Shown: in pieces, positions 1 through 64,000 of the stretch | Position numbering within the stretch: the stretch's first letter is position 1 | Layout: the number at the start of each line of letters is the position of its first letter | Assembly: GCA_963668715.1 (NCBI GenBank) | Contig: OY764960.1 | Coordinates: 2,681,078 to 2,745,077, forward strand | Origin: Bacteroidales bacterium | Lineage (GTDB): Bacteria > Bacteroidota > Bacteroidia > Bacteroidales > VadinHA17 | DNA length: 64,000 nucleotides | Direction: 5' to 3' | Notes under the pieces: model-generated | Databases searched by the model: none | What the model saw: only the letters and a program-made list of their open reading frames with translations | What the model was told of the DNA's origin: nothing | Program-made: the position numbers and the translations under genes

Positions 1-2
1 TT

Positions 3-692
3 ACCGGTCTGAAATCTATAGAGATACGCGGAGGAAGCAATGAGGCTGAGTTTTTGAAAAGGGGAGAGTTTTTACGGGAGGGAAGTTCGGCATCACAGGA
101 GATTACAGGAAAGGCGGGTATTATAGCAGAAAAAGCCGAAAGAGTAATAAATAATCTTCAGATGTTCACCGATCCGGATAATCTTTCCAAATTCTCAGAT
201 GCTGCAGCAAATATTAATGCACTTGCTTCACAGCTCAACATGACAATATTGATGATCGATACCCTCATTAAGGAAAACAGGGATGAGGTAAGAGAAACCA
301 TTGTTACCGCCGGCATGGTCGTGGAAAGACTCGATTCGTCAGGCGTAATACTCAATGAGGCAATATTAAGTATTAACAATATAATACAGAGCGACACTAT
401 AAAACAGATAGTAGGGAATGCCCATGATATTTCGAGTCACCTTAAAGAGACGGATCTTAAAATGTTTATTTCAAGGCTGGCGGAGGTTACACAACAAACC
501 CATCAGTTGCTTTACAGAATAGACCGGGAGATGGATGTAAACAGCAAGGAACTTACAGAGAGTGTTCGTTCTTTGAGGATCACACTTTCAAACCTGGAGG
601 AAACATCAAATAAAATAAATTCGGACCCGTCAATACTATTAAGAGGCCTGGGAGATAAGAACATTCCTGACAGAAGACTAAAAAAACAATAA
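3..692 (+). CDS. MCE/MlaD family protein, 5'-truncated by window edge
   Basis: Frame is open from position 3 (TGLKSIEIRGG, end of an MCE domain), followed by a long helical region ending NSDPSILLRG; lies in an operon with MlaE/MlaF-like genes. Confidence 0.85.
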   Translation, partial: TGLKSIEIRGGSNEAEFLKRGEFLREGSSASQEITGKAGIIAEKAERVINNLQMFTDPDNLSKFSDAAANINALASQLNMTILMIDTLIKENRDEVRETIVTAGMVVERLDSSGVILNEAILSINNIIQSDTIKQIVGNAHDISSHLKETDLKMFISRLAEVTQQTHQLLYRIDREMDVNSKELTESVRSLRITLSNLEETSNKINSDPSILLRGLGDKNIPDRRLKKQ

Positions 693-708
693 CGACCTGA
701 TACGATAA

Positions 709-1359
709 TTGAATGACCTTAAACAAAATTTTTCGCTGATGAGATCGAATCTAATAATCATAGGCAGCATCTTTTTCCTGTTTTCTTCATGTATGTCGGA
801 GAAGACAGTTATCAGGAAATATTATACGATAGAGCTCCCTGCTCAGGATGATACTCCCGGTTATGATACATTATACCGTATTCATGGCAGCTGCGAGATA
901 AGTCAGATAAGCATAGATCCTGTGTATGAGACCAGGCAGATTGCCAACAGGAGCAGATCCAATGAAATAACGTATTATATGTATCACCAGTGGGCTGTAA
1001 GACCGGCAGAGGCTGTCAGGGATATGATTTACGAGTTCATAGCCGCTGAAGGAATATTCGGGGATATTTCTATGCGTTATACCCTGACTGTCCCTGATTA
1101 CAGGCTCGAAACAAATATCAGGGACCTTGAGGTTATAGAAACGGCAAAATCATTTTCCGCTCATCTGAATATCGTATTTAACCTGGTGGATAACAAGACG
1201 GACAGCATTATTATAACTCATAAAGCTGACAGAACGGAAGCAGTCGGGCAGAATAGTATGAATCTCTTTGCTGCAGAGATCAGCAAAATGCTATACGATG
1301 AATTAAAAGCTTTCGGACAGCTTCTTAAAGATAGAAATGAGCTTTTCAATACAGATTAA
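709..1359 (+). CDS. ABC-transport auxiliary lipoprotein (PqiC-like)
   Basis: Lipobox-like FSSC, YHQWAVRP motif typical of the family, MCE operon context. Confidence 0.8.
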   Translation: MNDLKQNFSLMRSNLIIIGSIFFLFSSCMSEKTVIRKYYTIELPAQDDTPGYDTLYRIHGSCEISQISIDPVYETRQIANRSRSNEITYYMYHQWAVRPAEAVRDMIYEFIAAEGIFGDISMRYTLTVPDYRLETNIRDLEVIETAKSFSAHLNIVFNLVDNKTDSIIITHKADRTEAVGQNSMNLFAAEISKMLYDELKAFGQLLKDRNELFNTD

Positions 1360-1388
1360 TACTACACTGAATTATAAAGGCATTTTTT

Positions 1389-2501
1389 ATGACTGGATCT
1401 GCTGATGGAAATATTTTATACAGGCTGGAAGGTAATACGTTGTATTTTACAGGCAGGCTTACAGTATCGGAATTGAATAATGTATTGCCTGTAATAGAGA
1501 AAGATATTGAAAAATGCGGGAACGAGCCGGTGATCTTCGACCTGGAAGGGCTGAGTTTCGTTGATACGGCTGGTATTACCGTATTATATTACCTGCATGA
1601 TAAGCTTGGTGAAAGAGGAATTACAGTAAGAATAGAGGGTGCTGACAAACAGGTAAGGAAGAAGCTCGAATTATTCAGGCCGGATACGGATAGTCCTGTA
1701 CAGGCAGATACAAAGACCGGATTGTTTGAATCGATAGGCTCGAAGGTATATTTATTTTTTAATGAATATGTTTCAGGCTTTTTTCAACTGGCTGCCGACA
1801 TTACATACTGGTCGGTACTCGACTTATTCATGAGGAAAACGCGAAGAAAAGGTGAATTTGCAAATCAGGCTGTCCTCATAGGTGTGAATGCAGTACTTAT
1901 TGTGGCTGCAATGTCTTTTATAATAGGTCTTGTCCTTGCTCTTCAATCGGCTGCACAGCTTCGTTCCTTCGGAGCAAACATCTATATCGCAGACCTTACT
2001 GTTATAGCTATGATGAGTGAAATGGGCCCCCTGATCACGGCTATCATGGTCGCCGGGAGGAGCGGTTCATCCATAGCTGCCGAGATCGCAACAATGAAGG
2101 TCACCAGTGAAACGGACGCCCTGCGTACAATGGGCCTCAATCCGTTACGCTTTGTTGTAGTACCGAAGATGCATGGTGCTGTCGTTACACTGCCTTTTTT
2201 AACGATAATAGCAGATGTGTTTGGAATAGCAGGCGGTATGGTAATTGCCGTCAGTTACCTGGATATATCTCCTCCGGTTTTTATTCACAGGATGCAGAAT
2301 GTATTATATATGAAAGATATAATATTCGGTATTATCAAGAGTGTCGTTTTTGCTTATCTTATTGTTATAACCGGTAGCTATTTCGGCTTCAGGGTGAAAA
2401 GAGGAGCCGAAGGTGTGGGAAAGGTAACAACGGTGGCCGTGGTCGTTTCAATATCCCTTGTAATAATTGCCGACAGTATCATGGGCCTGATATTTTATTA
2501 G
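1389..2501 (+). CDS. mlaE: MlaE family permease with N-terminal STAS domain
   Basis: DLEGLSFVDTAG (STAS), EMGPLITAIMVAGRSGSSIAAEIATMKV and GAEGVGKVTT (MlaE). Confidence 0.92.
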   Translation: MTGSADGNILYRLEGNTLYFTGRLTVSELNNVLPVIEKDIEKCGNEPVIFDLEGLSFVDTAGITVLYYLHDKLGERGITVRIEGADKQVRKKLELFRPDTDSPVQADTKTGLFESIGSKVYLFFNEYVSGFFQLAADITYWSVLDLFMRKTRRKGEFANQAVLIGVNAVLIVAAMSFIIGLVLALQSAAQLRSFGANIYIADLTVIAMMSEMGPLITAIMVAGRSGSSIAAEIATMKVTSETDALRTMGLNPLRFVVVPKMHGAVVTLPFLTIIADVFGIAGGMVIAVSYLDISPPVFIHRMQNVLYMKDIIFGIIKSVVFAYLIVITGSYFGFRVKRGAEGVGKVTTVAVVVSISLVIIADSIMGLIFY

Positions 2502-2521
2502 TAAACCGACAGACCTGACAA

Positions 2522-3268
2522 ATGAATAGAGAGAGTGTAATTGAAGTAAATAATCTTTATGCTGAAATAAACGGTAAGGTCATCTTACAGGATATCAGTT
2601 TCAGGGTCTTTAAAGGAGATATAACTGTAATATTAGGTAGCAGCGGCTCAGGCAAAACAACCCTGATGAAACAAATGCTTGGCCTTTATACAGGTGCCGC
2701 GGGAACAGTCTCGGTAATGGGACAGGATCCGTTCAGCCTCGAAGAGGAACACGAAAGAATGTTTTACTCCGGGATAGGGGTCCTGTACCAGAACGGCGCT
2801 TTACTGAATTCACTTACTATCGGTGAAAATATTGCCCTGCCTCTTGAGCAGCATACCGACCTGCCGCATGCGATCATCGAAGACATGGTCCGCCTGAAGC
2901 TCAGACTCGTCAGGCTTCAGGGCACATATAACCTGTATCCTTCCGAATTAAGCGGTGGGATGCTAAAAAGGGCGGCGCTTGCGCGTGCAATTATTATGGA
3001 TCCTCCTTTATTGTTCTGTGACGAGCCCGGTGCGGGACTGGATCCTGTAACACTGGCCTCTCTTGATGAGCTGATAGTAAATCTGAAAGAGCTTCTTGAT
3101 ATCTCTTTGGTGATAATTACACACGAAGTATCGAGTATTCTGAGAATTGCCGACAGGATTGTTTTTATCGAGAATGGCTCGAAGATTTTTGAAGGCTCTT
3201 TGACCGAAGCCCTTGGTTCCGATAATGAGGTAATTACCGGTTTCTTTAACAAAGGAAGAGGTGAATAA
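2522..3268 (+). CDS. mlaF: MlaF-type ABC ATPase
   Basis: Walker A GSSGSGKT, signature PSELSGGMLKR, Walker B LLFCDEPGAGLDP. Confidence 0.92.
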   Translation: MNRESVIEVNNLYAEINGKVILQDISFRVFKGDITVILGSSGSGKTTLMKQMLGLYTGAAGTVSVMGQDPFSLEEEHERMFYSGIGVLYQNGALLNSLTIGENIALPLEQHTDLPHAIIEDMVRLKLRLVRLQGTYNLYPSELSGGMLKRAALARAIIMDPPLLFCDEPGAGLDPVTLASLDELIVNLKELLDISLVIITHEVSSILRIADRIVFIENGSKIFEGSLTEALGSDNEVITGFFNKGRGE

Positions 3269-3270
3269 AC

Positions 3271-3490
3271 GGAGATCAGGAATGCTGGAGATCAGGAATA
3301 CTGGAGTAATGGAATGATGGAATACAGGAAGCCTGAAAACCCATTTAAACTCATTCTTAACTTTCTCAACCTTTATGAACTTTCCTCAACCCTTTTGTCG
3401 CCTGCCCTTAGCTTTCCGTTTGTCTTTCGTCTTTTGCCGTTCGCCTCCGTTATCTTTTTTATTCATTTTTCTTCATTATTAATTCATTTT
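3271..3490. repeat. Composite short tandem repeat patch (8-, 9- and 7-mers)
   Basis: GGAGATCAGGAAT(G/A)CT twice plus GGAATGAT-like octamers, then TTAAACTCATTCTTAACTTTCTCAACC, then TTTGTCT/TTCGTCT/TTTGCCG/TTCGCCT heptamers. Confidence 0.7.
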
Positions 3491-3534
3491 TCGTATATTA
3501 TACATTGATTTTGTAACTGTTACGATCTGAACCT

Positions 3535-4878
3535 ATGGCTGCCCGTGAGAAAACAAGCAAAGTGTATCCGGGACAAAGGAATCTTCTGGAAAATTTACCG
3601 GGAGTTGTATATTCCTGCAATAACGACTCATCATGGACTATGAATTTTATCAGTGATAACATTTTACTGTTATCAGGATACCCTGCCTCTGATTTTCTAG
3701 GCAATAAGGTCAGAAGCTACAGTTCGATCATTCATAAGAGTGATCGAAAACATGTATGGGACTCTATTCAGAAAGCAATAGAGAACAGGGAAAGATTCAC
3801 CGTTGAGTACAGGATAAATACCAGGAAAGGAAAAATAAAATGGGTATGGGAAAAAGGTATTGGTTCATACAAAGGGGACGATTTGATTAAACTGGAAGGA
3901 TTTATAGAAGATATTACCGACAGGAAAAAAATAGAAGATGCACTCAGGGTAAATGAAAGAAAATTCAGGTTAATAGCTGATAATTCAATAGACTGTATCT
4001 GGCAGTTAGACAGGAGTCTGCGTTTTACTTACCTGAGCCCTTCTCTTTATGACATTACAGGATACAGGCCGGAAGAATGGATAGGAACAAAGCTGATGGA
4101 GCATACCACATGGATGGAATACATGAAGATGTCAAGGATGGCCCTGAAGATGATAGTGAAATATAAAACCTTCACATGGGTAACTTTTGAATCCAGGATG
4201 TTTAATAAGAAAGGGGAATTAATACCTGTTGAGATTGTAGGCAAGCCCTTGATCATTAATGATAAACTGGCCGGATTGCAGGGATCTACAAGGGATATAC
4301 GAAACAGGACCGAAGCTGAATCCCGTTTGATACAAAGCCAGAATAAGTTTATGAATTTCATTCAGTTTATGCCTGTGGCTATATGTAATTACAACAAGGA
4401 CACCGGGGAGATACTCTACATGAACGAAAAGTTTTACGAAATTTTCGGATATGATAAGGATGATATATCAACTTGGGATGAATGGTGGCAGAAAGCATAT
4501 CCCGATCCGCAATACAGAAAGACTGTAGCCGCTAACTGGAGTAGAATACTTGATAAGTTTGAAAAATCAGGATCAGAAATAAGTCGGGACGAATACAATG
4601 TTACATGTAAGAACGGTGAAGTAAAGACTGTTTTAATAGGAGGACTTACCCTGGATAATGAGTTTATTGCTATTTTACAGAATATAACGCAACAAAAAAA
4701 AGCTGAGACGGAACTTATCGATCTGAAAAACAGCCTGCAGAAAAAAGTCAAAGAACAGACAAGCGAGCTAAAAAAACGAATTGAAGAACTGGAGCGTTTT
4801 AATGAGGCGACAATAGAAAGAGAGTTTCGGATGAGAGAACTGATCGATCAGATTGAAGAACTTAAAAAGAAGAAATGA
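3535..4878 (+). CDS. Multi-PAS sensor protein (3 PAS/PAC) with C-terminal coiled coil and no output domain
   Basis: Repeated PAS/PAC motifs (DITDRK, DIRNRT, NITQQK); ends ELERFNEATIEREFRMREL; no H-box. Confidence 0.85.
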   Translation: MAAREKTSKVYPGQRNLLENLPGVVYSCNNDSSWTMNFISDNILLLSGYPASDFLGNKVRSYSSIIHKSDRKHVWDSIQKAIENRERFTVEYRINTRKGKIKWVWEKGIGSYKGDDLIKLEGFIEDITDRKKIEDALRVNERKFRLIADNSIDCIWQLDRSLRFTYLSPSLYDITGYRPEEWIGTKLMEHTTWMEYMKMSRMALKMIVKYKTFTWVTFESRMFNKKGELIPVEIVGKPLIINDKLAGLQGSTRDIRNRTEAESRLIQSQNKFMNFIQFMPVAICNYNKDTGEILYMNEKFYEIFGYDKDDISTWDEWWQKAYPDPQYRKTVAANWSRILDKFEKSGSEISRDEYNVTCKNGEVKTVLIGGLTLDNEFIAILQNITQQKKAETELIDLKNSLQKKVKEQTSELKKRIEELERFNEATIEREFRMRELIDQIEELKKKK

Positions 4879-4882
4879 GATA

Positions 4883-5944
4883 GTGAAAAGCAGGATAGAA
4901 ATTCAGGTATATGGTGCAGATAAAAATGCAAAAGAGGAGATAACGAAAGTTATAAAGGAGCACTATCCGGATGCGGGTATATTATTTGGAAGTCACGATT
5001 TTGATAATGAAGGCGATCCGGTGGATCAGGAATCGGGTGTTATGAGGTTCGGTATTGACAATGCGGCAATCGGTGTATTCCAGATTGATGAAGAGGGTGT
5101 ACTAAGATATGTGAATAATTATGCGGCTGCCAAACTCGGATATGATATTGAAGAACTTACAGGAATGTCAATATTCGATATAGACCCTCAGTTTAATCCT
5201 GAGGTTTTCAGGAAACACAGGGAAGAAGCGAGGGCTGAGAGTGTCAAGACTTTTATTTCAAGGCACAGGAGGAAAGACGGATCAGAATTTCCCGTTGAGG
5301 TGACAACAGATTATTTCCGGTTCAGAGGCAAGCTGTATTCGTTCTCTTTTGCAAGAGATATAACGGACCGCGTAGAAGCAGAAGAAGCATTGCGTGCAAG
5401 TGAGGAAAAGTTTCGTTCTCTGGTCGAACAGGCAGCTGAGATGATCTTTCTTCATGACATGAACGGGAAAATACTTAATGTCAATAAGGCTGCAGTGGAA
5501 AGTACCGGATACAGCAGGAATGAACTGCAGAATATGACGGTTTTTGATATTGATCCCGACGCAACGGACAGGGGCGATATGATGAGATACTGGCATTCGA
5601 TAAAAACGGGTGATCCTGCCATTGTTTATGAAGGTACTCACAGGAAAAAAGACGGAACTGCATATCATGCTGAAATTGCCATATCAAAAGTTGTATTCCT
5701 CGACAAAGAGTATATCCTCGCACTGGCTAAAAATATTTCTAAGAGGAAAGAATATGAAGAGGAACTGCACCGGCTGAAAGAAAGCCTTCAGAAAGAAGTT
5801 AAGAAAAAAACAAGGGAGTTGAAGGAAAGAATAAACGAACTTGAACGGTTCAGGGATGCTACAATCAACAGGGAGCTGAGAATAAAAGAGCTTAGGGATG
5901 AAATAGGTTTATTAAAGAGACAATTGAGTGATGGACAAAAATAA
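4883..5944 (+). CDS. PAS sensor protein (2 PAS/PAC) with C-terminal coiled coil and no output domain
   Basis: HRRKDGSEFPVEV and HRKKDGTAY PAC motifs; ends ELERFRDATINRELRIKEL. GTG at 4883 is chosen over TTG at 4853. Confidence 0.8.
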   Translation: MKSRIEIQVYGADKNAKEEITKVIKEHYPDAGILFGSHDFDNEGDPVDQESGVMRFGIDNAAIGVFQIDEEGVLRYVNNYAAAKLGYDIEELTGMSIFDIDPQFNPEVFRKHREEARAESVKTFISRHRRKDGSEFPVEVTTDYFRFRGKLYSFSFARDITDRVEAEEALRASEEKFRSLVEQAAEMIFLHDMNGKILNVNKAAVESTGYSRNELQNMTVFDIDPDATDRGDMMRYWHSIKTGDPAIVYEGTHRKKDGTAYHAEIAISKVVFLDKEYILALAKNISKRKEYEEELHRLKESLQKEVKKKTRELKERINELERFRDATINRELRIKELRDEIGLLKRQLSDGQK

Positions 5945-8114
5945 GATCATCTTTCCCGTATTACTTACAGTATTATTTGCCTGTTGTACTACTGCGGCCA
6001 ATGCTGTTCATGATTCTGTTACCGTTAAGCATAAATACTGGCAGGATAGTATTACTATAGCGTCAGAACCGGATTATCCTCCTCAATGTTTTGTCGGCGA
6101 GGACGGCAAACCGGCGGGCTTTGCAATTGATATATTTATGGCGGCAGCAGAGGCTGCAGGATTAAAGGTGGACCAGAAGATTGGCATATGGGATATTATT
6201 AAGAATGATCTGGCTGAAGGAAGAATTGATGCTCTTCCTTTTGTAGGAAGAACCCCGGAAAGGGAAGATATTTTTGATTTTACAATTCCATATCTCTCAC
6301 TTCACGGAGCGGTGTTTATACGGAAAAGAACAAAGGATATTTACACACTGGATGACCTCAGGGATAAAGAAGTAGTTGTAATGAAAGGTGATAATGCAGA
6401 AGAGTTTGTCAGACGCTATAATATTTCAGACAATATTTATACCACCAATACGTACGAGGAGGCATTCAGAAATCTTGCACGCGGTGAATATGACGCGGTG
6501 ATCACCCAGCGTATTACAGGAATAGAACTCCTCGATGAACTGGGTATAAAATCGGTCAGACCGCTTGATATCCATCTTCCCCGTTTTCGTCAGGATTTTT
6601 GTTTTGCCGTGAAGGAAGGTGATACAGAACTCCTTAACCGACTGAATGAAGGACTGTCTGTAATAATTGCCAGCGATATTTACAACGAAATAAGGATAAA
6701 ATGGTTCGGGCCTGAAATAAAGGAGATAATATCAGCTAGGGATATCATAAGTATAACTTTATATGTTTTTATCCCTTTACTGATTATTTTTTCTCTTGCA
6801 ACGATCTGGTTTCTGCGAATGGAAGTAAAAAGACGGACCCGGAGGCTGGACATGGAGATTACCGGCCATAAGAATACTGCAGAATTACTCAGAAAGCGTA
6901 ATACTCTGCTAAATGAAATGGAAAAAGTATCAAAAACAGGAGGATGGGAATATGATATTGAATCGGCTACGACTACCTGGACTGAGGGAGTATACAATAT
7001 TTTTGCCCTGTCAGGTGATGACTTCGATCCGTCGGATTTCAGTAAAGATCTGTCCTTCTATGATAAAAAGTATCAGAAAACACTTGAAAACGCATTTAAA
7101 AATATCCTGGAAACAGGAGCTCCTTATGATCTTGAACTTAAACTCACTACATCCCGGGGAGAAAAGAAGTGGGTCAGAACAATGGGGATGGCAGAGGTAG
7201 AGGACGGTGAGGTTAAACGCGTATTCGGTAATATTATTGATATAACGGAGTCAAAACGGATAAATGAAGAACTGAGAAGTATAACTGACGAACTGGAGAA
7301 AAAAGTAGCAGAACGGACTGCAGAATTAAGGGAGAAAGTGGAAAAACTCGACAAGAGTCAGAAGGCAATGTTGTATATGGTTGAGGACCTTAATAATGTT
7401 ACGGCCGATCTTAAGGAAGAACGCCGTAAGCTTGAAGCCTCAAACAAAGAACTGGAGGCCTTCAGCTATTCTGTTTCTCATGATCTTCGTGCTCCTTTGA
7501 GATCAATAAACGGTTTTGCACGTTTTCTTCTGGAGGATTATTCTGCCTTACTTGACGACGAAGGTCAGCGTTTGCTGAAAATAATAATGCAGAGTGCCAG
7601 AAAAATGGATGCGCTGATAAATGATATGCTTAATCTTTCCCGCATATCAAGGGCGGAATTGAATAAAACCGATGTTAATATGAATGACATGGTCAGATCG
7701 ATGTTCTTTGAGGTCGCTACCAAAGAAGAAGAAGAAGATTTTACAGTTGTTATTGATGAAATGCCGCATTCGGAATGCGATGTATCCCTTCTGAAGCAGG
7801 TATGGCAAAACCTGATCGGCAATGCATTAAAATACAGTTCAAAATCAAACAATAAAGAGATCAGGATATGGGCTGAAACAACAGATGGCTATATCTGGTA
7901 TTTTGTGAAAGATCATGGTGCAGGCTTTGATATGAAATACAGGGATAAGCTTTTTGGCGTATTTCAGCGCTTACACAAGGAAACGGAATTTGAAGGTACG
8001 GGCGTGGGACTTGCTATTGTCCAGAGGATTATAAGCAAACATGGAGGCAGGGTTGATGCCACCGGCGAACCGGAGAAAGGTGCAACTTTCAGTTTTTCCT
8101 TACCTGTCAGGTGA
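5928..8114 (+). CDS. Sensor histidine kinase: periplasmic SBP family 3 domain, TM, PAS, HisKA, HATPase
   Basis: ASEPDYPP (SBP3), ELEAFSYSVSHDLRAPLR H-box, NLIGNALKY, DHGAGF, GTGVGLAIV. Confidence 0.92.
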   Translation: MMDKNKIIFPVLLTVLFACCTTAANAVHDSVTVKHKYWQDSITIASEPDYPPQCFVGEDGKPAGFAIDIFMAAAEAAGLKVDQKIGIWDIIKNDLAEGRIDALPFVGRTPEREDIFDFTIPYLSLHGAVFIRKRTKDIYTLDDLRDKEVVVMKGDNAEEFVRRYNISDNIYTTNTYEEAFRNLARGEYDAVITQRITGIELLDELGIKSVRPLDIHLPRFRQDFCFAVKEGDTELLNRLNEGLSVIIASDIYNEIRIKWFGPEIKEIISARDIISITLYVFIPLLIIFSLATIWFLRMEVKRRTRRLDMEITGHKNTAELLRKRNTLLNEMEKVSKTGGWEYDIESATTTWTEGVYNIFALSGDDFDPSDFSKDLSFYDKKYQKTLENAFKNILETGAPYDLELKLTTSRGEKKWVRTMGMAEVEDGEVKRVFGNIIDITESKRINEELRSITDELEKKVAERTAELREKVEKLDKSQKAMLYMVEDLNNVTADLKEERRKLEASNKELEAFSYSVSHDLRAPLRSINGFARFLLEDYSALLDDEGQRLLKIIMQSARKMDALINDMLNLSRISRAELNKTDVNMNDMVRSMFFEVATKEEEEDFTVVIDEMPHSECDVSLLKQVWQNLIGNALKYSSKSNNKEIRIWAETTDGYIWYFVKDHGAGFDMKYRDKLFGVFQRLHKETEFEGTGVGLAIVQRIISKHGGRVDATGEPEKGATFSFSLPVR

Positions 8115-8139
8115 TTAAAATATTCTTAAAAATAAAAAT

Positions 8140-8580
8140 ATGCAAAATTTGAATGAAGTTGAAATTCTCATTGTTGAGGACAATATTAATGATGCTGAAA
8201 TGGCGCTCAGAGCGCTGAAACAAAACAACCTGGCTAATAATGTTCTTGTGGTTGGTGACGGAGAGGAAGCGCTGGATTTTATTTTTGCCCGTGGTCAGTT
8301 CAGGGTAAAGGCAAAAAAAGCCAGACCTAAAATCATACTGCTTGATCTTAAACTGCCGAAGGTGGACGGCCTGGAAGTGTTGAGAGAGGTAAAAAGCAGA
8401 CCTGAGACAAAAATAATCCCTGTAATTGTACTGACATCTTCCAAAGAAGAGAAAGATATGATTGAGAGTTACATGCTGGGAGTTAACAGCTATATTGTAA
8501 AACCCGTTGATTTTGATAAATTTGTGGAGGCAATAAGAAACCTTGGCCTTTACTGGCTGCTTTTGAATCAACAACCATGA
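8140..8580 (+). CDS. Single-domain response regulator (Rcp1-like)
   Basis: [37 protein letters not shown]. Confidence 0.92.
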
Positions 8581-8658
8581 CCCTTTTTAGCCTATCGGAT
8601 TTTTGAGAGACTGTAAGGAGAGTTTGTGTTTTAATTGTTTCTTAAATAAATATGGAGC

Positions 8659-10956
8659 ATGGAGACGGAAGGAAAAAGTATAAAGATTATTTTTGTTGAA
8701 GACTTACCGGCTGATGTGGAAATAGCCAGACGGGTGATAAGCAAAGAGAAAATTGTTTATACCTATAAAGTTGTTGATAATGAGTTTGATTTAAAAATGT
8801 CGCTGACCGATTTCAGGCCTGATCTGATCATCTCGGATTATTCGATGCCTTCTTTTGATGGTATGTCTGCCCTTAATATTGTAAGATCAAATGATAAAAA
8901 TATACCTTTTATAATTCTTACAGGTTCAATGAACGAGGAAACAGCTGTTGCATGTATGAAAGCAGGCGCTAATGATTATGTGATCAAAGAACATATCAAC
9001 CGGCTTCCCTTTGCCATAACAGAAGCAATGCAGAATAAAGAAGCCAGGATAGAAAGGGACAGAATAGAAAAACAATTGCGTGAAAGCGAGGAAAAATTCA
9101 GGGGTATCTTTCAGAATCATTCGGCTATCAAGCTTATTTTTGATCCTGATACCGGGGGAATTGCAGAAGCTAACCAGGCAGCCGCTGATTTCTATGGCTG
9201 GTCGGTAGCTGAGCTTGAAAATATGAATATTTCCGAGATAAATACTTTGCCACCTGATGAGCACAGGAATATTACATCTGGTATCGGAGATCCCGGAAGA
9301 ACCCATTTTGAGTTCAGGCACAGGAAGGCTGACGGCTCGCTATGCTTTGTGGAAACATTCAGTAGTAAGATCAGGATAGGGGAAAAAGATTATGTTCATG
9401 CTGTGATACATGATGTTTCTGAAAGGAGGGAAGCTGAGAAACAACTGAAACTACTTAGCAGATCGGTCGAACAGAGCCGTATAAGCATAATCATTACTGA
9501 TAAGAAAGGTATCATAGAATACGTCAATCCTTTTTTCTTAAAGGTTACCGGATACAGCCTCGGGGAGTCAATTGGTGAAAATCCGTCATTCCTGAAATCC
9601 GGACATCAATCCGAAAAATTCTATAAAAACCTTTGGGACACTATATTAAGTGGCAGGGACTGGAACGGGGAATTGTTAAATAAAAAGAAAGACGGATCAT
9701 TGTACTGGGAAAATGCTGTTATCTCTCCAATTGTAGATACGAACAACGAGATAACTCATTTCATTGCCGTTAAGGAGGATATAACTGAAAAGAAACAAAT
9801 GATACAGGACCTGGTTAAGGCAAAGGAAAAAGCTGAAGAGAGTGACAGACTGAAGTCAGCCTTTCTTGCAAATATGAGTCACGAGATACGTACCCCTATG
9901 AATGGCATACTGGGATTCCTTGACCTCTTGCAGAACCCCGAGCTTACTAGCGAGCAAAGGGATCAGTATATGAATATTGTAAGGGAAAGCAGCGACAGAC
10001 TACTAAATACCATACAGGACCTGATTGAAATATCAAAAATCGAATCGGGAATTACAGAGGTCAAAAAATCTGACGTGAAGCTGATAGAATTATTTAATTA
10101 TATACAGCGTTTCTTTGAACCGGAAGCATCGAAAAAAGGACTGTCATTCAGTGTGTCGGGACAGTCGGTTAATGACACCGATAGTATCTATACAGATAAA
10201 TACAAGCTTGAGTCTGTTATTGTTAATCTGATTAAAAATGCTATTAAATTTACAGTAAACGGCTTTGTGGAAGTTGCCTATAGCATATCCCCCGGTGAAG
10301 ATATGCTTCATATTTCCGTAAAAGACAGCGGCCAGGGTATACCGGAAGACAGAAAGCAGGCTATCTTTAACCGCTTTGAACAAGGCGATCTCAATATAAC
10401 AAGGCCTTACGAAGGATCGGGGCTGGGACTTTCAATTGTGAAAGCCTATGTTGAAATGCTGGAGGGAAGAATTACTATAGAATCAGAAACAGACAAGGGC
10501 AGTACGTTCATTATTGACATCCCTTTCAATAAGAGCTATACTTCACCGGAACGGGAAATCAGTAAAAAAAGCTCTCATCCGGAGAATACGGATAATCAGG
10601 ACCGGTTGATCCTTGTGGTTGAAGATGATGAGGCCAGTCAGGCCTATCTTAAGAGAATACTTGGAACATCAGGTTTTAGAACCTTGTCTGCAGAAAACGG
10701 GGAAGAAGCTGTGAAACTTGTAAAGGATAACCCCGGTATTGATCTTGTTCTGATGGATATTAAGCTTCCTGTTATGAACGGATACGATGCAACGCGACAA
10801 ATCAAGATTATTAACAGAGATATACCTGTTATTGCTCAGACGGCATATGCTTTTTATGATGATGAACAAAAAGCATTCGATGCAGGCTGCATCGATTATA
10901 TTGTCAAACCGATAAAACAGGAAGAACTTTTGAGTATTATTGGTAAGTACCTGTAA
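8659..10956 (+). CDS. Hybrid histidine kinase REC-PAS-PAS-HisKA-HATPase-REC
   Basis: ISDYSMPSFDG, AFLANMSHEIRTPMNG, GSGLGLSI, VLMDIKLPVMNG. Confidence 0.92.
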   Translation: METEGKSIKIIFVEDLPADVEIARRVISKEKIVYTYKVVDNEFDLKMSLTDFRPDLIISDYSMPSFDGMSALNIVRSNDKNIPFIILTGSMNEETAVACMKAGANDYVIKEHINRLPFAITEAMQNKEARIERDRIEKQLRESEEKFRGIFQNHSAIKLIFDPDTGGIAEANQAAADFYGWSVAELENMNISEINTLPPDEHRNITSGIGDPGRTHFEFRHRKADGSLCFVETFSSKIRIGEKDYVHAVIHDVSERREAEKQLKLLSRSVEQSRISIIITDKKGIIEYVNPFFLKVTGYSLGESIGENPSFLKSGHQSEKFYKNLWDTILSGRDWNGELLNKKKDGSLYWENAVISPIVDTNNEITHFIAVKEDITEKKQMIQDLVKAKEKAEESDRLKSAFLANMSHEIRTPMNGILGFLDLLQNPELTSEQRDQYMNIVRESSDRLLNTIQDLIEISKIESGITEVKKSDVKLIELFNYIQRFFEPEASKKGLSFSVSGQSVNDTDSIYTDKYKLESVIVNLIKNAIKFTVNGFVEVAYSISPGEDMLHISVKDSGQGIPEDRKQAIFNRFEQGDLNITRPYEGSGLGLSIVKAYVEMLEGRITIESETDKGSTFIIDIPFNKSYTSPEREISKKSSHPENTDNQDRLILVVEDDEASQAYLKRILGTSGFRTLSAENGEEAVKLVKDNPGIDLVLMDIKLPVMNGYDATRQIKIINRDIPVIAQTAYAFYDDEQKAFDAGCIDYIVKPIKQEELLSIIGKYL

Positions 10957-10967
10957 TTGTTTACCTG

Positions 10968-13900
10968 CTAAAATAAACTCAGTTGCTGTTCGTCAGTTAT
11001 GTTTCTGTCCTTTTTTTCAAAATCTGTAAGTTGCAGATACTCCTTATCAAATTCATCAAGAAAGCGTGAAGGCATCATTTCGTTTTCCCGGCCATAGTAT
11101 CTTCTTTTCCCGGAACGTATGATCTGAAGTTCTTCTTTTGCACGTGTCATTGCTACATAAAACAATCTTCGCTCTTCTTCAATATCGGTGTCCTCTCTGA
11201 CGACAGGAGATACCCCTTCCTCAGCCCCGGCAATAAATACCACAGGAAACTCCAGACCTTTTGCAGCATGAAAAGTCATCAAGCTCACTCCTCCGCTTTT
11301 TATTCTTCCTGCATCGGTATAGGGCGATAATATGTTTTTTTGCAAATATTCGCCGGGGTGCTTATCTGACTCAGCCGCCAGCTTAATGATCATCTCTCTT
11401 TTGATCTGTTGTTGTTCGGATAATTCTGATTCGGGAATGAAGAAATCCAGTAGCTGTTGTATCGTATCCTTAAGGCTGCCCTTTTCAAAACCGGCATACA
11501 GACTATTGTACAGACTTATCCATTGTTTCCATCTTTTATCCTGAAAGAAGCTTTCCGGGTCAGCTTCATTTGCGGAATATTGCTTCAGCAGTTCCTGTTT
11601 ATGACTTTTGTTTAGCCCGAGAAGCCTTTCTGCCAGGTCCGAAAAAGCTATCACATTGCTTTTGTTCTGTATCAGTTGAAGGGCATAGGAAATAATATTA
11701 AAAGGAGCTTCAGACAGAAAAGAAGTGCCGTCGCTCAATAAAACCGGAATGCCCTTTTGTTTTAACCGTCTGACAATTTCATCCCCGATATAATGTGTAC
11801 GGTACAGAACAGCCATATCTGAAAAGGCATAATTATAATCCGATTTTGTTTGCCCTGTGCTCAGATAGTCTACCCCGCCAACATAATCAATGATACTGTC
11901 GGCTATATAAGATGCTTCCTGTCTGGAGTCTTCAGCTATGAAATATTTAATACGCATATCTGTATTTTTTACAGACTCAGGGTTAACCTTCGCTCTGTAC
12001 CGGTTATGAGAGATAAGCATATTTCCGGCGTCTAATATTTTTTTTGGGGTACGGTAATTCTTTCGAAGAAAGACTTCCGTTGCGTTAAGATCCTCCTTTG
12101 CCCTGTAAAACAACCTTATATCCGATCCCCTGAATCCGTATATCGACTGGTTAGGGTCACCGATAGCAAAGACCTGCTTATTCTTTGAGATGAGTTTAAT
12201 GAATTCATACTGAGCAGGGTTGATATCCTGAAACTCATCAACAGCCAGAACCCTGTAGTTTGCAGTAATATTACCGGAACCGGATTTTAACTGAGAGTTA
12301 AGCTCCTTAATGATAGCTGACAGGTCAACTGCATTATTTTCAGACAGGTATCTGTCGTATGTTTCAAAATAAGACAATAATTCCTTTTCTTCCGGTAGCA
12401 GGTATGCTTCATTATATTCCTCATATGCACGTGACAGCCTGCCTGTATTTATGCCTTCGGATTCATTAAAAAGCATCTTTAACAAGCTTATCCTGTTATT
12501 TTTATCATATATAATTGTTGTTTCAGGTTTTATTTCTTTCAGAAACCTGTATGCTATAGCATGAAAAGTACCTATCAGTATTCCGTCAGCCTTTTCCCCT
12601 ATCTGTTTTTGCAGCCTGTCCCGCAATTCATCGGCCGCTTTGTTGGTAAAGGTAATAGCTATTATTTCATCCGGATCAATTCCTTTTTGTTCAATCTGAT
12701 GAGCTATATGATGGATCAGAGTGCTTGTCTTGCCGGTACCTGGTCCTGCAGTTACAATTATATTACCTTCATGCCTGATAGCGCTCAATTGTTCTTCATT
12801 CGGTTTAAGTACCCCGTTTTCTTCTTTCACCACACGGGTAATCTGTTTCGGCGATTCGTATACTGGTTTTCTTTTTGTTTTATTTCCAACCGGCAGTTCG
12901 CCGAAGATATCCGCCTGTCCCGTTATGCGGGCTGTCTCACCCGGACTAAAAATCGAGATGACACCATATTCCCCGTCATATCCTGCCTGAGGTTTTACTT
13001 CGTGTCCGCGAAGCCGTCGTATAGCCTCGGCAAGCAATTCACCTGATTTTGATCTTATTTCTTCGACAGGGATAGTATGCAGAAGATCGAACTCATTACC
13101 GAAAGACGAAATGATTTGTGTAAAGGTTTGCTGCACTTTCTTTGCAGCAGGTGTTGTCCCCGTGAAGCCGGCAATGATCTCGGGCAGCGGGATGATATAT
13201 TCAAATTCGGGTGAGTCTTGTGGCTTCAGCGGGTCATTCCTGTCAGCCAGCTCTTCCACCCTGTGTAATACACCAATGGTCAAAGGCTTTCCGCATACCG
13301 GGCAAATATTGTTGTGTCTCAGGCTTTCCTGAGGCTCCATGCTGATATTACATTTTCTGTGGCCATCCAGATGGTATTTCCCTTCTTCAGGGAAAAATTC
13401 ATAGGTACCTGAGAACCCCCTTTTTGTTTTCAGAGCTTTGAACATATCATAATATGACAGTTCGGTATCAAAAATATTGGCTTCTCTTCCCAGTTTCTGT
13501 GGCGAATGGGCATCAGAATTGGATATCAGTGCATATTTGTCAAGGGACGATAATTTCCAGTTCATCAGGGGATCGGAAGACAAGCCCGTTTCCAGGGCAA
13601 AGATATGGCTTGAAAGATCGCGGAAACACTCTTCTATACTATCGTACCCTGCTTTGGAACCGAGGGAGGAAAACCACGGCGTCCATACGTGAGCAGGTAC
13701 CAGATGCGCATCTTCCGATGTTTCAAGGACGATCTCCAGCAGGTCTCTTGACGGTAGCCCCAGTATAGGCCTGCCATCGGAAGCCAGGTTACCTATCTCA
13801 GCAAGCCTGGCGTTGATCCTTTTGGCTGTATCAAAGTCCGGTGCAGTAACCACATTATGGTTTTTCCTTACTCTGTCTCCATATTTATATATGGATGAGA

Positions 13901-14177
13901 TTTCTGTGCTGAGACAAAAAAATATATCGATATCCTTCGGTTTGATATTCGGAAGTCCCTGTTCTTTCGGCGGGTTTTTCAGGCGAAGTAAACCGTTTCC
14001 TGCAGGCTCCAGCTTTTCTTCCATTTCCTGTATCCATAAAGGATGCGTAAAATCACCCGTCCCGATCACATTGATCCCTTTTATCCTGGCCCACTGATAA
14101 AGTGACTCGAGGTTGAGGTTTTTGCTTGTAGCCCTTGAGTAATGAGAGTGAATATGAAAGTCAGCAATGTACCGCAT
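10968..14177 (-). CDS. Endonuclease Q/PHP-domain fused to UvrD/PcrA-type SF1 helicase
   Basis: N-term ADFHIHSHYSRATS, PAHVWTPW, SNSDAHS, GKYHLDGHRKC...CPVCG; C-term AGPGTGKT, VDEFQD, IGDPNQSIYGFRG, MTFHAAKGLEF, EERRLFYVAMTRA. Confidence 0.9.
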   Translation of the reverse strand: MRYIADFHIHSHYSRATSKNLNLESLYQWARIKGINVIGTGDFTHPLWIQEMEEKLEPAGNGLLRLKNPPKEQGLPNIKPKDIDIFFCLSTEISSIYKYGDRVRKNHNVVTAPDFDTAKRINARLAEIGNLASDGRPILGLPSRDLLEIVLETSEDAHLVPAHVWTPWFSSLGSKAGYDSIEECFRDLSSHIFALETGLSSDPLMNWKLSSLDKYALISNSDAHSPQKLGREANIFDTELSYYDMFKALKTKRGFSGTYEFFPEEGKYHLDGHRKCNISMEPQESLRHNNICPVCGKPLTIGVLHRVEELADRNDPLKPQDSPEFEYIIPLPEIIAGFTGTTPAAKKVQQTFTQIISSFGNEFDLLHTIPVEEIRSKSGELLAEAIRRLRGHEVKPQAGYDGEYGVISIFSPGETARITGQADIFGELPVGNKTKRKPVYESPKQITRVVKEENGVLKPNEEQLSAIRHEGNIIVTAGPGTGKTSTLIHHIAHQIEQKGIDPDEIIAITFTNKAADELRDRLQKQIGEKADGILIGTFHAIAYRFLKEIKPETTIIYDKNNRISLLKMLFNESEGINTGRLSRAYEEYNEAYLLPEEKELLSYFETYDRYLSENNAVDLSAIIKELNSQLKSGSGNITANYRVLAVDEFQDINPAQYEFIKLISKNKQVFAIGDPNQSIYGFRGSDIRLFYRAKEDLNATEVFLRKNYRTPKKILDAGNMLISHNRYRAKVNPESVKNTDMRIKYFIAEDSRQEASYIADSIIDYVGGVDYLSTGQTKSDYNYAFSDMAVLYRTHYIGDEIVRRLKQKGIPVLLSDGTSFLSEAPFNIISYALQLIQNKSNVIAFSDLAERLLGLNKSHKQELLKQYSANEADPESFFQDKRWKQWISLYNSLYAGFEKGSLKDTIQQLLDFFIPESELSEQQQIKREMIIKLAAESDKHPGEYLQKNILSPYTDAGRIKSGGVSLMTFHAAKGLEFPVVFIAGAEEGVSPVVREDTDIEEERRLFYVAMTRAKEELQIIRSGKRRYYGRENEMMPSRFLDEFDKEYLQLTDFEKKDRNITDEQQLSLF

Positions 14178-14590
14178 AACAGATGATCCTGATAAAAGAT
14201 CAAAGCTAAAAACAAGTGATCCGAAATAAAATTAATGCCGGGTATTATTTTAAACAAGATATAAACCTCTTTCTTCCATTTACCTGCTTATGCAAATTAA
14301 TATAACCTCTAGGTACATTTTATTTATGTTAGGATGTAATTTGCTATTTATAAAGCAGCCTGTTGAATTATTACTGCTTTGTTTACTGTGACAATGATGC
14401 ATTAAGATACAACGGGGAAGCCGGTATGGCTAGCATATGCTTTAGCATAGGATAACAATATATTTAAAGAGAATATAAATATTTTTATAGAAATAAACAG
14501 GTAAGTTTATTAAATTGCATGTTTCTTTTTTTTAAGTAAAATTTTGTTGAATATAAAAGTGTTAAATATTAATTTGTAAATCGTATAATA

Positions 14591-15265
14591 ATGAGAAGCC
14601 TAAAAGCTATTGTCCTTATTTTATTATCTGTTTGTTTTTCTGTTCAATCATATTCCCAGGGTAGTATTTCTATTCATTTCGGGCCATCAGTCCCATTATC
14701 GGATTTTGCCTCTGATGATATAGATGACGAGGATGCAGGCGGCGCTGCTGTGGGTCTGAATATCGGCCTGCAATGTATATATCCGTTATTTGATAACGGT
14801 TTAGGCTTATTCTGTGGAATTGACTTTAACTATAACGGATTAGCAAATGATGTGAAAGACGATGTTGAGGATTACTACGAAGCTTTAGGAATAACTGATC
14901 CGGATTTTAAGTTTTATAAATATATAAACGTGCCTGTAAGTGCCGGATTGAACTATTCCTATCAGGATGGGAATATACTGGTGTTTGCAAATGCAGGACC
15001 TGCATTGAATTTTCTAAAGATTACAGACATGGAAATTAAGGCTTTAGGACAAAAGGTGACAACTGAGATGGATTTAGCCAGAAACATAGGTTACAGAATC
15101 GGGGGAGGTATTATGATTAACGAAAATACATATATATCAGTAGATTATTTGAGTTTGGGAGAGCATGATATTAAGGGTCAGATCACTTCTGTCGGTTACT
15201 CTGAAGATATTGAAAGTGTAGGCAAGGTCGATTTATTAACTTTGACTTTGGGTTTCGGATTTTAA
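14591..15265 (+). CDS. Outer-membrane beta-barrel protein
   Basis: Signal peptide, alternating beta-strand pattern, C-terminal LTLGFGF. Confidence 0.75.
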   Translation: MRSLKAIVLILLSVCFSVQSYSQGSISIHFGPSVPLSDFASDDIDDEDAGGAAVGLNIGLQCIYPLFDNGLGLFCGIDFNYNGLANDVKDDVEDYYEALGITDPDFKFYKYINVPVSAGLNYSYQDGNILVFANAGPALNFLKITDMEIKALGQKVTTEMDLARNIGYRIGGGIMINENTYISVDYLSLGEHDIKGQITSVGYSEDIESVGKVDLLTLTLGFGF

Positions 15266-15286
15266 GTTTTAAATAAATCAATTCGT

Positions 15287-15769
15287 ATGAAAAAAAATGC
15301 ATTAATACTTATTATTATTCTATTTGCTTCATTTCACGTACTGGGCCAGACAGACCGGGATTTGATAAAATATGAAAAAGCATTTGGAGGATACAGGTAT
15401 ACACTAAGTGGGAGGCCGGTTAGTATTATGCAGGTATCTGATATAATAGGAAATAACCCGGAAACAACAGTGTATTTAAAAAAGGCGAAAACAAATTATT
15501 ATACATCGATGGTGTTTAATTATGCCGGAGGTTTTATGGTGGGCTGGCCAATTGGAACAGCAATTGGTGGGGGAGAACCTGAGTGGGGATTGGCTGCAAT
15601 TGGCGGAGGTCTCATTCTGTTTGGGATCACATTCAATAACGCTGCAAATAGAAATACTATTAAAGCAATTGATTTATATAATAGCTGGAAAATGAATAAT
15701 GGAACAAGAGTATATTCTATGTCCTTTGGATTAAATTCCAGTGGTATCGGATTATCTCTTAAATTTTGA
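15287..15769 (+). CDS. Hypothetical exported/membrane protein
   Basis: Signal peptide, Gly-rich hydrophobic hairpin, C-terminal GIGLSLKF. Confidence 0.65.
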   Translation: MKKNALILIIILFASFHVLGQTDRDLIKYEKAFGGYRYTLSGRPVSIMQVSDIIGNNPETTVYLKKAKTNYYTSMVFNYAGGFMVGWPIGTAIGGGEPEWGLAAIGGGLILFGITFNNAANRNTIKAIDLYNSWKMNNGTRVYSMSFGLNSSGIGLSLKF

Positions 15770-15829
15770 ATTATACCTAATTAAATATTTCAGGACATCC
15801 GGTACGCCTGATTCTAAAATAAAATAATT

Positions 15830-16888
15830 ATGGAATACAGATTATTAGGCCGTTCAGGGCTTAAAGTGTCATCAATCACTCTGGGTACTATGACATTTGG
15901 CGGCCTGGGTGATTTTGCCAGGGTAGGTAATGCAGATACAAATCTTGCACGCAGAATTATTGATCTCTGTCTCGACCATGGGGTTAACCTTATTGACACT
16001 GCCAATATATATTCTATGGGATTATCCGAAGAGATCATCGGCGAGGTGTTAAACGGCAAAAGGCCTGGCAATATGATGATATCTTCCAAAGCCAGAATGC
16101 CTGTTGGTACCGGCATTAATGAAGAAGGATTTTCACGTTATCATCTTATCCAGGAATGCGAAAAAAGTCTGAAACGATTACGTACTGATGTAATAGATAT
16201 TTATTATATGCATGAGTGGGATGGACTGACCCCTTTGGAAGAAATGCTTGAAGCACTGGACACACTGGTAAAGCAGGGAAAGATCCGGTATACCGGCGCT
16301 TCCAATTTTTCAGGCTGGCATACCATGAAAGCTTTAAGTACAAGTAAAGAGAACGGTTACCAGCGTTTTGTGACGCAGCAGATCCATTATTCTCTTGAGG
16401 CTCGTGAAGCAGAGTATGAGCTGCTTCCGGTAGGTGTGGATCAGGGCCTCGGAGCGCTGATATGGAGCCCGCTGGCAGGCGGCCTGTTATCAGGTAAGTA
16501 CTCCAAAGATACAATGAAGCAGGCAGGCACCCGTTCTGCCGAAGGATGGAATGAACCGCCAATAAGAGACTGGAACAGGCTCTGGAATATTGTAGATGCG
16601 TTGAAGGATATTGCAGTGCAAAAAGACCTGCCTGTCGCTCAGGTTGCCCTTGCCTGGACACTTACGCGCCCCGGTGTCAGTTCCGTTGTAATAGGAGGGC
16701 GGACACCGGAGCAGATAGAGATCAATATTAAAGCCAGTGAGGTAAATCTTACAAAAGAAGAAATACAACAGCTAAATGAAATTTCTAAGATACCATTGTT
16801 ATATCCTTACTGGCACCAGGCAAACTTTGCAAGAAACCGTTTGAGCGAAGCCGATGAGGTACTACTTTCAGATCATTTAACTGATTGA
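15830..16888 (+). CDS. Aldo/keto reductase
   Basis: LGRSGLKVSSITLGTMTFG, IDTANIYSMGLSEE, SLKRLRTDVIDIY, WSPLAGGLLSGKY. Confidence 0.92.
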   Translation: MEYRLLGRSGLKVSSITLGTMTFGGLGDFARVGNADTNLARRIIDLCLDHGVNLIDTANIYSMGLSEEIIGEVLNGKRPGNMMISSKARMPVGTGINEEGFSRYHLIQECEKSLKRLRTDVIDIYYMHEWDGLTPLEEMLEALDTLVKQGKIRYTGASNFSGWHTMKALSTSKENGYQRFVTQQIHYSLEAREAEYELLPVGVDQGLGALIWSPLAGGLLSGKYSKDTMKQAGTRSAEGWNEPPIRDWNRLWNIVDALKDIAVQKDLPVAQVALAWTLTRPGVSSVVIGGRTPEQIEINIKASEVNLTKEEIQQLNEISKIPLLYPYWHQANFARNRLSEADEVLLSDHLTD

Positions 16889-16894
16889 GAATTT

Positions 16895-17209
16895 TCAATT
16901 ATAGTATATCTGTTTACGAAAGGTGAAGTAAAGGACGCGTACCTTGGTTGCTATAACCAACTCATCGCGGTTAAGGCCTGAATCACGAATAGCCTGTCCG
17001 GTCATCTTTTCACTGAGCCCTTCACTGTAAACATTGGCTGTGTCGATGAAATTAATTCCGGCATCAACTGCCTGACGAACCAGTTTGTTCACTTCATCCT
17101 GCGGAAGCGTACCAATGGCAGTCCACATTCCTCTGCCGCCAAAGGTCATTGTCCCCAAACATAATTCAGACACTTTGAGCCCGGTATTTCCTAAAAGATT
17201 GTACTTCAT
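16895..17209 (-). pseudogene. Truncated aldo/keto reductase (N-terminal ~90 aa)
   Basis: MKYNLLGNTGLKVSELCLGTMTFG...IATKVR, then homology stops abruptly. Confidence 0.8.
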
Positions 17210-17489
17210 AATGAATCTGTTTTATTGAGGTTAATTAATATCTAATGTATGACATGTTTGCTACAAACTATAACAATGCAAATACTGATTTACGAAAATT
17301 TGTTCTTCTGTAAATATAATATTCATTAAATACAGTTTTTGTTCATTTGCTCCTTTCCCTGGTTAGTTATTCTAATAATACCGTCAGTAACAATAATGTT
17401 AAACCAAAGTTCTGTTAGGTATTTTAGAGTAACTAATCCGGAAAAGTTTTGTAAATTTAGCAAGGCAATACCATAAATAAACACCCGAT

Positions 17490-18433
17490 ATGAAGAAGAC
17501 ATTTTTTGTCTGTGCCCTGTTTTTGCTATCAATATTCTCTGCATTTACACAACAACAAAATAAAAACAGTTTAAACGAAAGGTGTTTTGGAGGCGAACCT
17601 TCCATGCAATTTTTACTGAAAGCCGGCATAAATTACCCTGTTGAATCAAAGAAGAACGAAGTAATAGGGACTTCTTTATCCTCAATAGAGATCAGCCCTT
17701 CAGGAAGTATTGTGAATATTTCTATAATTAATCCGGTTGATGCACCCATTGATAGTGCTGTTACTTCTGCATTAAAAAGCACAGCAGACAATTGGCGCCC
17801 TGACTCTACTATTACATTAATGAGGTTTTTTATTTTCAAATAGTATTTATTATTTTATCCTCCTATGATATTATGACGGCATACAGCCCGATCCATCATC
17901 CTGGTTTCATGAACCCAATAATCATTAGTACAATCTCGCCGGACATGATTGAAACAAATTTTTCGATGGATCCATCCCTGGCTGCAGAATATCAGGAATT
18001 AATCGAAAAGAATGACTACGCCACCAGCCTTGAGATAATAAATAAGCTTATTAAAAGAGACCCCCTGAATCCTGAACTATATCAGGCGCGTTTATTTTTG
18101 TATAAAAAACTTGGCTTAAATGAGAATGTTATTAGTGAGTTGAATCTCATGAGCAGTTTTGCATATGGATTGTCTCTTTATGATCTCATATCAAAATATT
18201 ATGATAGAAGTAGTAACGAAATTCCGAAAGAAGAATATACAAAACTCTTTAATCCTGAACAGCAAAAAAGAGATGCATATGCTCAGGTAGATGAATGCCA
18301 AACTGCGCTCCTCGTGATCTTATTGGGGGGACTTAAAAGACAAAAAGGCCTCCTTTCAGTCGGTTTTTATTGTCAGTCAGTCATTTTCAAAAATAAGTTT
18401 TTGACATTCCTTCCTTCCAATAAAAAAATCTGA
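17490..18433 (+). pseudogene. TonB C-terminal domain + TPR-like protein split by one frameshift
   Basis: FGG...INYP...IEISPSGSI (TonB_C). The alternative frame from 17819 (NEVFYFQIVF...) runs into the 17873 ORF. Could be a sequencing error. Confidence 0.6.
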
Positions 18434-18453
18434 CATTTCTGTCAGGGCTTTTT
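18423..18453 (-). terminator. Intrinsic terminator, probably the original tRNA-Pro terminator
   Basis: Minus strand CTGACA-GAAA-TGTCAG followed by A and a T-run, just beyond the duplicated tRNA 3' end. Confidence 0.55.
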
Positions 18454-18460
18454 GTCATCT

Positions 18461-18476
18461 GTCGGGGTAGTAGGAT
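18461..18476 (-). repeat. att-site direct repeat (duplicate of tRNA-Pro 3' end)
   Basis: GTCGGGGTAGTAGGAT is identical to 27579-27594. Confidence 0.8.
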
Positions 18477-18512
18477 GAAACCGGCTACACTTTATCATTT
18501 TCCTATTTTGCT

Positions 18513-19850
18513 TTATAAGTCTTTGTTTACGTTGCCTATTGCATACAGGGGGTAAACATTCACCAATCCTATTTTTCCGAAATTTTCCAAAGATGTCCTG
18601 ACTCCCGATTTAGATTTTTTTAACTCCATAAACCGGTACAAGCTTTGCATTGCCCCCCTTGTACCAGCTTTTACTTCAACAGGAAGTATCCCTCCCCGGC
18701 CAGAAATCACATAATCGACTTCCGCCTGCGCCCCTTTTTTTAGCCTCAGCCAATAGTAAAGTTCCCTGCGTTCGTAAGGGCTTCCATTTTTTAATAGCTC
18801 TAATCCAACAAATACTTCCGACATTGAACCTTTATTTACCAAATCAGTTTCCGATGAAAGTAAAACCATTTTCATATCAAAATCAAGTAACCGTTCCAAT
18901 AATCCGGTATCTATGAACAAGAATTTCCTGAATTTTGGGTTTACTTCTGCCCCCAAAGGAAGATCATTCGCGGCTGTATGGGTAACCGGGACAATGAGCC
19001 CTGCCATGGTCAGTAAATCCAACGCTTCTTTAATTTTGGTAGATTCCACATCTCCTGTTACCTGTGAATAAACAAACTTGCTTCCTGACTGAAGGGCTAC
19101 CGACCGGAGTGTTTGTTGCAGGATAAGCGGGGATATCCTTTTTTTATACTTTGCGAAGTCATCAGTATAGGTTTGTAAAATATCATTCTGGACCAGCCGG
19201 CACTGAAGGTAATCGTTCTTCTCAATCCAGGTGCTTACGGATTCGGGCATTCCTCCCACCAACAGGAAAGTGCGTAAAAGGTCTGTCAATTTATTGTGTG
19301 TCGGCAAAGAAAGCGGCTTTTCCGCCGAGGCGTTATTCTTTTCCTCCACGAGCCCCTCTAATCCTTGGGCATGGAGAAATTCATCAAAAGAAAAAGGATA
19401 CAAAAACAGTGAACGAATCCGCCCAACCCCGAAAGAAGGGATCTCCTGCAGGGCAAATTCGAGCAAAGATCCTGCCGCCACAACATGGAGTTCCCGGTAT
19501 TCTTCATAAAAAAAACGTAAGGAAGCAATAGCAGGCAAACAGGCTTGTATCTCGTCAAAGAATAAAAGCGTTTTACCGACAATAACCGGAATACCAGATA
19601 TTGCAGAAAGTTTTGTACAGATGTCTTTGGGGTTTATTGTCCCTGTAAAGAGGTCGGCAATATCGGATTGGCGTTCAAAATTTACTTCCAGAAAATATTC
19701 GAATGTATGCCCCAAGTTACGTATTGCAGATGATTTTCCCACCTGCCGCGCTCCCCGCAGTAACAAAGGTTTATGCCTTGCATCGTCCTTCCATTCATTC
19801 AAATAGCGGTCAATGCTCCTTGTAAAATATATATTTCCGTTTTGTAACAT
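18513..19850 (-). CDS. AAA+ ATPase with DUF4143/C-terminal nuclease-like domain
   Basis: LLLRGARQVGKS, LFFDEIQ, VVAAGSLL, GGMPE, AEVDYV...PVEVKAG. Confidence 0.88.
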   Translation of the reverse strand: MLQNGNIYFTRSIDRYLNEWKDDARHKPLLLRGARQVGKSSAIRNLGHTFEYFLEVNFERQSDIADLFTGTINPKDICTKLSAISGIPVIVGKTLLFFDEIQACLPAIASLRFFYEEYRELHVVAAGSLLEFALQEIPSFGVGRIRSLFLYPFSFDEFLHAQGLEGLVEEKNNASAEKPLSLPTHNKLTDLLRTFLLVGGMPESVSTWIEKNDYLQCRLVQNDILQTYTDDFAKYKKRISPLILQQTLRSVALQSGSKFVYSQVTGDVESTKIKEALDLLTMAGLIVPVTHTAANDLPLGAEVNPKFRKFLFIDTGLLERLLDFDMKMVLLSSETDLVNKGSMSEVFVGLELLKNGSPYERRELYYWLRLKKGAQAEVDYVISGRGGILPVEVKAGTRGAMQSLYRFMELKKSKSGVRTSLENFGKIGLVNVYPLYAIGNVNKDL

Positions 19851-20353
19851 ATCTCTACCTCATTTCTATTTGTATTATGCCAGCATACAAGTCTTTCACC
19901 GAAAAGAACCATCGTAAAAATAACATTTTATCGTAAAATCCATATCGTAAAAATAATACTTTTATGTAAAAGTACTATCATAAAAGTACTATTTTGTAAT
20001 AACGGCAACTTTGCATTATCAATACACAAGGGAATAAAATAGAAACAACACAGCGGCATAAAATAGTAAGAGTGCAAAATATTATCGAACAAAATTCAGT
20101 GATATGGTTGCAAATAGAACCTCATATACTTATACTTTCCAGAGATGAAACAAGTCGTACTGTTCATAGAATTTTTTGCTCTGCACCTTATTACACGCAT
20201 ATACATTTTAAAAAATCAAAGGCAATAATGTATAGTTTATTCACTTTTTCAAAGGCAATTTAAAATTCATCCTTAAATCTGCACCGGCTAAACAGTTTAT
20301 TTACCTTTAATATGCAATACAAATCCTTGTATTGTGTGTTTGGGATTAACATG

Positions 20354-20380
20354 AAAGAGCAGTTGTTGAACTGCTCTTTT
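20354..20380. terminator. Bidirectional hairpin terminator
   Basis: AAAGAGCAGTT-GTTG-AACTGCTCTTT. Confidence 0.6.
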
Positions 20381-20444
20381 CTTATAAATTTCAGCAAATT
20401 GACTCTAAGATAAATATCTTAACCTTAATGAATTAGATAATATT

Positions 20445-20690
20445 TTACATTATTCCTTCATCCGCCATGGAAACATAAGATTCACAAGTAAAAATAATAT
20501 GGTACAGCACCGGCAGTTCAAGTAATTTCCCAATTTCAACTATTTTCTTTGTCAGTTTCTTATCAGCATCACTTGCTATCAAGTTTCCTGATGGGTGGTT
20601 GTGCATTAAAATTAACGATGATGCATTACTCTTTAATGCAGTTTGAAAAATCAACTTTGCATCAACTACTACCCCTGATAAACCTCCCGG
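20445..20690 (-). pseudogene. RadC/JAB domain C-terminal fragment
   Basis: SGGLSGVVVDAKLIF...LMHNHPSGNL; the usual VLDH reads VLYH; N-terminus is missing. Confidence 0.8.
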
Positions 20691-20738
20691 ATGATTTGCC
20701 TTTTGTATTAGAAACAGAAAATAAAGCTTTTCATTTTT

Positions 20739-21453
20739 TTAAAGACCTTCCGGTTTCTGAAAAAAAAGGATTATAAGCTTGTTTATGATTTCAGGGTAAA
20801 AAATACAGCCGGGATTTTTAAACGATATAAATTTTTTGAGAGTGAAAATTTCAGGTGGTGCCGGTTTGTCCGGTTTGTTTGTAATCATTGATGATTTAAT
20901 AATCATTACTGATATATATTCAGTTGGGTCAACCACGAAAAAATTGAAATCGGGCGTTGAAAAGTTCCCCGTACCTACCTGGCTTTTAGCAGCCGTATCA
21001 CTCATATCTTTTCCATCAGAAATACCCCTGATTTTCATCAGAAAATGCACAACAGGAATGTCTTGTACTCCTGTAACCTGCAAGGTTTGTTTTACTTTTT
21101 CGGGCGATGCTTTTATCCATACTTCATAAAATTCGTTAAAAGAATAATCGGGCAATAAATCATCTATTTTTTGTTCATTTTGCGAGTGATGTTCTTTTAC
21201 AGGCCAAAAAAGTGATATAAAAGAAATTGCTGAGCCACTAAGTAAAACAAAAGCCCCAATAGTGCTATTAAATACAAACAAAAAAGCCAACGGTTGAACG
21301 AGTGAAATCAATCCGACAACCATAAGGATTACCTCTATCCAGAAAAAATAGGACGGAGCATAAAAGTGTGCATAATGTGTCAGGCGAAACATAATCATCA
21401 ATGCAATTATTATGCAAGCCAACCCGGTATTAATAATTGAATGTCCATAAATT
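20739..21453 (-). pseudogene. Membrane protein fragment interrupted by IS21
   Basis: Hydrophobic segments; the ORF-track N-terminus is read from the IS end; the frame continues a short way beyond the far IS end (24128 onward). Confidence 0.55.
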
Positions 21454-21585
21454 TGCATATTCCTGCGATTTCGGACACTAAATCCCGCTGAAAGCGGACA
21501 GTTGTTCCCGTTCAAAACGGACACCTGATCCCGACGAAAACGGACACTTTTCACATCGTTCATTTTCGTTTATTATTTTCTAAAA

Positions 21586-22320
21586 TTAATCATTTTTATA
21601 TTTCTCTCTTAACGAGTCTCCATCGAGCTCTATTCTATGAGAACTATGCACTAATCTATCAAGGATCGCGTCAGCGATCGTAGGTTCTCCAATAACATCA
21701 TACCAGCTTTTAACCGGAAGCTGTGATGTAATTATCGTTGACCTTTTACCATGCCGGTCTTCGAGTAACTCAAGCAAGAACAGCCTCTGGTTGTTATCTA
21801 ATGGTTTAAGCCCGAAGTCATCAAGGATCAACAGGTCCAGTTTCTCTATCCTGTTTATTTCGCTTATATAACTGCCATCTGCCTTAGCCATTTTTAGTTG
21901 ATCGAACAGTTTTGAGCAGTTACGGTAATATACTTTATATCCCTGCTGACAGGCCTGATGACCCAAAGCAGAAGCCAAAAAGCTTTTACCCAGTCCTGTG
22001 TATCCGGATATGATGATGCTTTGTTTTCTTTTGATCCATTCACAGGACGATAAACGCAGCATCTGTACTTTATCCAGTTTTCTTTTAGCGATGTAATCTA
22101 TTTGTTCCATGCTCGCCTGGTAGCGGAACCTGGCGTTTTTTATTAGTCGATCCAGTCGTCGATTATATCGATCATCCCATTCTGCCTGGACAAGATGAGC
22201 AATAACTTCATCTATGGTAAAATCTTTACTCATTCCTGATTCCTGCATTTTCCGATAGACTCTTGAGAACCCGCTCAGTCGCATCTCCTCAAGTTTCTGC
22301 ATTGTTGCTGTTTGATTCAT
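21586..22320 (-). CDS. istB: IS21 helper ATPase IstB
   Basis: GYTGLGKSFLA, LLILDDFGL, STIITSQLP, ADAILDRL. Confidence 0.95.
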   Translation of the reverse strand: MNQTATMQKLEEMRLSGFSRVYRKMQESGMSKDFTIDEVIAHLVQAEWDDRYNRRLDRLIKNARFRYQASMEQIDYIAKRKLDKVQMLRLSSCEWIKRKQSIIISGYTGLGKSFLASALGHQACQQGYKVYYRNCSKLFDQLKMAKADGSYISEINRIEKLDLLILDDFGLKPLDNNQRLFLLELLEDRHGKRSTIITSQLPVKSWYDVIGEPTIADAILDRLVHSSHRIELDGDSLREKYKND

Positions 22321-22341
22321 AATTTTCTGCTATTAAATTTA

Positions 22342-23889
22342 TTATTTGTAATTCTCTTTTCCTCGTATGTTATGATGAAAAGGAAGTTTTATTTCTATTT
22401 GGTTTTCCTGTTCTGTTTTGTGAGTGTTATTTTTCAGGCAGTTCTTGATAAACTTGAATGAGATACAGTTGTACTCAACAGCCCTGCTGCATACTATTTC
22501 CAGATCTTCCGGTTTATACCCTTTACTTAGGTTCAATACTCCCATGCAAGATTTAAATGCTTGCTGAGGATGTTCTTTGCTGTCCAACAGGAGTCCTATA
22601 AAAATCTCTACGGAACCGCCCATCTTTTTGGCCCATTTTACAAAACGATCTGTATTCCAACCATCAACAAACTGATGTTCTGCAGGCATATGACCTTTCT
22701 CTGTTGTATAACCATAAGGCCTGCGGTCTCTTTTATGAAGCGCGATACGAACACTATCCTTGTATATCTCAACATTCCTGTTCGTGTAAATGGTTTTGAC
22801 CTTCTGTCCGGTATATTGATAGGGCACGCTGTAATAATGCTTGTCCTCTCTTAGGTAAACATGGTGGTGAAATTCAACTTTAGACACCTGGTAACGACGG
22901 ATCTCATATCGCTCTTTGGGTAGTGGTCGCAATTCATTCTTTTCTATTTCATTAAATAACTCTCTTCGACTAATATCCCGGCGCTGGAACGGAGCGTTAT
23001 TTATCTCTTCAAGCTCTTCCCGGATAGCTTCATTTAACTCTCCCAGGGAAAAGAACGTCTGGTTTCTTAGCTTAGCAAAAATGCGTTGATAGACAATGCG
23101 TACCGCATTTTCAACCAAAGATTTATCCTTTGGTTTTAAAGGACGGGTAGGAAGAACAACTGTACCATAATGCCGGGCAAGATCATCATAAGTCTCATTT
23201 AATAAGGGTTCATAATTACATGCCTTGTGAACAGCTGACTTCAAATTATCCGGGCATATCCCCCGGGTGACACCTCCATAATAACGCCAGGCATTCTCAT
23301 TGGCCCAGATCCAGTCTTCAAGCTTCTGACTTTTTACTCCTTCCACATAAATCAACTGACTGGCACCAAGTATCGTAATAAATATTTCTGCCGGTTTGAC
23401 CTCTCCTGTATCCGGATCAACATAATGCATCTTTTTGCCTGTAAAATCTGCATATGTCAGATCTCCGGCTTTGTGCTCTATATGCATTCCCGCTTTCAGC
23501 TTGCTCTCCCACATGCGATAATGATGACAGAACCTGGAGTAACTAAACCCTTCAGGGTTACCTTCCTTGTATTCCTCCCAAAGCAAATAGAGCGTTACGC
23601 CAACCCGGGCAAGCTCTTTTTCATAATAAGGGAATTCATTGGATAATTCTTCATAAAGCGGATTGACTATCTTATTTCGCTTTTCAAAGACTTCTGTAAG
23701 TTCTATGTCGTTCATTTCCAAAACATCCTGGTAGGTTAACCCGGAACGCTTATATTCTGCCAGGTACTCCCCAACACTGGTTTTGCTGACCTGGGTGGCC
23801 TCTGCAATCTGCCGGATGCTAAATCGTAATTCCTGACTAAGTCGTAATATCTCTCTTATCTTTTCCACGTTGGTCCTTTTTCTTGGCAT
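22342..23889 (-). CDS. istA: IS21 DDE transposase IstA
   Basis: N-terminal HTH, HKAGDLTYADFTG, CPDNLKSAV, PKDKSLVENAV, YYSVPY. Start placed at ATG 23889. Confidence 0.93.
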   Translation of the reverse strand: MPRKRTNVEKIREILRLSQELRFSIRQIAEATQVSKTSVGEYLAEYKRSGLTYQDVLEMNDIELTEVFEKRNKIVNPLYEELSNEFPYYEKELARVGVTLYLLWEEYKEGNPEGFSYSRFCHHYRMWESKLKAGMHIEHKAGDLTYADFTGKKMHYVDPDTGEVKPAEIFITILGASQLIYVEGVKSQKLEDWIWANENAWRYYGGVTRGICPDNLKSAVHKACNYEPLLNETYDDLARHYGTVVLPTRPLKPKDKSLVENAVRIVYQRIFAKLRNQTFFSLGELNEAIREELEEINNAPFQRRDISRRELFNEIEKNELRPLPKERYEIRRYQVSKVEFHHHVYLREDKHYYSVPYQYTGQKVKTIYTNRNVEIYKDSVRIALHKRDRRPYGYTTEKGHMPAEHQFVDGWNTDRFVKWAKKMGGSVEIFIGLLLDSKEHPQQAFKSCMGVLNLSKGYKPEDLEIVCSRAVEYNCISFKFIKNCLKNNTHKTEQENQIEIKLPFHHNIRGKENYK

Positions 23890-24345
23890 CTGTATTCTCT
23901 TGTTGGTTAATAAAGCCAACAGAGATACCGATATCCCGTGGAAAATGAATGATGTGTATGAAAGTGTCCGTTTTCAGCAAGAATCACCGTCCGCTTTCAA
24001 AAGGGGCGGCTGTCCGCTTTCCGCAGGAATCCGTGTCCGTTTTCAACAAGAATTGCTGTCCGCTTTCCGCAGGAATCCGTGTCCGCTTTCCGCAAGAATG
24101 AGTGTCCGTTTTGCGCGAGAATATGCATAAATTTGGTATTTATATTTGTAAAGTTTTATGCTTATAATAATAGTTAGTTATAGTAGTCTTTGAAATGCAA
24201 ATTACCGCCTTGCTTTAAAGTTATAATATTCATCTTCAATGAGTTTTTATTAATTAAATCCAACTAACACAGAGGAAATTATCAATTAAGTTCATTTTGT
24301 ACTGAACTTATCATACCTTTGTGCAAAGGTAAAATTTTCCAGATT

Positions 24346-24807
24346 ATGATGAATGAATATATTGAAACTGTAGGATTGTTTTATGAACGTTTCGGATTAT
24401 CAAGAATGTCAGGACGGATTCTTGGCTATCTTATGTCATCTCCCGAAGAATCAGTAAGCTTTGAGGATATAAGGGCACGGTTGCATGCAAGTAAAGGTTC
24501 TATTAGCGGCAATATTAACTTTCTTCTTGCCCAGAAAATTATAAATCGTACGATGAAACCAGGAGACCGTAAAACGTATTATTGCTTTTCTGCCAAATCG
24601 GTTTACCATGTGTTTGACCAAAAAGTACAATCAATAACTGAAATGAAAAAACTGCTGATACGTGCGAACGAAATTAACAATAACCCTTTACTTGATAAAC
24701 ATAAACAGATTTGTGAGACTATTGACTTTTATAATTTCCTGGAAAGTGAACTTCCAAAGCTAAAAGAAAAGTGGGAACATCAAAAAAAACACGAAAATGA
24801 AAAATAA
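24346..24807 (+). CDS. GbsR/MarR family transcriptional regulator
   Basis: GLSRMSGRILGYL, ASKGSISG, PGDRKTYY. Confidence 0.85.
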   Translation: MMNEYIETVGLFYERFGLSRMSGRILGYLMSSPEESVSFEDIRARLHASKGSISGNINFLLAQKIINRTMKPGDRKTYYCFSAKSVYHVFDQKVQSITEMKKLLIRANEINNNPLLDKHKQICETIDFYNFLESELPKLKEKWEHQKKHENEK

Positions 24808-25762
24808 ACTAAAAGTTGCTGCAATACAGGTAAATCAAAATATTGCCAATCGGGATAATTTGTTCTTACATACCGAAAACTTGATAAAAGAGGCAGTTGG
24901 TAAAAGTGTTGAATTGATTGTACTTCCTGAACTATTTTCAACCGGTTATATTCCAAATTATGATTTATGGGAGAAAATGCTGACAGAAGGTAAAAGTAGC
25001 TTGAAATGGATTGAAGGCATATCAAAAAAGTATGGAATATATATTGGTATGGGGCACGTGGAAATAATCGACGGGGAGGTTCTTAATACGTATGTTTTAT
25101 CAAATCCTCAAGGTGAAATAGAAGGACGTGGTATCAAAGAAAATAGTGAAGCTTATATTTTCAAAAGAGGAAATGGGAATCATTTGATTCATTCCGGTTT
25201 GGGTTTGATCAGTGTAGGTATTTGTGCCGATAATCATTTCTGTAACATCATAATTCAAATTCGGGATGAAAAACCTGTTTTACACCTGATGCCTCATGCA
25301 TGGTCAACACCTATGGAGACAAATAAAACGAAAAAAAATTCTGACTTTAAAAAAATAAAAAAAGATATTAATGAGTTTCCTGTTACCATTACAAAAGCCA
25401 TGGGAGTACCAGCTGTCTTTGTTAATCAACTGGGCGAGATGTCTCAAATGAAAGGGATACTTGGCAGACTAATGTCGCCAAAAAAATTCAAACTTCAAGG
25501 GCATTCTAAAATCATTGACAGTAATGGCAATATTCTTGCATCTATTAATGATGAAGAGGGATACATTATCGCTGAAGTGGAGTTAAAAACGGCTACACAA
25601 AAAAACGAAATCCCAAACTACAATGGTTGGACGCATGATGGTTCTAAACTACTTCGTAAAATCATTATTCCATTGGATTTATATTTTGGTAAAAGAAAAT
25701 ATGAAAGAAAAATGAGAATATTGAGAAAAGATATAAATGAACAATCTGTTAAACAAATATAA
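24797..25762 (+). CDS. Carbon-nitrogen hydrolase (nitrilase superfamily)
   Basis: LIVLPELFSTGY, K(E), GICAD: Glu-Lys-Cys triad. Confidence 0.85.
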   Translation: MKNKLKVAAIQVNQNIANRDNLFLHTENLIKEAVGKSVELIVLPELFSTGYIPNYDLWEKMLTEGKSSLKWIEGISKKYGIYIGMGHVEIIDGEVLNTYVLSNPQGEIEGRGIKENSEAYIFKRGNGNHLIHSGLGLISVGICADNHFCNIIIQIRDEKPVLHLMPHAWSTPMETNKTKKNSDFKKIKKDINEFPVTITKAMGVPAVFVNQLGEMSQMKGILGRLMSPKKFKLQGHSKIIDSNGNILASINDEEGYIIAEVELKTATQKNEIPNYNGWTHDGSKLLRKIIIPLDLYFGKRKYERKMRILRKDINEQSVKQI

Positions 25763-26202
25763 GATCACTGTAACAAACTAAATTAGAATGAACTTTTTGC
25801 CTCTGAGCAATGCAGTTATCCTGTTTCCAGTAGTGCTTTGAGTTCTGATAATCCTTCTAATCTTCCTTAAGTCGAGCTCTCTGTCCTTACTAAATTCTTT
25901 TTCTAAATCAAGGGTGTCTTTATGAAGACTTCTGATCGAATCACTCAATGCAATTAATGCAAGTAAAATTGCTAAACTTGAGCCTATCAAGAATTCTTCC
26001 ATCCTAGATTGAAAATTGTTTGTAAGCTTTGACCATCATATAGATTCGATTGACTTAATCAAATTTAAACAAATAATTTATTATAAGTCAAATATTTTTT
26101 TCTGCACTGTATGTGATTTACATACTGGTATTTACATTTATCACAATCAATTTATCCATAAACTTGTATTTCATATTCCTTCAATATTCTTAAAGAGTTC
26201 TA

Positions 26203-27398
26203 GTGTCATGTCAATGATTAAAAGTCGGATAAAGACGCTTAAGCTTTATCCTGGCATCGCCTGAATCAAATCTCCAGTTGATTGTAGCATTCATATTGTT
26301 GCGGGCTTCTTGCCAGGCACTTGCTTGTTCTGCAACCTCAGCAATAGTTGCAATTCTTCTATCCAGGCATTGCCCCATTAGGACATTTAATTCAATTTCA
26401 GCCATATTCAACCAACTTCCATGTTTAGGAGTATAAACAAACTCAAACCTGTCCCATAACTTTTTAGCCTCATTTGGCTCGAAAGTTTCGTATAACGAAC
26501 CAGGTTTATGTGTGCCAAGATTATCCATTACCAAGGTGATTTTTTCGGCATTTTCATAGAGTTGTGCAATTTCAGATAAATATTTAGCCCAATCCTTTTT
26601 TGTTTTTGTCTCTGTAATCTTAACATAGCGACAGCCTCTAAGTGGCTCATTGGCCATGAAGATATTGCATACGCCATTCCTGCAATATTCGTAATCGTAT
26701 TTTTTTTCATATCCTGGCTTCATATTTATTGGCTGTTTTATTTCCCCAATAAGTTGCTTCGGTGATTCGTCCATGCAAACAACTGGGAACTTTGGGTCAT
26801 ATGGCCTTTTGTACACCTCAAGTACCTTTTCCATATTTGCCACAAAATCACCATTTTGCAGGGGAGGAATTACCCACCCCTTTTTCTTCCACGGCTTTAA
26901 CTCGTTTTTTTAAAACTCTTCGCACTGTTTCATGTGATATTTTACTTATGTATTCAAGCTCAACAACTTTATCTGCCAACATCCTTAATGACCAACGGGC
27001 AAACCCTTTGGGTGGTTCACTGCAACTCAGGGCAATTAAATGAGCTTCCAACTCGCCGTCTACTTTTTTATTATATACCCTTTCTCCTTTATGACCTTCC
27101 AAGGCAATTTCCAATCCTTCTTCCACAAAACGCTTTTTGACCCTATCTATTTTTTTCATGCTTGTTTTAAGAACTCCGCATATGGCCTCGTTTGTAGATT
27201 TCCCGGATTGGTGCCTTCCCTCATCACAGTTTAATAATATTAATGCATTCAGCACCTTTTGTGATTTGTGTGAGCCTTTTGAGGCTATGCCTGATAGTGT
27301 CTCTCGTTCTTCTTTTGTTAAGGTTACTATATACTTTTTCATAGCAATTTTTTGCTAAGTTACAAAATATATACGACATTATAAAGTTGACATGACAC
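26203..27398 (-). mobile_element. Complete IS630-family element
   Basis: Perfect 12-bp inverted repeats GTGTCATGTCAA/TTGACATGACAC, TA duplication within a CTAG target. Confidence 0.92.
26211..27342 (-). CDS. IS630 transposase in two frames joined by a probable -1 programmed frameshift
   Basis: ORF A is an HTH (RWSLRMLA); slippery A7C at 26904-26911 leads into NELKPW...; ORF B has VCMDE, LVMDNL, TPKHGSWLNMAE. Confidence 0.88.
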
Positions 27399-27576
27399 TA
27401 GTTGCATTTTGATTATGCAATGAATTGGGTTCTCTGGTTTCATGAAACTTCATAAGTTTGTATGAGTTTTCAACGTCAACAAAGCTTAGAAGATAATAAC
27501 TTGTGGGGAATATGTGGGGAAAAATTGACAATAAAAAAAGCCAATCAATTGATTATTAACTGACTGGCTCTCAGAC

Positions 27577-27654
27577 TGGTCGGGGTAGTAGGATTCGAAC
27601 CTACGACCCCCTGCTCCCAAAGCAGGTGCGCTAACCGGACTGCGCTATACCCCG
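27577..27654 (-). tRNA. tRNA-Pro(TGG) with encoded CCA
   Basis: CGGGGTA acceptor stem, anticodon arm CCTGC-TT-TGG-GA-GCAGG, T-arm GTTCGAATC, ACCA end. Confidence 0.97.
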
Positions 27655-27903
27655 AAAATTATTCTCCTGTGCAAATCTAATAACTCTTTCCCTATTTTTT
27701 AACTTCTTTAAAAGTTGCTCAGTTTTAAAAGCTTCCCCTCTTGTCTCATAAGCCTTCCAGTATTTCAAAGTCCATGGTCTCCATGATCTGGTGGAAGTTA
27801 CTCTCCCTGCATTATGTCTTTTTACCCTGTTCTCCAGATCGCTGGTCTGGCCTATATAGTGCCTGTTATCTTTATCTGATTCAAGTATATATACGTAAAA
27901 CAT
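27631..27903 (-). CDS. GIY-YIG nuclease (UPF0213/YhbQ-like), copy 1; 3' end overlaps tRNA-Pro
   Basis: YVYIL...YIGQTSDLENRVKRHN...A..E..LK; last codons RGIAQSG* are tRNA nt 1-24. Confidence 0.88.
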   Translation of the reverse strand: MFYVYILESDKDNRHYIGQTSDLENRVKRHNAGRVTSTRSWRPWTLKYWKAYETRGEAFKTEQLLKKLKNRERVIRFAQENNFRGIAQSG

Positions 27904-27921
27904 ATTCTTAAACCTGGTGCG

Positions 27922-28287
27922 CTAATCCCGAAAAACACATTCCGCCGTAAGGCGGATTGATGTTTTTCGAGGATCCTCGAAAATCAGATTTCGCTTTGCG
28001 AAAGCTGATTTATCGGGACCGGACTGCGCTATACCCCGAAAATTATTCTCCTGTGCAAATCTAATAACTCTTTCCCTATTTTTAAACTTCTTTAAAAGTT
28101 GCTCAGTTTTAAAAGCTTCCCCTCTTGTCTCATAAGCCTTCCAGTATTTCAAAGTCCATGGTCTCCATGATCTGGTGGAAGTTACTCTCCCTGCATTATG
28201 TTTTTTTACCCTGTTCTCCAGATCGCTGGTCTGGCCTATATAGTGCCTGTTATCTTTATCTGATTCAAGTATATATACGTAAAACAT
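27922..28287 (-). CDS. GIY-YIG nuclease copy 2, C-terminally extended through the palindrome
   Basis: Two amino-acid differences from copy 1; the stop is displaced by the 93-bp insertion. Confidence 0.82.
   Translation of the reverse strand: MFYVYILESDKDNRHYIGQTSDLENRVKKHNAGRVTSTRSWRPWTLKYWKAYETRGEAFKTEQLLKKFKNRERVIRFAQENNFRGIAQSGPDKSAFAKRNLIFEDPRKTSIRLTAECVFRD
27926..28018. repeat. 93-bp multi-hairpin palindromic element, copy 1
   Basis: TCCCGA...TCGAGGATCCTCGA...TCGGGA; removing it restores tRNA nt 1-30. Confidence 0.9.
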
Positions 28288-28309
28288 ATTCTTAAACCTG
28301 GTACGCTAA

Positions 28310-28402
28310 TCCCGAAAAACACATTCCGCCGTAAGGCGGATTGATGTTTTTCGAGGATCCTCGAAAATCAGATTTCGCTTTGCGAAAGCTGATTTATCGG
28401 GA
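28310..28402. repeat. 93-bp multi-hairpin palindromic element, copy 2
   Basis: Identical to 27926-28018. Confidence 0.9.
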
Positions 28403-28426
28403 CCGGACTGCGCTATACCCCGCTCT

Positions 28427-28454
28427 GCCCACCGTAGCTTTAGCGAAGGTGGGC
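28427..28454. repeat. REP-like hairpin GCCCACC-GTAGCTTTAGCGAA-GGTGGGC
   Basis: 7-bp GC stem lying 4 nt upstream of the first tRNA fragment. Confidence 0.65.
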
Positions 28455-28519
28455 TCTCTCCAGCAACTTTCTGTATGGACAAACCATTAATCAGCTTCTG
28501 TTAGAGCCTTTAGACGCTG

Positions 28520-28549
28520 CAAAAATATAAAACCATTTTGGTTTTGCAA
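28520..28549 (-). promoter_or_regulatory. Bacteroidota sigma-70-type promoter of the tRNA-Pro locus
   Basis: Minus strand TTG-N19-TATTTTTG matches -33 (T)TTG / -7 TAnnTTTG. Confidence 0.65.
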
Positions 28550-28905
28550 TGTGTAACCAATAATAATGCAAAACAGCAGTGTAATCTGATGACAGGATAA
28601 CCCGGCTAAACAGACCCGGCAGACTTGCAGAATATTATTTACGGAAGTATAATGCCTGTAATATATTTTTCTGATCTTATTATGCTGGTATAAATACTTA
28701 TTTCTTGAATATCTTGAGATTCCGTAATGATTTTATTTTGAATATAATATAGCATTTAGTATAAGTGTTATATAACATATTTTATTTTCTGAAATTCGTC
28801 TCGGTTTTTCTTAAATTGTAATAAGAATCCAATTTTGTTTGAGAGGTTAATCTATTGTTAGACAAATGATTTTCGTCAAAGTTACTTGCCTGAAGCCTTA
28901 AGAAA

Positions 28906-30975
28906 ATGAAGTCAAAAAAGCTTACATGCATGAGCCCGGTAATTCTCTTATTTATATTCTTTTTACCGGAGTCCTATGCCCAGGACTATGATATGAAATT
29001 CGGGCAGATACCTATGGAAGAACTGGCAATGTTAACATATGAAAGAGACACCAGCGCCAGCGCCGTTATATTGGGTGAATTTGGGGATATCACATTCAGA
29101 TATGATGAGAGTGACAACATGTTTAAAATTAATTTTGAACGACATACCCGAATAAAGATACTTAAGGTAGGCGGGTATGACTGGGCCGATCATGAAATAA
29201 GGCTTTATCATTCTCTTAATCTGAAAGAGACAGTTGGCAGGATAAGGGCTGCTACATATAACCTTGAAGGAGAAAAGATTGTTAAATCCAAATTAAATAA
29301 AAATGCTGTTTTCGTGGATCAGGTAAGTGACAACTGGCGATATGTTAAGTTTACCATGCCTGATGTAAAGGTAGGTTCTGTAATAGAATATACTTATATA
29401 GTCGAATCCGAATATTTAGTAAATTTTCCTGAGTGGAGATTTCAGTATAGTATTCCTGTTGCCTGGAGTGAGCTCAATGTGAAAATTCCTGAATATTTTG
29501 ATTATAAACAGATCATGTCGGATTATGAGTCTGTTTACATTAGCAATCATGAGACGGGCCATGACAGAATTTCTGTATCCAGTAAAAGCAAATCTTCCGG
29601 GGTCCGGAATATGGAACCTACTTCATTTACTACCCAGAATATCGATTTTTCTGTTAATAAATATCGTCATGTTGCCAGGAATATACCTGCATTTTCTAAT
29701 GAGCCAATGATTACAACTGCAGATAATTACATCTCAAAGATACGTTTTGAACTTCAGTCTGTGCAATTCCCTCGTCAGAAAATAGAGTATTTTACTACTA
29801 CCTGGGATGCTATTGCTAATAAGCTTATCGATCATGAGGATTTCGGACATGAGCTTATTAAAGAAGCATTTTATATGAATGACTTTATTAAAGAACTGGA
29901 TAGTAGCGTTGCCGATCCAATGGAAAGGATTGAAAAGATATATGATCATATAAAAAATTATATGAAATGGAATGGTAAATATTCAATATTCGTGACAAGT
30001 GAACTAAGAAAAGCTTATAATGATCAGTCAGGAAGTATCGGGGATATTAACCTTCTGTTGACCCTGTTACTGAAAAAAGCAGGGTTCAAAGCTTATCCTG
30101 TTGTGCTAAGCACAAGGAGTAACGGGATAATAAATACACACTTTCCTCAACTGACACAATTCAACTATGTTATTTGTATGGTAGTAGAGGATAATAACAG
30201 ATACCTGCTCGATGCGTCTGATAAGTTTTGTACTTTTAATCTGCTTCCTCAAAAATGTCTTAATGGCATGGGCCTTTATATCAGTGAAGAATCAACCGGC
30301 TGGGTAGAACTTAATCCTACAAGTATTTATGATTATGAGACAAACCTGACACTTGATATGACATCTGATGCAGGTTTTAGCGGGAAACTGCAAAATACAC
30401 GAAAAGATTATGCTGCATATTATCTGAGGAGAGCAATAGATGAGGAAAATGACAGTGATGAATTTGTAAAAAAAATACAGGACAGTAACCCCGGGCTCGA
30501 AATTGTTGAATACAATTATTCTAATCTGAGTGATGTGGATTTACCTGTGAATGAGGATTATACTATAAATATTGAGGATTTCGCTATTGTTGCCGGTGAT
30601 ATGATATATTTCAATCCAATGTTTTTTGAGCATATGCAATCCAATCCTTTCAAGCTGGAAGACAGGAAGTATCCGATTGATTATTCCTATCCGAGATGTG
30701 AAAAGTATACATTGTCCCTAAAAATACCTGAAGACTATGATATAGTTGAAATGCCGGCAAAAGAGACTCTCTCAATGAGAGACGGATCTGCAACATACCT
30801 GTATGATATACAGTTTAATGAAGGCAGTCTGACGCTTGAGTCAGAGTTAAAGATAAATAAAAGCATATTTGTCTTTAACGAATATGCTGAATTGAAACAA
30901 TTTTATACAGATATTGTCAAAGCGCAATCACAACAAGTAGTATTAGAGAAATCCGTTTCACTTCCTGAGTTATGA
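28906..30975 (+). CDS. DUF3857 + transglutaminase-like exported protein (no catalytic Cys)
   Basis: FTMPDVKVGSVIEY, W.FQ..IP, GSIGDINLLL, FNYVI, LLDAS. Confidence 0.85.
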   Translation: MKSKKLTCMSPVILLFIFFLPESYAQDYDMKFGQIPMEELAMLTYERDTSASAVILGEFGDITFRYDESDNMFKINFERHTRIKILKVGGYDWADHEIRLYHSLNLKETVGRIRAATYNLEGEKIVKSKLNKNAVFVDQVSDNWRYVKFTMPDVKVGSVIEYTYIVESEYLVNFPEWRFQYSIPVAWSELNVKIPEYFDYKQIMSDYESVYISNHETGHDRISVSSKSKSSGVRNMEPTSFTTQNIDFSVNKYRHVARNIPAFSNEPMITTADNYISKIRFELQSVQFPRQKIEYFTTTWDAIANKLIDHEDFGHELIKEAFYMNDFIKELDSSVADPMERIEKIYDHIKNYMKWNGKYSIFVTSELRKAYNDQSGSIGDINLLLTLLLKKAGFKAYPVVLSTRSNGIINTHFPQLTQFNYVICMVVEDNNRYLLDASDKFCTFNLLPQKCLNGMGLYISEESTGWVELNPTSIYDYETNLTLDMTSDAGFSGKLQNTRKDYAAYYLRRAIDEENDSDEFVKKIQDSNPGLEIVEYNYSNLSDVDLPVNEDYTINIEDFAIVAGDMIYFNPMFFEHMQSNPFKLEDRKYPIDYSYPRCEKYTLSLKIPEDYDIVEMPAKETLSMRDGSATYLYDIQFNEGSLTLESELKINKSIFVFNEYAELKQFYTDIVKAQSQQVVLEKSVSLPEL

Positions 30976-32882
30976 AAATAAAGATTACTTTATGTGTGCT
31001 TCTGGTTTTACTTACTGCATTTGGCGGTGTAAGCAATAATGAATACACGGTAGCCGAAATTCCGGAGGAACTGTTGGAAGGTGCGCTGGCAATAGTCAGA
31101 TATTCGAAAAGAACTTTCAGGGTAAATTCAGAATCTTCTGCAAGCTTATCAGTGAAGAAGGCAATTACAATTTTAAGTGATAAAGCAGATGAATATGCTA
31201 TTGTTAACCTTGTATATGATAAGTTTAACGTAATAGGTAATCTAAGTGTCAGACTTTATGATAAAGACGGCAAACTGATAAGAAAGGTCAGAAACCAGGA
31301 AATTGAGGATTACAGCTCGTTCGACGGGTATTCTGTTTTTGCTGATAACAGACAGAAATATTATAAGCCGAATGTTGCATCCTACCCTTATACTATTGAA
31401 TATGAGTATGATTACATATATAAAGGCTTGTTGCAGTACCCTGCATGGCAACCTGTTAACAGATACGATCTTGCAGTTCAGAAATCTGAGTACGAAATAA
31501 TCACGCCTTCTGATTTTAAGATCAGATTATTTGAATCTAATCTATACGATGAAGGAATAAGGTATACGAAGGATGAGTTAAATTATTATTGCTGGCAGGT
31601 ATCAGATATCAGAGCAATTGAAGATGAGGCTTTCAATCCCTATCTGTTTGAATTTACTCCGGTGGTATATGCAGCCCCGAATGTTTTCGAGATAAGCGGT
31701 TACAAAGGAAATATGGAAACATGGAGCGGATTCGGGAGCTGGATTTTCAAATTGATGGAGGACAGGGATAATTTATCATCTGAAACCTTGGAGATACTTA
31801 AAAAGCTTGAAGCTGAATCAGTGGATCAGACGGATCTGATCAGAAAGGTGTATGAGTTTGTTCAGAAAAATACAAGATACGTGAGCATCCAGCTTGGTAT
31901 AGGTAGCTGGCAACCAATGTCGGCGACTGAGGTGGAAAATACCGGCTATGGCGATTGTAAGGCTCTTACAAATTACACATATGCGCTGCTGAAAGCTTTG
32001 GGCATTAAATCATATTATTCTATTGTCAGGGCCGGAGAGTCAGTTCCTGATATAAATAAAGACTTCGTCAGTAACCAGTCGAATCATGTTATATTATGTG
32101 TGCCGCAAATGAACGATACCATCTGGCTTGAATGTACAAGCCAGACATCACCTTTTGGATATATTGGCAGTTTTACGTCCGATCGTTATGCTTTATTAGT
32201 AAAAGATGACGGAGGCATACTTGTGAGGACCAGAAAATATAAGCAATCTGAGAACCTTCAGGTCATTAATGCTATCGTTGATATTAAGTCAGGAGAAGAA
32301 AGCTATGCCGATATCGAGATTGTCTGTTCCGGGCTGCAATATGAAACCTTTTCTCATCTTTTACATAAATCGCCGGATGATATCGCAAAATGGATATATA
32401 ACAATACAGAAATAAATAATATTGATCTGAACAGTTATGATATTGCACAGAAGGGATCAGTAGATCCTGAAATAAGATTGAAGGAGGAATTGCGGATTCA
32501 ACATTATACCGCGGAAACAGGCGAAAGATTGTTCCTCCCAATGAACCTGCTTAACAGGATTGATTATGTGCCACCTCGTATTAAGGATAGAAAGACCAGT
32601 GTCGTTAGAAGATATCCTTATATTGATTTCGATACGATAAAATATATTATTCCTGATGATTATATGATCGAGGCATTACCGAAAGACTTAAAATATGAAA
32701 CGGTCTTTGGTGATTATATAGCAACATTTAATGTTGATGATGATACAATAATATATACCAGAAAAGTTGTAATGAATGAAGGGATCTTTGAACCTTCAGA
32801 ATATGATGTCTTACGTAATTTTTGCAGGGATATTTCAAAGGCAGATAATGCAAAAGCTGTACTGGTGAGAACGGATGATTAA
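30972..32882 (+). CDS. DUF3857 + transglutaminase-like exported protein
   Basis: RYVSIQLGIG, YGDCKALTNY (Cys), NHVIL, WLECT. Confidence 0.87.
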   Translation: MKIKITLCVLLVLLTAFGGVSNNEYTVAEIPEELLEGALAIVRYSKRTFRVNSESSASLSVKKAITILSDKADEYAIVNLVYDKFNVIGNLSVRLYDKDGKLIRKVRNQEIEDYSSFDGYSVFADNRQKYYKPNVASYPYTIEYEYDYIYKGLLQYPAWQPVNRYDLAVQKSEYEIITPSDFKIRLFESNLYDEGIRYTKDELNYYCWQVSDIRAIEDEAFNPYLFEFTPVVYAAPNVFEISGYKGNMETWSGFGSWIFKLMEDRDNLSSETLEILKKLEAESVDQTDLIRKVYEFVQKNTRYVSIQLGIGSWQPMSATEVENTGYGDCKALTNYTYALLKALGIKSYYSIVRAGESVPDINKDFVSNQSNHVILCVPQMNDTIWLECTSQTSPFGYIGSFTSDRYALLVKDDGGILVRTRKYKQSENLQVINAIVDIKSGEESYADIEIVCSGLQYETFSHLLHKSPDDIAKWIYNNTEINNIDLNSYDIAQKGSVDPEIRLKEELRIQHYTAETGERLFLPMNLLNRIDYVPPRIKDRKTSVVRRYPYIDFDTIKYIIPDDYMIEALPKDLKYETVFGDYIATFNVDDDTIIYTRKVVMNEGIFEPSEYDVLRNFCRDISKADNAKAVLVRTDD

Positions 32883-33020
32883 TGGAGTTGATCCTTCTTA
32901 AGCCTGTCATACACCTCCGTTTCTAATTTACTTGTAATTAATTATTCCGGATTTTTTATGTTTGTTGCGTATTTGTATTGATTAAATATAAATATGCTTA
33001 ATAATTGTTATATTTGCATC

Positions 33021-33173
33021 GTGGAAATTTTAAAATATATATTAAAAGATCATAATAACAGGAAATATTCTATTTCTGTCCTGCGTGATTGGTTTTCCAC
33101 TTCCACTTCTTCAGTTATTATGGCAGTAACCTCTGGTTCTGCATCCACGACCTCTACCGGGACTCCCTTTTAG
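33021..33173 (+). CDS. Putative Thr/Ser-rich leader peptide of thrA (50 aa)
   Basis: GTG start 4 nt after TATATTTG (33009-33016); ends ...STSTSSVIMAVTSGSASTTSTGTPF*; the stop lies inside hairpin ACTCCC-TTTTA-GGGAGT. Confidence 0.6.
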   Translation: MEILKYILKDHNNRKYSISVLRDWFSTSTSSVIMAVTSGSASTTSTGTPF

Positions 33174-33264
33174 GGAGTAATTTAATCATATCGCCATAAG
33201 TGGATTATCATCCAAAACTGTAAAGCAGTCAGCTAACTGATGTCAAATCTTTAATTAATTATAA

Positions 33265-35715
33265 ATGAAAGTTATGAAGTTCGGGGGTACATCCCTCGCA
33301 GGACCAGATCCGGTTAAACAGGTTTTTAATATAATAAACAAACAATTATCTGAAAATAAAATACTTGTCGTAGTATCAGCTATGGCCGGCGTGACAGATG
33401 GTCTTCTGCTATCGGCAGAATCGGCAAGAGACGGGAACAAGGATTATGAAACAATTATTGAGGAAATAAAGAACAGGCATATTGAGACTGCCAACTCATT
33501 GCTTAATGATATAGTATTGACAGACACTATTACTGCGATCAATGACAGATTCAGCATGGTCCTTGAGAACCTTCATGGCATATATCTTCTCAGAGAACTG
33601 TCCCCCGGGTCAAAAGATAAAATACTTGGTGCCGGTGAATATCTGTCTGCACATATACTGAAGTTTTTTTTTCAGGTAAGGGGAGTGAAGGCAGATCTTA
33701 TTGATTCCGCAGATTTCATTACCGGTGAAAACAGAAACGGGTCAGTCAAAATAGATTATGATAAAACATATGCGCGTATTGCATCGCTGAAACTTCATAA
33801 TTTAATTATTGCTCCCGGTTTTGTAGCTTCGGGTTCCGACGGGAAGTGTATTACCCTGGGCAGAGGAGGCTCGGACTATTCCGCGGCATTATTTGCGGCC
33901 GGATTAGATACGGAAAGTCTTGAAATATGGACAGATGTGGATGGCATCTTTACTGCAGACCCCGGAATGGTGCCTTCTTCATACCTGATTAGTCGCCTGT
34001 CTTACCAGGAAGCTCTTGAATTATCTCATTTCGGGGCTAAAATAATTTATCCCTTAACCATACACCCTGTATTTTCAAAAAAAATACCTGTTAATATCAG
34101 AAATACATTCAACCCCGAAGGAGAAGGAACAATAATATCATCAAGGGTACAAAGAGATGAGAGTATTATCAAAGGCCTTTCTTCTGTTTCTGATATATCT
34201 CTGATATTAGTCTCCGGTAGCGGAATGGTGGGAGTGTCGGGAATATCATCCAGGTTGTTTTCTTCCCTGGCAAAAAAGTATCTTAATGTAATCCTTATTA
34301 CTCAGGCTTCTTCGGAGCATTCTATCTGTATCGCGGTAAATACTGAAGTCGCATCACAGGCAGTTAAAGCTATAAAAGAGGAGTTCAGTTATGAGCTGTC
34401 TGTAAATAAAATAAACAGGATCGACAGGGAAGATGGGTTCTCAATAGTATCGATTGTTGGCGAAAAAATGATAAAAACGGTCGGTATCAGCGGTAAAGCC
34501 CTGGGCGCTTTAGGCAAAAACGGTATTAATATCCATGCTATTTCTCAGGGATCATCTGAGCTTAATATATCCCTGGTAATAAAAAAGGAACTTACCCGCA
34601 AATCACTGAATATTCTTCATGAAGAGTTTTTTCTGTCATCATACAAAACAGTCAACCTTTACATTGCAGGCACCGGGAATGTAGGCAGTAAACTGCTGCA
34701 GATGATAGAAAAGCAGGAGGAGTACCTGAAAAAAAAGAAAGGGGTCAGACTGGTTGTCAAGGGTATAACCAACAGCAGGAAAATGATTTTTAATGATGAG
34801 GGGATCTCATTACATGACTGGAAAGACCATATGGAGTCAGGCGAAAAAGCTGACATAAAAAGGTTTGCGGAAAAGATAATAACCAATAATTTCAGGAACA
34901 GTATTTTTATAGATAATACGGCAAATGATCAGGTAAGCGGAACTTACGGTACACTTATTTCATCATCTGTCAGCATCGTTACATGCAACAAGATAGCCGC
35001 TTCTTCGGAATATTCCTGTTATTCGAAACTAAAAGAGTCGGCACGAAAAAAGAATATACAGTTTTTATTCGAGAGCAATGTCGGGGCCGGATTGCCTGTG
35101 ATCAATACCATCAATAACCTAAAAAATTCAGGTGACGATATTCTGAAAATAGAGGGAGTCCTTTCGGGAAGCGTGAATTTTATTCTCAACCGTTTTTTGG
35201 ACGGGAGAAGCATAAGGGAATCTGTTGAAGAGGCTATGCAAAAAGGGTTTACCGAGCCTGATCCCAGGATAGATCTGTCAGGCACCGATATCGGAAGAAA
35301 AATCCTGATCCTGGCGAGGGAAGCCGGATATAATCTTGAACCCGGGGATGTTTCTGTAAAAAGGTTTTTACCTGAATCTTGTTTCAATACACCTGGTATT
35401 CCTGAATTCATTGCTGAACTTGATCAGGCTGAAAAGGACCTTACAGAACTAAGGCAAAAGGCAAACGAAGGAAATAAAAAGCTGAGGTTTATTGCAAGAT
35501 TCAGTGACCCTCTTGCTGTTGTTAACCTTGAAGAGGTTGATTCAAAAAACCCTTTTTATAATGTTGAGGACACTGACAATATGATTGTCCTTTATACCAG
35601 GTGGTATAACAGCCAGCCCCTGGTTATCAAAGGGGCAGGAGCAGGCGCAGAGCTTACCTCTTCAGGAATAATGTCCGATATTATGCAGATCACGGGAAAC
35701 GGATTCACAAACTGA
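33265..35715 (+). CDS. thrA: Bifunctional aspartokinase/homoserine dehydrogenase
   Basis: MKVMKFGGTS, LGRGGSDYSA, WTDVDG, two ACT domains, GTGNVG, NVGAGLP, GFTEPDPRIDLSG. Confidence 0.92.
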   Translation: MKVMKFGGTSLAGPDPVKQVFNIINKQLSENKILVVVSAMAGVTDGLLLSAESARDGNKDYETIIEEIKNRHIETANSLLNDIVLTDTITAINDRFSMVLENLHGIYLLRELSPGSKDKILGAGEYLSAHILKFFFQVRGVKADLIDSADFITGENRNGSVKIDYDKTYARIASLKLHNLIIAPGFVASGSDGKCITLGRGGSDYSAALFAAGLDTESLEIWTDVDGIFTADPGMVPSSYLISRLSYQEALELSHFGAKIIYPLTIHPVFSKKIPVNIRNTFNPEGEGTIISSRVQRDESIIKGLSSVSDISLILVSGSGMVGVSGISSRLFSSLAKKYLNVILITQASSEHSICIAVNTEVASQAVKAIKEEFSYELSVNKINRIDREDGFSIVSIVGEKMIKTVGISGKALGALGKNGINIHAISQGSSELNISLVIKKELTRKSLNILHEEFFLSSYKTVNLYIAGTGNVGSKLLQMIEKQEEYLKKKKGVRLVVKGITNSRKMIFNDEGISLHDWKDHMESGEKADIKRFAEKIITNNFRNSIFIDNTANDQVSGTYGTLISSSVSIVTCNKIAASSEYSCYSKLKESARKKNIQFLFESNVGAGLPVINTINNLKNSGDDILKIEGVLSGSVNFILNRFLDGRSIRESVEEAMQKGFTEPDPRIDLSGTDIGRKILILAREAGYNLEPGDVSVKRFLPESCFNTPGIPEFIAELDQAEKDLTELRQKANEGNKKLRFIARFSDPLAVVNLEEVDSKNPFYNVEDTDNMIVLYTRWYNSQPLVIKGAGAGAELTSSGIMSDIMQITGNGFTN

Positions 35716-35789
35716 TGTTTATCTGTATTTGAAACAAAACAATTTACTGTTCTGGTTGTTTGATTAGAAATTGTTAACAGTGCGGTTAA

Positions 35790-36653
35790 ATGCCAGTAAT
35801 CCATTCAGAGATAGATACCGGATCAGATGAGTTCAAAGTCAATTACCGGAATAACAGGAAGCTGTATGACGAGATAAGAAGGTTAAGATGGGATATATTA
35901 TACAAAAGGGATAATGCAGTCATAAGGAAGCATAAACAGCGTGGAAAGTTACTGGCGATCGAAAGAATAGAAGCCCTGACTGATAAAGGCGCCAGGTTCC
36001 TGGAGTTCAAGGCTGGCTACGGTACGACAATGCTTACAGGATTTGCTCACATCACAGGCTATAAAGTAGGGATAATAGCAAATAATGGTATTATATATTC
36101 AGAGACAGCTTTAAAAACCACTCATTTTATTGAGCTGTGCTGCTCCAGAAACATACCTCTGGTGTTCCTCCAGAATATTTCCGGCTTTATGGTAGGAAAG
36201 GAGTATGAACACGGTGGCATAGCCAAAGACGGGGCCAAAATGATCCATGCAGTGGCAACGGCTAATGTGCCCAGGTTTACTGTAATCATTGGAAATTCAT
36301 CAGGCGCAGGGAACTATGCCATGGCCGGCAGGGCATATGACCCTAACCTTCTCTTTATATGGCCAAATTCCAGAATATCGGTTATGGGAGCCCGGCAGGC
36401 TTCTGAGGTACTGATTAGTATTAAGAAGACAGGAAAGCAGTCCGGCTCAAACGTAAGCAGCGATACTGCAGTGATGAAGCAGAAGATCATGGAGAATTAT
36501 GAAAATGAAAGCTCACCGGTATACAGTACTTCAAGGTTGTGGGATGATGGGATAATTGACCCTGCCGACACGCGTGATATTCTGGCAATGGGTATATCCA
36601 TGTCACTGAATAAACCCTTTCCGGAACCGAAAACAGGAGTATACAGGATGTAA
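35790..36653 (+). pseudogene. Methylcrotonyl-CoA carboxylase beta subunit with large in-frame internal deletion
   Basis: N-term [13 protein letters not shown]...FLE joins directly to FKAGYGTT...; C-terminal carboxyltransferase half is intact ([23 protein letters not shown]). 287 aa against the usual ~535 aa. Confidence 0.75.
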
Positions 36654-36670
36654 AAACAGACAGTCATTAG

Positions 36671-37405
36671 ATGGTTCAGACAGAGATAAATGATGATATA
36701 GCAGTTATATGGTTAAACAGGCCGGAGTCAAGAAATGCCGTTAACTCTGAAATGATTGATGAATTGCTCCGTGCGATGAGAGAAATAGAAGGCCGTCAGG
36801 ATATTAAAATGATATTGTTAAAAGGTAAAGGGCGATCCTTTTGCGCCGGGGCAGATATTAACTGGATGCAACGGTCGGGCCGGTCAGGCAGACGGGTAAA
36901 CTACCTGCAGAGCAGAAAACTGGCTTCCGTTTTTCATGAGTTCTACATGTCGGATAAGGTGATTATCAGCATAGTACACGGACATGCCTATGGCGGCGCT
37001 CTTGGGTTTCTGGCTGTCAGCGATGTTGTTTTTTCTTTGGAAGATACCCTGTTCAGTCTTCCCGAGATCAGGCTGGGTTTGTTGCCAGCGGTTATCAGTC
37101 CCTACCTGCTGACACGTATAAGTGAGAAGGGGCTTAAATACCGGGTTTTTACAGCATCTGAATTCGGCGCTGCTGAAGCAAAGGAAATGGGACTGGTGGA
37201 TTTTGTTTGTGCGGATATTGATGATCTGGGAAAGCAGGTCGGTAATATGACAGGTATGATATCCTCCGTTTCGGCGTATACTCTGGCTGAGGGAAAGAGA
37301 CTGTTCAGAAAATATAACAGGAATATTGTCAACAGAGGGAACATAAAGTATGGTATTGATGTTATAACAAGGTTAAAGAGTGCCGGTACTCCGTCATTAC
37401 GGTAG
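36671..37405 (+). CDS. Enoyl-CoA hydratase/isomerase (methylglutaconyl-CoA hydratase-like)
   Basis: LNRPESRNA, FCAGADINWM, GHAYGGALG, LPEIRLGLLPAVISPY. Confidence 0.82.
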   Translation: MVQTEINDDIAVIWLNRPESRNAVNSEMIDELLRAMREIEGRQDIKMILLKGKGRSFCAGADINWMQRSGRSGRRVNYLQSRKLASVFHEFYMSDKVIISIVHGHAYGGALGFLAVSDVVFSLEDTLFSLPEIRLGLLPAVISPYLLTRISEKGLKYRVFTASEFGAAEAKEMGLVDFVCADIDDLGKQVGNMTGMISSVSAYTLAEGKRLFRKYNRNIVNRGNIKYGIDVITRLKSAGTPSLR

Positions 37406-37439
37406 TAATATATCCGGAAACAAGAATAGTTGATTACTT

Positions 37440-37709
37440 ATGACTGAATTATATAGCAGGCATCCCCTGGTTCGGGAAAGACATAACAGATTAAGAAAGA
37501 AGATCAGGGAATTTGCTGAGAATGAAATAAAGCCGGTAGCAATAGAGCTGGACAGGAAAGGTAAGTTCTCTCAACGGATGACTAAAAGGCTGGGTGAGAT
37601 GGGCCTGTTCGGGATCACCCTGCCGGAGGGGGTGTTTATTTCCTCGGATTTACAGGTAACCTTTCAGAGACAAGGCAATATTTTACTGAATCAGGTTTCG
37701 GCTTCTTAA
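37440..37709 (+). pseudogene. Acyl-CoA dehydrogenase N-terminal fragment
   Basis: IREFAENEIKP...LGEMGLFGITLPE, then homology is lost. Confidence 0.75.
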
Positions 37710-37722
37710 GTTTTGATAAATG

Positions 37723-38364
37723 TCAGAAATAAACTTCCGACTTTATATTTGACAGGTTAACACCTTTTTTCCGTAATATATCATAAACACTATATATCAT
37801 ATTGCTGTTCCCGCATATATAGTAAAGATGGTTATCATCAATATCCATTTTCTCAAGACATGACGTTATCCTTCCTGAAGTATACAGGTCTTCTTCACCT
37901 GAAGTACATAGAATATACCTGCCGGCAGCATAATCGTTCATGTCATATGCCTCATCCGAAAACCTTACCCCGTGAAGCAGGGTGTAGTCAATCCCGGGAT
38001 ATGAAAGGATGAAACTGTGAAAAGGCGCTATTCCTGTGCCTGAAGCTATAAACACATATTTTTTGTTATATATCTCTTCTCTGTTGAGTGTCATATACCC
38101 AAAGGGGCCGTCGACTTCCAGCATTTGTCCCGGTCTGCAGTTTCTTAGCTGTACTGAAACGTTCCCGTTTGTAACCTCCCTGATCAATACATCAACGTAT
38201 TCATCATTCTCTCCGCTGTATATGGAATATTCACGATGATTAAGAGAGCCTTCAATACCGACAGAGATATATTGTCCTGGCATAAAATTCAGATTTTCCT
38301 TCTCAAAACTCAGTATATATGTGTTATCAGTCAGATGCCTTATTCCCTTGATTCTTCTTTTCAT
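37723..38364 (-). CDS. Ferredoxin-NADP reductase-like FAD/NAD(P) oxidoreductase
   Basis: FMPGQY, REYSIYS, GPFG, FIASGTGIAPF, YICGN, SEVYF. Confidence 0.85.
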   Translation of the reverse strand: MKRRIKGIRHLTDNTYILSFEKENLNFMPGQYISVGIEGSLNHREYSIYSGENDEYVDVLIREVTNGNVSVQLRNCRPGQMLEVDGPFGYMTLNREEIYNKKYVFIASGTGIAPFHSFILSYPGIDYTLLHGVRFSDEAYDMNDYAAGRYILCTSGEEDLYTSGRITSCLEKMDIDDNHLYYICGNSNMIYSVYDILRKKGVNLSNIKSEVYF

Positions 38365-38638
38365 ATCTTCTTCTGCAAACTTTTATGAGATTTACCTGTA
38401 TACCGGTTTTTGATCACCAGTCATTTTACAGGTATGGATTTTAAACAATCTTCAGACTTCAATTGTTCATCACCTGTACCAAAACCGGGGTTATGAGTAT
38501 AATTACAGATAAGAACCGTCTGCCACGATGGATGAAAGTCCCTCTGCCTCACGGATCCGCTCGTTCGGTCATCATATCATTCAGAGCGGCATGTCAGGGT
38601 ATGAATATTAGTAAAACAATCATTTAAAATATATTATT

Positions 38639-39646
38639 ATGGCTTCAAATATATCATTCTGGGTTAAGTCCCTGAGAGTTATCCCCCAGGTCTCGAAAGA
38701 TGAATGGCTTACTCTTGACACTATTTCCAGGTGGCTGGTGGCAACGCGTTCCGCTGTTTTTATAATGACCGCTATCTCTTCTGTTCTGGGAGGGATCCTT
38801 GCATATTATTATACAGGCGCTTTTGACTTTGTTAACTTTTTATTATGCCTGGCAGGTCTTGTTTTTGCACATGCCGCAAACAACCTTATCAACGACCTTG
38901 TTGATTTCAATAAAGGCATTGACAGGGATAACTATTACCGAACCCTTTACGGTCCTCAGATAATAGAAAGAGGCTATACGTCGGTAAAGACTTTCTACCT
39001 GTATATAGCTGTTACCCTTTTTCTGGCCCTGGCCTGCGGAACAGCGCTTTTATTCAGGGGAGGAACAACGGTTTTGTATTTCATGATTGCCGGTATCTTT
39101 TTTCTTGTGTTTTATACCTGGCCTTTGAAATATATCGGACTTGGTGAGCTTACTGTTGTTTTTGTCTGGGGTCCGTTAATGATAGGTGGTGCATTTTATG
39201 TCGTATCCGGAGGACAATGGAACTGGGATGTTGTTTTTCTTAGCCTCGTATATGCGATAGGGCCTACCAGCGTTATATTCGGTAAACATATAGATAAGCT
39301 CGATAAGGACAAAGAAAAAAGAGTGCATACACTTCCTGTAATAATCGGTGAGCGAACTGCCCGGTATACCGTTTTGGTTGTATGGTTATTACAGTACATA
39401 GCTACCGGTATACTCGTGCTGGAAAATATCCTGGGCTATGCCATGTTGCTTGTATTGTTGGCCATACCCTCATTTATAAAGACAGCCGGTGTGTTTTTCA
39501 GCCCTAAGCCTGCTGACAGGCCTAAAAAAGGAGCTGTTACATGGCCTCTGTACTTTGCTTCATATGCCTTTGTGTATAACCGTAGATTCAGCCTTTTGTT
39601 TCTGACGGGAGTAATTTTGAGCCTGGTGCAGGAAAGGGTCTTTTAG
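38639..39646 (+). CDS. UbiA-family prenyltransferase (MenA-like)
   Basis: NNLINDLVDFNKGID, PLKYIGLGEL, DKLDKD...TLPVIIG; multiple TM helices. Confidence 0.82.
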   Translation: MASNISFWVKSLRVIPQVSKDEWLTLDTISRWLVATRSAVFIMTAISSVLGGILAYYYTGAFDFVNFLLCLAGLVFAHAANNLINDLVDFNKGIDRDNYYRTLYGPQIIERGYTSVKTFYLYIAVTLFLALACGTALLFRGGTTVLYFMIAGIFFLVFYTWPLKYIGLGELTVVFVWGPLMIGGAFYVVSGGQWNWDVVFLSLVYAIGPTSVIFGKHIDKLDKDKEKRVHTLPVIIGERTARYTVLVVWLLQYIATGILVLENILGYAMLLVLLAIPSFIKTAGVFFSPKPADRPKKGAVTWPLYFASYAFVYNRRFSLLFLTGVILSLVQERVF

Positions 39647-39694
39647 CCGGAGGGGTCTCAACATACCCTGTGCGCTGACCTTACCGGATGTATG

Positions 39695-41077
39695 CTAAAT
39701 AAGATCAATCCCATACTTTTGTATCCTGCGGTAGAGTGCGTTCCATTCAATGTTAAGAAGTCTTGATGCTTCGGCTTTGTTATAATTGCTTTTTTGCAGA
39801 GCCCTTATAATTGTCTGCTTTTCAATCTCTCCCAGATCATAGGTGTTCGCCGTAATGTCCTCATTCATTGAAATGTTATCACCGGCGAAGGTAAAGTGTC
39901 CTGGCAACAGCTCAGTTTCTTTGCACATTATAACTGCCCTTTCTATGATATTCTTCAATTCCCTGATGTTCCCGGGGTAATTATACCTGTTAAGCAACTC
40001 AAGAGACCCCGGATTAATAGATTCGATATTTTTTCCCATCTTTTTGGATAATATACCGAGGAAGTGTTCAGCCATAGCCGCTATATCCTGTTTCCTTTCG
40101 CGCAGGGGGGGAAGATGAATAATGAATGTACTTAGCCTGTGAAAGAGGTCGGTACGGAAGTTTTTACTTCCTGTCAGTTCTTCAATTGTTTTGTTGGTAG
40201 CAACTATTATTCTTATATCGAAGGATTGATTTTGTTGTGTGCCTACCCTGGTAAATGTTCTTTCCTCCAGTACACGAAGTAGTTTGACCTGCAATCCCAT
40301 TCCCATTTCGCCTATCTCATCCAGGAAAAGTGTTCCTTTGTTTGCAGTCTCAAACCAACCGGCTTTATCGGAGATAGCACCTGTAAAGCTTCCTTTTTTG
40401 TGTCCGAAAAATTCACTTTCAAACAGCGATTCAGGTATAGCCGACATGTTTAGTGCCCCGAACATCTCATTTGAACGGTCGCTCATTCTGTGAATACCTC
40501 TTGCCACCAGTTCCTTGCCCGTACCGCTTTCGCCAATAATAAGGACTGAAGTATCAGGAGTTTTTGCAACCATTTCCATCTGCTGCTTGACCTCTTTAAT
40601 GGAAGGGGATTCACCTATAATTTCAGCTCCCAGTTCTCTGTTAACTTCTTCCTGAAGGCGTGTGCTTTTTATCTTTTCGGCTTTCAGGTTACGGTTCAGC
40701 TCGGCATGTTTTCGTGTGCGTTCAATAGCCATCCACAGATCGGCAGCGGAGAAGGGTTTCCTGAAATAATCGGCAGCGCCCTTACGTAAGGCTTCTATTA
40801 CGGTATCCATAACCCCTGCATTGCTTATCATGATCACTTCAATATTGGGGTATTCCTTTTTCACCTTCTCAAGCACCTTCAGTCCATCCATCTCAGGCAG
40901 CTTATAGTCACATATTATATATTTGATCTTTTCATTCTTCAGGACTTTGAAGCCTGATGAAGGCAACTCGACGGCAAAAACATTATATCTTTCGCTCAGG
41001 ATGGAGCCCGAAAGTTTCCTGTAGACCGGGTCGTCGTCTATTATCAGGATACTTTCTTTTTCAATGTTTTGTTCCAT
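39695..41077 (-). CDS. Sigma-54-dependent response regulator (NtrC family)
   Basis: REC domain, GESGTGKELVA, GSFTGA, LFLDEIGE, YPGNIREL, Fis-type HTH. Confidence 0.92.
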   Translation of the reverse strand: MEQNIEKESILIIDDDPVYRKLSGSILSERYNVFAVELPSSGFKVLKNEKIKYIICDYKLPEMDGLKVLEKVKKEYPNIEVIMISNAGVMDTVIEALRKGAADYFRKPFSAADLWMAIERTRKHAELNRNLKAEKIKSTRLQEEVNRELGAEIIGESPSIKEVKQQMEMVAKTPDTSVLIIGESGTGKELVARGIHRMSDRSNEMFGALNMSAIPESLFESEFFGHKKGSFTGAISDKAGWFETANKGTLFLDEIGEMGMGLQVKLLRVLEERTFTRVGTQQNQSFDIRIIVATNKTIEELTGSKNFRTDLFHRLSTFIIHLPPLRERKQDIAAMAEHFLGILSKKMGKNIESINPGSLELLNRYNYPGNIRELKNIIERAVIMCKETELLPGHFTFAGDNISMNEDITANTYDLGEIEKQTIIRALQKSNYNKAEASRLLNIEWNALYRRIQKYGIDLI

Positions 41078-41198
41078 TTCCTTGATTCTTATATTTTGTT
41101 ATTCCCGGATAACAAAGATAAGCCTTCTTAGAGAGATGTAACCACTACGAGGTCAGTTTAGTGATATGCGCGGATCCGGCAGTTGAATACAGTGGTAT

Positions 41199-42731
41199 TT
41201 ATTCTTCCTGCTTTTCATCTGTAGCCATTTCCCTTACTATTTTGGTGACGGATCTGAAATCTATCTTACCCGTACCCATCATCGGAAGCTCTTCGATCAT
41301 TACAAATTCCTTCGGTAATTCAATATTTGAGAGCTCACCGGACAGCTTTTTAAGAATATCCTTTTTATTTATTTCCCTTGTAATGGCTGCGACAATAGCT
41401 GAGCCTTTCAGTTCATCCTCTACATCCACTACACAACAGGATATATCCTCCGGCAGTATTTTTTCAAGTACGTCTTCTATTTTGACCAGGGAGATCATCT
41501 CTCCTCCGATCTTGACAAACCTTTTAAACCGGCCTGCATGCCAGAGATAGCCGTCCTCATCAATTCTGCCCATATCCCCGGTATCATACCAGCCGTTTTT
41601 AAAGACAGCCTCATTGGATTCGGGATCATTATAATAACCCTTCATCACTATATCGCCTTTGACCAGTATCTTGCCGGTTTCATCAGGACCGCATTCTTTA
41701 CCTGTATCAATATTCTCAATCCTGACCTGTACTCCCGGAATAATTTTGCCTATACTACCGGGCTTGTTAAACTCATGTGTATTTGTGGAAATAACAGGCG
41801 ATGTTTCGCTGGTCCCATAACCTTCAAGCAGAGTAACTCCGTGCTTTTTTTTCCACCCCTCACGTAATGCATCCGGACATTTGTCAGCCCCGGCTACCAT
41901 TATCCTTAACGATTTGAAATCACCCGGTTCTGATTTTTGCAGGTAACCCCAGTAGAAGGTTGGTGTTCCTACAATAACGGTAGGCCTCTCCTCACGCGCA
42001 ATATTGGATATAGTCTGAAAATCAAGCGGGTTTGCATAAGTTATCATCGTCATACCCTTCAATATTGGCGTCCAGAGGTTAACGGTAAGTCCGAATATAT
42101 GGAAAAATACAAGAGTGGCAAACATTATATCAGTTTCGAGCAGCCCCAGATGTTTATCGTAGCCAACTATATCGGATATTATATTCTTATGCGTAAGCTG
42201 AACCGCTTTCGGATCTTTTTCGCTTCCACTGGTAAATAATATGGCTGCAGTATCATTCTCATCTGTCGCGGGCAGGCCCTTAAGGATCACGGATGCAGGA
42301 AGCTTTGACCTTAATGCAGCCCTGAGCTTGTCTCCGGTAGTGACACTTTTCATGATATCTTCTATCAGGATCATCCCATCCATAACCGGACAGTCTATTT
42401 TATCAAGCAGGGCCCTGGAGGCTATTATAGTTCTGAAATTGCATTTTTCACGGGAATGTTTTACATTAGCTTCAGCCCCGGTCGAATAGTTAATGTAAAC
42501 AGGGATTCGTCCGCTCATCAGGGCAGCCAGCGAAGCCAGGGTGCATCCGGCAGAAGCAGGTATCATGATACCTATAAAACCCTTGTCGTATTTATTGAAT
42601 TTAGAAGCAAGTATCAATGATACTATTAATGCTTTTGAATAAGTAACATTTGTATTGGTCGCCTTGTCAATAATAGCAAGCTTCTTTGAAAGTCTTTTTG
42701 CATTCCTGACGAAACTGTGATGAAGTAACAT
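41199..42731 (-). CDS. AMP-binding acyl-ACP synthetase (Aas C-terminal-like)
   Basis: ILFTSGSEKDPKAVQLTH, EGYGTSETSP, YDTGD, GRFKRFVKIGGEMISL, GKIDF. Confidence 0.88.
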   Translation of the reverse strand: MLLHHSFVRNAKRLSKKLAIIDKATNTNVTYSKALIVSLILASKFNKYDKGFIGIMIPASAGCTLASLAALMSGRIPVYINYSTGAEANVKHSREKCNFRTIIASRALLDKIDCPVMDGMILIEDIMKSVTTGDKLRAALRSKLPASVILKGLPATDENDTAAILFTSGSEKDPKAVQLTHKNIISDIVGYDKHLGLLETDIMFATLVFFHIFGLTVNLWTPILKGMTMITYANPLDFQTISNIAREERPTVIVGTPTFYWGYLQKSEPGDFKSLRIMVAGADKCPDALREGWKKKHGVTLLEGYGTSETSPVISTNTHEFNKPGSIGKIIPGVQVRIENIDTGKECGPDETGKILVKGDIVMKGYYNDPESNEAVFKNGWYDTGDMGRIDEDGYLWHAGRFKRFVKIGGEMISLVKIEDVLEKILPEDISCCVVDVEDELKGSAIVAAITREINKKDILKKLSGELSNIELPKEFVMIEELPMMGTGKIDFRSVTKIVREMATDEKQEE

Positions 42732-43130
42732 ATTTTAAAGAATTAATTAATATTTTGCCCCAAAATGTTTGCCAATATAAATAAATAATTTTATTGAGAC
42801 TTAGTAGAAATATATTTTCGAATACCAAAATCTCAATGACCGGTATGGCCATTCAAATATACACTAAATCATGAGAAAAGCAATTGATGGTTTTCGACTG
42901 TATTGAAAACATGATCTTGTTTCAGATTGTCCGGTACTTATTTTTTGAACTTGCCGGGTATTCCTTTTATTCACCGGATGATTATGCCAGTCTGAAAAAC
43001 AAAAAACCAAAATATTAATGTATTTAATTTTTACAGACGGAATACTTGCATAAATAAATAAAAAGCGCAATTTTTGCAGTCAAATATAAGTATTTGTATA
43101 TTATTAATTATAATATTAAATCAGAAAAAG

Positions 43131-43193
43131 ATGCACTATAAAATACTGTCCTTCGAAAATAACAATAATAATTCGGTTGGCTTATTCCGGTGA
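43131..43193 (+). CDS. Putative Asn-rich leader peptide MHYKILSFENNNNNSVGLFR
   Basis: ATG...TGA, five consecutive Asn codons, directly upstream of an attenuator. Confidence 0.75.
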   Translation: MHYKILSFENNNNNSVGLFR

Positions 43194-43250
43194 GGATGGT
43201 ATTTAAAGGAAATAAGGAACCGTTCTCATAAAGGGAACGGTTCTTTTTTT
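43174..43250 (+). promoter_or_regulatory. Attenuator: antiterminator overlapping an intrinsic terminator
   Basis: Terminator GAACCGTTC...GAACGGTTC+T7 (43217-43250); alternative pairing of CGGTT..CTTATTCC (43174-43188) with GGAAATAAG.AACCG (43208-43222). Confidence 0.75.
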
Positions 43251-43268
43251 AATATTAAAACTGTAAAC

Positions 43269-43535
43269 ATGGATGACAGAATGAGTCTTGAGAATCTTTC
43301 AGGGATAAAAGATGCGGAATCCTCCCCATCGGTTGAAGAATTATTCTCAGTTATACGGAATGCGGTAAGTAACGGGATCATAGAGGCTGACGAATTTAAG
43401 GCTTCAGGGATAGACTTTGATGAGATGAGGGAAGATATAGTTATTGAATCGGGTGAAAAGGAAAAGGAAATTATCAGGCGTAATTTCCCGGAAAAACAAA
43501 ATGGTTATCTGGCTGTGCCGAGGATAGTTGACTAG
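43269..43535 (+). CDS. gatC: Divergent amidotransferase subunit C
   Basis: MRED...NFPEKQNGYLAVPRIV C-terminal GatC pattern; upstream of gatA. Confidence 0.7.
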   Translation: MDDRMSLENLSGIKDAESSPSVEELFSVIRNAVSNGIIEADEFKASGIDFDEMREDIVIESGEKEKEIIRRNFPEKQNGYLAVPRIVD

Positions 43536-43544
43536 CAAGACAGA

Positions 43545-43614
43545 TGAATGGTGAATGGTGAATGGTGAATGGTGAATAGTGAATGGTGAGAGATGAGAAA
43601 TGAGAAATGAGAAA
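43545..43614 (+). repeat. Ten in-phase heptamers, (TGAATRG)6 then (TGAGARA)4
   Basis: Read directly from sequence. Confidence 0.9.
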
Positions 43615-43722
43615 TGAGGGGTATGGTAGAGACTGTTATAAGCTTTTATTCAATCTCAGCTCGATCTGAAAAAAGCACTAATTATCATAAGATGAGCATT
43701 ATACGGATTATTGATAAATAAT

Positions 43723-45129
43723 ATGGGATCAGATATATTAAGTATACACAGGGCATTGCTGAATGGTGAATACACCTGCAGGGAACTGGTACAGGAAAGG
43801 ATTGACATGCTGTCGGACGACAGGCACAATACCTCAAACAGGGTACTTGTGAACAGTGCTTATGCAATGGCTGAGGCTGTTGACAGGAAGATCGCTGATA
43901 AGGAAGTGACAGGAATTCTGGAAGGTATACCTTTTGGTATTAAGGATGTATTACTTCTTCAGGGTGTGGAAGCAACCGGAAGCTCCAAATTTCTCAAAAG
44001 TTATATCGCACCTTATACGGGGACAGCTATACAAAAACTTCTTGATGCAGGCGCTATACCCATTGTTAAAGAGAATTGTGACAGCTTTGGACATGGCAGT
44101 ACCAATGAAAATTCATATTTCGGACCTGCTGTAAATGCACGGGACGATAACAGGGTAGCCGGTGGATCCAGCGGCGGGTCTTCAGTTAATGTTGCCCTGG
44201 GTCATACTGTCTTTTCAATAGGAGGCGATACAGGAGGATCGATAAGGCAACCTGCAGGCTATAACGGCGTATTCGGACTGAAACCAACCTATGGCAGGGT
44301 GTCGAGATATGGCCTGATGGCATATGCTTCGTCAACAGACTGTGTAGGCCCTATAGCCCGGAGCCCTCAGGATATTAGGATCATCCTCAATACCATAAGC
44401 GGAAAAGACAGCAGGGACCTGACTACAAGGGAATCGACAGATGTTCCTGAATCTGTCTTTGATGCTGACAAAAGCCTTAAGGGATTAAAGGTAGGAGTAT
44501 TCAGAAATTTTATTGAGAACGGCAGCCTGGATAATTCAATAAAAACCGGCTTCACAGGGCTCCTGGATAAATTGGATGATGCAGGTGTGGAAATCAATGA
44601 ACTGGATTTTTTTGATTCCGACCTTCTGGTATCTGCATATTATATACTTGCAATGGCTGAAACGGCATCTAACCTTGCACGTCTGGACGGAACATCTTAC
44701 GGAGAAAGGGAAGACGGGGATGATCTGAGGAGCAGCTCTCTGCTATCCCGGTCGGTTAATCTGTCGGAAGAGACTAAACGGAGGATCATAGGAGGCAACC
44801 AGGTACTGTCCTCCGGTTACTCGGAGCAGATCTACAGTAATGCACTTGCCCTGCGTGCCATGTTCAGCAACAAGTTCGATGAATTATTCGGGATGACAGA
44901 CCTGATCATTTCCCCCGTATCCCCTGCTCCACCACCGGTAATAGGAGAGAGCAGTGATCCCCTGCAGATGTACCTTTCCGATATGTATACCGTTGGTTTC
45001 AGTCTGGGAGGACTTCCTACTCTTACTGCTCCTTTGGGAACCGCGACAGGAATACAGATCACATCAGATAAATGGAGGGAAGAAAGTATTCTCAGATTTG
45101 CATATCAATTATATACCGGAATACAATGA
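43723..45129 (+). CDS. gatA: Asp/Glu-tRNA amidotransferase subunit A
   Basis: GIPFGIKD, AGGSSGGS, GGDTGGSIRQPA, GLKPTYGRVSRYG, DPLQMYLSD. Confidence 0.9.
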   Translation: MGSDILSIHRALLNGEYTCRELVQERIDMLSDDRHNTSNRVLVNSAYAMAEAVDRKIADKEVTGILEGIPFGIKDVLLLQGVEATGSSKFLKSYIAPYTGTAIQKLLDAGAIPIVKENCDSFGHGSTNENSYFGPAVNARDDNRVAGGSSGGSSVNVALGHTVFSIGGDTGGSIRQPAGYNGVFGLKPTYGRVSRYGLMAYASSTDCVGPIARSPQDIRIILNTISGKDSRDLTTRESTDVPESVFDADKSLKGLKVGVFRNFIENGSLDNSIKTGFTGLLDKLDDAGVEINELDFFDSDLLVSAYYILAMAETASNLARLDGTSYGEREDGDDLRSSSLLSRSVNLSEETKRRIIGGNQVLSSGYSEQIYSNALALRAMFSNKFDELFGMTDLIISPVSPAPPPVIGESSDPLQMYLSDMYTVGFSLGGLPTLTAPLGTATGIQITSDKWREESILRFAYQLYTGIQ

Positions 45130-48100
45130 GAAGAGATAAGATATACAGCATGCTGGAACAATCAGGGATAGAGATTGTAATCGGGATTGAAACACATATC
45201 AGACTGAACACAAAAACCAAGCTTTTTTGTTCATGTCCAAATACCGAGTCTCCCCGGCCAAATAGTAATATTTGTCCGGTTTGCACGGGACAAATGGGGG
45301 TATTACCCGCTTTGAACAAGGAAGCTGTCAGAAAAGCAGTATACCTTGGAAAGGCTGTCGATTCATCTATGAGTAATAACATTACAGGATGGGACCGTAA
45401 ACATTATGAATATCCCGATCTGCCCAAGAATTTTCAGTTAAGCCAGTTTCATAAGCCTGTAATTCCTGACGGCAAAGTAGAATGCTTCAGGGAAGACGGC
45501 ACCAGTTTTACTGTTGAACTGGCGCAGGCGCACCTGGAGGAGGACGCTGCTAAAATGATCCATCGTGGTAAAAAGTCGCTGGTTGATTTTAATAAATCAG
45601 GTGTCCCGTTAATAGAGGTGGTTACAAAGCCATGCATACACAGAATAGAGGATGCTTCTTTTTATGCCCAGTATCTTCAGAGAATTGCACAGAACCTGGG
45701 AATCTCAGGAGCTAATCCTGAAAAGGGTGAGTTTAAAAGCGATGTCAGTATATCTCTCAGAAAGAAAGGGTCGGATGACCTTAATCCCCGAACCGAGATA
45801 AAGAACCTTAACTCTTTCAGGTTTATGACCGATGCACTGGAAGAAGAGATAGATAAGCAATACAGATACTATACCGATAAGGGAGAGTTTAAATCCGATC
45901 AGGTAACTGTCCTGTATGATGAGGAACTGAAAGAGACCAGGACAATGAGGAAAAAGGAATATGCCGATGACTACCGTTTTTCTGTCGAGCCGGATATTCC
46001 CCGGGTTGATATCTCAGGACTTATTGAAGGTATATCTGTCGACAGGGAATTATTGCCCTTCTCGGTTGAGTCGACCCTGGTAAGGGGAGGTGTCCGCCCA
46101 CAGGATGCCAAGTTTTTCACTTTCGATATTGCACGGTCGCGGTTGTTCAATACTATCAATGATTCGCTGGGGGATCCTCTTTTTGTAGCCAGGGCTCTGA
46201 CCAATAGCCTTAAAGCTGATGATTACGGGCTGATAGACGACGTTAAGCCTTTTATAGATGTCTTTACTCTTTTAAAGGAACAAAAGGTAACTGCCCCGTT
46301 GGGGAGAAAGGCAATAAGCTTACTGGTAAAAGATGCCGGTTTTGATTACAATGATTTTTTCAGGATTAACTCAATATCCGAAGATGAACTTAAGGAATGC
46401 ATTACCAGGGTAATAAAGGAGAATAAGAAGACAGCGGATGAAATAACAGGCGGTAATACAGGGAAAGCAGGTATACTTGTTGGTAAGGTCAGGAATGAAC
46501 TGGGCGATTCAGTGCCGGGGAAGGAAGTTAAGGAATTAATATTAAAGATGTTATCGCCAGGTAGTAATGGAGGCTCAGAAAAAAATTCCGTTATACAGAA
46601 ATTATCTGAAAAGATTGTATCAGGATCCGGAATAAAGGCAGGAATACCGGATAACGGAGTATACAGGACTCACAGGATAGCTGAGCTCTCCGAAGAAGAT
46701 CTGTATAAGCAGGTAACGCTGGCAGGATGGATATCAAGCGTTCGCGATCATGGCAAGCTTGTTTTTATCGACCTGAGAGATTCCGATAATGAAATATTCC
46801 AGGTAAGACTGGACCAGTTATTTTTCGGTGAGCTTGATGAATATGCAAAGCTCAGTCCCGAATCTGTGATCATGGTTTCAGGCGAGATTATTATCAGGAG
46901 CGAAGATGACTTTAATCCGGGTATAAGGACAGGAAGACTGGAACTGAATGCAGGGATGATAAGGGTGCTTAACCATTCGGGAATATTACCTTTTGAGATA
47001 AGGAGCGCACATAAGTCGTCCGAGAATGTCAGGTTCAGACATAAATACCTTGACCTTAGGAATGAGCATATAAGAAGGCCTGTGGTAAACCGGTACAGGG
47101 TTATTAAGACTACTCGTGATCTGCTTGATACAAAAAGATTTATTGAGATAGAAACGCCAATATTAACATCAGGAACAGACGAGGGGGCCAGGGAGTTTAT
47201 AGTCCCGAGCAGGAGATTCCCCGGTAAGTTTTACACTCTTCCCCAGGCTCCCCAGCAATTCAAGCAACTGCTTATGGTTGGTGGAATAGAAAGATACTTC
47301 CAGATTGCAAGATGTTTCCGTGATGAGGATTCAAGGGGCGACAGACAACCCGAGTTTACTCAGTTGGATATTGAGATGGCTTTTGTGTCACGTGATGATA
47401 TTATTGGCATAAACACATGGTTGTTTAATGAAATAGTTGAACGTATCTATGACAGGGAATGGAAATTAAACCCTTTTATTGTTCTTAGCTATGCCGATGC
47501 TATTGAGAAATACGGAACAGACAGTCCTGACCTCAGGTTTGGTCTTGAGATGTCGGATATTACAGAGATCGTTAAAGATACGTCATTCAATGTTTTTTCC
47601 GATCCGGTAAACAAGGGGGGGATAGTGAAATGTCTGAAGGTTGACAGGGGATGCACTAAGAAGAGAATAACAAAGGGTTATATTGAACAACTGACACAGT
47701 TGGCAGTCAGAGAGGGACTGGGAGGCCTTGCTTATATCATTGTATCCGGTGATGAGCTCAGGTCGCCTATCATTAAATATCTCGGAGAAGATATTGCCCG
47801 TAGGATCATCGGAAAAATGCAGGCTGCCGATGGTGATATCGTTTTTTTCTCGGCTGCTGATAAGAAGATATGTAACAGGACTCTTAGCGCGGTAAGGAAC
47901 AAACTTGGCAGTGACCTTGGTCTTAAGGATCCTAATATGCTTCAGCCGGTATGGGTAGTGGATTTCCCTCTTTTTGAAAGGACAGATGAAGGATCATGGA
48001 CTTTCTCTCATAATCCTTTTTCAATGCCTGTAATTAAGGATATAGAAAGACATCTGGCAGGTGATAGTCCGGGTACTATCACATCGCAGCAGTATGATCT

Positions 48101-48455
48101 TATACTTAACGGCTATGAGATAGGAGGAGGATCGGTCAGGGCCCACAGGGCTGATATTCTTGAGGCGACATACCGGATAATGGGATATGATCAAGGCAGT
48201 ATACGGAAAAGCATAGGTCACATGCTTGATGCTTTTCGTCGCGGAGCCCCACCGCACGGCGGTATTGCCTGGGGAATAGACAGGCTTATGATGATACTCG
48301 AAAGAAAGCCTTCGATAAGAGATGTGATAGCATTTCCAAAGACAGGTACAGGGGAAGATCTTTTGTTCGGTAGTCCATCGGAGTTATCCGCCGATAAGAT
48401 CAGTGAGGCAAATATAAGAATGCTGTCGGACGAGTATGCAGCTCACATTAAATAG
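45126..48455 (+). CDS. gatB/aspS: GatB fused to non-discriminating aspartyl-tRNA synthetase (GatB-AspS)
   Basis: VIGIETH...KLFCSC, YPDLPKNFQ, HLEEDAAK, EIKNLNSF; then YRTH, RDHG, FQIARCFRDED, GAPPHGGIAWGIDR. ATG overlaps the gatA stop (ATGA). Confidence 0.92.
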   Translation: MRRDKIYSMLEQSGIEIVIGIETHIRLNTKTKLFCSCPNTESPRPNSNICPVCTGQMGVLPALNKEAVRKAVYLGKAVDSSMSNNITGWDRKHYEYPDLPKNFQLSQFHKPVIPDGKVECFREDGTSFTVELAQAHLEEDAAKMIHRGKKSLVDFNKSGVPLIEVVTKPCIHRIEDASFYAQYLQRIAQNLGISGANPEKGEFKSDVSISLRKKGSDDLNPRTEIKNLNSFRFMTDALEEEIDKQYRYYTDKGEFKSDQVTVLYDEELKETRTMRKKEYADDYRFSVEPDIPRVDISGLIEGISVDRELLPFSVESTLVRGGVRPQDAKFFTFDIARSRLFNTINDSLGDPLFVARALTNSLKADDYGLIDDVKPFIDVFTLLKEQKVTAPLGRKAISLLVKDAGFDYNDFFRINSISEDELKECITRVIKENKKTADEITGGNTGKAGILVGKVRNELGDSVPGKEVKELILKMLSPGSNGGSEKNSVIQKLSEKIVSGSGIKAGIPDNGVYRTHRIAELSEEDLYKQVTLAGWISSVRDHGKLVFIDLRDSDNEIFQVRLDQLFFGELDEYAKLSPESVIMVSGEIIIRSEDDFNPGIRTGRLELNAGMIRVLNHSGILPFEIRSAHKSSENVRFRHKYLDLRNEHIRRPVVNRYRVIKTTRDLLDTKRFIEIETPILTSGTDEGAREFIVPSRRFPGKFYTLPQAPQQFKQLLMVGGIERYFQIARCFRDEDSRGDRQPEFTQLDIEMAFVSRDDIIGINTWLFNEIVERIYDREWKLNPFIVLSYADAIEKYGTDSPDLRFGLEMSDITEIVKDTSFNVFSDPVNKGGIVKCLKVDRGCTKKRITKGYIEQLTQLAVREGLGGLAYIIVSGDELRSPIIKYLGEDIARRIIGKMQAADGDIVFFSAADKKICNRTLSAVRNKLGSDLGLKDPNMLQPVWVVDFPLFERTDEGSWTFSHNPFSMPVIKDIERHLAGDSPGTITSQQYDLILNGYEIGGGSVRAHRADILEATYRIMGYDQGSIRKSIGHMLDAFRRGAPPHGGIAWGIDRLMMILERKPSIRDVIAFPKTGTGEDLLFGSPSELSADKISEANIRMLSDEYAAHIK

Positions 48456-48520
48456 CTTTGTTTTATTTGTATTCTTTTTCTATTTTTGTTGCGCTAAAAT
48501 AAGCAGTAGGCTGCTTTACC

Positions 48521-48612
<92 letters not shown>

Positions 48613-48765
48613 CAATATTTATAAATCCGCAACAAGCGGATTTTGGAGAACTCCTGTTTATCCCGACCGTAAAATCATCCATCAGGCTAATAATTTGTGG
48701 GTTTAAAAATGCTGAAAATTTAAGTCTGCAATGGATTATTAGTCTTTAGATTACATGCTTTATAG

Positions 48766-49278
48766 TTAATTATGTACCTGAACCCCTCTTGTTGAGAAGG
48801 ACAACCCTTGCTGTCCATAGGTTGAGATCATTACAGCTTCGAATAACGGAGGGTTTTCAGGATTATTCACAGCCCAGTCGAATAAGAAGTTTGCTCCCGA
48901 GCCTCCTTCTTTGTCTGATTCGGCAATAATTATTTCAACAGTTTCCATCGGCTTCAGATAGACCGGATGATCCAGGTATTCCCTTATTTTATCACCCTGA
49001 GTATTGTAATAATCGGCTTTCAGTATATAGACGGAATCATTTGTTGAGATGTTGCGGATACTCACTGTAATTGTGAGGTCAAAGGTATGATTGTCATATC
49101 TGTGGTAAATATGTGAATAAGCAGGTAAATATGACCTTCCCTGAATAAGATCATCAAAGTCTGTGACTGCTGTTTTTCTCTCGACCCAGTCTGTTTTATT
49201 CACATGGGTTTCTTCTTTTTCTCCCTGGCATGAAGGAAGAAGTGATATCATGAATAATATGTAAAAGATCCTTTTCAT
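48766..49278 (-). CDS. DUF3124 family lipoprotein
   Basis: LPSC lipobox, YLPAYSHIY, VSIRN, GGSGANFLFDW. Confidence 0.85.
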   Translation of the reverse strand: MKRIFYILFMISLLPSCQGEKEETHVNKTDWVERKTAVTDFDDLIQGRSYLPAYSHIYHRYDNHTFDLTITVSIRNISTNDSVYILKADYYNTQGDKIREYLDHPVYLKPMETVEIIIAESDKEGGSGANFLFDWAVNNPENPPLFEAVMISTYGQQGLSFSTRGVQVHN

Positions 49279-49315
49279 TTCACAGGTTATTGTTTATTTC
49301 TTACTATTCATTACA

Positions 49316-49990
49316 TTAATATTCAATATCCGGAGGTACATCTTTCGATATATTCACTAATATTTTCATATCATTCAAACCTATCTGTCCTTTATAAATA
49401 TTTTTTTCTTTATTCAACTGGTTTACCATGCTATGCAGATCAACAGGGTCTGCCTTCGTTACTTTTTCAACAGTGTCAATTCCCAGGTCGTAGAGCATTA
49501 CGGCAAAAGTTGTACCTACCCATCTTATTCTGGATAAGTCGGTCAGCTTTGTAAGCTTCAGAATATCGTTATCCCCAATGCCCGTTTCAGTGGCAAGCTC
49601 TTTTCTTTTTGCAGCGCTGGTCACCCTGTCAAACAGGTTAACCGTGTTTTTAATTCCCGCTTTTTCCAGTTTTGAAACTGTCTCTTTTGAAACTCCGGGG
49701 AATTCACTGATCCTGTTAGGTTTAGGAAGCATGCTGTTTAATTCTCTGAGTAAGATTATAAGGTAATCGCCTGACAAACAATCAACTTTTTGTAATTCGG
49801 CGAGCTTATCCTTTTTCTTGAGGATCATAATCAGATCTTTAATATTGTTAATCCCTTTTTCTTTAAAGTATCCGAATCGCTCGTCCGGTCTTTCTTTTAG
49901 GATCATTCTGCTGGGTGGTAAGTAAGCTGATATTAGCTTATCCTTATAATTGTCGATTGTAATTTTTTCAAGATCGATATAGTACCCCAT
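49316..49990 (-). CDS. DUF4332-like HhH protein
   Basis: KLEKAGIKN...RKELA..TGI...DLSRIRWVG..FA.ML...GIDTV. Confidence 0.75.
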   Translation of the reverse strand: MGYYIDLEKITIDNYKDKLISAYLPPSRMILKERPDERFGYFKEKGINNIKDLIMILKKKDKLAELQKVDCLSGDYLIILLRELNSMLPKPNRISEFPGVSKETVSKLEKAGIKNTVNLFDRVTSAAKRKELATETGIGDNDILKLTKLTDLSRIRWVGTTFAVMLYDLGIDTVEKVTKADPVDLHSMVNQLNKEKNIYKGQIGLNDMKILVNISKDVPPDIEY

Positions 49991-50187
49991 TTTTGCTTGT
50001 TTTTTACAAAAAAATATTACCATTAAAGATAACAGGACAAACGATAAACGACAAATTTTTCAACTTATAAGCAAAGGATCTATTTCACCACTGTGTACAG
50101 GGTGACATACGGGGAAAAGTGAGTGGAGAGAAGTGAATTTTCAACTCTTTGTTTTACTTTGTACTTTTGCAGCACAGATATAATAAT

Positions 50188-51600
50188 ATGGGAAGAAGAA
50201 AGAAACCCTTGCTTGAGAATGTGGAGATCACAGCCATAGGTGCTGAGGGTAAGGCCATAGGAAAGGTGAATGACATGGTCGTATTTGTGCCAATGCTTGT
50301 GCCTGGCGATATTGTCGATATACAGGTTACGCGTAAGCGTAAGAGCTATATGGAAGGCTACGTGGTGAGACAGCACAAATATTCGGAAATGAGACGGGAA
50401 GCCCTGTGCAGCCATTTCGGTGTATGCGGAGGCTGCAAATGGCAACACCTTCCTTATGAAAAACAGCTTGAGTTCAAGCGTCAGCAGGTAACAGATAATT
50501 TTAAACGAATAGGAAAATTTTCATTTCCGGAAGTAAACACTATAATTGGATCCGGTGATGAATATTATTACCGTAATAAACTGGAGTATACCTTTTCCAA
50601 CAGGCGTTGGCTGACCGCTGACGAAATAGAATCAGCCCCTGAGGTTGAAAACAGAGACGCCCTCGGATTCCACATCCCCGGCATGTTTGACAAGGTGGTG
50701 AATATTGACAAATGTTATCTTCAGGAAGACATCTCAAATAAGATCAGAAACAGTATAAGGGATTATGCTCTTGAAAATAAACTGGATTTTTACGATTCAA
50801 AGGAACACAAGGGCTTCCTGAGGACACTGGTAATAAGGATATCGACCTCGGGGGAGATAATGGTGATCCTGAACCTGGGTTATGATGATAAGGAAAAAAT
50901 GGAAAAACTGCTCGGTTTTATCAGGAATTCCTTTCCGTCTGTTACTTCTTTGATGTATGTCATAAATGGTAAGTTAAACGATACTTTTAATGATCTGGAT
51001 GTTGTGATGTTTTCAGGCAGGGACCATATAACCGAAAAGATGGGCAATCTGCGCTTCAGGATCGGCCCGAAGTCTTTTTTCCAGACAAATACCCGGCAGG
51101 CGGAAAAACTGTATTCTGTTGTCTCGGACCTTGCCGGGCTTAAGGGAGAAGAGACTGTTTATGACCTGTACACCGGCACCGGGACAATTGCCAATTTTGT
51201 AGCAGGAAAATGCAGAAAGGTCATAGGACTTGAATATGTTACTGAAGCCATTGAAGATGCAAAGATAAATTCAGGGCTCAACGCCATAACGAACACAGTA
51301 TTTATAAGCGGGGATATAAAGGAATTACTGAATACGGAGTTTATGGCTTTTCATGGCCGTCCTGATGTGATAATAACAGACCCGCCAAGGGCAGGGATGC
51401 ATGAATCGGTTGTAAGGACAATCCTGGATGCCGGAGCTGAAAAAATCGTTTATGTGAGCTGTAATCCGGCGACCCAGGCAAGGGATATTACCTTGCTGGC
51501 TGAAAGATATGAAATAGTATCGGTGCAGCCGGTAGATATGTTTCCTCAGACCCATCATGTGGAGAATGTAGCTTTGCTGAGGCTAACGGCGAACGACTAA
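50188..51600 (+). CDS. rlmD: 23S rRNA (uracil1939-C5) methyltransferase
   Basis: TRAM domain, CSHFGVCGGCKWQ, SFFQTN, YDLYTGTG, DPPRAG, YVSCNPAT, DMFPQTHHVE. Confidence 0.93.
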   Translation: MGRRKKPLLENVEITAIGAEGKAIGKVNDMVVFVPMLVPGDIVDIQVTRKRKSYMEGYVVRQHKYSEMRREALCSHFGVCGGCKWQHLPYEKQLEFKRQQVTDNFKRIGKFSFPEVNTIIGSGDEYYYRNKLEYTFSNRRWLTADEIESAPEVENRDALGFHIPGMFDKVVNIDKCYLQEDISNKIRNSIRDYALENKLDFYDSKEHKGFLRTLVIRISTSGEIMVILNLGYDDKEKMEKLLGFIRNSFPSVTSLMYVINGKLNDTFNDLDVVMFSGRDHITEKMGNLRFRIGPKSFFQTNTRQAEKLYSVVSDLAGLKGEETVYDLYTGTGTIANFVAGKCRKVIGLEYVTEAIEDAKINSGLNAITNTVFISGDIKELLNTEFMAFHGRPDVIITDPPRAGMHESVVRTILDAGAEKIVYVSCNPATQARDITLLAERYEIVSVQPVDMFPQTHHVENVALLRLTAND

Positions 51601-51653
51601 AGGCAAACGGCTATTCCAGTCTGCAGTCCGCAGTCTACAGTCCACAGTCCGCA
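51581..51653 (+). repeat. Heptamer patch (GGCNAAC-like, then RCAGTCY)
   Basis: Read directly; overlaps the last codons of rlmD. Confidence 0.8.
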
Positions 51654-51720
51654 ATTAATTGGTGTACTTGTATTTGCATAGCGCAAAGCAATTTAAGGAG
51701 ACTGGTATAACTGAAAAACT

Positions 51721-53526
51721 TTATTCTCTCATTCTCTTCATGTATTTCCTGCTTATCTTCTCGCCGGGGTGCTCTTTTGTAAAGCTGACCCAGTACTGGT
51801 TTATTGTTCCTTTTATATCCCTGTGAAGCACAAGCAGCCCAATCAGGTTAGGTATTGTCATGAGGGCTATGGTTATATATGACAGTGACCATATTATAGT
51901 GGTATCGGTAAAGGATGCTATAAAGAACATTACAACATAGATGATCCTGTAATATATTACCGAATTGGAGCCTATCAGGTAAGTAAGTGCCCTGTCGCCG
52001 TAATATGACCATGATATGGCTGTTGAGAAGGCAAAAAGAAGCAGCCCGATGGATACTATATACTGGCCCCACGGACCGAAAAATCCCTTTTCAAATGCTT
52101 TTGCCGTCAGTGGAGCACTATGCATGAGCGACTTACCTTCTATAACCAGCTCTTCGGACGATTCCTTAGCAAAAAGGCCTTTTATCTTTTCTCCGAATCC
52201 CGGCTTATCAGTATCGTCAATAATCAGTTTGCCGTCTGCTATATTAAGTGTTCCGCTGTAAGGCTTTTCACCTTTCAGGAACCTGTAATCTTCCGCAAGC
52301 GATTCGGCATGCAGCAGAGTGATATCAGGAGTCGTTAATATTCCTTCTCTGACATCTATTGTCCCGTTGTAAAGGTCGAGTTTTGGGAGCTTTTTATTTT
52401 TACTGATATGATTGTTCAGTATTTTAATCCCTTTCTCTGTTTTGTCGGTATAGGTGCCTGCGACAAACTCCATATCCGCATTCTGAAACTGATTCATGTG
52501 TTTCTTGTCCCATACGCCCGAAGAAAGTAATACCAGTCCGGTAAGCGTACAGATACATATTGTATCAATAAACGGTTCAAGGATAGCAACCATTCCTTCG
52601 GAAACGGGCTCAGGCGCTTTTGCTGCCGAGTGGGCTATAGGCGCCGAACCCTGTCCTGCTTCGTTTGAGAACAGTCCCCTGTTAACACCCCTGTTTATTG
52701 TCCATGACAATGAAGCTCCAAGGAAACCTCCTGTGGCAGCAGTACCTGTGAACGCATCACCGAATATGGCCCCCAGTGAAGGGAGTATCTGATCATAGTT
52801 TTTTAAGATAACAGCAAGGGCTCCTATAAGATAAATAAGCGCCATAGCAGGGACCAGCGTTGATGTTACTTTTGCTATTCTTTTAATACCGCCTATAATT
52901 ACAAGACCAAGAAGTATGGCAAGTATGAATCCTGTTATTATATGGTTTATCCCGAAGGTGGCAAATACAGAGTTGGAAATACTATTGATCTGGGGAAGGC
53001 TACCCGTACCGAAGGAGCTCAGTACAGTTGCCACGGCAAAAAAACCACCCATTACCGCACCAACCTTTAATACCTTTCCGCCTGGTAATTTAAAATTGAG
53101 CTTTTTCTTCATGTAATACATCGGTCCGCCCGATACTGTTCCGTCAGGCAGTATATCCCTGAATTTATGCGATATCGACACCTCAACAAACTTGGTACAC
53201 ATACCTATCATTGCCGTAACCAGCATCCAGAAGAGAGCAGCAGGGCCTCCCAGGTGTATGGCAAGCGCTACACCTGCAATATTACCTGTTCCTACCGTAC
53301 CTGAAAGAGCAGTGGTTAACGCCTGGAAGTGGCTTGTGTCGCCTACATCATGGCTGTGGTCGTATTTGCCCTTTACGATTCTGATGGCATGTTTAAAATA
53401 TTTTATCTGGGGAAATCCCAGGTAGAGGGTAAAGAAGATGCCTGTGCCCAGAAGAAGAAATACAAACCATGGATGTCCGCCGATATAACCGTCGAGCTTG
53501 ATGAGAAAGTCGTTTATTGCCTGCAT
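51721..53526 (-). CDS. Alanine/glycine:cation symporter (AGCS) with large soluble insertion
   Basis: FQALTTALSGTVGTGNIAGVA, GGPMYY, RGLFSNEAGQGSAP, FAFSTAISWSYYG. Confidence 0.92.
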   Translation of the reverse strand: MQAINDFLIKLDGYIGGHPWFVFLLLGTGIFFTLYLGFPQIKYFKHAIRIVKGKYDHSHDVGDTSHFQALTTALSGTVGTGNIAGVALAIHLGGPAALFWMLVTAMIGMCTKFVEVSISHKFRDILPDGTVSGGPMYYMKKKLNFKLPGGKVLKVGAVMGGFFAVATVLSSFGTGSLPQINSISNSVFATFGINHIITGFILAILLGLVIIGGIKRIAKVTSTLVPAMALIYLIGALAVILKNYDQILPSLGAIFGDAFTGTAATGGFLGASLSWTINRGVNRGLFSNEAGQGSAPIAHSAAKAPEPVSEGMVAILEPFIDTICICTLTGLVLLSSGVWDKKHMNQFQNADMEFVAGTYTDKTEKGIKILNNHISKNKKLPKLDLYNGTIDVREGILTTPDITLLHAESLAEDYRFLKGEKPYSGTLNIADGKLIIDDTDKPGFGEKIKGLFAKESSEELVIEGKSLMHSAPLTAKAFEKGFFGPWGQYIVSIGLLLFAFSTAISWSYYGDRALTYLIGSNSVIYYRIIYVVMFFIASFTDTTIIWSLSYITIALMTIPNLIGLLVLHRDIKGTINQYWVSFTKEHPGEKISRKYMKRMRE

Positions 53527-53627
53527 AATGTGGATTAAGGTTTTTTGATTCCAACAAATGTAATAATAATTGGTAAAGATGAAACAGGCCGAAATATGCT
53601 GTGGAATAGGGAAAAGATGTCTATTAT

Positions 53628-53851
53628 AGGTTAAGTTGTTGATTTGTTAAAGTTAAGTTGAGAATAAGTTTAATGAGACAAATGGCGAACGACGAACGGC
53701 AAAAGGCAGTAGGCAAAAGTCGGTCCCGAAATTCTAACGCCATTCTGGCGTTTTAGAATTTCGAGGATCCTCGAATCGAAGATTCGGGACAGTCTTCAAT
53801 CCACAGTCGGCAATGGTATATTGGTTAATGGGTGAATAACTGAATTCTGAA
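53628..53851. repeat. Composite short tandem repeat patch
   Basis: GTTAAGTTG-like 9-mers, GGCGAAC/GACGAAC/GGCAAAA heptamers, CAGTC heptamers, TTGGTTAA-like octamers. Confidence 0.7.
53724..53789. repeat. 66-bp palindromic element related to the tRNA-locus element
   Basis: TCCCGA-hairpin-TCGAGGATCCTCGA-hairpin-TCGGGA. Confidence 0.85.
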
Positions 53852-53863
53852 TAAAAGGGATTA

Positions 53864-53885
53864 GGGCCGTTGCATGCAACGGCCC
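53864..53885. repeat. Perfect 22-bp REP-like palindrome GGGCCGTTGCATGCAACGGCCC
   Basis: Read directly; preceded by TTA. Confidence 0.8.
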
Positions 53886-54149
53886 CACTATATTTCAATT
53901 TGTAACATTCATAAATATGATCAGGTATTCCAGTATTGCTCGCCCCCACCAGCCACAATCACTATCCCCTCGCGAGCTTACAGTACTCGTATGCTTCCAG
54001 CATACTCGCACTGTTCGGTTCCAGTGCTCCAGCCTTCCTGTCGTTTTTATTGTGAAAAAAATAACAAAATTGTTTTTCAATAAACAATTAATATATATAT
54101 TTGCATACAGGTAAATATATAAACATCTAGATATAAAGATATAATACCT

Positions 54150-56387
54150 ATGGCTAACCGCAGGGAATTTATAAAGATAGCAGGTATGGGGCTGGGAGGA
54201 CTGGCATTAATCAATCCTGCTATTAAAGCATTTGCCAATACTTTTTATCAGGAGGGTAGTAGCCTGCTTGAGGGCAGCCTGACCAGGACGCCTACATATT
54301 GCGAGGTATGTTTCTGGAAGTGCGCCGGCTGGGTGTCGAAGGACAAGGATGGCAGGATATGGAAGATAACCGGCAATGATAATGACCAGCACAGCAACGG
54401 TCGCTTTTGTCCCAGGGGAACCGGTGGTGTCGGTATGTATTATGATGAAGACAGGCTGAAGACACCACTTATAAGAACCATGGAGAGAGGCAGCCAGGTG
54501 TTCAGGGAAGCAAGCTGGGATGAAGCCCTGGACTATATTGCCGGCAAAATGAAGAGTATAGGTGATAAGTACGGCAGGGAATGCACTGCGCTTCTTACAC
54601 ACGGATCAGGAGGGAAGTATCTCGGCACCTTGCTAAAGGCTTATGGATCAAACAGTATAGCAGCTCCTTCATATGCGCAATGCCGCGGACCAAGGGAAGT
54701 CGCGTTTCAGATGACCTTCGGAGAGGGTGTGCAGAGCCCTGAAAGGACCGACATAAGGGACACTAACTGCCTTGTGCTTATAGGTTCTCATTTAGGAGAG
54801 AACATGCATAACGGACAGGTGCAGGAGATGTCGGATGCTATTGACAGGGGGGGCGTTGTCATAACTGTTGACCCCCGTTACAGCACTGCTGCAAGCAAGT
54901 CAAAATACTGGCTGCCGATAAAACCGGCAACGGATATTGCATTATTAATGGCCTGGATACATGTTTTGATATATGAGGAATGGTATGATAAGGAATATGT
55001 GGAGAAATATACCTATGGTTTTGAGTATCTTAAGGAGCATGTAAGGAATATGACCCCTGAATGGGCTTATGGCATTACTACAATAGAACCTGATCTTATA
55101 AGGAAAACAGCCAGGGAGATGGCAGAGGCTTCACCTGCCACCATAGTGCATCCCGGAAGACATGTTACATGGTATGGTGATGATACACAAAGGGAAAGGG
55201 CAATAGCTATCCTTAATGCACTATTAGGCTCATGGGGCAGGAGGGGAGGATTTTATATGCCTGAAGCGGTGGAAGTACCGGAGTGGCCGCATCCTCCTTT
55301 TCCCGAGATCAAAAGAAGCTGGAAGGATGCTTTTCCCGACCAGTATAATCTTGCTTATGAGACACTGGCGTCAGGCATATGCGACGCTACCATTCCGACA
55401 ATAAGCAAGGCATGTAATTTTAAGACATGGATTGTGAACGGCACCAATCTGCTGAAGACCATACCTGATCAGAAAAAGGTGATAGAAGCTATAAACGAGC
55501 TGGAATTGCTTGTTGTGATTGATACAATGCCTATGGAGATCACGGGATGGGCTGATGTTGTCCTGCCGGAATGTACATACCTCGAGCGGTATGACAGTCT
55601 CAGGAACAGTCCTCACCGTAAGCCTGCGATAGCACTTAGAATGCCTGCTTCCGAGCCGATGTACGATTCAAAACCTGCTTACTGGATAGCTAAGGAACTT
55701 GCAAAAAGACTTGGTCTCGGCGATTATTTCAGTTGGAACAGTATGGAGGAAATGCTTGACTGGCAGTTGAAGGAACTTGGCAGCTCGCTGGAAGAGATGA
55801 AGAAGATAGGAGTAAAGACATTCGAACGTTCTTATCCTGATCTGTATTTTGAAAAGGGAGAAGATGTCGAGTTCTATACCAATACCGGTAAGATCGAGCT
55901 TTACAGTACTGCCCTTGCTGCCGAGGGTTTTGATCCTATGCCTGTGTACACTCCCCATCCTGAGCCGCCTGAGGGTTTTTACCGTCTTATTTACGGCCGG
56001 GCGCCTTCACATACCTTCAGCCGGACAAGTAATAATGTAAACCTGACGGATATAATGGATGAGAACACTGTATGGGTTAATCCCAGGATCGCTTCATACT
56101 GGGGTCTGAAAAACGGACAGGAGGTTTATCTCGAGAACCAGGATGGGATACGTTCGACATTCGCTGTGAAAGTGAGGGTGACGGAGAGGATACGCTGGGA
56201 TTCGGTATATATTGTACATGGCTTTGGACATAATAATAAGAAACTACGCAGAGCATACGGTAAAGGAGCCAGTGATGCCGAGCTTATAACAAATGTCATG
56301 ACAGACCCTGTTATGGGAGGAACCGGTATGAGAGGAAATTTTGTAACATTTAAGTTTGAACCTGCTTATAACGAAGTAGTATCATGA
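54150..56387 (+). CDS. Molybdopterin oxidoreductase catalytic subunit (PsrA/PhsA-like)
   Basis: Tat signal RREFIK, CEVCFWKC...C Fe-S motif, probable Cys ligand AQCRG, ADVVLPECTYLER. Confidence 0.9.
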   Translation: MANRREFIKIAGMGLGGLALINPAIKAFANTFYQEGSSLLEGSLTRTPTYCEVCFWKCAGWVSKDKDGRIWKITGNDNDQHSNGRFCPRGTGGVGMYYDEDRLKTPLIRTMERGSQVFREASWDEALDYIAGKMKSIGDKYGRECTALLTHGSGGKYLGTLLKAYGSNSIAAPSYAQCRGPREVAFQMTFGEGVQSPERTDIRDTNCLVLIGSHLGENMHNGQVQEMSDAIDRGGVVITVDPRYSTAASKSKYWLPIKPATDIALLMAWIHVLIYEEWYDKEYVEKYTYGFEYLKEHVRNMTPEWAYGITTIEPDLIRKTAREMAEASPATIVHPGRHVTWYGDDTQRERAIAILNALLGSWGRRGGFYMPEAVEVPEWPHPPFPEIKRSWKDAFPDQYNLAYETLASGICDATIPTISKACNFKTWIVNGTNLLKTIPDQKKVIEAINELELLVVIDTMPMEITGWADVVLPECTYLERYDSLRNSPHRKPAIALRMPASEPMYDSKPAYWIAKELAKRLGLGDYFSWNSMEEMLDWQLKELGSSLEEMKKIGVKTFERSYPDLYFEKGEDVEFYTNTGKIELYSTALAAEGFDPMPVYTPHPEPPEGFYRLIYGRAPSHTFSRTSNNVNLTDIMDENTVWVNPRIASYWGLKNGQEVYLENQDGIRSTFAVKVRVTERIRWDSVYIVHGFGHNNKKLRRAYGKGASDAELITNVMTDPVMGGTGMRGNFVTFKFEPAYNEVVS

Positions 56388-56917
56388 GATATGCAATGGC
56401 CGTTGACACGAAAAAATGCGTAGGCTGCAGCGACTGTGTTGTGGCCTGTCAGATCGAGAATAATGTTCCGCACGGCTATGCCAGGGAATGGGTCGTCGAA
56501 CTGGTTGAGGGCACGTACCCTAATCTGGAACTGGAGCTTCGTTCGGAGAGATGTAATCATTGTGAAAACGCACCCTGCGTAAGGTGTTGCCCTACAGGCG
56601 CCAGTCATATTGTTGAGGGAGGAATAGTACTGGTCGACCATAAAAAATGTATAGGATGCGGAGCATGTATAACATCCTGCCCTTATGATGCGAGATACTC
56701 CCATCCGGATGGTTATGTCGACAAATGTACGTTCTGTGAGCACAGGGTTAAGAACGGGGAGGATCCGGCCTGTGTAGCTGTTTGTCCTACAAAGTGCCTT
56801 TATTTCGGTGATCTGGATGATCCGCGGAGCGATGTGTCAGCTGTTATCCGGAACAGGAAATACAAGACACTGATACCTGAAGCAGGAACCAATCCGCAGA
56901 TATATTTCTTAACATAA
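56384..56917 (+). CDS. 4Fe-4S subunit (PsrB/NrfC-like)
   Basis: CVGCSDCVVAC, CNHCENAPCVRCCP, CIGCGACITSCPY, KCTFC. Confidence 0.92.
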   Translation: MRYAMAVDTKKCVGCSDCVVACQIENNVPHGYAREWVVELVEGTYPNLELELRSERCNHCENAPCVRCCPTGASHIVEGGIVLVDHKKCIGCGACITSCPYDARYSHPDGYVDKCTFCEHRVKNGEDPACVAVCPTKCLYFGDLDDPRSDVSAVIRNRKYKTLIPEAGTNPQIYFLT

Positions 56918-56930
56918 AGGAATAATTAAG

Positions 56931-57872
56931 ATGAGAGAAGAATTAATAATAAGTGGCAGAATGAACCCCGGTATAGATCCGGTGTTGCATATCTGGCACT
57001 GGCAGATCCCCCTGTATCTGTTCCTTGGAGGACTTGCTGCCGGGGTCTTGTTTTTTGCAGCGCTTTATACTATTCTGGGCAAACAGGATAAATTTGCAGG
57101 TGCGGTAAGATATGCACCCTTCATAGCTCCTGTGGCGCTGGTCCTCGGGCTTCTTGCCCTGTTCTTTGATCTTAAGCACCAGGCCTATTTCTGGAGGTTG
57201 TATACGACTATTAAGCTGCAGTCACCTATGTCATGGGGAGCATGGACGCTTATGGCCATAACTCCGCTGTCGTTTATATGGGCAGCTCTGAATATAAGGC
57301 TGATATTCCCGAAATGGGACTGGAGGTTTAAGTGGCTAAAGGATTTTGAGGTATTCTGCAATAAGAATATAAAAGCTATTTCATGGTTGATTCTTGTATT
57401 ATCGGTTATCCTGGGTATCTATACCGGTATATTGTTTTCGGCATTCAATGCCAGACCACTTTGGAATACGTCAATATTAGGGCCTCTTTTTCTGACATCA
57501 GGCCTTTCGACCGGAGCAGCCGTGATAATCTTATTCGCCAGATCGCATGAAGAAAGGCTTTTCTTCTCCAGGGTCGATCTGGTACTTATTGTTGTTGAAT
57601 TATTTTTTATTACACATATGTTTATGGGTTTCCTTGCAAGCACACAGGTACAGATAGATGCGGCTTCACTATTCCTGGGAGGTCCCTATACCGCACAGTT
57701 CTGGGTACTGGTTGTTCTGCTCGGATTGCTCATACCTGCCCTCCTGGAAGCGCTTGAACTGGCCAGGTTCAGAATACCTGCCATTGTTCCTGCAACACTT
57801 GTTCTCTTCGGAGGTATAATGTTAAGATTTATAGTTGCCAATGCCGGTCAGGTAAGCCGCTGGTTGTATTAA
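56931..57872 (+). CDS. NrfD/PsrC membrane anchor
   Basis: WQIPLYLFLGGLAAG, SPMSWGAW, YTGILFS...RPLWN. Confidence 0.9.
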   Translation: MREELIISGRMNPGIDPVLHIWHWQIPLYLFLGGLAAGVLFFAALYTILGKQDKFAGAVRYAPFIAPVALVLGLLALFFDLKHQAYFWRLYTTIKLQSPMSWGAWTLMAITPLSFIWAALNIRLIFPKWDWRFKWLKDFEVFCNKNIKAISWLILVLSVILGIYTGILFSAFNARPLWNTSILGPLFLTSGLSTGAAVIILFARSHEERLFFSRVDLVLIVVELFFITHMFMGFLASTQVQIDAASLFLGGPYTAQFWVLVVLLGLLIPALLEALELARFRIPAIVPATLVLFGGIMLRFIVANAGQVSRWLY

Positions 57873-57884
57873 TACTTATAAAAA

Positions 57885-58415
57885 ATGAATACACAAAAAA
57901 CAAACAGGAAGACAAAGTATATTAATCCTTATCTGGGTGGTGTACTCCTCGGCCTGGTACTTATTGCCGCTAATTTTATCAGTGGCAGGGGACTGGGTGC
58001 TTCGGGAGCCGTCAAATCAACCGTTGTAACCGTTGTTGATGCTGTGGCTCCTTCACATGTAGAGAATACGGCTTTCTATAAGGAGTATTACGAATCACAT
58101 CCGAAACCAATGAAGTCGTGGCTCGTTTTTCAGGTTCTGGGTGTTATAACGGGAGGTTTCCTGTCAGGAGCGCTGGCAGGAAGACTCAGGCTGAAGGTAG
58201 AGCACAGTCCGAAAATAACATCAAGGCGCAGATTGGTTTTTGCACTAACCGGAGGTATCCTTTTTGGCCTGGGATCACAAATTGGACGTGGATGTACAAG
58301 CGGATCGGCACTTAGCGGTATGGCGGTATTCTCCTTCGGAGGGATCATCACTATGCTGGCTATTTTCGGATCAGCATATGCATTCGCATGGTTCTTCCGT
58401 AAGAACTGGATATGA
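57885..58415 (+). CDS. YeeE/YedE sulfur-compound transporter half
   Basis: GLGASG, GRGCTSG. Confidence 0.85.
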   Translation: MNTQKTNRKTKYINPYLGGVLLGLVLIAANFISGRGLGASGAVKSTVVTVVDAVAPSHVENTAFYKEYYESHPKPMKSWLVFQVLGVITGGFLSGALAGRLRLKVEHSPKITSRRRLVFALTGGILFGLGSQIGRGCTSGSALSGMAVFSFGGIITMLAIFGSAYAFAWFFRKNWI

Positions 58416-58451
58416 CAAAAGACAAAAGACAAAAGGAAAAAGACAAAAGAC
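58414..58451 (+). repeat. (GACAAAA)n heptamer array
   Basis: Five units read directly, one degenerate (GGAAAAA). Confidence 0.85.
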
Positions 58452-58524
58452 GTTAATAATTTGACTGGGGAGCAGAAAGTGTAGAGGAAAATTGAAGTAG
58501 TATATAACTTACAAATTTAATATC

Positions 58525-59115
58525 ATGGGTCCATTAATAGTAAACGAAATAATATCACCGGATACTAATTTGCTTATGGCTTTCATTATTGGTATAGGCT
58601 TTGGTTGGATACTTGAAAGCAGCGGATTTTCTTCGAGCAGAAAACTGGCAGGATTGTTTTACGGTTATGACACTGTTGTTCTCAAAGTGTTTTTTACTGC
58701 CGGTATAACAGCCATGACAGGCTTGCTTTTTATGAGCTTGTTCGGCTGGATTGACCTCGACCTCGTATATATTAATCCTACTTATCTCACTTCTGCAATA
58801 GTTGGTGGCATCATAATGGGACTGGGTTTTATAACAGGAGGATTTTGTCCGGGTACGAGTATGTGTGCCGCAGCCATAGGGAAAATAGATGCTATGGTAT
58901 TTGTCGGAGGGCTTTTCATTGGAGTGTTTCTTTTTGCAGAAGGATATCCTTTGCTGGAGGGGCTTTATCTTGACGGTTTTAAAGGTAACCTGAAGATAAG
59001 CGAGGTACTGAATGTAAGCGATGGAATAATGGCTCTTCTGTTTATTGTAATGGCAGTAGTGGTGTTCCGTATAGCAGAGTGGGCCGAGAAAAAATATGCA
59101 CAACCTGAATATTAG
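58525..59115 (+). CDS. YeeE/YedE sulfur-compound transporter half
   Basis: GFGWILESSGF, GGFCPGTS. Confidence 0.85.
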   Translation: MGPLIVNEIISPDTNLLMAFIIGIGFGWILESSGFSSSRKLAGLFYGYDTVVLKVFFTAGITAMTGLLFMSLFGWIDLDLVYINPTYLTSAIVGGIIMGLGFITGGFCPGTSMCAAAIGKIDAMVFVGGLFIGVFLFAEGYPLLEGLYLDGFKGNLKISEVLNVSDGIMALLFIVMAVVVFRIAEWAEKKYAQPEY

Positions 59116-59131
59116 TAAAAATATATTGATC

Positions 59132-59749
59132 ATGAATGCAAGAGTATTAATAAGTATTATCTTCCTTAGCCTTGGACTTATTATGGCAGCTATTCCAAAT
59201 AATAAGACACTGCAGTTTAAAGTCTCGGCTAATGAGATGCTTGAGGAATTCAAGGGGCGCGCACAGTTTATCAGCCCTGATGAAATAGCCGGCATGATTA
59301 TCAGTGAGGATCCGTCACTGCAGCTTATCGACCTCAGAACAGGTGAAGAGTATCAGGAATTTCATCTCCCCGGTTCATTTAACATACCTTTTTCCGATCT
59401 TCTTAATGAGGAATACAGGTTTATCATTGATCAGGACCTGAAGATCAATGTATTTTATTCGAACGGATCGCTTACTGCAAATGAGGCATGGATGATAACA
59501 AGGCAGTTAGGCTATCGTAATAACTATGTTCTCGAAGGAGGCTTGAATTACTGGGCGGAAACGATCATGAATCCTGAAAAGCCGGCTGTTACCAGCGCAA
59601 ATGAGGAGATAGCCAGATATAATTTCAGAAAAGGTGCTGGCACAGCTCTTGGAGGAACTGTAATTGAATCAGGCAATACAAGCCCGGCTGTTGTCCTGCC
59701 GGAAATATCAAAGAGACCCGCCAAGAAAAGGGCGCAGGGAGGCTGCTGA
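59132..59749 (+). CDS. Membrane-anchored rhodanese-like protein
   Basis: LIDLR...FHLPGSFNIP, VLEGGL..W; C-terminus KKRAQGGC. Confidence 0.8.
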   Translation: MNARVLISIIFLSLGLIMAAIPNNKTLQFKVSANEMLEEFKGRAQFISPDEIAGMIISEDPSLQLIDLRTGEEYQEFHLPGSFNIPFSDLLNEEYRFIIDQDLKINVFYSNGSLTANEAWMITRQLGYRNNYVLEGGLNYWAETIMNPEKPAVTSANEEIARYNFRKGAGTALGGTVIESGNTSPAVVLPEISKRPAKKRAQGGC

Positions 59750-59901
59750 CAAACGTAAAGAGATCATTTACAGGGCTAAAGAACAGTCGTTTCTTCAGGA
59801 TAAATCTTAAAGAATAAACTTTGAATTTCTATTGGCTGATATTTTGTTTATCTTTATCATGCCATATCAATTAATATGACTGTTACTTAAAATCTAAGAA
59901 T

Positions 59902-61878
59902 ATGAAAAGAGCCCTGATCCTTTTTTTCTTATTTTTCTATTGTCTGGCAGTCCCGGCCCAGGTCATTTTCTATGAACCTTTGAGCGAAAGGATCACAGGA
60001 TATGATATGGATGTCGAACTTGACCCTGAAGCCAAAACAATATCAGGATCAATGGAAGCTTACTGGGTTAATAATTCAGATCACAGTGTCCCTGATGTGC
60101 AGATGCATATGTACCTTAATGCTTTCAGGAGTAATAAAACCACTTTCTATAGTGAAAATCACGGCAGCCCAGGTATCAGGAAAGAAGATTACGGGTGGAT
60201 AGAGATCAATAATATTATTAACCGGAAAGGCGCTGACCTTAAGAAATATATGAAGTATATCCAGCCGGACGATGGAAACCCGTATGATAAGACAGTGCTG
60301 CAATTGTTACTTCCGGAACCTGTTGCTCCCGGCGACACGGCATTCTTCTATATTGATTTTATATCAAAACTGCCTTCATCTATCAGGAGAACAGGATTTA
60401 GTGATGATTTTTTCTTTGTTGCCCAGTGGTTTCCCAAATTCGGAGTATACGAAAAGAAAGGTATGAGAATGGCAGAAGAGGACGGCTGGAACTGTCACCA
60501 GTTTCACTCCAGCTCTGAGTTTTATTCAAATCATAGCATATATAAAGTAAGGATCAAGGTCCCTGAAAAATTCGTCGTGGGCAGCGGCGGTCAGATGATA
60601 AGCGAAGAAGTGAACGACGAGGGTTACAAGATCATACATTACCGTGCCGAAGATATTGTGGATTTTGCATGGACTGCCTGGCCCGGATATAAAGAGCATG
60701 AAGATCAGTGGGAGCATGTAAAGATACGTTTCTTATATCCGCCCGGCAGGGAAGACCAGGTAGAAAGACAGATAACAGCAGTTAAGAACGCACTTGAGTA
60801 TTTTGATGAAAGGGTAGGACCTTTCCCCTGGCCCCACCTGACTTTTGTCGATCCGCCTACCAAAGGTTCAGGTGCCGGTGGTATGGAATATACTACTATT
60901 TTTACTTCCTCCAGCATGCCTAACATTCCTGACTATATACATATGCCGGAAATGGTCACAATTCATGAATTCGGGCATGCTTATTTCATGGGAATACTGG
61001 CAACGAATGAATTTGAAGAACCATGGATGGATGAGGGAATAAACTCATACTGGGAAGCCAGGATACTGGATCATTACTATGGCCCCGGCAAAGGGATGGT
61101 AAGCCATAGCAGATTCTATTTATCAGATACTGAAATGCAGAGGATAGGATATGTCCATGCTGCGAACAGGATGGTGTCGGATAACACCCCGTTCTCATGG
61201 GAATACCCGCACGGCTCTTACAGTATGTTATCATACCAGAAAGCGTCAACCTTGCTTCTTACCCTCCAGGGGATTATCGGCGAGGAGACAATGGATGAGA
61301 TTTTCAGAGAGTATTACAGGGAATGGGCTTTCGGGCATCCTGCAACAATGGATTTTATTAATGTTGCCAACAGGGTGGTAAGGGAGATGCATGGTGATAA
61401 ATACGGTGAGGACCTGAACTGGTTTTTTGACCAGACTCTTTTCGGCACCGGTATATGCGATTATAAGCTGGCAGGGATATCAAATTATAAGGACAGGTCG
61501 TTCAGAGGTATGGAAAAGACGGACACTGCAGGTATGGTAGTACTCAGGGATGATACCTCGGGAGACAGTCTTTATACTTCTGTGGTAAGGATCGAACGGC
61601 TGGGCGAGGTCCGGTTGCCTGTAGAAGTACTGGTACGTTTTGAGGATGGTACCGAAGTCAGGGAGTTCTGGCATGGTAACGGCAGATACAGGGATTTTGA
61701 ATACTCGGGATACACGAAGGTTGTTGAAGCAGTAATTGACCCTGAATACAAAATAACAATGGATGTCAATTATATTAATAATTCATATACTATCAAACCT
61801 GATAAGGTGCCCCAGAAGAGAATATTAAGAAAACTGGCAACTCTTATGCAGTTTTTTACTCAGATTATTTCATTATAA
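59902..61878 (+). CDS. M1 family metallopeptidase
   Basis: GGMEY, HEFGH...NEFEEPWMDEG, YQK. Confidence 0.9.
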   Translation: MKRALILFFLFFYCLAVPAQVIFYEPLSERITGYDMDVELDPEAKTISGSMEAYWVNNSDHSVPDVQMHMYLNAFRSNKTTFYSENHGSPGIRKEDYGWIEINNIINRKGADLKKYMKYIQPDDGNPYDKTVLQLLLPEPVAPGDTAFFYIDFISKLPSSIRRTGFSDDFFFVAQWFPKFGVYEKKGMRMAEEDGWNCHQFHSSSEFYSNHSIYKVRIKVPEKFVVGSGGQMISEEVNDEGYKIIHYRAEDIVDFAWTAWPGYKEHEDQWEHVKIRFLYPPGREDQVERQITAVKNALEYFDERVGPFPWPHLTFVDPPTKGSGAGGMEYTTIFTSSSMPNIPDYIHMPEMVTIHEFGHAYFMGILATNEFEEPWMDEGINSYWEARILDHYYGPGKGMVSHSRFYLSDTEMQRIGYVHAANRMVSDNTPFSWEYPHGSYSMLSYQKASTLLLTLQGIIGEETMDEIFREYYREWAFGHPATMDFINVANRVVREMHGDKYGEDLNWFFDQTLFGTGICDYKLAGISNYKDRSFRGMEKTDTAGMVVLRDDTSGDSLYTSVVRIERLGEVRLPVEVLVRFEDGTEVREFWHGNGRYRDFEYSGYTKVVEAVIDPEYKITMDVNYINNSYTIKPDKVPQKRILRKLATLMQFFTQIISL

Positions 61879-61890
61879 AAATCAGGTACT

Positions 61891-62736
61891 ATGAAATTTA
61901 TCAAAGCAGTAACCTCCGGAACAACCAGAGCCTTGCGTTCATTGAAAGCTCTACTGATAATCTGGCTTCTTACTTTCTCGTTTCTCGCAGTATTTCTTAC
62001 GCCACTGAAATCATTTGTTAATACGGCACTTGGAAATACAGCCTCGACAAACCTTCTGAATAATGGATTCAATATAAGTTTTTTTACCGATCTGGGACAG
62101 TCGTTTAATCCTATGATGTCGGCAATAAGCGGAGGTGTACTCATCTTATTGCTGTTGTTTTTCTTTCTTTATATTTTTATGTACGGGGGCCTGTTTGATT
62201 CATTACTTGAAAACAGGTTATCATATAAACCCGGAGAATTCTTCAGGGCATCGGCAAGATATTTCCTTTCATATACAGCAGTGGTACTGATCAGTATACT
62301 GATCATACTCTTTGTAATGTTTCTTGTTATAGGTTTACCTCTTATTATACAAGACCGGGGATCGGAAGAAAGCCTGATAAGACTGATGAAGATTCTTAGA
62401 ATAGTAGCTATACTTATACTTCCTGTCTTCCTCCTTGTTGCTGATTATGCCAGGGTTTGGCTCGCAGCAAATGATCAAAAGAAAGTTTTCAAAGCTCTTG
62501 GTTATGGCTTTAAGGCTACTTTCAGGTCTTTTTTAGGATCATATTTTTTCATGCTTCTTATGGTAATTATCCAGGCTCTTTTTACTGTGCTGGTGGTAGA
62601 TATACTTGCGGCATATACACCTGATAGCGGAGGAGGAATGTTCCTGTTATTCATGCTTTCGCAATTATTGTTCCTTATCAGGATATTCCTGAGAGCTGTA
62701 AGATACGGAGGTATCGCTGCCTTGTATCAGTTATAG
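61891..62736 (+). CDS. Hypothetical multi-pass membrane protein
   Basis: About six hydrophobic segments; follows the peptidase by 12 nt. Confidence 0.7.
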   Translation: MKFIKAVTSGTTRALRSLKALLIIWLLTFSFLAVFLTPLKSFVNTALGNTASTNLLNNGFNISFFTDLGQSFNPMMSAISGGVLILLLLFFFLYIFMYGGLFDSLLENRLSYKPGEFFRASARYFLSYTAVVLISILIILFVMFLVIGLPLIIQDRGSEESLIRLMKILRIVAILILPVFLLVADYARVWLAANDQKKVFKALGYGFKATFRSFLGSYFFMLLMVIIQALFTVLVVDILAAYTPDSGGGMFLLFMLSQLLFLIRIFLRAVRYGGIAALYQL

Positions 62737-62745
62737 AGTTATAAG

Positions 62746-62911
62746 CACAGTCGGCAGTCCACAGTCCACAGTCGGTAATTGGTATATTAGTTAATTAGTT
62801 AATTAGTTAATTAGCAGGCATTTAATACTATTTAAACTCATTCTCAACTTCATTCAACGCTGAACCGCTCAACGTGGAACTTGAAACCTGGAACCTGGAA
62901 TGCTGAACACC
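62746..62911. repeat. Composite short tandem repeat patch
   Basis: CACAGTC/GGCAGTC heptamers, (TTAGTTAA)3, TTAAACTCATTCTCAACT, AACNTGG-like heptamers. Confidence 0.8.
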
Positions 62912-63025
62912 AAATTATAGGTATTTATACTGCATACAAAATAGGTTTTAATATTCTTTTTCGTGATATTTTATCAGGGTAGCTTTGGTTGACATTTTTT
63001 AGTTAAGGGTAATAAATTATATCAC

Positions 63026-63808
63026 ATGGAGAGCCTCTTTAATATGTTAAAGGAGGACGTTAGATTTGAAGAAGCGTTCAATGCCTGTATGAACTGCGGA
63101 GTGTGTACGGCTATTTGTCCGGCTGCCGAGTTTTATAATTATGATCCGAGGAAAATAGTTGATATGGTTCAGACACGTGACAATAGTGTCATACTTGAAC
63201 TGTTAAAGAGTGAAACAATATGGTATTGCGGTCAGTGCATGTCCTGCAAGACAAGATGCCCCAGGGGGAATACGCCGGGTTCGATAATAATGGTACTGAG
63301 GCAACTTTCACAGAAGCTGGGTTATTTTACAGAATCGGAGAAAGGAAGGCAACAGTTTGCCGTAAAAAGAACGGCCGGCGATAATATATTGAATTACGGC
63401 TATTGTGTCCCTGCATATGCTGTTGTTCCTGAGAAACACCCTGAACAGGGACCGGTATGGGAACATATTTATAATAATCTGGAACATGTAATAGCCCGTT
63501 TTGGAGGTGAACTGAATGGTAGTGAAGGACCTCTGAGGGGATTCAGCCCTGAGGTGATGCAGGAGCTCAGAGATATTTTTAATATTACCGGGGGACAGGA
63601 TCTTTTTGATGCAATAGAGAAGTATTCTGAGAAGAAAGCTGCCGAGATGGGGCTTGAGTATGCCCCTGAAGGAACAGATTGTGAATATTTTAACTATGTA
63701 TATACCTATGACAGCGGATGTCATTTTTGTGATAGTTTATTAGAGGAAGAATATGAAACAGGAAGGCAAGAAAAGGATATGGAAGGAATTTCAGAAGGAG
63801 ATTCCTGA
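63026..63808 (+). CDS. Heterodisulfide reductase subunit C-like 4Fe-4S dicluster protein
   Basis: CMNCGVCTAICP, IWYCGQCMSCKTRCPRG. Confidence 0.85.
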   Translation: MESLFNMLKEDVRFEEAFNACMNCGVCTAICPAAEFYNYDPRKIVDMVQTRDNSVILELLKSETIWYCGQCMSCKTRCPRGNTPGSIIMVLRQLSQKLGYFTESEKGRQQFAVKRTAGDNILNYGYCVPAYAVVPEKHPEQGPVWEHIYNNLEHVIARFGGELNGSEGPLRGFSPEVMQELRDIFNITGGQDLFDAIEKYSEKKAAEMGLEYAPEGTDCEYFNYVYTYDSGCHFCDSLLEEEYETGRQEKDMEGISEGDS

Positions 63809-64000
63809 TGACCATTTTTTCTTTGTCAGGTCATGTATCAGGCAGAGTTTTTTCCCGGGGTCGGAGCAGTTTTTAATAAAGATGCTCAGGGAAGATCTCG
63901 GTAAGGATATATTTGAAGATCCCAGGCATACCACATGTACCGGTATCGGCTATCATGGCGATGTTGTTCCGTTTGATACCATACAGGCTGTTGTAGCCAG
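63753..64000 (+). CDS. Heterodisulfide reductase subunit B-like protein, 3'-truncated by window edge
   Basis: Not in the ORF track: MKQEGKKRIWKEFQKEIPDDHFFFVRSCIRQSFFPGSE...HTTCTGIGYHGD; overlaps the hdrC-like end. Confidence 0.7.
   Translation, partial: MKQEGKKRIWKEFQKEIPDDHFFFVRSCIRQSFFPGSEQFLIKMLREDLGKDIFEDPRHTTCTGIGYHGDVVPFDTIQAVVA

What the first reader, a model, noticed from the sequence alone, without database searches (positions are those of the whole stretch)
27577..28549. Minimal GIY-YIG cassette tandemly amplified at the 5' half of tRNA-Pro
Seen (minus strand): promoter > hairpin > [tRNA nt 1-30, 12 nt, GIY-YIG ORF] x2 > intact tRNA-Pro. The unit is exactly 384 bp and the copies differ at three positions, which argues against an assembly artefact. 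Each nuclease ORF is bracketed by direct repeats of the tRNA 5' portion, as expected if a unit of about 290 bp inserted and regenerated the tRNA. There is no integrase, transposase or intron core. Established: UPF0213/YhbQ-type GIY-YIG proteins are small nucleases of mostly unknown role, and most tRNA-targeting elements use a recombinase. Inference: this may be a nuclease-only selfish element that targets tRNA 5' halves and expands by cut-and-recombine or unequal crossover.
Basis: partly seen in the sequence, partly recalled or inferred. Interest (0 to 1): 0.88.

Follow-up and report, generated by a model that had tools for sequence, protein, structure and literature searches.

The report
Tiny nuclease cassettes embedded at tRNA genes
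Two tandem copies of a 384-bp cassette (a broken, hairpin-stuffed copy of the start of tRNA-Pro plus a tiny GIY-YIG nuclease gene) sit in front of the intact tRNA-Pro gene, and the same design recurs at many tRNA genes across many bacterial phyla, which suggests a widespread nuclease-only selfish element that I could not find described.

Summary
The tandem repeat is real: 2.1 copies of 384 bp with 3 differences, ending in the intact, single-copy tRNA-Pro(UGG) gene.

The same genome has a second such array (2 x 325 bp) at its only tRNA-Asp gene.

The design is general. Of 80 homologous loci from many phyla, 61 lie within 400 bp of a tRNA gene (about 1% expected), and 49 of 61 carry a partial copy of that tRNA on the other side of the ORF. 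Those partial copies are interrupted by GC-rich hairpins in the D-loop, anticodon arm or T-loop; 31 of 33 fold strongly and 17 of 33 have TCCCGA...TCGGGA ends. In 201 genomes of the phylum, 137 carry the family, with tandem arrays of up to 14 copies.

Within the genus, orthologous tRNA loci are occupied, empty, or hold ORF-deleted remnants and a deletion footprint. Carriers are not a clade on an rpoB tree.

The protein is an 82-aa UPF0213/Slx1-like catalytic domain under purifying selection.

Best reading (0.6): a homing-endonuclease-like, nuclease-only selfish cassette that regenerates its tRNA target and amplifies by repeat recombination. Cleavage and homing are inferred. Seven literature searches found no description.

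The parts
28515..28551 (-). Promoter-like region of the tRNA-Pro operon, with an upstream (A)TTG box and a TAnnTTTG-type box. It now drives the whole array.
   Evidence: The same motif block is conserved upstream of tRNA-Pro in 12 genus loci with or without the cassette. The consensus used (TTTG / TAnnTTTG for Bacteroidota) is recalled, not tested.
28428..28453 (-). Leader hairpin that is native to the tRNA-Pro leader.
   Evidence: Read directly from the sequence. Homologous hairpins lie just upstream of tRNA-Pro in the cassette-free congeners G011, G015, G005 and G006.
28402..28422 (-). Unit 1: exact copy of tRNA-Pro nt 1-21 (direct repeat).
28309..28401 (-). Unit 1: 92-93-nt insert in the D-loop position, made of two adjacent hairpins. 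Each is closed by a TCCCGA/TCGGGA-type stem.
   Evidence: Fold energy is -59.4 kcal/mol with z = -7.9. The consensus structure across 8 loci has 15 pairs, 7 of them with compensatory changes.
28300..28308 (-). Unit 1: copy of tRNA-Pro nt 22-30 with one mismatch, followed by a 12-nt spacer (28288-28299).
27922..28287 (-). GIY-YIG ORF copy 1 (121 aa). The nuclease domain is residues 1-82; the tail is read from the next tRNA fragment and insert.
28018..28038 (-). Unit 2: exact copy of tRNA-Pro nt 1-21.
27925..28017 (-). Unit 2: the double-hairpin insert, identical to that of unit 1.
27916..27924 (-). Unit 2: exact copy of tRNA-Pro nt 22-30, followed by a 12-nt spacer (27904-27915).
27631..27903 (-). 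GIY-YIG ORF copy 2 (90 aa). Its stop codon is a TAG inside the D-loop of the intact tRNA.
   Evidence: The AlphaFold2 model has pLDDT 93. Best structural matches are UPF0213 and Slx1.
27577..27654 (-). Intact tRNA-Pro(UGG), the only gene for this anticodon in the genome.
   Evidence: (71.3 bits). It is identical over nt 1-76 to the tRNA of the cassette-free congeners G013 and G014.
27533..27570 (-). Terminator-like hairpin with a T-run downstream of the tRNA.
   Evidence: Read directly from the sequence; not tested further.

Best explanation
The locus holds two tandem copies of a tRNA-gene-resident, nuclease-only selfish cassette.

Anatomy. One cassette consists of:
- a disabled partial copy of the target tRNA, broken by one or more GC-rich hairpins that often have TCCCGA...TCGGGA ends;
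- an 82-aa catalytic-domain-only GIY-YIG nuclease gene of the UPF0213/Slx1 type;
- a copy of the tRNA part that restores an intact tRNA at the junction.

The cassette sits between the native promoter and leader and the single-copy tRNA, on the same strand. It is therefore probably co-transcribed with an essential gene.

Proposed cycle (inferred):
1. The structure-selective nuclease breaks tRNA-gene DNA at loop-coding positions.
2. The break is repaired from an occupied allele. The tRNA sequence itself supplies homology on both sides (disabled copy on one side, intact copy on the other), so the cassette is copied in and the tRNA is kept.
3. The hairpins in the disabled copy break up the homology and possibly the cleavage site, which stabilises the insertion.
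4. Recombination between the tRNA-derived direct repeats, possibly stimulated by further breaks, gives tandem arrays or loss.

Shown: the anatomy, its generality, allele polymorphism with remnants and a footprint, arrays, conserved catalytic residues and purifying selection.

Inferred: nuclease activity, its substrate, homing, the role of the hairpins, and break-stimulated amplification.
For: Anatomy of the window locus.

Second array in the same genome: 2.1 x 325 bp at 99% identity at the only tRNA-Asp(GUC) gene. Its ORF is only 43% identical to the tRNA-Pro one, but the layout is the same: tRNA nt 1-39, a TCCCGA hairpin, the ORF, then the intact tRNA.

Generality:
- 26 of 41 relatives carry homologues, and 19 of 30 distinct loci there hold a tRNA.
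- 61 of 80 loci from Bacteroidota, Ignavibacteriota, Patescibacteria, Chloroflexota, Planctomycetota, Verrucomicrobiota, Nitrospirota and others lie within 400 bp of a tRNA, 59 of them on the same strand. My arithmetic from 45 tRNAs in 4.27 Mb gives about 0.9% by chance.
- 49 of 61 carry at least 10 nt of exact partial copy of that tRNA on the far side of the ORF.
- In an evenly drawn phylum sample, 20 of 29 loci are tRNA-adjacent and 16 have partial copies.

Hairpins:
- 31 of 33 inserted segments fold better than 95 of 100 shuffles, and 17 of 33 have TCCCGA...TCGGGA-like ends.
- Junctions cluster in the D-loop, the anticodon arm and the T-loop.
- The tRNA-Pro insert shows covariation.

Prevalence and arrays:
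- 137 of 201 genomes at least 90% complete carry the family, with 698 matches in total.
- Arrays of 14.1, 5.5, 3.1, 2.9 and 2.1-2.2 copies were found. Eight of the nine arrays detected overlap a tRNA end; the 14-copy one runs off its contig, so its tRNA is not seen.

Alleles in the genus:
- tRNA-Pro: G000 (2 units), G004 and G007 are occupied. Nine loci in eight genomes carry no cassette; the G013 leader holds a 10-nt match to the ORF 3' end, so it may be a second footprint. G007 shares its flanks with the empty alleles. G001 keeps only the ORF 3' end as a footprint.
- tRNA-Asp: full, truncated and empty alleles all occur.
- Carriers are not a clade on the rpoB tree; starred branches force at least 3 changes.

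Protein:
- Y5, Y16, G18, R26, H30 and E62 are invariant.
- PDB sequence matches are UPF0213 1ZG2 (5e-18) and 1YWL (3e-16), then SLX1. The fold is confirmed.
- dN/dS is 0.09-0.23.

Target tracking: tRNA isotype is clustered on the protein tree (43 changes against 64.6 in shuffles, 0 of 200 as low). There are also starred sister pairs at different tRNAs.

Precedent: phage T6 SegB, a GIY-YIG homing endonuclease in a tRNA cluster, cuts inside tRNA genes and drives recombination-dependent tandem amplification (PMC13096335, sections 9 and 10 read).
Against: - No cleavage, homing or circle has been shown.
- The intact tRNA next to the cassette is identical to that of the cassette-free congeners G013 and G014. 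The presumed target is therefore not destroyed by insertion, unlike in classical homing.
- An 82-aa catalytic domain has no DNA-binding domain to read a long site.
- The cassettes look old. Cassette dS (1.0-1.6) is of the same order as rpoB dS (0.9-1.9), and the protein is under purifying selection. This also fits vertical descent with repeated loss, or a host-useful gene.
- The apparent cross-taxon pairs at the same tRNA turned out to be syntenic in their flanks, so they are not evidence of transfer.
- No close paralogues sit at different tRNAs within genome G175.
- There were no hits in 50,697 phage records and only one in 72,556 plasmids, so no vector is seen.
- 19 of 80 loci show no tRNA within 400 bp.
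Confidence: 0.6

Rival explanations
1. Host-useful, vertically inherited tRNA-linked nuclease. On this reading the small GIY-YIG gene is a long-standing passenger of tRNA operons with a cellular role, for example processing branched or R-loop DNA at highly transcribed tRNA genes, acting on tRNA transcripts, or guarding tRNA genes against integrating elements. The partial tRNA copies and arrays are by-products of local duplication and unequal crossover.
For: - Purifying selection, with dN/dS 0.09-0.23.
- Cassette dS is of the same order as rpoB dS.
- The ORF is on the same strand as the tRNA and immediately adjacent to it, which implies co-transcription.
- The family is present in 137 of 201 genomes of the phylum.
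Against: - A housekeeping role does not explain several divergent paralogues per genome, each at a different tRNA.
- It does not explain frequent absence in close relatives, ORF-deleted remnants and in-frame stops.
- It does not explain the disabled, hairpin-substituted tRNA copy that accompanies the ORF in 49 of 61 loci.
- It does not explain arrays of identical copies up to 14 long.
- 64 of 201 genomes at least 90% complete show no member.
Confidence: 0.2
2. RNA-protein module of the toxin-antitoxin or regulatory kind. The structured pseudo-tRNA and hairpin RNA would control or neutralise the nuclease, as the repeat RNA does in type III toxin-antitoxin systems. The tRNA neighbourhood would only provide transcription.
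For: - A conserved structured element always accompanies the ORF.
- The TCCCGA...TCGGGA hairpin is conserved across divergent protein clades.
- In many downstream-type loci a terminator-like hairpin lies between the tRNA and the ORF.
Against: - The structured part lies upstream of the ORF in about half of the loci and downstream in the other half.
- It is made of exact blocks of the neighbouring tRNA, which a free-standing antitoxin would not need.
- PADLOC gives only weak motif-level matches, with best E 4e-4.
- The comparison with type III systems is recalled, not tested.
Confidence: 0.05
3. Remnant of a recombinase-driven integrative element, or a passive segmental duplication without its own biology. 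The tRNA fragments would be old att-type duplications.
For: - tRNA genes are classical integration sites (established knowledge).
- The genome also has ORF-less 3' fragment repeats downstream of tRNA-Val(GAC) and tRNA-Ser(CGA).
Against: - No integrase lies within about 6 kb.
- The duplicated part here is the 5' end.
- The unit is only 384 bp.
- The same ORF-plus-fragment design recurs at 49 of 61 independent loci.
Confidence: 0.03
4. Assembly artefact: a single unit was wrongly duplicated.
For: Only contig-level public runs were available, and no read spans the array.
Against: - The copies differ at three positions.
- A second array exists at another locus in the same one-contig genome.
- Arrays occur in many unrelated assemblies.
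- The collapsed 414-letter contig has 1.7-3.5 times the depth of the flank contig.
Confidence: 0.01

Closest known systems
SegB of phages T4/T6 (free-standing GIY-YIG homing endonuclease in the phage tRNA gene cluster)
   Same: It has a GIY-YIG catalytic domain and lies among tRNA genes. It cuts inside tRNA genes and drives recombination-dependent tandem amplification of a segment holding its own gene and a tRNA. Its homologues are enriched near tRNAs of many isotypes (PMC13096335, sections 9 and 10 read; PMC2330249, search listing only).
   Different: SegB is phage-borne and, as I recall, more than 200 aa long with a DNA-binding part. Here the protein is an 82-aa catalytic domain on bacterial chromosomes, with no phage hit at E <= 1e-6. 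The cassette carries a disabled, hairpin-substituted copy of the tRNA and regenerates the tRNA. Sequence similarity to phage homing endonucleases is limited to the N-terminal motif (PHROGs E 3e-5).
UPF0213 proteins (BH0048, PDB 1ZG2; EF2693, PDB 1YWL; YhbQ/YazA) and the Slx1 nuclease domain
   Same: These are the best sequence and fold matches. They are stand-alone small GIY-YIG domains. Slx1 is a structure-selective nuclease for branched DNA (titles of 6SEI and 7CQ4; PMC7017083, passage).
   Different: None of the papers seen reports a link of these proteins to tRNA genes, partial tRNA copies, hairpin inserts or tandem arrays. Slx1 also has a zinc-finger domain and needs Slx4, and no partner is known here.
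Integrase-driven genomic islands and prophages that insert into tRNA genes
   Same: The insertion is at a tRNA gene, and the element carries a copy of part of the tRNA so that an intact gene is restored and a partial copy is left as a direct repeat.
   Different: There is no integrase. The unit is 300-400 bp. The 5' part is duplicated as often as the 3' part. The leftover copy is systematically broken by hairpins. Tandem arrays are common.
Group I introns with homing endonucleases in bacterial tRNA genes
   Same: Both are selfish insertions within a tRNA gene that leave tRNA function intact, and both can encode GIY-YIG enzymes.
   Different: Rfam finds no intron core or ribozyme. The tRNA is restored by duplication of DNA, not by splicing.
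REP/RAYT and IS200/IS605-type systems (a small nuclease with hairpin repeats)
   Same: A small nuclease gene travels with conserved short hairpins. One genome (G147) even has at least 9 dispersed ~660-bp copies, bounded by inverted repeats, that encode only a related GIY-YIG ORF.
   Different: The enzyme class is different (GIY-YIG, not HUH). The hairpins here sit inside copies of a tRNA. The comparison is recalled, not tested.

Membership tests
GIY-YIG nuclease superfamily (PF01541) | GIY and YIG motifs with the conserved Arg, His and metal-binding Glu | tested here: met
   PF01541 E 7e-17 and 9e-16. Y5, Y16, G18, R26, H30 and E62 are invariant in 15 diverse members.
GIY-YIG nuclease superfamily (PF01541) | alpha/beta GIY-YIG fold | tested here: met
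   The AlphaFold2 model has pLDDT 93 and pTM 0.82. Foldseek top hits are 1ZG2, Slx1 (6SEI, 7CQ3, 4XM5), the I-TevI catalytic domain and the UvrC N-terminal domain.
GIY-YIG nuclease superfamily (PF01541) | Nuclease activity | not testable with these tools
UPF0213 / Slx1-like clade | Closest relatives are UPF0213 and Slx1 rather than UvrC or intron endonucleases | tested here: met
   A profile of A2 against the PDB gives 1ZG2 5e-18, 1YWL 3e-16 and SLX1 7e-6 to 7e-5. The NCBIfam group I intron endonuclease model scores only 22 bits against a cut-off of 56.
Homing endonuclease gene (functional class) | Presence/absence polymorphism at one homologous site | tested here: met
   At tRNA-Pro there are 3 occupied genomes, 1 footprint, and 9 cassette-free loci in 8 genomes. 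At tRNA-Asp there are full, truncated and empty alleles. Carriers are not a clade.
Homing endonuclease gene (functional class) | Site-specific cleavage of the empty allele and copying of the gene into it | not testable with these tools
   This needs biochemistry and a donor/recipient assay.
Homing endonuclease gene (functional class) | Insertion destroys the recognition site | tested here: inconclusive
   The disabled tRNA copy is broken by hairpins. However, an intact tRNA identical to that of the cassette-free congeners G013 and G014 is regenerated beside it.
Homing endonuclease gene (functional class) | A DNA-binding domain that reads a long target | tested here: not met
   The ORF is 82 aa of catalytic domain only.
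Homing endonuclease gene (functional class) | Degeneration and loss cycle | tested here: met
   ORF-deleted remnants are found in G007 and G001 and a footprint in G001. In-frame stops and truncated copies also occur.
Integrase-type tRNA-inserting island | Tyrosine or serine recombinase in the element | tested here: not met
   Pfam scans of the ORFs of at least 120 aa from 21586 to 35715 show only IS630, IS21, MarR, CN hydrolase, DUF3857 and ThrA.
Group I/II intron or self-cleaving ribozyme | Match to an Rfam intron or ribozyme model | tested here: not met
   cmscan of 26500-29500 at E <= 1 finds only the tRNA and a chance mir-2 hit.
Known anti-phage defence systems (PADLOC) | Match to a system component model | tested here: not met
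   Only motif-level matches were found, with best E 4e-4 at 17.5 bits.

The most novel reading that the evidence does not exclude
The cassette could be a protein-minimal, nucleic-acid-directed homing system. The co-transcribed pseudo-tRNA carries 21-39 nt of exact identity to the target gene and is joined to conserved TCCCGA/TCGGGA hairpins. It would pair with the cognate tRNA gene, or fold into a branched structure there. This would create the junction that an 82-aa Slx1-like structure-selective nuclease cuts.

Target choice would then be supplied by the element's own tRNA-derived nucleic acid rather than by a DNA-binding domain. This would explain four things:
- how a bare catalytic domain finds tRNA genes;
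- why identity blocks end exactly at hairpins;
- why the same hairpin accompanies divergent nucleases;
- how targets switch between tRNAs.
Probability: 0.08. Interest if true: 0.95.

Novelty: new variant of a known kind. Interest (0 to 1): 0.8.

Why it matters
If the reading holds, about two thirds of the sampled genomes of a major bacterial phylum, and members of many other phyla, carry a class of mobile element I could not find described.

- It needs only an 82-aa nuclease.
- It lives inside the transcription units of essential tRNA genes.
- It restores its target by carrying a replacement piece.
- It repeatedly builds tandem arrays.

This would extend homing-endonuclease biology from phages, introns and organelles to bacterial chromosomes. 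It would explain many 'GIY-YIG family protein' genes, odd pseudo-tRNAs and assembly breaks next to tRNA genes. It would also give UPF0213/Slx1-like proteins, whose role in bacteria I did not find established, a testable function. The conserved hairpin and the bare catalytic domain pose a clear question about how the target is chosen.

Tried and rejected
- Known RNA families: Rfam at E <= 1 over 26500-29500 found no ribozyme, intron or other family in the insert.
- Internal promoter idea: a TAnnTTTG box in the ORF 3' end upstream of the intact tRNA is seen in the tRNA-Pro(UGG) clade only. It occurs in 2 of 27 upstream-type loci, against 3% of random 60-nt windows, so it is not general.
- Cross-phylum transfer: near-identical or sister cassettes at the same tRNA under different taxon labels (L048 against the Flavobacterium loci; L088 against L093) proved syntenic over their flanks. 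They are vertical relatives or mislabelled bins, not evidence of transfer.
- Vectors: there were no phage hits and one plasmid hit.
- Defence systems: PADLOC and PHROGs gave only weak matches.
- Synteny anchors: the neighbouring DUF3857 protein and ThrA were poor anchors in this deeply diverged genus, matching 3 of 16 and 1 of 16 genomes. I used the tRNA itself and rpoB instead.
- Recent jumps between tRNAs within one genome: none were seen in G175. G147 instead showed a dispersed family without tRNAs.
- Comparing array units at a fixed period failed for arrays with indels. Only the G080 result (5 identical units) is used.
- Reads: only contigs were served. No RNA run held more than 5% of the sampled words. 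Expression, processing, circles and copy-number heterogeneity therefore could not be examined, and the absence of cover in run X23 says nothing.
- Literature: seven full-text searches found no paper on small GIY-YIG genes flanked by partial tRNA copies. The library lacks most subscription journals, and supplements were closed and not asked for. Supplementary data of PMC13096335 on SegB neighbourhoods might bear on phage relatives.
Full report
**1. What is in the window**

On the minus strand, Tandem Repeats Finder reports 2.1 copies of a 384-bp unit at 27634-28422, with 99% matches and no indels. The two units differ at three positions. The array ends in an intact tRNA-Pro(UGG) at 27577-27654. 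This is the only gene for that anticodon among the genome's 45 tRNA genes.

Read 5' to 3' (coordinates), the locus consists of:
- a promoter-like block (28515-28551);
- a leader hairpin (28428-28453);
- two units, each made of tRNA nt 1-21, a 92-93-nt insert, tRNA nt 22-30, a 12-nt spacer and an ORF;
- the intact tRNA;
- a terminator-like hairpin (27533-27570).

It folds very strongly: the 130-nt 5' part of the unit has -59.4 kcal/mol and z = -7.9, and none of 200 shuffles folds as well.

The ORFs match PF01541 (E 7e-17 and 9e-16). They have no stop codon of their own. Copy 2 ends at a TAG in the D-loop of the intact tRNA. Copy 1 reads on into the next unit.

An IS630-like transposase lies just downstream (26211-27342). 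It has 4 near-identical copies in the genome, and I treat it as unrelated. No integrase lies within about 6 kb. Rfam finds no intron or ribozyme.

**2. A second array in the same genome**

A search of the whole one-contig genome found a second pair of tandem GIY-YIG ORFs, 43% identical to the first pair. They form 2.1 copies of a 325-bp unit (99% identity) that ends in the only tRNA-Asp(GUC) gene.

The unit has the same plan as the tRNA-Pro unit:
- tRNA-Asp nt 1-39;
- a perfect TCCCGA-N4-TCGGGA hairpin;
- a T-arm-like remnant;
- the ORF, whose stop codon again lies in the next tRNA copy.

**3. The design is general**

- In 41 related genomes, 26 have homologues. Of 30 distinct loci fetched, 19 hold a tRNA gene. 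Nearly all of those have partial copies of the same tRNA on the other side of the ORF (sequences read).
- A scan of one genome per species gave 80 loci from Bacteroidota, Ignavibacteriota, Patescibacteria, Chloroflexota, Planctomycetota, Verrucomicrobiota, Nitrospirota, Pseudomonadota and others. Of these, 61 lie within 400 bp of a tRNA gene and 59 are on the same strand. A random point in the window's genome would do so about 0.9% of the time (my arithmetic).
- Two mirror arrangements exist (61 loci examined). In 27 loci the ORF is upstream of the intact tRNA, and 25 of these have a partial 5' copy further upstream. In 34 loci the ORF is downstream of the intact tRNA, and 24 of these have a partial or whole disabled copy further downstream.
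- In an evenly drawn sample of the phylum, 20 of 29 top loci are tRNA-adjacent and 16 have partial copies.

**4. The disabled tRNA copies**

The partial copies are collinear blocks of exact tRNA sequence separated by inserted or replacing segments. The junctions cluster in three places: the D-loop (10), replacement of the whole anticodon arm at positions 27|45 (6), and the T-loop region (about 15).

Of 33 such segments of at least 14 nt, 31 fold better than 95 of 100 shuffles. Seventeen have TCCCGA...TCGGGA-like ends, across different tRNAs, protein clades and phyla.

The 92-nt insert of the tRNA-Pro clade resolves into two adjacent hairpins. Each is closed by a stem of this type, and 7 of 15 pairs show compensatory changes among 8 loci.

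**5. Prevalence and arrays**

Among 201 genomes of the phylum that are at least 90% complete, 137 have at least one member at E <= 1e-6. There are 698 matches in all and up to 22 per genome.

Tandem arrays are frequent:
- 14.1 x 299 bp in G112, running off the contig end, so no tRNA is seen there;
- 5.5 x 382 bp in G080, where five units are identical;
- 3.1 x 307 bp;
- 2.9 x 368 bp;
- five arrays of 2.1-2.2 copies.

All except the G112 array overlap the end of a tRNA gene. At least 13 of the 137 genomes show tandem pairs among the 150 listed matches, which is a lower bound.

The window's array length (2 x 384 + 21) and the tRNA-Asp array length (2 x 325 + 42) are what one unequal exchange between the flanking direct repeats would give.

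**6. Alleles in the genus**

At tRNA-Pro(UGG), a full-length gene was found at 13 places in 12 of the 16 genus genomes searched, G000 included.
- G000 (2 units), G004 and G007 carry the cassette.
- G007 shares its upstream and downstream flanks with cassette-free alleles.
- Nine loci in eight genomes show only promoter, leader hairpin and tRNA. The G013 leader carries a 10-nt match to the ORF 3' end and may be a second footprint.
- G001 keeps only the 3' end of the ORF and the element's hairpin directly in front of the intact tRNA. That is the product expected from recombination between the long direct repeats seen in G007.

At tRNA-Asp:
- four genomes are empty;
- G000 has two full units;
- G004 has one full and one ORF-truncated unit;
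- G007 has one ORF-deleted remnant and G001 at least two;
- G009 has a fragment at a contig end.

On an rpoB DNA tree of 14 genus genomes, the three tRNA-Pro carriers are each sister to a non-carrier. Starred branches force at least three changes.

The intact tRNA is identical in G000 and in the cassette-free G013 and G014.

**7. The protein**

- The catalytic Tyr, Tyr/Gly, Arg, His and Glu are invariant in 15 diverse members.
- The nearest solved relatives are the UPF0213 proteins 1ZG2 and 1YWL, followed by SLX1.
- A confident model (pLDDT 93) matches these and, more weakly, the I-TevI and UvrC catalytic domains.
- There is no further domain.
- Among tRNA-Pro orthologues, dN/dS is 0.09-0.23.
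- Cassette dS (about 1.0-1.6) is of the same order as rpoB dS for the same genome pairs (0.9-1.9). The cassettes are therefore old residents, although 82 codons give noisy values.

**8. Phylogeny against tRNA type**

On a quick tree of 90 proteins (short alignment, many unresolved forks), the tRNA isotype is clustered. It needs 43 changes against 64.6 in shuffles, and 0 of 200 shuffles are as low.
- The tRNA-Pro(UGG) clade has support 99 and lies next to a tRNA-Pro(GGG) clade.
- There are also well-supported sister pairs at different tRNAs: His/Gly, Ala/Lys and Gly/Arg.

Kinship alone produces clustering. The cross-taxon pairs that I checked were syntenic in their flanks. I therefore claim target fidelity with occasional switching, not demonstrated horizontal transfer.

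**9. Interpretation**

The anatomy, the occupied/empty/remnant/footprint alleles, the several divergent copies per genome at different tRNAs, and the recurrent arrays fit a selfish, homing-endonuclease-like cassette best.

Its special features are:
- it carries a replacement part that regenerates the tRNA;
- it leaves a disabled, hairpin-broken copy;
- the tRNA itself can serve as the homology arm on both sides.

The closest precedent is phage SegB. It cuts inside tRNA genes and drives recombination-dependent tandem amplification (PMC13096335, sections 9 and 10).

Three weak points remain: the target is not destroyed, there is no DNA-binding domain, and residence is long with purifying selection. 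They keep a host-useful role alive as a rival (0.2). They also motivate the bolder idea that the pseudo-tRNA/hairpin nucleic acid directs a structure-selective nuclease (0.08).

**10. Novelty**

Seven full-text searches found no description of tRNA-flanked small GIY-YIG cassettes. The 2006 superfamily survey mentions tRNA only in connection with a TrmH fusion. Subscription literature was not searchable.

I rate the finding a new variant of a known kind: free-standing homing-endonuclease-like elements.

Noticed in passing
window 26211-27342 (minus strand): An IS630-like element with two ORFs (HTH_32/HTH_29 and DDE_3) lies directly downstream of tRNA-Pro. The genome holds 4 copies at 99.4-100% identity.
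   Followed up: partly
window 21586-23919 (minus strand): An IS21-type pair is present: an IstB-like ATPase (E 3e-67) and a transposase with a Mu-transposase C-terminal domain.
   Followed up: no
G000:C1:1486988-1487221 and G000:C1:2973087-2973520: tRNA-Val(GAC) and tRNA-Ser(CGA) each have an exact 3' fragment (17 and 19 nt) repeated 150-320 bp downstream. The spacers are hairpin-rich, have no ORF and share an AAAGCTTGCTTT-type loop motif. They may be decayed cassettes or another small element.
   Followed up: partly
G000 genome-wide (for example C1:909779, 1730103, 2399549, 2404753, 3082370, 3191298, 3570278): Perfect TCCCGA-N4-TCGGGA hairpins occur 12 times in the genome, against about 0.25 expected. 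Several lie inside two other dispersed repeat families and two lie in the rRNA operons.
   Followed up: partly
L212-L221 (G147:C1, for example 607100-608900): One genome of the phylum has at least 9 dispersed copies (74-99% identical) of a ~660-bp unit. The unit is bounded by ~18-bp inverted repeats and encodes only a related ~105-aa GIY-YIG ORF, with no tRNA nearby. It looks like a transposon-like, nuclease-only element.
   Followed up: partly
L189 (G001) versus L190 (G007), tRNA-Asp remnants: Otherwise near-identical hairpins differ by an inverted loop (GTCC versus GGAC). This is the kind of change expected from template switching or flip-flop at a DNA hairpin.
   Followed up: no
L009/L031 (G025:C3): An array of eight tRNA-Val-like genes, several with abnormal anticodon loops, is interspersed with two GIY-YIG ORFs.
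   Followed up: no
L012 (G020:C59): The disabled tRNA-Ala copy carries a D-loop insert of the tRNA-Pro type, preceded by a TCCGGT motif that belongs to the tRNA-Pro D-loop and not to tRNA-Ala. This may be a trace of a switch of target tRNA.
   Followed up: no
L048 (record labelled Chitinophaga pinensis MAG): The 4-kb locus is collinear at 73-88% identity with Flavobacterium loci, so the bin's taxon label is doubtful.
   Followed up: partly
L177 (G112:C2:364955-369156): A 14-copy array of 299-bp units runs to the end of its contig. Many other homologues sit within a few hundred bases of contig ends. These cassettes probably break short-read assemblies and are under-counted.
   Followed up: no

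Follow-up and report, generated by a model that had tools for sequence, protein, structure and literature searches.

A nuclease gene that takes its stop codon from tRNA-Pro(UGG): probably a by-product of compaction in a small tRNA-associated element

What does it mean for a nuclease gene to end inside a tRNA gene? The question is raised by the minus strand of the window, the whole 64,000-nucleotide stretch of Bacteroidales DNA analysed here, in which the reading frame of nuclease copy 1 (27903..27631, 90 aa, 83 codons of its own) closes with TTT CGG GGT ATA GCG CAG TCC GGT TAG. On the same strand ARAGORN placed an intact tRNA-Pro(UGG) at 27654..27577, the genome's single gene with this anticodon, and Rfam RF00005 agrees with a match of 71.3 bits from 27654. 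Positions 27654-27631 are at once tRNA nt 1-24 and the final seven codons (RGIAQSG) plus the stop of copy 1. The original prediction that the nuclease frame borrows seven final codons and a stop from the tRNA is thus exact. Among the 45 tRNA genes of this genome, the only reading frames running into a tRNA are those of its two GIY-YIG elements and one unannotated 71-codon frame before tRNA-Pro(GGG), so that running into a tRNA goes with the element. The 71-codon open frame (G000:C1, upstream of c3316155) has no GIY-YIG match and is probably there by chance.

The overlap belongs to a tandem array. A 384-bp unit, made of tRNA nt 1-21, a 93-nt palindrome, tRNA nt 22-30, 12 nt and 83 codons, is present twice, and the two units differ at 3/384 positions. 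Both stand between the host leader and the intact tRNA, which is followed by an intrinsic-terminator-like hairpin with a T run (27536..27572, minus). In the direction of the minus strand, the array is preceded by a candidate host tRNA promoter of the -33/-7 type (28520..28549; TTG, 19 nt, TATTTTTG; a consensus match) and by a host leader hairpin (28427..28454) that belongs to another family of small palindromes. A copy of tRNA nt 1-21 at 28402..28422, the third of the locus, comes next and is likely the host gene's original 5′ end. It is followed by the upstream palindrome (28309..28401) and a remnant of tRNA nt 22-30 with one mismatch (28300..28308). Nuclease copy 2 (27922..28287, minus, 121 aa; R29K and L68F relative to copy 1) then reads through the second copy of tRNA nt 1-21 (28018..28038) and the second palindrome (27925..28017) and ends at the TAG of another tRNA remnant, nt 22-30 (27916..27924).

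The two palindromes are identical, branched and situated within the D-loop of a partial tRNA copy. Their register may lie 1 nt earlier, since in relatives whose tRNA reads GGC there the palindrome follows the D-loop GG directly, without duplication. The folding of the 93-nt sequence reaches a z of -8.2 against shuffles, and these are its two occurrences in the whole 4.27-Mb genome. An Rfam scan of 27300-28950 returned the tRNA alone, the four other matches all having E above 2. In three source-sample runs a single 414-nt unitig (384+30) had a depth 1.7-3.5 times that of the upstream flank (contig depths, noisy, from one sample), which leaves an assembly artefact unsupported as the origin of the tandem; the array is spanned by no contig in those runs.

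Related leader hairpins stand before each of this genome's three tRNA-Pro genes (window 28427-28454; G000:C1, upstream of 2848232 and c3316155), two of them with a nested small palindrome, and a loose pattern for the hairpin has 13 matches genome-wide. In relatives, hairpins like these are found ahead of empty tRNA-Pro sites, and in L008 and L009 they provide the stop of the nuclease. Right after the tRNA, window 26200-27401 carries an IS630-like element with terminal inverted repeats and two ORFs, HTH and DDE_3, that do not share a frame. In the source runs the end of this element is joined to other sequences as well, and it is thus multi-copy. Window 21586-24123 holds a two-gene insertion sequence (transposase and ATPase) with 23-bp repeats at its end, which looks IS21-like.

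It had also been claimed that in copy 2 the palindrome removes the stop and adds 31 residues. The addition stands, as the palindrome is in frame and stop-free; a TAG of tRNA origin, that of the nt 22-30 remnant, still terminates copy 2. The 31 residues are incidental, because the lengths of 35 palindromes are distributed 13/13/9 over the three values modulo 3 and just 4/35 are in frame and stop-free. Selection for keeping the palindrome in frame is ruled out by the same counts.

Copy 1 consists of a single GIY-YIG domain (PF01541, E 7e-17, 61.9 bits against a cut-off of 22.6). The catalytic set of this fold (Tyr, Tyr-x-Gly, Arg, His, Glu) is complete; among 100 aligned relatives Y5, G18, R26, E62 and K66 are invariant, and Y16 and H30 are found in at least 90%. 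In the predicted model (pLDDT 92.3) the catalytic core lies within residues 1-67, the last helix spans 71-80, and residues 88-90 are of low confidence. The fold of this model is nearer to Slx1/UPF0213 than to UvrC/I-TevI: the best Foldseek matches are Slx1, HIGLE and 1zg2 (E 6-8e-4), whereas I-TevI and UvrC stay above E 0.3. The solved structures nearest by sequence are UPF0213 proteins (PDB 1zg2 and 1ywl, E 2e-7 and 4e-6), and NCBIfam gave a sub-threshold match to TIGR01453 only, at model positions 4-57 of 215.

RNase P cleaves immediately before tRNA nt +1. At this locus the predicted site falls between the body of the reading frame and its stop, seven codons before the latter, and both RNase P RNA and tmRNA (tag GENNYALAA) are encoded in the genome. 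Non-stop mRNAs receive tmRNA tagging (PMC3989581). The original prediction that tRNA maturation yields a stop-less nuclease mRNA would accordingly be a likely consequence for copy 1, where the cut in a read-through transcript would leave an end after F83; it does not extend to copy 2, which retains its stop upstream of the cut.

The Bacteroidota promoter consensus is TTTG/TANNTTTG (PMC6847099), and a match of this type stands upstream of the array at 28527. What would speak against the original prediction is an independent promoter directly before the intact tRNA together with an absence of read-through transcript, and the first half of this has a candidate: a -7 element, TAGATTTG, lies inside the reading frame (27672..27679, minus; a consensus match) and starts 25 nt before the tRNA. 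The same match recurs in copy 2 at 28063-28056. Its position is within the usual range: 25/45 of this genome's tRNA genes have a TAnnTTTG match in the 60 nt before them, compared with 2.5% of 60-nt windows drawn at random.

These matches bring in a first alternative, by which the question would be moot at this locus: the tRNA would be made from the promoter inside the reading frame, hairpins would stop most of the read-through, and the nuclease frames would hardly be expressed. Terminator-like matches inside both palindromes, which could cut read-through, agree with it, and so does an ORF-less tRNA-Pro site of a relative (L192, G001) where the 3′ end of the nuclease frame survives alone, promoter match included, as the tRNA leader. 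The internal candidate has, however, a poor match at its -33 element, and the motif is found in just 3 of the 20 members of the tRNA-Pro lineage. Judged by such matches, it is a local feature of this locus, and in the 17 members that lack it the tRNA is likely cut from the nuclease transcript. The intact catalytic residues and the A at -3, -6 and -12 of the start codon moreover make the gene look expressed at least at times; A at these positions favours initiation in Flavobacterium (PMC6847099). Six RNA runs contained only a 0.04-0.05 share of the words of the locus. Taken together, a moot overlap is very improbable. The L192 leader is in itself either a relic or the source of the last helix of the reading frame.

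The element is not confined to this genome. Nuclease matches were found in 39/61 related genomes and, at E 1e-13, in 62/401 genomes of the order; the 212 loci were reduced to 192 distinct copies in 165 retained loci, and 108 of the 192 adjoin a called tRNA. Close relatives are in Bacteroidota, mostly Bacteroidales. Two mirror layouts recur. In the 5′-layout the reading frame precedes the intact tRNA and a 5′ piece of the tRNA is duplicated upstream, and in the 3′-layout the frame follows the intact tRNA and a broken copy lies downstream. Units occur at many tRNA species and are patchy among relatives: 30 fetched tRNA-Pro(UGG) sites of the family, our own genome included, comprise five with the full upstream element, three with an ORF-less split copy, one with a partial reading frame and one with its 3′ end alone. 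Such patchiness and the ORF-less forms would agree with an element that moves or has been lost repeatedly. Viral contigs gave 0 matches to the split-tRNA-Pro pattern.

A second tandem element of the same design is found in this genome at tRNA-Asp(GUC) (L002; G000:C1:3422677-3423402, plus strand). It is composed of two 325-bp units with tRNA nt 1-39 and a 16-nt palindrome in the anticodon loop, its stop is at tRNA nt 8-10, and a promoter match before the intact tRNA-Asp is absent. Longer arrays, with 8, 6 and 4 nuclease copies in single loci, were seen in L141 (G065), L142 (G213) and L232. In L013 and L077 a second small palindrome is nested inside tRNA nt 11-13 of the split copy, and in L077 and L246 a tRNA-Ser lies upstream of the element. 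In L014 two GIY-YIG copies are embedded in a long array of copies that derive from tRNA-Val and have altered anticodon loops; one of these is called as tRNA-Phe AAA.

The overlap could be a selected limiter, as was originally predicted: RNase P would strip the stop from transcripts driven by the strong tRNA promoter, tmRNA would tag the nuclease for decay, and a harmful enzyme would be kept scarce. The conservation of the junction within one lineage is its best argument. A DNA pattern for split tRNA-Pro copies, blind to the end of the reading frame, returned 35 loci, of which 6 are ORF-less, 7 are cut by contig ends and 22 have a reading frame and an intact tRNA; with the window locus, L013 and L077 these make a set of 25. 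Their terminal copies stop at tRNA nt 22-24 in 20 cases, at nt 8-10 in one and before the tRNA in two, the remaining two being broken. Overlap is therefore found in 21 of the 23 intact elements, at a median protein identity of 54%, and it is old and its junction very stable within the tRNA-Pro lineage. A stop gained in the last own codons was seen 0 times in this lineage, though many of these codons are one change from a stop; at the DNA level the last four own codons are mostly the same, with 49% identical and 5% synonymous pairs. Overlaps have also been gained repeatedly at Arg, Asp, Ser, Gln and Met tRNAs. The absence of an internal promoter match in most of the lineage and the presence of RNase P RNA and tmRNA likewise agree with a limiter, and so do the precedent of arfA (PMC3989581) and the putative proposal made for segB (PMC2330249).

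Family-wide, by contrast, no rule emerges. Stops fall inside the tRNA in 17/31 elements of the 5′-layout and before it in 14, one of these broken; without the tRNA-Pro lineage the count is 12/23. The original prediction called for a look at homologues at other tRNAs; stops inside those tRNAs do occur, but the 5′-layout as a whole does no more than equal its mirror image. If RNase P cutting were the reason for the overlap, the 3′-layout should borrow no stops, yet 26 of 48 copies with a significant downstream tRNA-derived copy stop inside that broken copy (Fisher p = 1.0 for 17/31 versus 26/48, kin being not independent). The broken copies that supply these stops are without a full acceptor stem in 22/26 cases by alignment only, so that some might still be cut by RNase P. 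The first sample derives from 47 copies followed by a called tRNA: eight that also have an upstream tRNA were scored as 3′-layout, L054 was left out as a whole-locus duplicate, and seven without a detectable 5′ duplicate were left out (two overlapping and five not; their inclusion gives 19/38). The second derives from 69 copies with an upstream tRNA, less three that are cut off or under 70 aa and 18 without a significant downstream piece.

The history of the state points the same way. On a tree of 46 proteins (84 columns, many open forks) the overlap needs 10 changes, at least six of them forced by strong branches; shuffled labels give a mean of 11.4, and 95/500 shuffles did as well as the tree. 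Two of the three closest relatives (66% identity) have lost the overlap and carry their own stop, the third overlapping: L008/L241 end in SAFA* and L009/L216 in SAYT*, with stops that lie within a leader hairpin and fall 19 and 50 nt short of the tRNA. Tandem copies that lie upstream retain a stop ahead of the cut, as does one of two here and three of four in L232, so that copy 2 would bypass the limiter in this very locus, where the candidate internal promoter is a further point against it. Toxicity is putative as well, and the closest small GIY-YIG protein whose activity has been studied cleaves single-stranded DNA only (PMC11893778). The limiter, for all its stability in one lineage, is left unsupported by the equal rate in the mirror layout, the roughly ten changes of state and the own stops of close kin, and we regard it as unlikely.

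A bolder version of the same idea is similarly doubtful. According to it, a 384-bp element without integrase or transposase would spread among tRNA genes by means of its own hairpin and a Slx1-like nuclease of 83 codons, and would hand the control of the nuclease to the host: each transcript that yields the essential tRNA-Pro would lose the nuclease stop and pass to tmRNA, and tandem amplification would make escape copies that turn the element on.

Reasons apart from expression have to be weighed too. The borrowed residues may complete the fold, or the T-rich junction may be a functional recombination end. Residues 84-85 take part in a short strand bridge of the predicted model, so some of the borrowed tail may be used by the protein. 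Codon 83 is F, Y or I in 20/20, TT stands before nt +1 in 16/16 elements against 11 and 17 of 25 comparison sites, and the spacing from ATG to tRNA is exactly 249 nt in 16/20. On the other hand, SAFA, SAYT and HGV tails replace RGIAQSG in intact relatives, and other lineages use other frames and offsets, the 5′-layout overlaps of the whole family covering all three frames and offsets of -7, -12, -20, -21, -36, -44 and -100. The identity of the DNA at the junction could be accounted for by AT-rich codon bias and shared descent. A protein or recombination role of this kind seems improbable as the main reason for the overlap.

The reading frame lacks an own stop and runs to the first in-frame one that the abutting tRNA offers. 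The preferred reading, to which we give a probability of about 0.6, is that this is a by-product of compaction in a likely selfish element and not a selected switch. The stop is most likely borrowed because the frame is the downstream end of a compact element stripped of all spacer DNA. An ORF that abuts a tRNA acquires a stop cheaply, as tRNA 5′ ends stop about half of all frames: a stop is found within 24 nt in 65 of the 135 combinations of this genome's 45 tRNAs with three frames, and 29/45 of these tRNAs have one at nt 8-10.

Under this compaction reading, entry of the element would duplicate a portion of the tRNA gene, in some cases along with leader and promoter, and thereby leave the host one functional copy. 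Nuclease and hairpin would likely work together, like SsnA and NTS. Analogy with SsnA and SegB points to the hairpin or the empty tRNA gene, or a place close by, as the likely site of cleavage by the nuclease, and host recombination would complete the insertion; the tandem copies likely arise from unequal recombination. Deletion would then shorten the spacer that separates the reading frame from the tRNA, up to the point where nt +1 adjoins the final structured helix (residues 71-80), and the frame's own stop would be removable during this trimming because tRNA 5′ ends supply one so often. A path from duplication through erosion to abutment is suggested by elements with their own stop, which often keep a duplicated host leader or promoter (31 nt in L027), and by L166, whose frame reads through a duplicated promoter into the tRNA. 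An RNA-intermediate model, in which the junction would be fixed at mature nt +1, was disfavoured, because in several elements the leader and the upstream copy have 11-31 or more nt of leader sequence in common. Once RNase P cuts the read-through RNA, copy 1 would lose its stop and become a target of tmRNA tagging, with a lower output; such non-stop mRNA would be a side effect, tolerated rather than required.

As the evidence stands, the overlap is mainly a matter of packing. The element itself is the more valuable object, being a very small parasite of tRNA genes that pairs a hairpin with a nuclease. The family offers matched natural alleles: forms that overlap and forms with their own stop, which share a tRNA-Pro site and whose proteins are 66% identical, the two mirror layouts, and tandem copies beyond the reach of the cut. 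A real switch would mean that RNase P and tmRNA recurrently control a selfish gene of the chromosome. The nuclease may also be a new site-specific tool enzyme.

Several known systems can be compared with this element. In the tRNA cluster of phage T4, control of segB by tRNA processing, with tRNA trimming switching the nuclease off, was proposed as putative in 2008 (PMC2330249), and this is the same idea as that raised here for nuclease copy 1. SegB is a phage homing endonuclease that has a C-terminal DNA-binding part and cuts double-stranded DNA (PMC2330249), whereas the present enzyme is a single domain of 83-90 aa in a bacterial chromosome; the Seg-type C-terminal region is absent from it, the protein ending one helix after the GIY-YIG domain. 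Its occurrence is optional, as for Seg genes, with the full element at 5/30 tRNA-Pro(UGG) sites and the others without it. The available text of the T4 account mentions neither a split tRNA copy nor a palindrome (PMC2330249), and both are present in the element described here.

Same-orientation overlaps between coding sequences and t(m)RNA genes were surveyed in 2014 as sources of non-stop mRNA, with 250 cases of an upstream coding sequence in 2031 genomes and about 1 in 15000 mRNAs for all 379 same-orientation overlaps (PMC4131195). Geometry and predicted outcome are the same as here; the top cases of that survey are, however, single events in close kin (PMC4131195), whereas here the overlap recurs in many lineages of one family. 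Its main text has 0 mentions of GIY-YIG. For arfA of E. coli it is proven that an RNase renders the reading frame non-stop and that tmRNA tagging keeps its expression low (PMC3989581). There an RNase III hairpin lies inside the frame, the truncated product is active and the feedback logic is clear (PMC3989581), whereas the RNase P site here is predicted from sequence.

As for architecture, the Ssn nucleases (cd10448) are a close parallel, being small single-domain GIY-YIG genes flanked by hairpin repeats and IS-like, as is the element here (PMC11893778). The present nuclease is similarly small (90 aa, one domain), and Y6, Y17 and E64 of SsnA (PMC11893778) match Y5, Y16 and E62 by spacing. Membership in Ssn by the published SRM hairpin pattern failed: within 500 nt it was found at 0/165 loci (0.4 expected), including both loci of this genome. 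Ssn hairpins are spread in hundreds of copies (PMC11893778), whereas those here lie inside split tRNA copies and number two in the genome; the main text of that paper does not mention tRNA. Stand-alone Slx1-like/UPF0213 GIY-YIG proteins are closest by sequence and fold, but they are tied to methyltransferase operons (PMC1564403) and not to tRNA genes or palindromes. A literature search, most subscription papers being outside its scope, returned no description of a tRNA-splitting GIY-YIG element and no paper on its overlap. The regulatory idea is thus already in print, for T4 segB in 2008 (PMC2330249) and for CDS/tRNA overlaps in 2014 (PMC4131195), and the element itself is apparently an undescribed variant of the hairpin-nuclease mini-elements.

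What the first reader, a model, noticed from the sequence alone, without database searches (positions are those of the whole stretch)
43131..43250. Asparagine-sensing leader-peptide attenuator upstream of gatC-gatA-gatB::aspS
Seen: an unannotated 20-codon ORF MHYKILSFENNNNNSVGLFR* with five consecutive Asn codons (43158-43172), followed by a terminator (43217-43250) that ends 18 nt before gatC. Its 5' arm can instead pair with 43174-43188 inside the leader. Established: this is the geometry of ribosome-mediated attenuation, and ND-AspRS plus GatCAB make Asn-tRNA(Asn); in Firmicutes such genes use T-boxes. Inference: stalling on the first Asn codons frees the antiterminator and induces the indirect Asn-tRNA pathway. 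I do not know of a characterised Asn leader peptide; a literature check is needed.
Basis: partly seen in the sequence, partly recalled or inferred. Interest (0 to 1): 0.82.

Follow-up and report, generated by a model that had tools for sequence, protein, structure and literature searches.

The report
Asparagine-sensing leader peptide attenuator before gatCAB-aspS
A 20-codon mini-gene with five asparagine codons in a row, followed by a transcription stop signal, most likely switches on an operon that makes asparagine on its tRNA only when charged asparagine tRNA runs short; this is a textbook type of switch that I did not find described for asparagine.

Summary
The uORF is 43131-43193, with Asn codons at 43158-43172. 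A 14-bp terminator plus T-tract (43214-43250) ends 18 nt before gatC.

Folding with ribosome masks gives the classical 1:2 / 2:3 / 3:4 logic:
- No ribosome, or a ribosome at the stop codon, gives the terminator.
- A ribosome stalled on any Asn codon gives an antiterminator (43190-43200 with 43219-43230).

The genome has only 6 runs of at least 5 AAY triplets. This is the only one in a short ORF followed by a terminator.

The genome has AsnRS and GlnRS. No AsnA or bona fide AsnB was found. Its single tRNA-Asn has U1-A72. So the operon probably supplies Asn by transamidation.

Of 144 homologous gatC-gatA-gatB::aspS operons, 39 carry a different, conserved poly-Asn leader with the same predicted switch (marine Flavobacteriaceae among the named genome records). 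None carries the window's version. The two types share no detectable sequence similarity.

No Rfam family covers either type, and eight literature searches found no description.

Verdict: a probable Asn-responsive ribosome-mediated attenuator, a new member of a known kind. The evidence is computational only; there are no expression data.

The parts
43070..43105 (+). Region that must hold the operon promoter (inferred). It contains TTTG-containing boxes that resemble, imperfectly, the Bacteroidota -33/-7 elements. The transcription start is unknown.
   Evidence: Sequence. The upstream gene (41199-42731) is on the minus strand, so this is a divergent intergenic region. Only 18 nt separate the terminator from gatC, which leaves no room for a promoter downstream of it. 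The promoter consensus is recalled, not tested.
43131..43193 (+). Leader ORF: 20 codons plus TGA, peptide MHYKILSFENNNNNSVGLFR.
43158..43172 (+). Five consecutive Asn codons (AAT AAC AAT AAT AAT), the proposed sensing codons.
   Evidence: This is one of only 6 such runs in the genome.
43141..43151 (+). Segment 1, inside the uORF (codons 4-7). It pairs with 43194-43204.
   Evidence: MFE fold. The helix energy is -8.7 kcal/mol. The duplex of the uORF 5' part with segment 2 is reached by 35 of 2000 shuffles.
43174..43188 (+). It pairs with 43208-43222.
   Evidence: 13 pairs, -10.9 kcal/mol. It is not the MFE solution under any ribosome mask.
43190..43204 (+). Segment 2. Bases 43190-43199 pair with 43220-43229 (antiterminator), and 43194-43204 pair with segment 1. 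It contains the uORF stop codon (43191-43193).
   Evidence: The 2:3 helix is -11.4 kcal/mol. It is the MFE (-14.2 to -16.5) when a ribosome is masked on any Asn codon and segment 4 is not yet made. It is blocked when the ribosome sits on the stop codon.
43214..43227 (+). Segment 3, the terminator 5' arm.
43233..43250 (+). Segment 4, the terminator 3' arm (to 43246), and the T-tract (to 43250).
   Evidence: The 3:4 helix is -19.7 kcal/mol.
43269..43535 (+). gatC, a divergent form of 88 aa.
   Evidence: Weak TIGR00135 match (24.3 bits, cut-off 47.1) and no Pfam match. Homologues at 34-48% identity stand in the same position in 77 of 80 genome loci.
43545..43618 (+). Two adjacent heptamer tandem arrays in the unusually long gatC-gatA spacer. 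Their role is unknown.
   Evidence: period 7, 6.4 and 4.6 copies. Sequence.
43711..45129 (+). gatA. The likely start is the ATG at 43723.
   Evidence: Pfam Amidase 369 bits. TIGR00132 430.8 bits, below its cut-off of 481.1. Sequence.
45072..48455 (+). Fused gatB::aspS. The collection's own gene call for this protein is 1109 aa, which fits a start at 45126.
   Evidence: Pfam GatB_N, GatB_Yqey, OB-fold, tRNA-synt_2 and GAD. NCBIfam GatB and bacterial AspRS are both over their cut-offs. The collection lists it as P0001, 1109 aa.

Best explanation
The 5' leader of the gatC-gatA-gatB::aspS operon is a ribosome-mediated (leader-peptide) transcription attenuator that reads the supply of Asn-tRNA(Asn).

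Proposed mechanism:
1. Transcription starts upstream of 43131, and a ribosome translates the 20-codon uORF while RNA polymerase moves on.
2. If Asn-tRNA(Asn) is plentiful, the ribosome reaches the TGA at 43191-43193. There it covers segment 2 (43190-43204), so the terminator (43214-43246 plus T-tract) forms and the transcript ends before gatC.
3. If no ribosome loads, segment 1 (43141-43151) pairs with segment 2 and the terminator also forms.
4. If Asn-tRNA(Asn) is scarce, the ribosome stalls on the Asn codons 43158-43172. This holds segment 1 open and leaves segment 2 free. Segment 2 pairs with the terminator 5' arm (43219-43230), so polymerase reads through into the operon.
5. [quoted passage not shown] That is the same molecule the leader senses, so the feedback loop is closed.

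Shown here: the sequence elements, their predicted energies, their rarity in the genome, the gene content, and analogous leaders in other genomes.
Inferred: the promoter, uORF translation, stalling, conditional read-through, and the non-discriminating nature of the AspRS.
For: 1. Anatomy. The uORF, the five Asn codons, a strong terminator 18 nt before gatC and a divergent upstream gene are all present.

2. Switch logic in ViennaRNA with ribosome masks.
- The free leader folds as 1:2 plus terminator.
- A ribosome on each of the 5 Asn codons, with segment 4 not yet transcribed, gives the 2:3 antiterminator as the MFE in 5 of 5 cases.
- A ribosome on the stop codon gives no antiterminator.

3. 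Rarity.
- The genome has 6 runs of >=5 AAY. Only this one is in a short ORF followed by a terminator.
- The fold z-score is -3.77.
- The 2:3 complementarity is reached by 40 of 2000 shuffles and 11 of 3000 genomic 41-mers. The 1:2 complementarity is reached by 35 of 2000.

4. Physiological fit.
- The genome has asnS and glnS over their cut-offs.
- No asnA was found, and no asnB reached its cut-off.
- The single tRNA-Asn(GUU) has U1-A72, read from the sequence. [quoted passage not shown]
- A second, ordinary aspS stands elsewhere in the genome.

5. Analogy in homologous operons.
- 19 of 77 genome loci and 20 of 67 metagenome loci have a conserved poly-Asn uORF, of the form M, 1-3 residues, 4-7 Asn, sometimes one more residue, then N-F-N-N-P-N-F.
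- The Asn run lies 113-137 nt before gatC in 35 of 39, and the uORF is followed by a terminator.
- The same masking test gives the terminator in the free fold in 39 of 39, the antiterminator when stalled in 39 of 39, and the antiterminator when the ribosome is at the stop in 0 of 39.
- The motif occurs once per genome in 5 of 5 genomes tested, always at this operon.

6. The two leader types share no detectable sequence similarity (nhmmer E = 2.2 in the window). The window's operon sits in a clade of leaderless operons. The same design therefore recurs in front of the same operon.
Against: - None of the 144 homologous operons carries the window's own leader. Its nearest relatives (61-64% identical fusion proteins) have a promoter-like box about 30 nt before gatC and no uORF. 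This particular sequence therefore has no direct conservation or covariation support.
- The flavobacterial leaders are too alike for strong covariation: 3 of 29 consensus pairs show a change on both sides.
- There are no expression data of any kind, and the promoter and transcription start are unverified. The candidate -7 boxes are imperfect matches to the recalled consensus.
- The helix statistics are only moderate when taken singly (about 0.02 each).
- A distant Asn_synthase-domain ORF without a glutaminase domain exists, so 'sole route to Asn' is not proven.
- Whether the fused AspRS accepts tRNA(Asn) was not tested.
- Presence of an AsnB-family gene does not sort leader-bearing from leaderless genomes.
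Confidence: 0.75

Rival explanations
1. The terminator is a constitutive or otherwise-controlled attenuator, or the end of a small independent RNA. On this reading the short ORF with its Asn run is a chance product of A+T-rich sequence and plays no sensing role.
For: The window's leader has no sequence relatives. No expression data exist. The single-helix statistics are moderate. Weak sub-threshold Rfam hits to assorted sRNA families overlap the terminator (best 24.3 bits against a gathering score of 56).
Against: Only 6 runs of >=5 AAY exist in 4.27 Mb, and this one lies in frame behind an ATG, directly before the one operon that makes Asn-tRNA(Asn) by transamidation. The stop codon lies exactly inside the antiterminator strand. 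A second, unrelated poly-Asn leader stands at the same place in 39 of 144 homologous operons. Only 18 nt lie between the terminator and gatC, so the operon must be read through this terminator.
Confidence: 0.13
2. The leader is a translation-independent RNA switch. A riboswitch, a tRNA-binding element in the manner of a T-box, or a protein-binding site would choose between the 2:3 and 3:4 pairings.
For: Alternative pairings alone do not prove that the ribosome is involved. By the title of Saad et al. [quoted passage not shown]
Against: No T-box or riboswitch model matches the leader even at E <= 10; the one riboswitch row in that list lies outside it. The leader has only about 60 nt of non-coding RNA, which is too little for a T-box. 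In the flavobacterial family the run varies only between the two Asn codons or by whole codons, and the ORF stays intact in 39 of 39, with an ATG start in 38. That pattern points to a coding constraint.
Confidence: 0.06
3. The uORF encodes a functional small peptide, or a drug-sensing arrest peptide like the erm or cat leaders, rather than an amino-acid sensor.
For: The flavobacterial peptides have a conserved C-terminal tail (N-F-N-N-P-N-F) beyond the Asn run. This could reflect a peptide-level function or a nascent-chain effect.
Against: The window peptide shares nothing with that tail. RNA pairing accounts for the conserved nucleotides of the tail: the Phe codon pairs with segment 2, and a small hairpin spans the stop codon. 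The downstream genes are not resistance genes.
Confidence: 0.04

Closest known systems
Classical leader-peptide transcription attenuators of enterobacterial amino-acid operons (trp, his, pheA, thr, leu). The textbook model is recalled. Rfam Phe_leader RF01859 and Thr_leader RF00506 were tested.
   Same: All have a short uORF with tandem codons for the relevant amino acid, 1:2 / 2:3 / 3:4 alternative pairings, an intrinsic terminator just before the first structural gene, and a stop codon placed so that a terminating ribosome blocks segment 2.
   Different: The sensed amino acid is Asn, for which I found no described leader (eight searches). The regulated genes make an aminoacyl-tRNA by transamidation, not a free amino acid. 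The host is a Bacteroidota organism. There is no sequence relationship: the window gives no hit, and the flavobacterial leaders reach only 31-37 bits against a gathering score of 55.
Bacteroid-trp leader (Rfam RF01692), a predicted Trp leader-peptide attenuator of Bacteroidota
   Same: It belongs to the same phylum and the same predicted mechanism class. It is found over its gathering score in two of the flavobacterial loci fetched here (L079 52.5 bits, L054 50.7 bits; gathering score 49).
   Different: It has a different amino acid, different target genes and an unrelated sequence. It was not found in the window's own genome.
Poly-Asn leader of gatC-gatA-gatB::aspS operons found here (marine Flavobacteriaceae among the named genome records); 39 examples, unnamed
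   Same: It precedes the same operon in the same position, with the Asn run 113-137 nt before gatC in 35 of 39 against 111 nt in the window. Terminator-to-gatC spacing matches too: 13-20 nt in 16 of the 19 genome loci against 18 nt in the window. The predicted ribosome-dependent switch is the same.
   Different: It has a different peptide, different terminator and antiterminator sequences, and no detectable nucleotide similarity. Its segment 1 is the Asn run itself, whereas in the window segment 1 lies upstream of the run. Its operons form a different clade of the fusion-protein tree.
T-box control of tRNA-dependent amidation genes in Clostridium acetobutylicum (Saad et al. 2012, J Biol Chem). 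The paper is not held; it was seen only as a reference entry in PMC4206432.
   Same: By its title, the regulatory logic is the same: the indirect Asn-tRNA(Asn) pathway is switched by a leader RNA that responds to the tRNA.
   Different: The sensor there is an RNA that binds uncharged tRNA directly. Here it is a translating ribosome on Asn codons. No T-box match is present.
Bacteria with AsnRS, GlnRS and GatCAB but no asparagine synthetase (Bdellovibrio, Deinococcus, Thermus); PMC4206432, abstract start and passages read
   Same: G000 has the same gene content, and its tRNA-Asn has U1-A72. The paper names Bacteroidetes among the clades with this pattern.
   Different: In G000 the extra AspRS is of bacterial type (GAD domain) and is fused to GatB. 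The passages I read say nothing about a leader peptide. The paper's supplementary tables could not be opened.

Membership tests
Ribosome-mediated (leader-peptide) transcription attenuator | A short ORF with a start codon in the 5' leader of the regulated operon, on the same strand | tested here: met
   ATG 43131 to TGA 43193, 20 codons, 75 nt before gatC.
Ribosome-mediated (leader-peptide) transcription attenuator | Tandem or enriched codons for the amino acid that the operon supplies | tested here: met
   Five consecutive Asn codons at 43158-43172. Only 6 such runs exist in the genome. The operon encodes GatC, GatA and GatB-AspRS.
Ribosome-mediated (leader-peptide) transcription attenuator | An intrinsic terminator between the uORF and the first structural gene | tested here: met
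   14-bp stem, loop of 5, T-tract, 43214-43250. Helix energy -19.7 kcal/mol.
Ribosome-mediated (leader-peptide) transcription attenuator | An antiterminator pairing that is mutually exclusive with the terminator | tested here: met
   43190-43199 with 43220-43229, -11.4 kcal/mol. The shuffle controls reach it in 40 of 2000 and 11 of 3000. This is a prediction only.
Ribosome-mediated (leader-peptide) transcription attenuator | An upstream pairing (1:2) that holds the antiterminator strand and is opened by a ribosome on the regulatory codons. The stop codon is placed so that a terminating ribosome blocks segment 2. | tested here: met
   1:2 is 43141-43151 with 43194-43204. The stop codon 43191-43193 lies inside segment 2. 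The masking simulations behave as the model requires.
Ribosome-mediated (leader-peptide) transcription attenuator | Conservation of the uORF and the pairings in related operons | tested here: inconclusive
   0 of 144 homologous operons carry the window's leader. 39 of 144 carry an analogous poly-Asn leader with the same predicted switch.
Ribosome-mediated (leader-peptide) transcription attenuator | Read-through that rises when the cognate aminoacyl-tRNA is limiting and depends on uORF translation | not testable with these tools
   No run on record as RNA was listed for this sequence. This needs bench work.
Rfam leader families (Phe_leader RF01859, Thr_leader RF00506, Bacteroid-trp RF01692) | A covariance-model score at or above the family's gathering score | tested here: not met
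   The window gives no hit to these families at E <= 10. The flavobacterial leaders reach 27.6-36.6 bits against a gathering score of 55. RF01692 was not found in G000.
T-box leader | A match to the T-box covariance model (stem I, specifier loop, T-box sequence) | tested here: not met
   There is no T-box row among the 11 matches at E <= 10 in 42000-44000.
tRNA-dependent asparagine synthesis (non-discriminating AspRS plus GatCAB) | GatC, GatA, GatB and an AspRS are encoded; tRNA-Asn has the U1-A72 pair; GlnRS is present, so the amidotransferase is not needed for Gln | tested here: met
   (with GatC and GatA below their NCBIfam cut-offs).
tRNA-dependent asparagine synthesis (non-discriminating AspRS plus GatCAB) | The AspRS charges tRNA-Asn with Asp (non-discriminating) | not tested
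   No sequence test was run. The fused AspRS matches the bacterial aspS models, which do not separate the two kinds.

The most novel reading that the evidence does not exclude
The gatC-gatA-gatB::aspS cassette is a portable, self-regulating asparagine-prototrophy module. It senses its own end product, Asn-tRNA(Asn), through a leader peptide. The same solution arose at least twice from unrelated sequence in front of the same operon, once in marine Flavobacteriaceae and once in the lineage of this genome. In this genome the cassette was gained by transfer, and it stands in for the asparagine synthetases that 30 of 40 relatives carry. This would be the first Asn-specific leader-peptide attenuator, and the first one controlling an indirect aminoacylation pathway.
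Probability: 0.45. Interest if true: 0.7.

Novelty: new member of a known kind. Interest (0 to 1): 0.6.

Why it matters
Leader-peptide attenuation is a textbook mechanism, but the characterised cases cover only a handful of amino acids, and most are in Proteobacteria and Actinobacteria.

An Asn-specific leader would add a new specificity. It would do so in Bacteroidota, where translation initiation differs and attenuation is little studied.

The regulated pathway is unusual. The product of the operon is the charged tRNA itself, so sensor and product coincide. This is the shortest possible feedback loop.

The finding also gives a handle on an unstudied enzyme fusion, GatB-AspRS, which looks like a hard-wired transamidosome. 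It offers an explanation for how some Bacteroidota manage without asparagine synthetase.

The flavobacterial family of 39 examples found here provides genetically more accessible test organisms. It is also a ready seed alignment for an RNA family that Rfam 15 does not have.

Tried and rejected
- RNA evidence. The look-up of sequencing runs listed three holders, all from one study. None is on record as RNA, so no RNA holder is listed.
- Homology between the two leader types. An nhmmer profile of the 19 flavobacterial leaders does not find the window's leader (E = 2.2 in the window, over the Asn run only; it is not among the hits at E <= 10 in the genome). I therefore rejected filing the window under that family. 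I built no covariance model.
- Covariation. The RNAalifold consensus of the 19 leaders has 29 pairs, of which only 3 show a change on both sides. The sequences are too similar for a real test.
- Other leader-type ORFs in G000. My filter was faulty: it skipped frames open for more than 40 codons stop-to-stop, so it missed the Asn leader itself. It returned one unrelated ORF. No conclusion is drawn.
- Link between the leader and loss of asparagine synthetase.
  - AsnB family over cut-off: 3 of 5 leader-bearing flavobacterial genomes, 1 of 5 leaderless flavobacterial genomes, 3 of 3 leaderless Bacteroidales/Marinilabiliales genomes, and 0 of 1 Leadbetterellaceae genome.
  - AsnA: 1 of 14.
  - There is no clean correlation.
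- Synteny test for an insertion. Orthologues of the upstream AMP-binding gene were found in 2 of 15 same-genus genomes at E <= 1e-100. Their neighbours are different genes, so the test is uninformative.
- Phylum sample. The fusion was found in only 2 of 400 other sampled Bacteroidota genomes, so this route gave no further leaders.
- Literature. Eight searches and term look-ups found no Asn leader peptide.
  - PMC2965389 has no occurrence of asparagine, gatC, gatA, aspS or Bacteroid in the main text.
  - PMC9723704 mentions leader-peptide attenuation upstream of amino-acid operons in Flavobacterium psychrophilum, without naming Asn.
  - Supplementary tables are closed and might bear on this claim: Table S7 of PMC9723704 and Tables S1/S2 of PMC4206432.
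  - The library lacks most subscription journals, so 'not in print' means only 'not found in these searches'.
- Tree. The first tree run did not finish. It was repeated with FastTree.
- First uORF script. The first uORF-listing script stopped with an error after 20 rows. It was corrected and rerun.
Full report
**1. What is in the sequence**

The region 42732-43268 lies between a minus-strand AMP-binding enzyme gene (41199-42731) and a plus-strand operon. The operon consists of:
- gatC, 43269-43535;
- gatA, 43711-45129, with a likely ATG at 43723;
- a fused gatB::aspS gene, 45072-48455.

The protein collection lists the fused protein at 1109 aa, which fits a start at 45126. Pfam finds Amidase in GatA. 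In the fusion it finds GatB_N, GatB_Yqey, the OB-fold anticodon-binding domain, tRNA-synt_2 and GAD. NCBIfam places the two halves over the cut-offs of GatB and of bacterial AspRS. GatC is divergent, scoring 24.3 bits against a cut-off of 47.1. GatA scores 430.8 bits against 481.1.

- an ATG at 43131 and 20 codons giving MHYKILSFENNNNNSVGLFR;
- TGA at 43191-43193;
- Asn codons at 43158-43172;
- a terminator with a 14-bp stem (43214-43246), a 5-nt loop and a T-tract to 43250;
- 18 nt from the T-tract to the gatC ATG.

Because only 18 nt separate terminator and start codon, the operon's promoter must lie upstream of the terminator. The operon must therefore be expressed by reading through it. 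The promoter itself is not established. The boxes near 43070-43100 resemble the recalled Bacteroidota consensus only imperfectly.

**2. The switch**

The unconstrained fold of 43100-43270 is far more stable than shuffles (-38.5 kcal/mol, z = -3.77, 0 of 200 shuffles as good). It consists of two elements. One is a long hairpin pairing 43141-43155 with 43189-43204, which encloses the Asn codons. The other is the terminator.

By hand, and then with ViennaRNA, I found that 43190-43199 is complementary to 43220-43229, which covers the terminator 5' arm and the first two loop bases.

| Helix | Coordinates | Energy (kcal/mol) |
|---|---|---|
| 1:2 | 43141-43151 with 43194-43204 | -8.7 |
| 2:3 (antiterminator) | 43190-43199 with 43220-43229 | -11.4 |
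| 3:4 (terminator) | 43214-43246 | -19.7 |

I modelled a ribosome as a 30-nt unpaired mask. The results were:
- With each of the five Asn codons in the A site and segment 4 not yet transcribed, the minimum-energy structure is the 2:3 antiterminator in 5 of 5 cases (-14.2 to -16.5 kcal/mol).
- With the ribosome on the stop codon, segment 2 is covered and no antiterminator forms.
- With no ribosome, 1:2 forms and then the terminator.

This is the classical trp-type logic (recalled). The stop codon lies inside segment 2.

It would be covered when the ribosome stalls on the later Asn codons.

**3. Is it more than chance?**

The 4.27-Mb genome (40.3% G+C) has only 6 runs of five or more AAY triplets on both strands. 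Two lie in ATG-ORFs of at most 40 codons, and only this one is followed by a terminator.

The complementarity between 43173-43213 and the terminator 5' arm (-16.1 kcal/mol) is reached by 40 of 2000 dinucleotide shuffles and 11 of 3000 random genomic 41-mers. The complementarity between the uORF 5' part and segment 2 (-15.1 kcal/mol) is reached by 35 of 2000 shuffles. Each number is moderate. Their conjunction, in front of this particular operon, is not plausibly accidental.

**4. Physiological sense**

The genome has AsnRS (614.7 bits, cut-off 342.6) and GlnRS (709.9 bits). The amidotransferase is therefore not needed for Gln, and free Asn can be used directly.

No AsnA was found. No AsnB reaches its cut-off: the best hit scores 66 bits against 267. 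That best hit is a 524-aa ORF with an Asn_synthase domain but no recognisable glutaminase domain. It leaves some doubt.

The single tRNA-Asn(GUU) has U1-A72, whereas tRNA-Asp has G1-C72. I read both from the sequences printed; the script's own position labels were off. [quoted passage not shown] The same paper says that the pattern AsnRS + GlnRS + GatCAB without an Asn synthetase occurs in 18 genera, including Bacteroidetes.

A second, ordinary aspS stands at C1:2279975-2281729, about 40% identical to the fused one.

Among 40 relatives of the same genus, family and order:
- none of the listed matches covers the GatB half;
- 24 have AsnB over its cut-off;
- 17 have AsnA over its cut-off;
- 10 have neither.

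The operon is therefore an accessory acquisition in this genome and probably its route to asparagine. Inducing it when Asn-tRNA(Asn) is short is exactly what a poly-Asn leader would do.

**5. Related operons**

The GatB-AspRS fusion is a known, NCBI-named family ('bifunctional amidotransferase subunit GatB/aspartate--tRNA ligase AspS'). The best non-self matches are 59-60% identical over residues 300-800.

A scan of species-representative genomes found 424 relatives. All 80 kept are Bacteroidota. gatA precedes the fusion in 80 of 80 loci and gatC in 77 of 80. In an even sample of the phylum, the fusion was found in 2 of 400 other genomes.

Of the 77 loci with gatC, 19 have a run of at least four AAY within 300 nt upstream. 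The other 58 have no such run anywhere in the 1000 nt upstream, or in as much as the contig holds. One search's count of 20 includes the window, and one search lists the 19.

A metagenome scan added 67 operons with at least 150 nt of upstream sequence. Twenty of them carry the same element.

The 39 leaders encode M, 1-3 residues, 4-7 Asn, sometimes one R, L or T, then N-F-N-N-P-N-F and a stop. The ORF is intact in 39 of 39, with an ATG start in 38 of 39. Their geometry matches the window:
- The Asn run starts 113-137 nt before gatC in 35 of 39, against 111 nt in the window.
- The T-tract ends 13-20 nt before gatC in 16 of the 19 genome loci, against 18 nt in the window.

Within the run, variation is between the two Asn codons or by whole codons. 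This points to a coding constraint.

The consensus fold pairs the Asn codons and the following Phe codon with a G-rich stretch just after the stop codon. That stretch can alternatively pair with the terminator 5' arm. The masking test on all 39 gives:
- the terminator in the free fold in 39 of 39;
- the antiterminator with a ribosome on the second Asn codon in 39 of 39;
- the antiterminator with the ribosome on the stop codon in 0 of 39.

In 5 of 5 genomes tested the motif occurs once, at this operon.

The leaderless operons instead have a promoter-like box (TAnnTTTG type, consensus recalled) about 30-40 nt before gatC.

**6. Relation between the two leader types**

A profile of the 19 genome-locus leaders does not detect the window's leader.

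In a FastTree of the fusion proteins, the window sits in a clade of nine with Bacteroidales, Marinilabiliaceae and Prolixibacteraceae records (support 100). It is on a long branch of 0.72. The other eight show no leader: two lack upstream sequence and one has only 128 nt of it.

The 19 flavobacterial leaders sit in a separate clade of 59 (support 100). Within it, the label needs several gains or losses.

The same design with unrelated sequence in front of the same operon is best read as convergence, or as divergence beyond recognition. I cannot tell which. Either way it is evidence that the design is selected.

**7. Comparison with what is known**

Rfam 15 has no family for either leader. The window gives nothing near a gathering score. 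The flavobacterial leaders hit only Phe_leader and Thr_leader, at 27.6-36.6 bits against 55. That is a resemblance of architecture, not membership. No T-box match is present.

[quoted passage not shown] I could see it only as a reference entry, because the paper is not held.

Eight full-text searches found no Asn leader peptide.

I therefore class the element as a new member of a known kind. The mechanism is a textbook one. The amino-acid specificity and the regulated pathway are new, and the phylum is one where such leaders are little explored.

**8. Limits**

Everything above is computational.
- No run on record as RNA was available (see Tried and rejected).
- The promoter, uORF translation and conditional read-through are all inferred.
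- The non-discriminating nature of the fused AspRS is also inferred.
- The window's own leader has no sequence relatives, so its pairings cannot be tested by covariation.

I put the probability that this is an Asn-responsive ribosome-mediated attenuator at about 0.75.

Noticed in passing
window 43545-43618: Two adjacent heptamer tandem arrays (period 7, 6.4 and 4.6 copies) fill an unusually long gatC-gatA spacer of about 175-187 nt. In most of the other loci gatA starts within about 10 nt of the gatC stop (coordinates). Their role is unknown.
   Followed up: partly
L079:7363-7484 and L054:9912-10028: Bacteroid-trp leader (RF01692) matches over the gathering score (52.5 and 50.7 bits, gathering 49) lie shortly downstream of the gatB::aspS gene in two Polaribacter loci. 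So two different predicted leader-peptide attenuators sit near each other in these loci: about 5 kb apart in L079 and about 7.7 kb in L054.
   Followed up: no
L079:9007-9081 (minus strand): A Flavo-1 RNA (RF01705) match at 55.1 bits, gathering score 42.
   Followed up: no
G000:C1:166194-167768 (L111:595-2169): A 524-aa ORF with an Asn_synthase domain (38 bits in Pfam; 66.8 bits to AsnB against a cut-off of 267) but no recognisable glutaminase domain. It is the only asparagine-synthetase-like gene found in the genome.
   Followed up: partly
Relatives G003, G005, G008, G011, G013, G026, G027, G035, G037, G038: Ten of 40 relatives show no AsnA at E <= 1e-30, no AsnB at E <= 1e-30 and no GatB. Several are 97-99% complete. 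They may be asparagine auxotrophs.
   Followed up: no
G000:C1:3756067 (+), outside the window: This is the only other short ATG-ORF with five consecutive Asn codons in the genome. It has 29 codons, the run is at the C-terminus, and no terminator follows it.
   Followed up: no
L031-L110 and L117-L196, about 30-40 nt before gatC: Leaderless operons share a conserved promoter-like box of the TAnnTTTG type directly before gatC. In leader-bearing operons a similar box lies about 15-25 nt before the uORF start. The leader therefore looks like an insertion between the promoter and gatC.
   Followed up: partly
L063 (fusion-protein tree): The L063 fusion protein sits on an extremely long branch (6.75) in the tree. 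This may be an artefact of my replacing N by A before ORF picking, or a frameshifted or assembled-in error.
   Followed up: no
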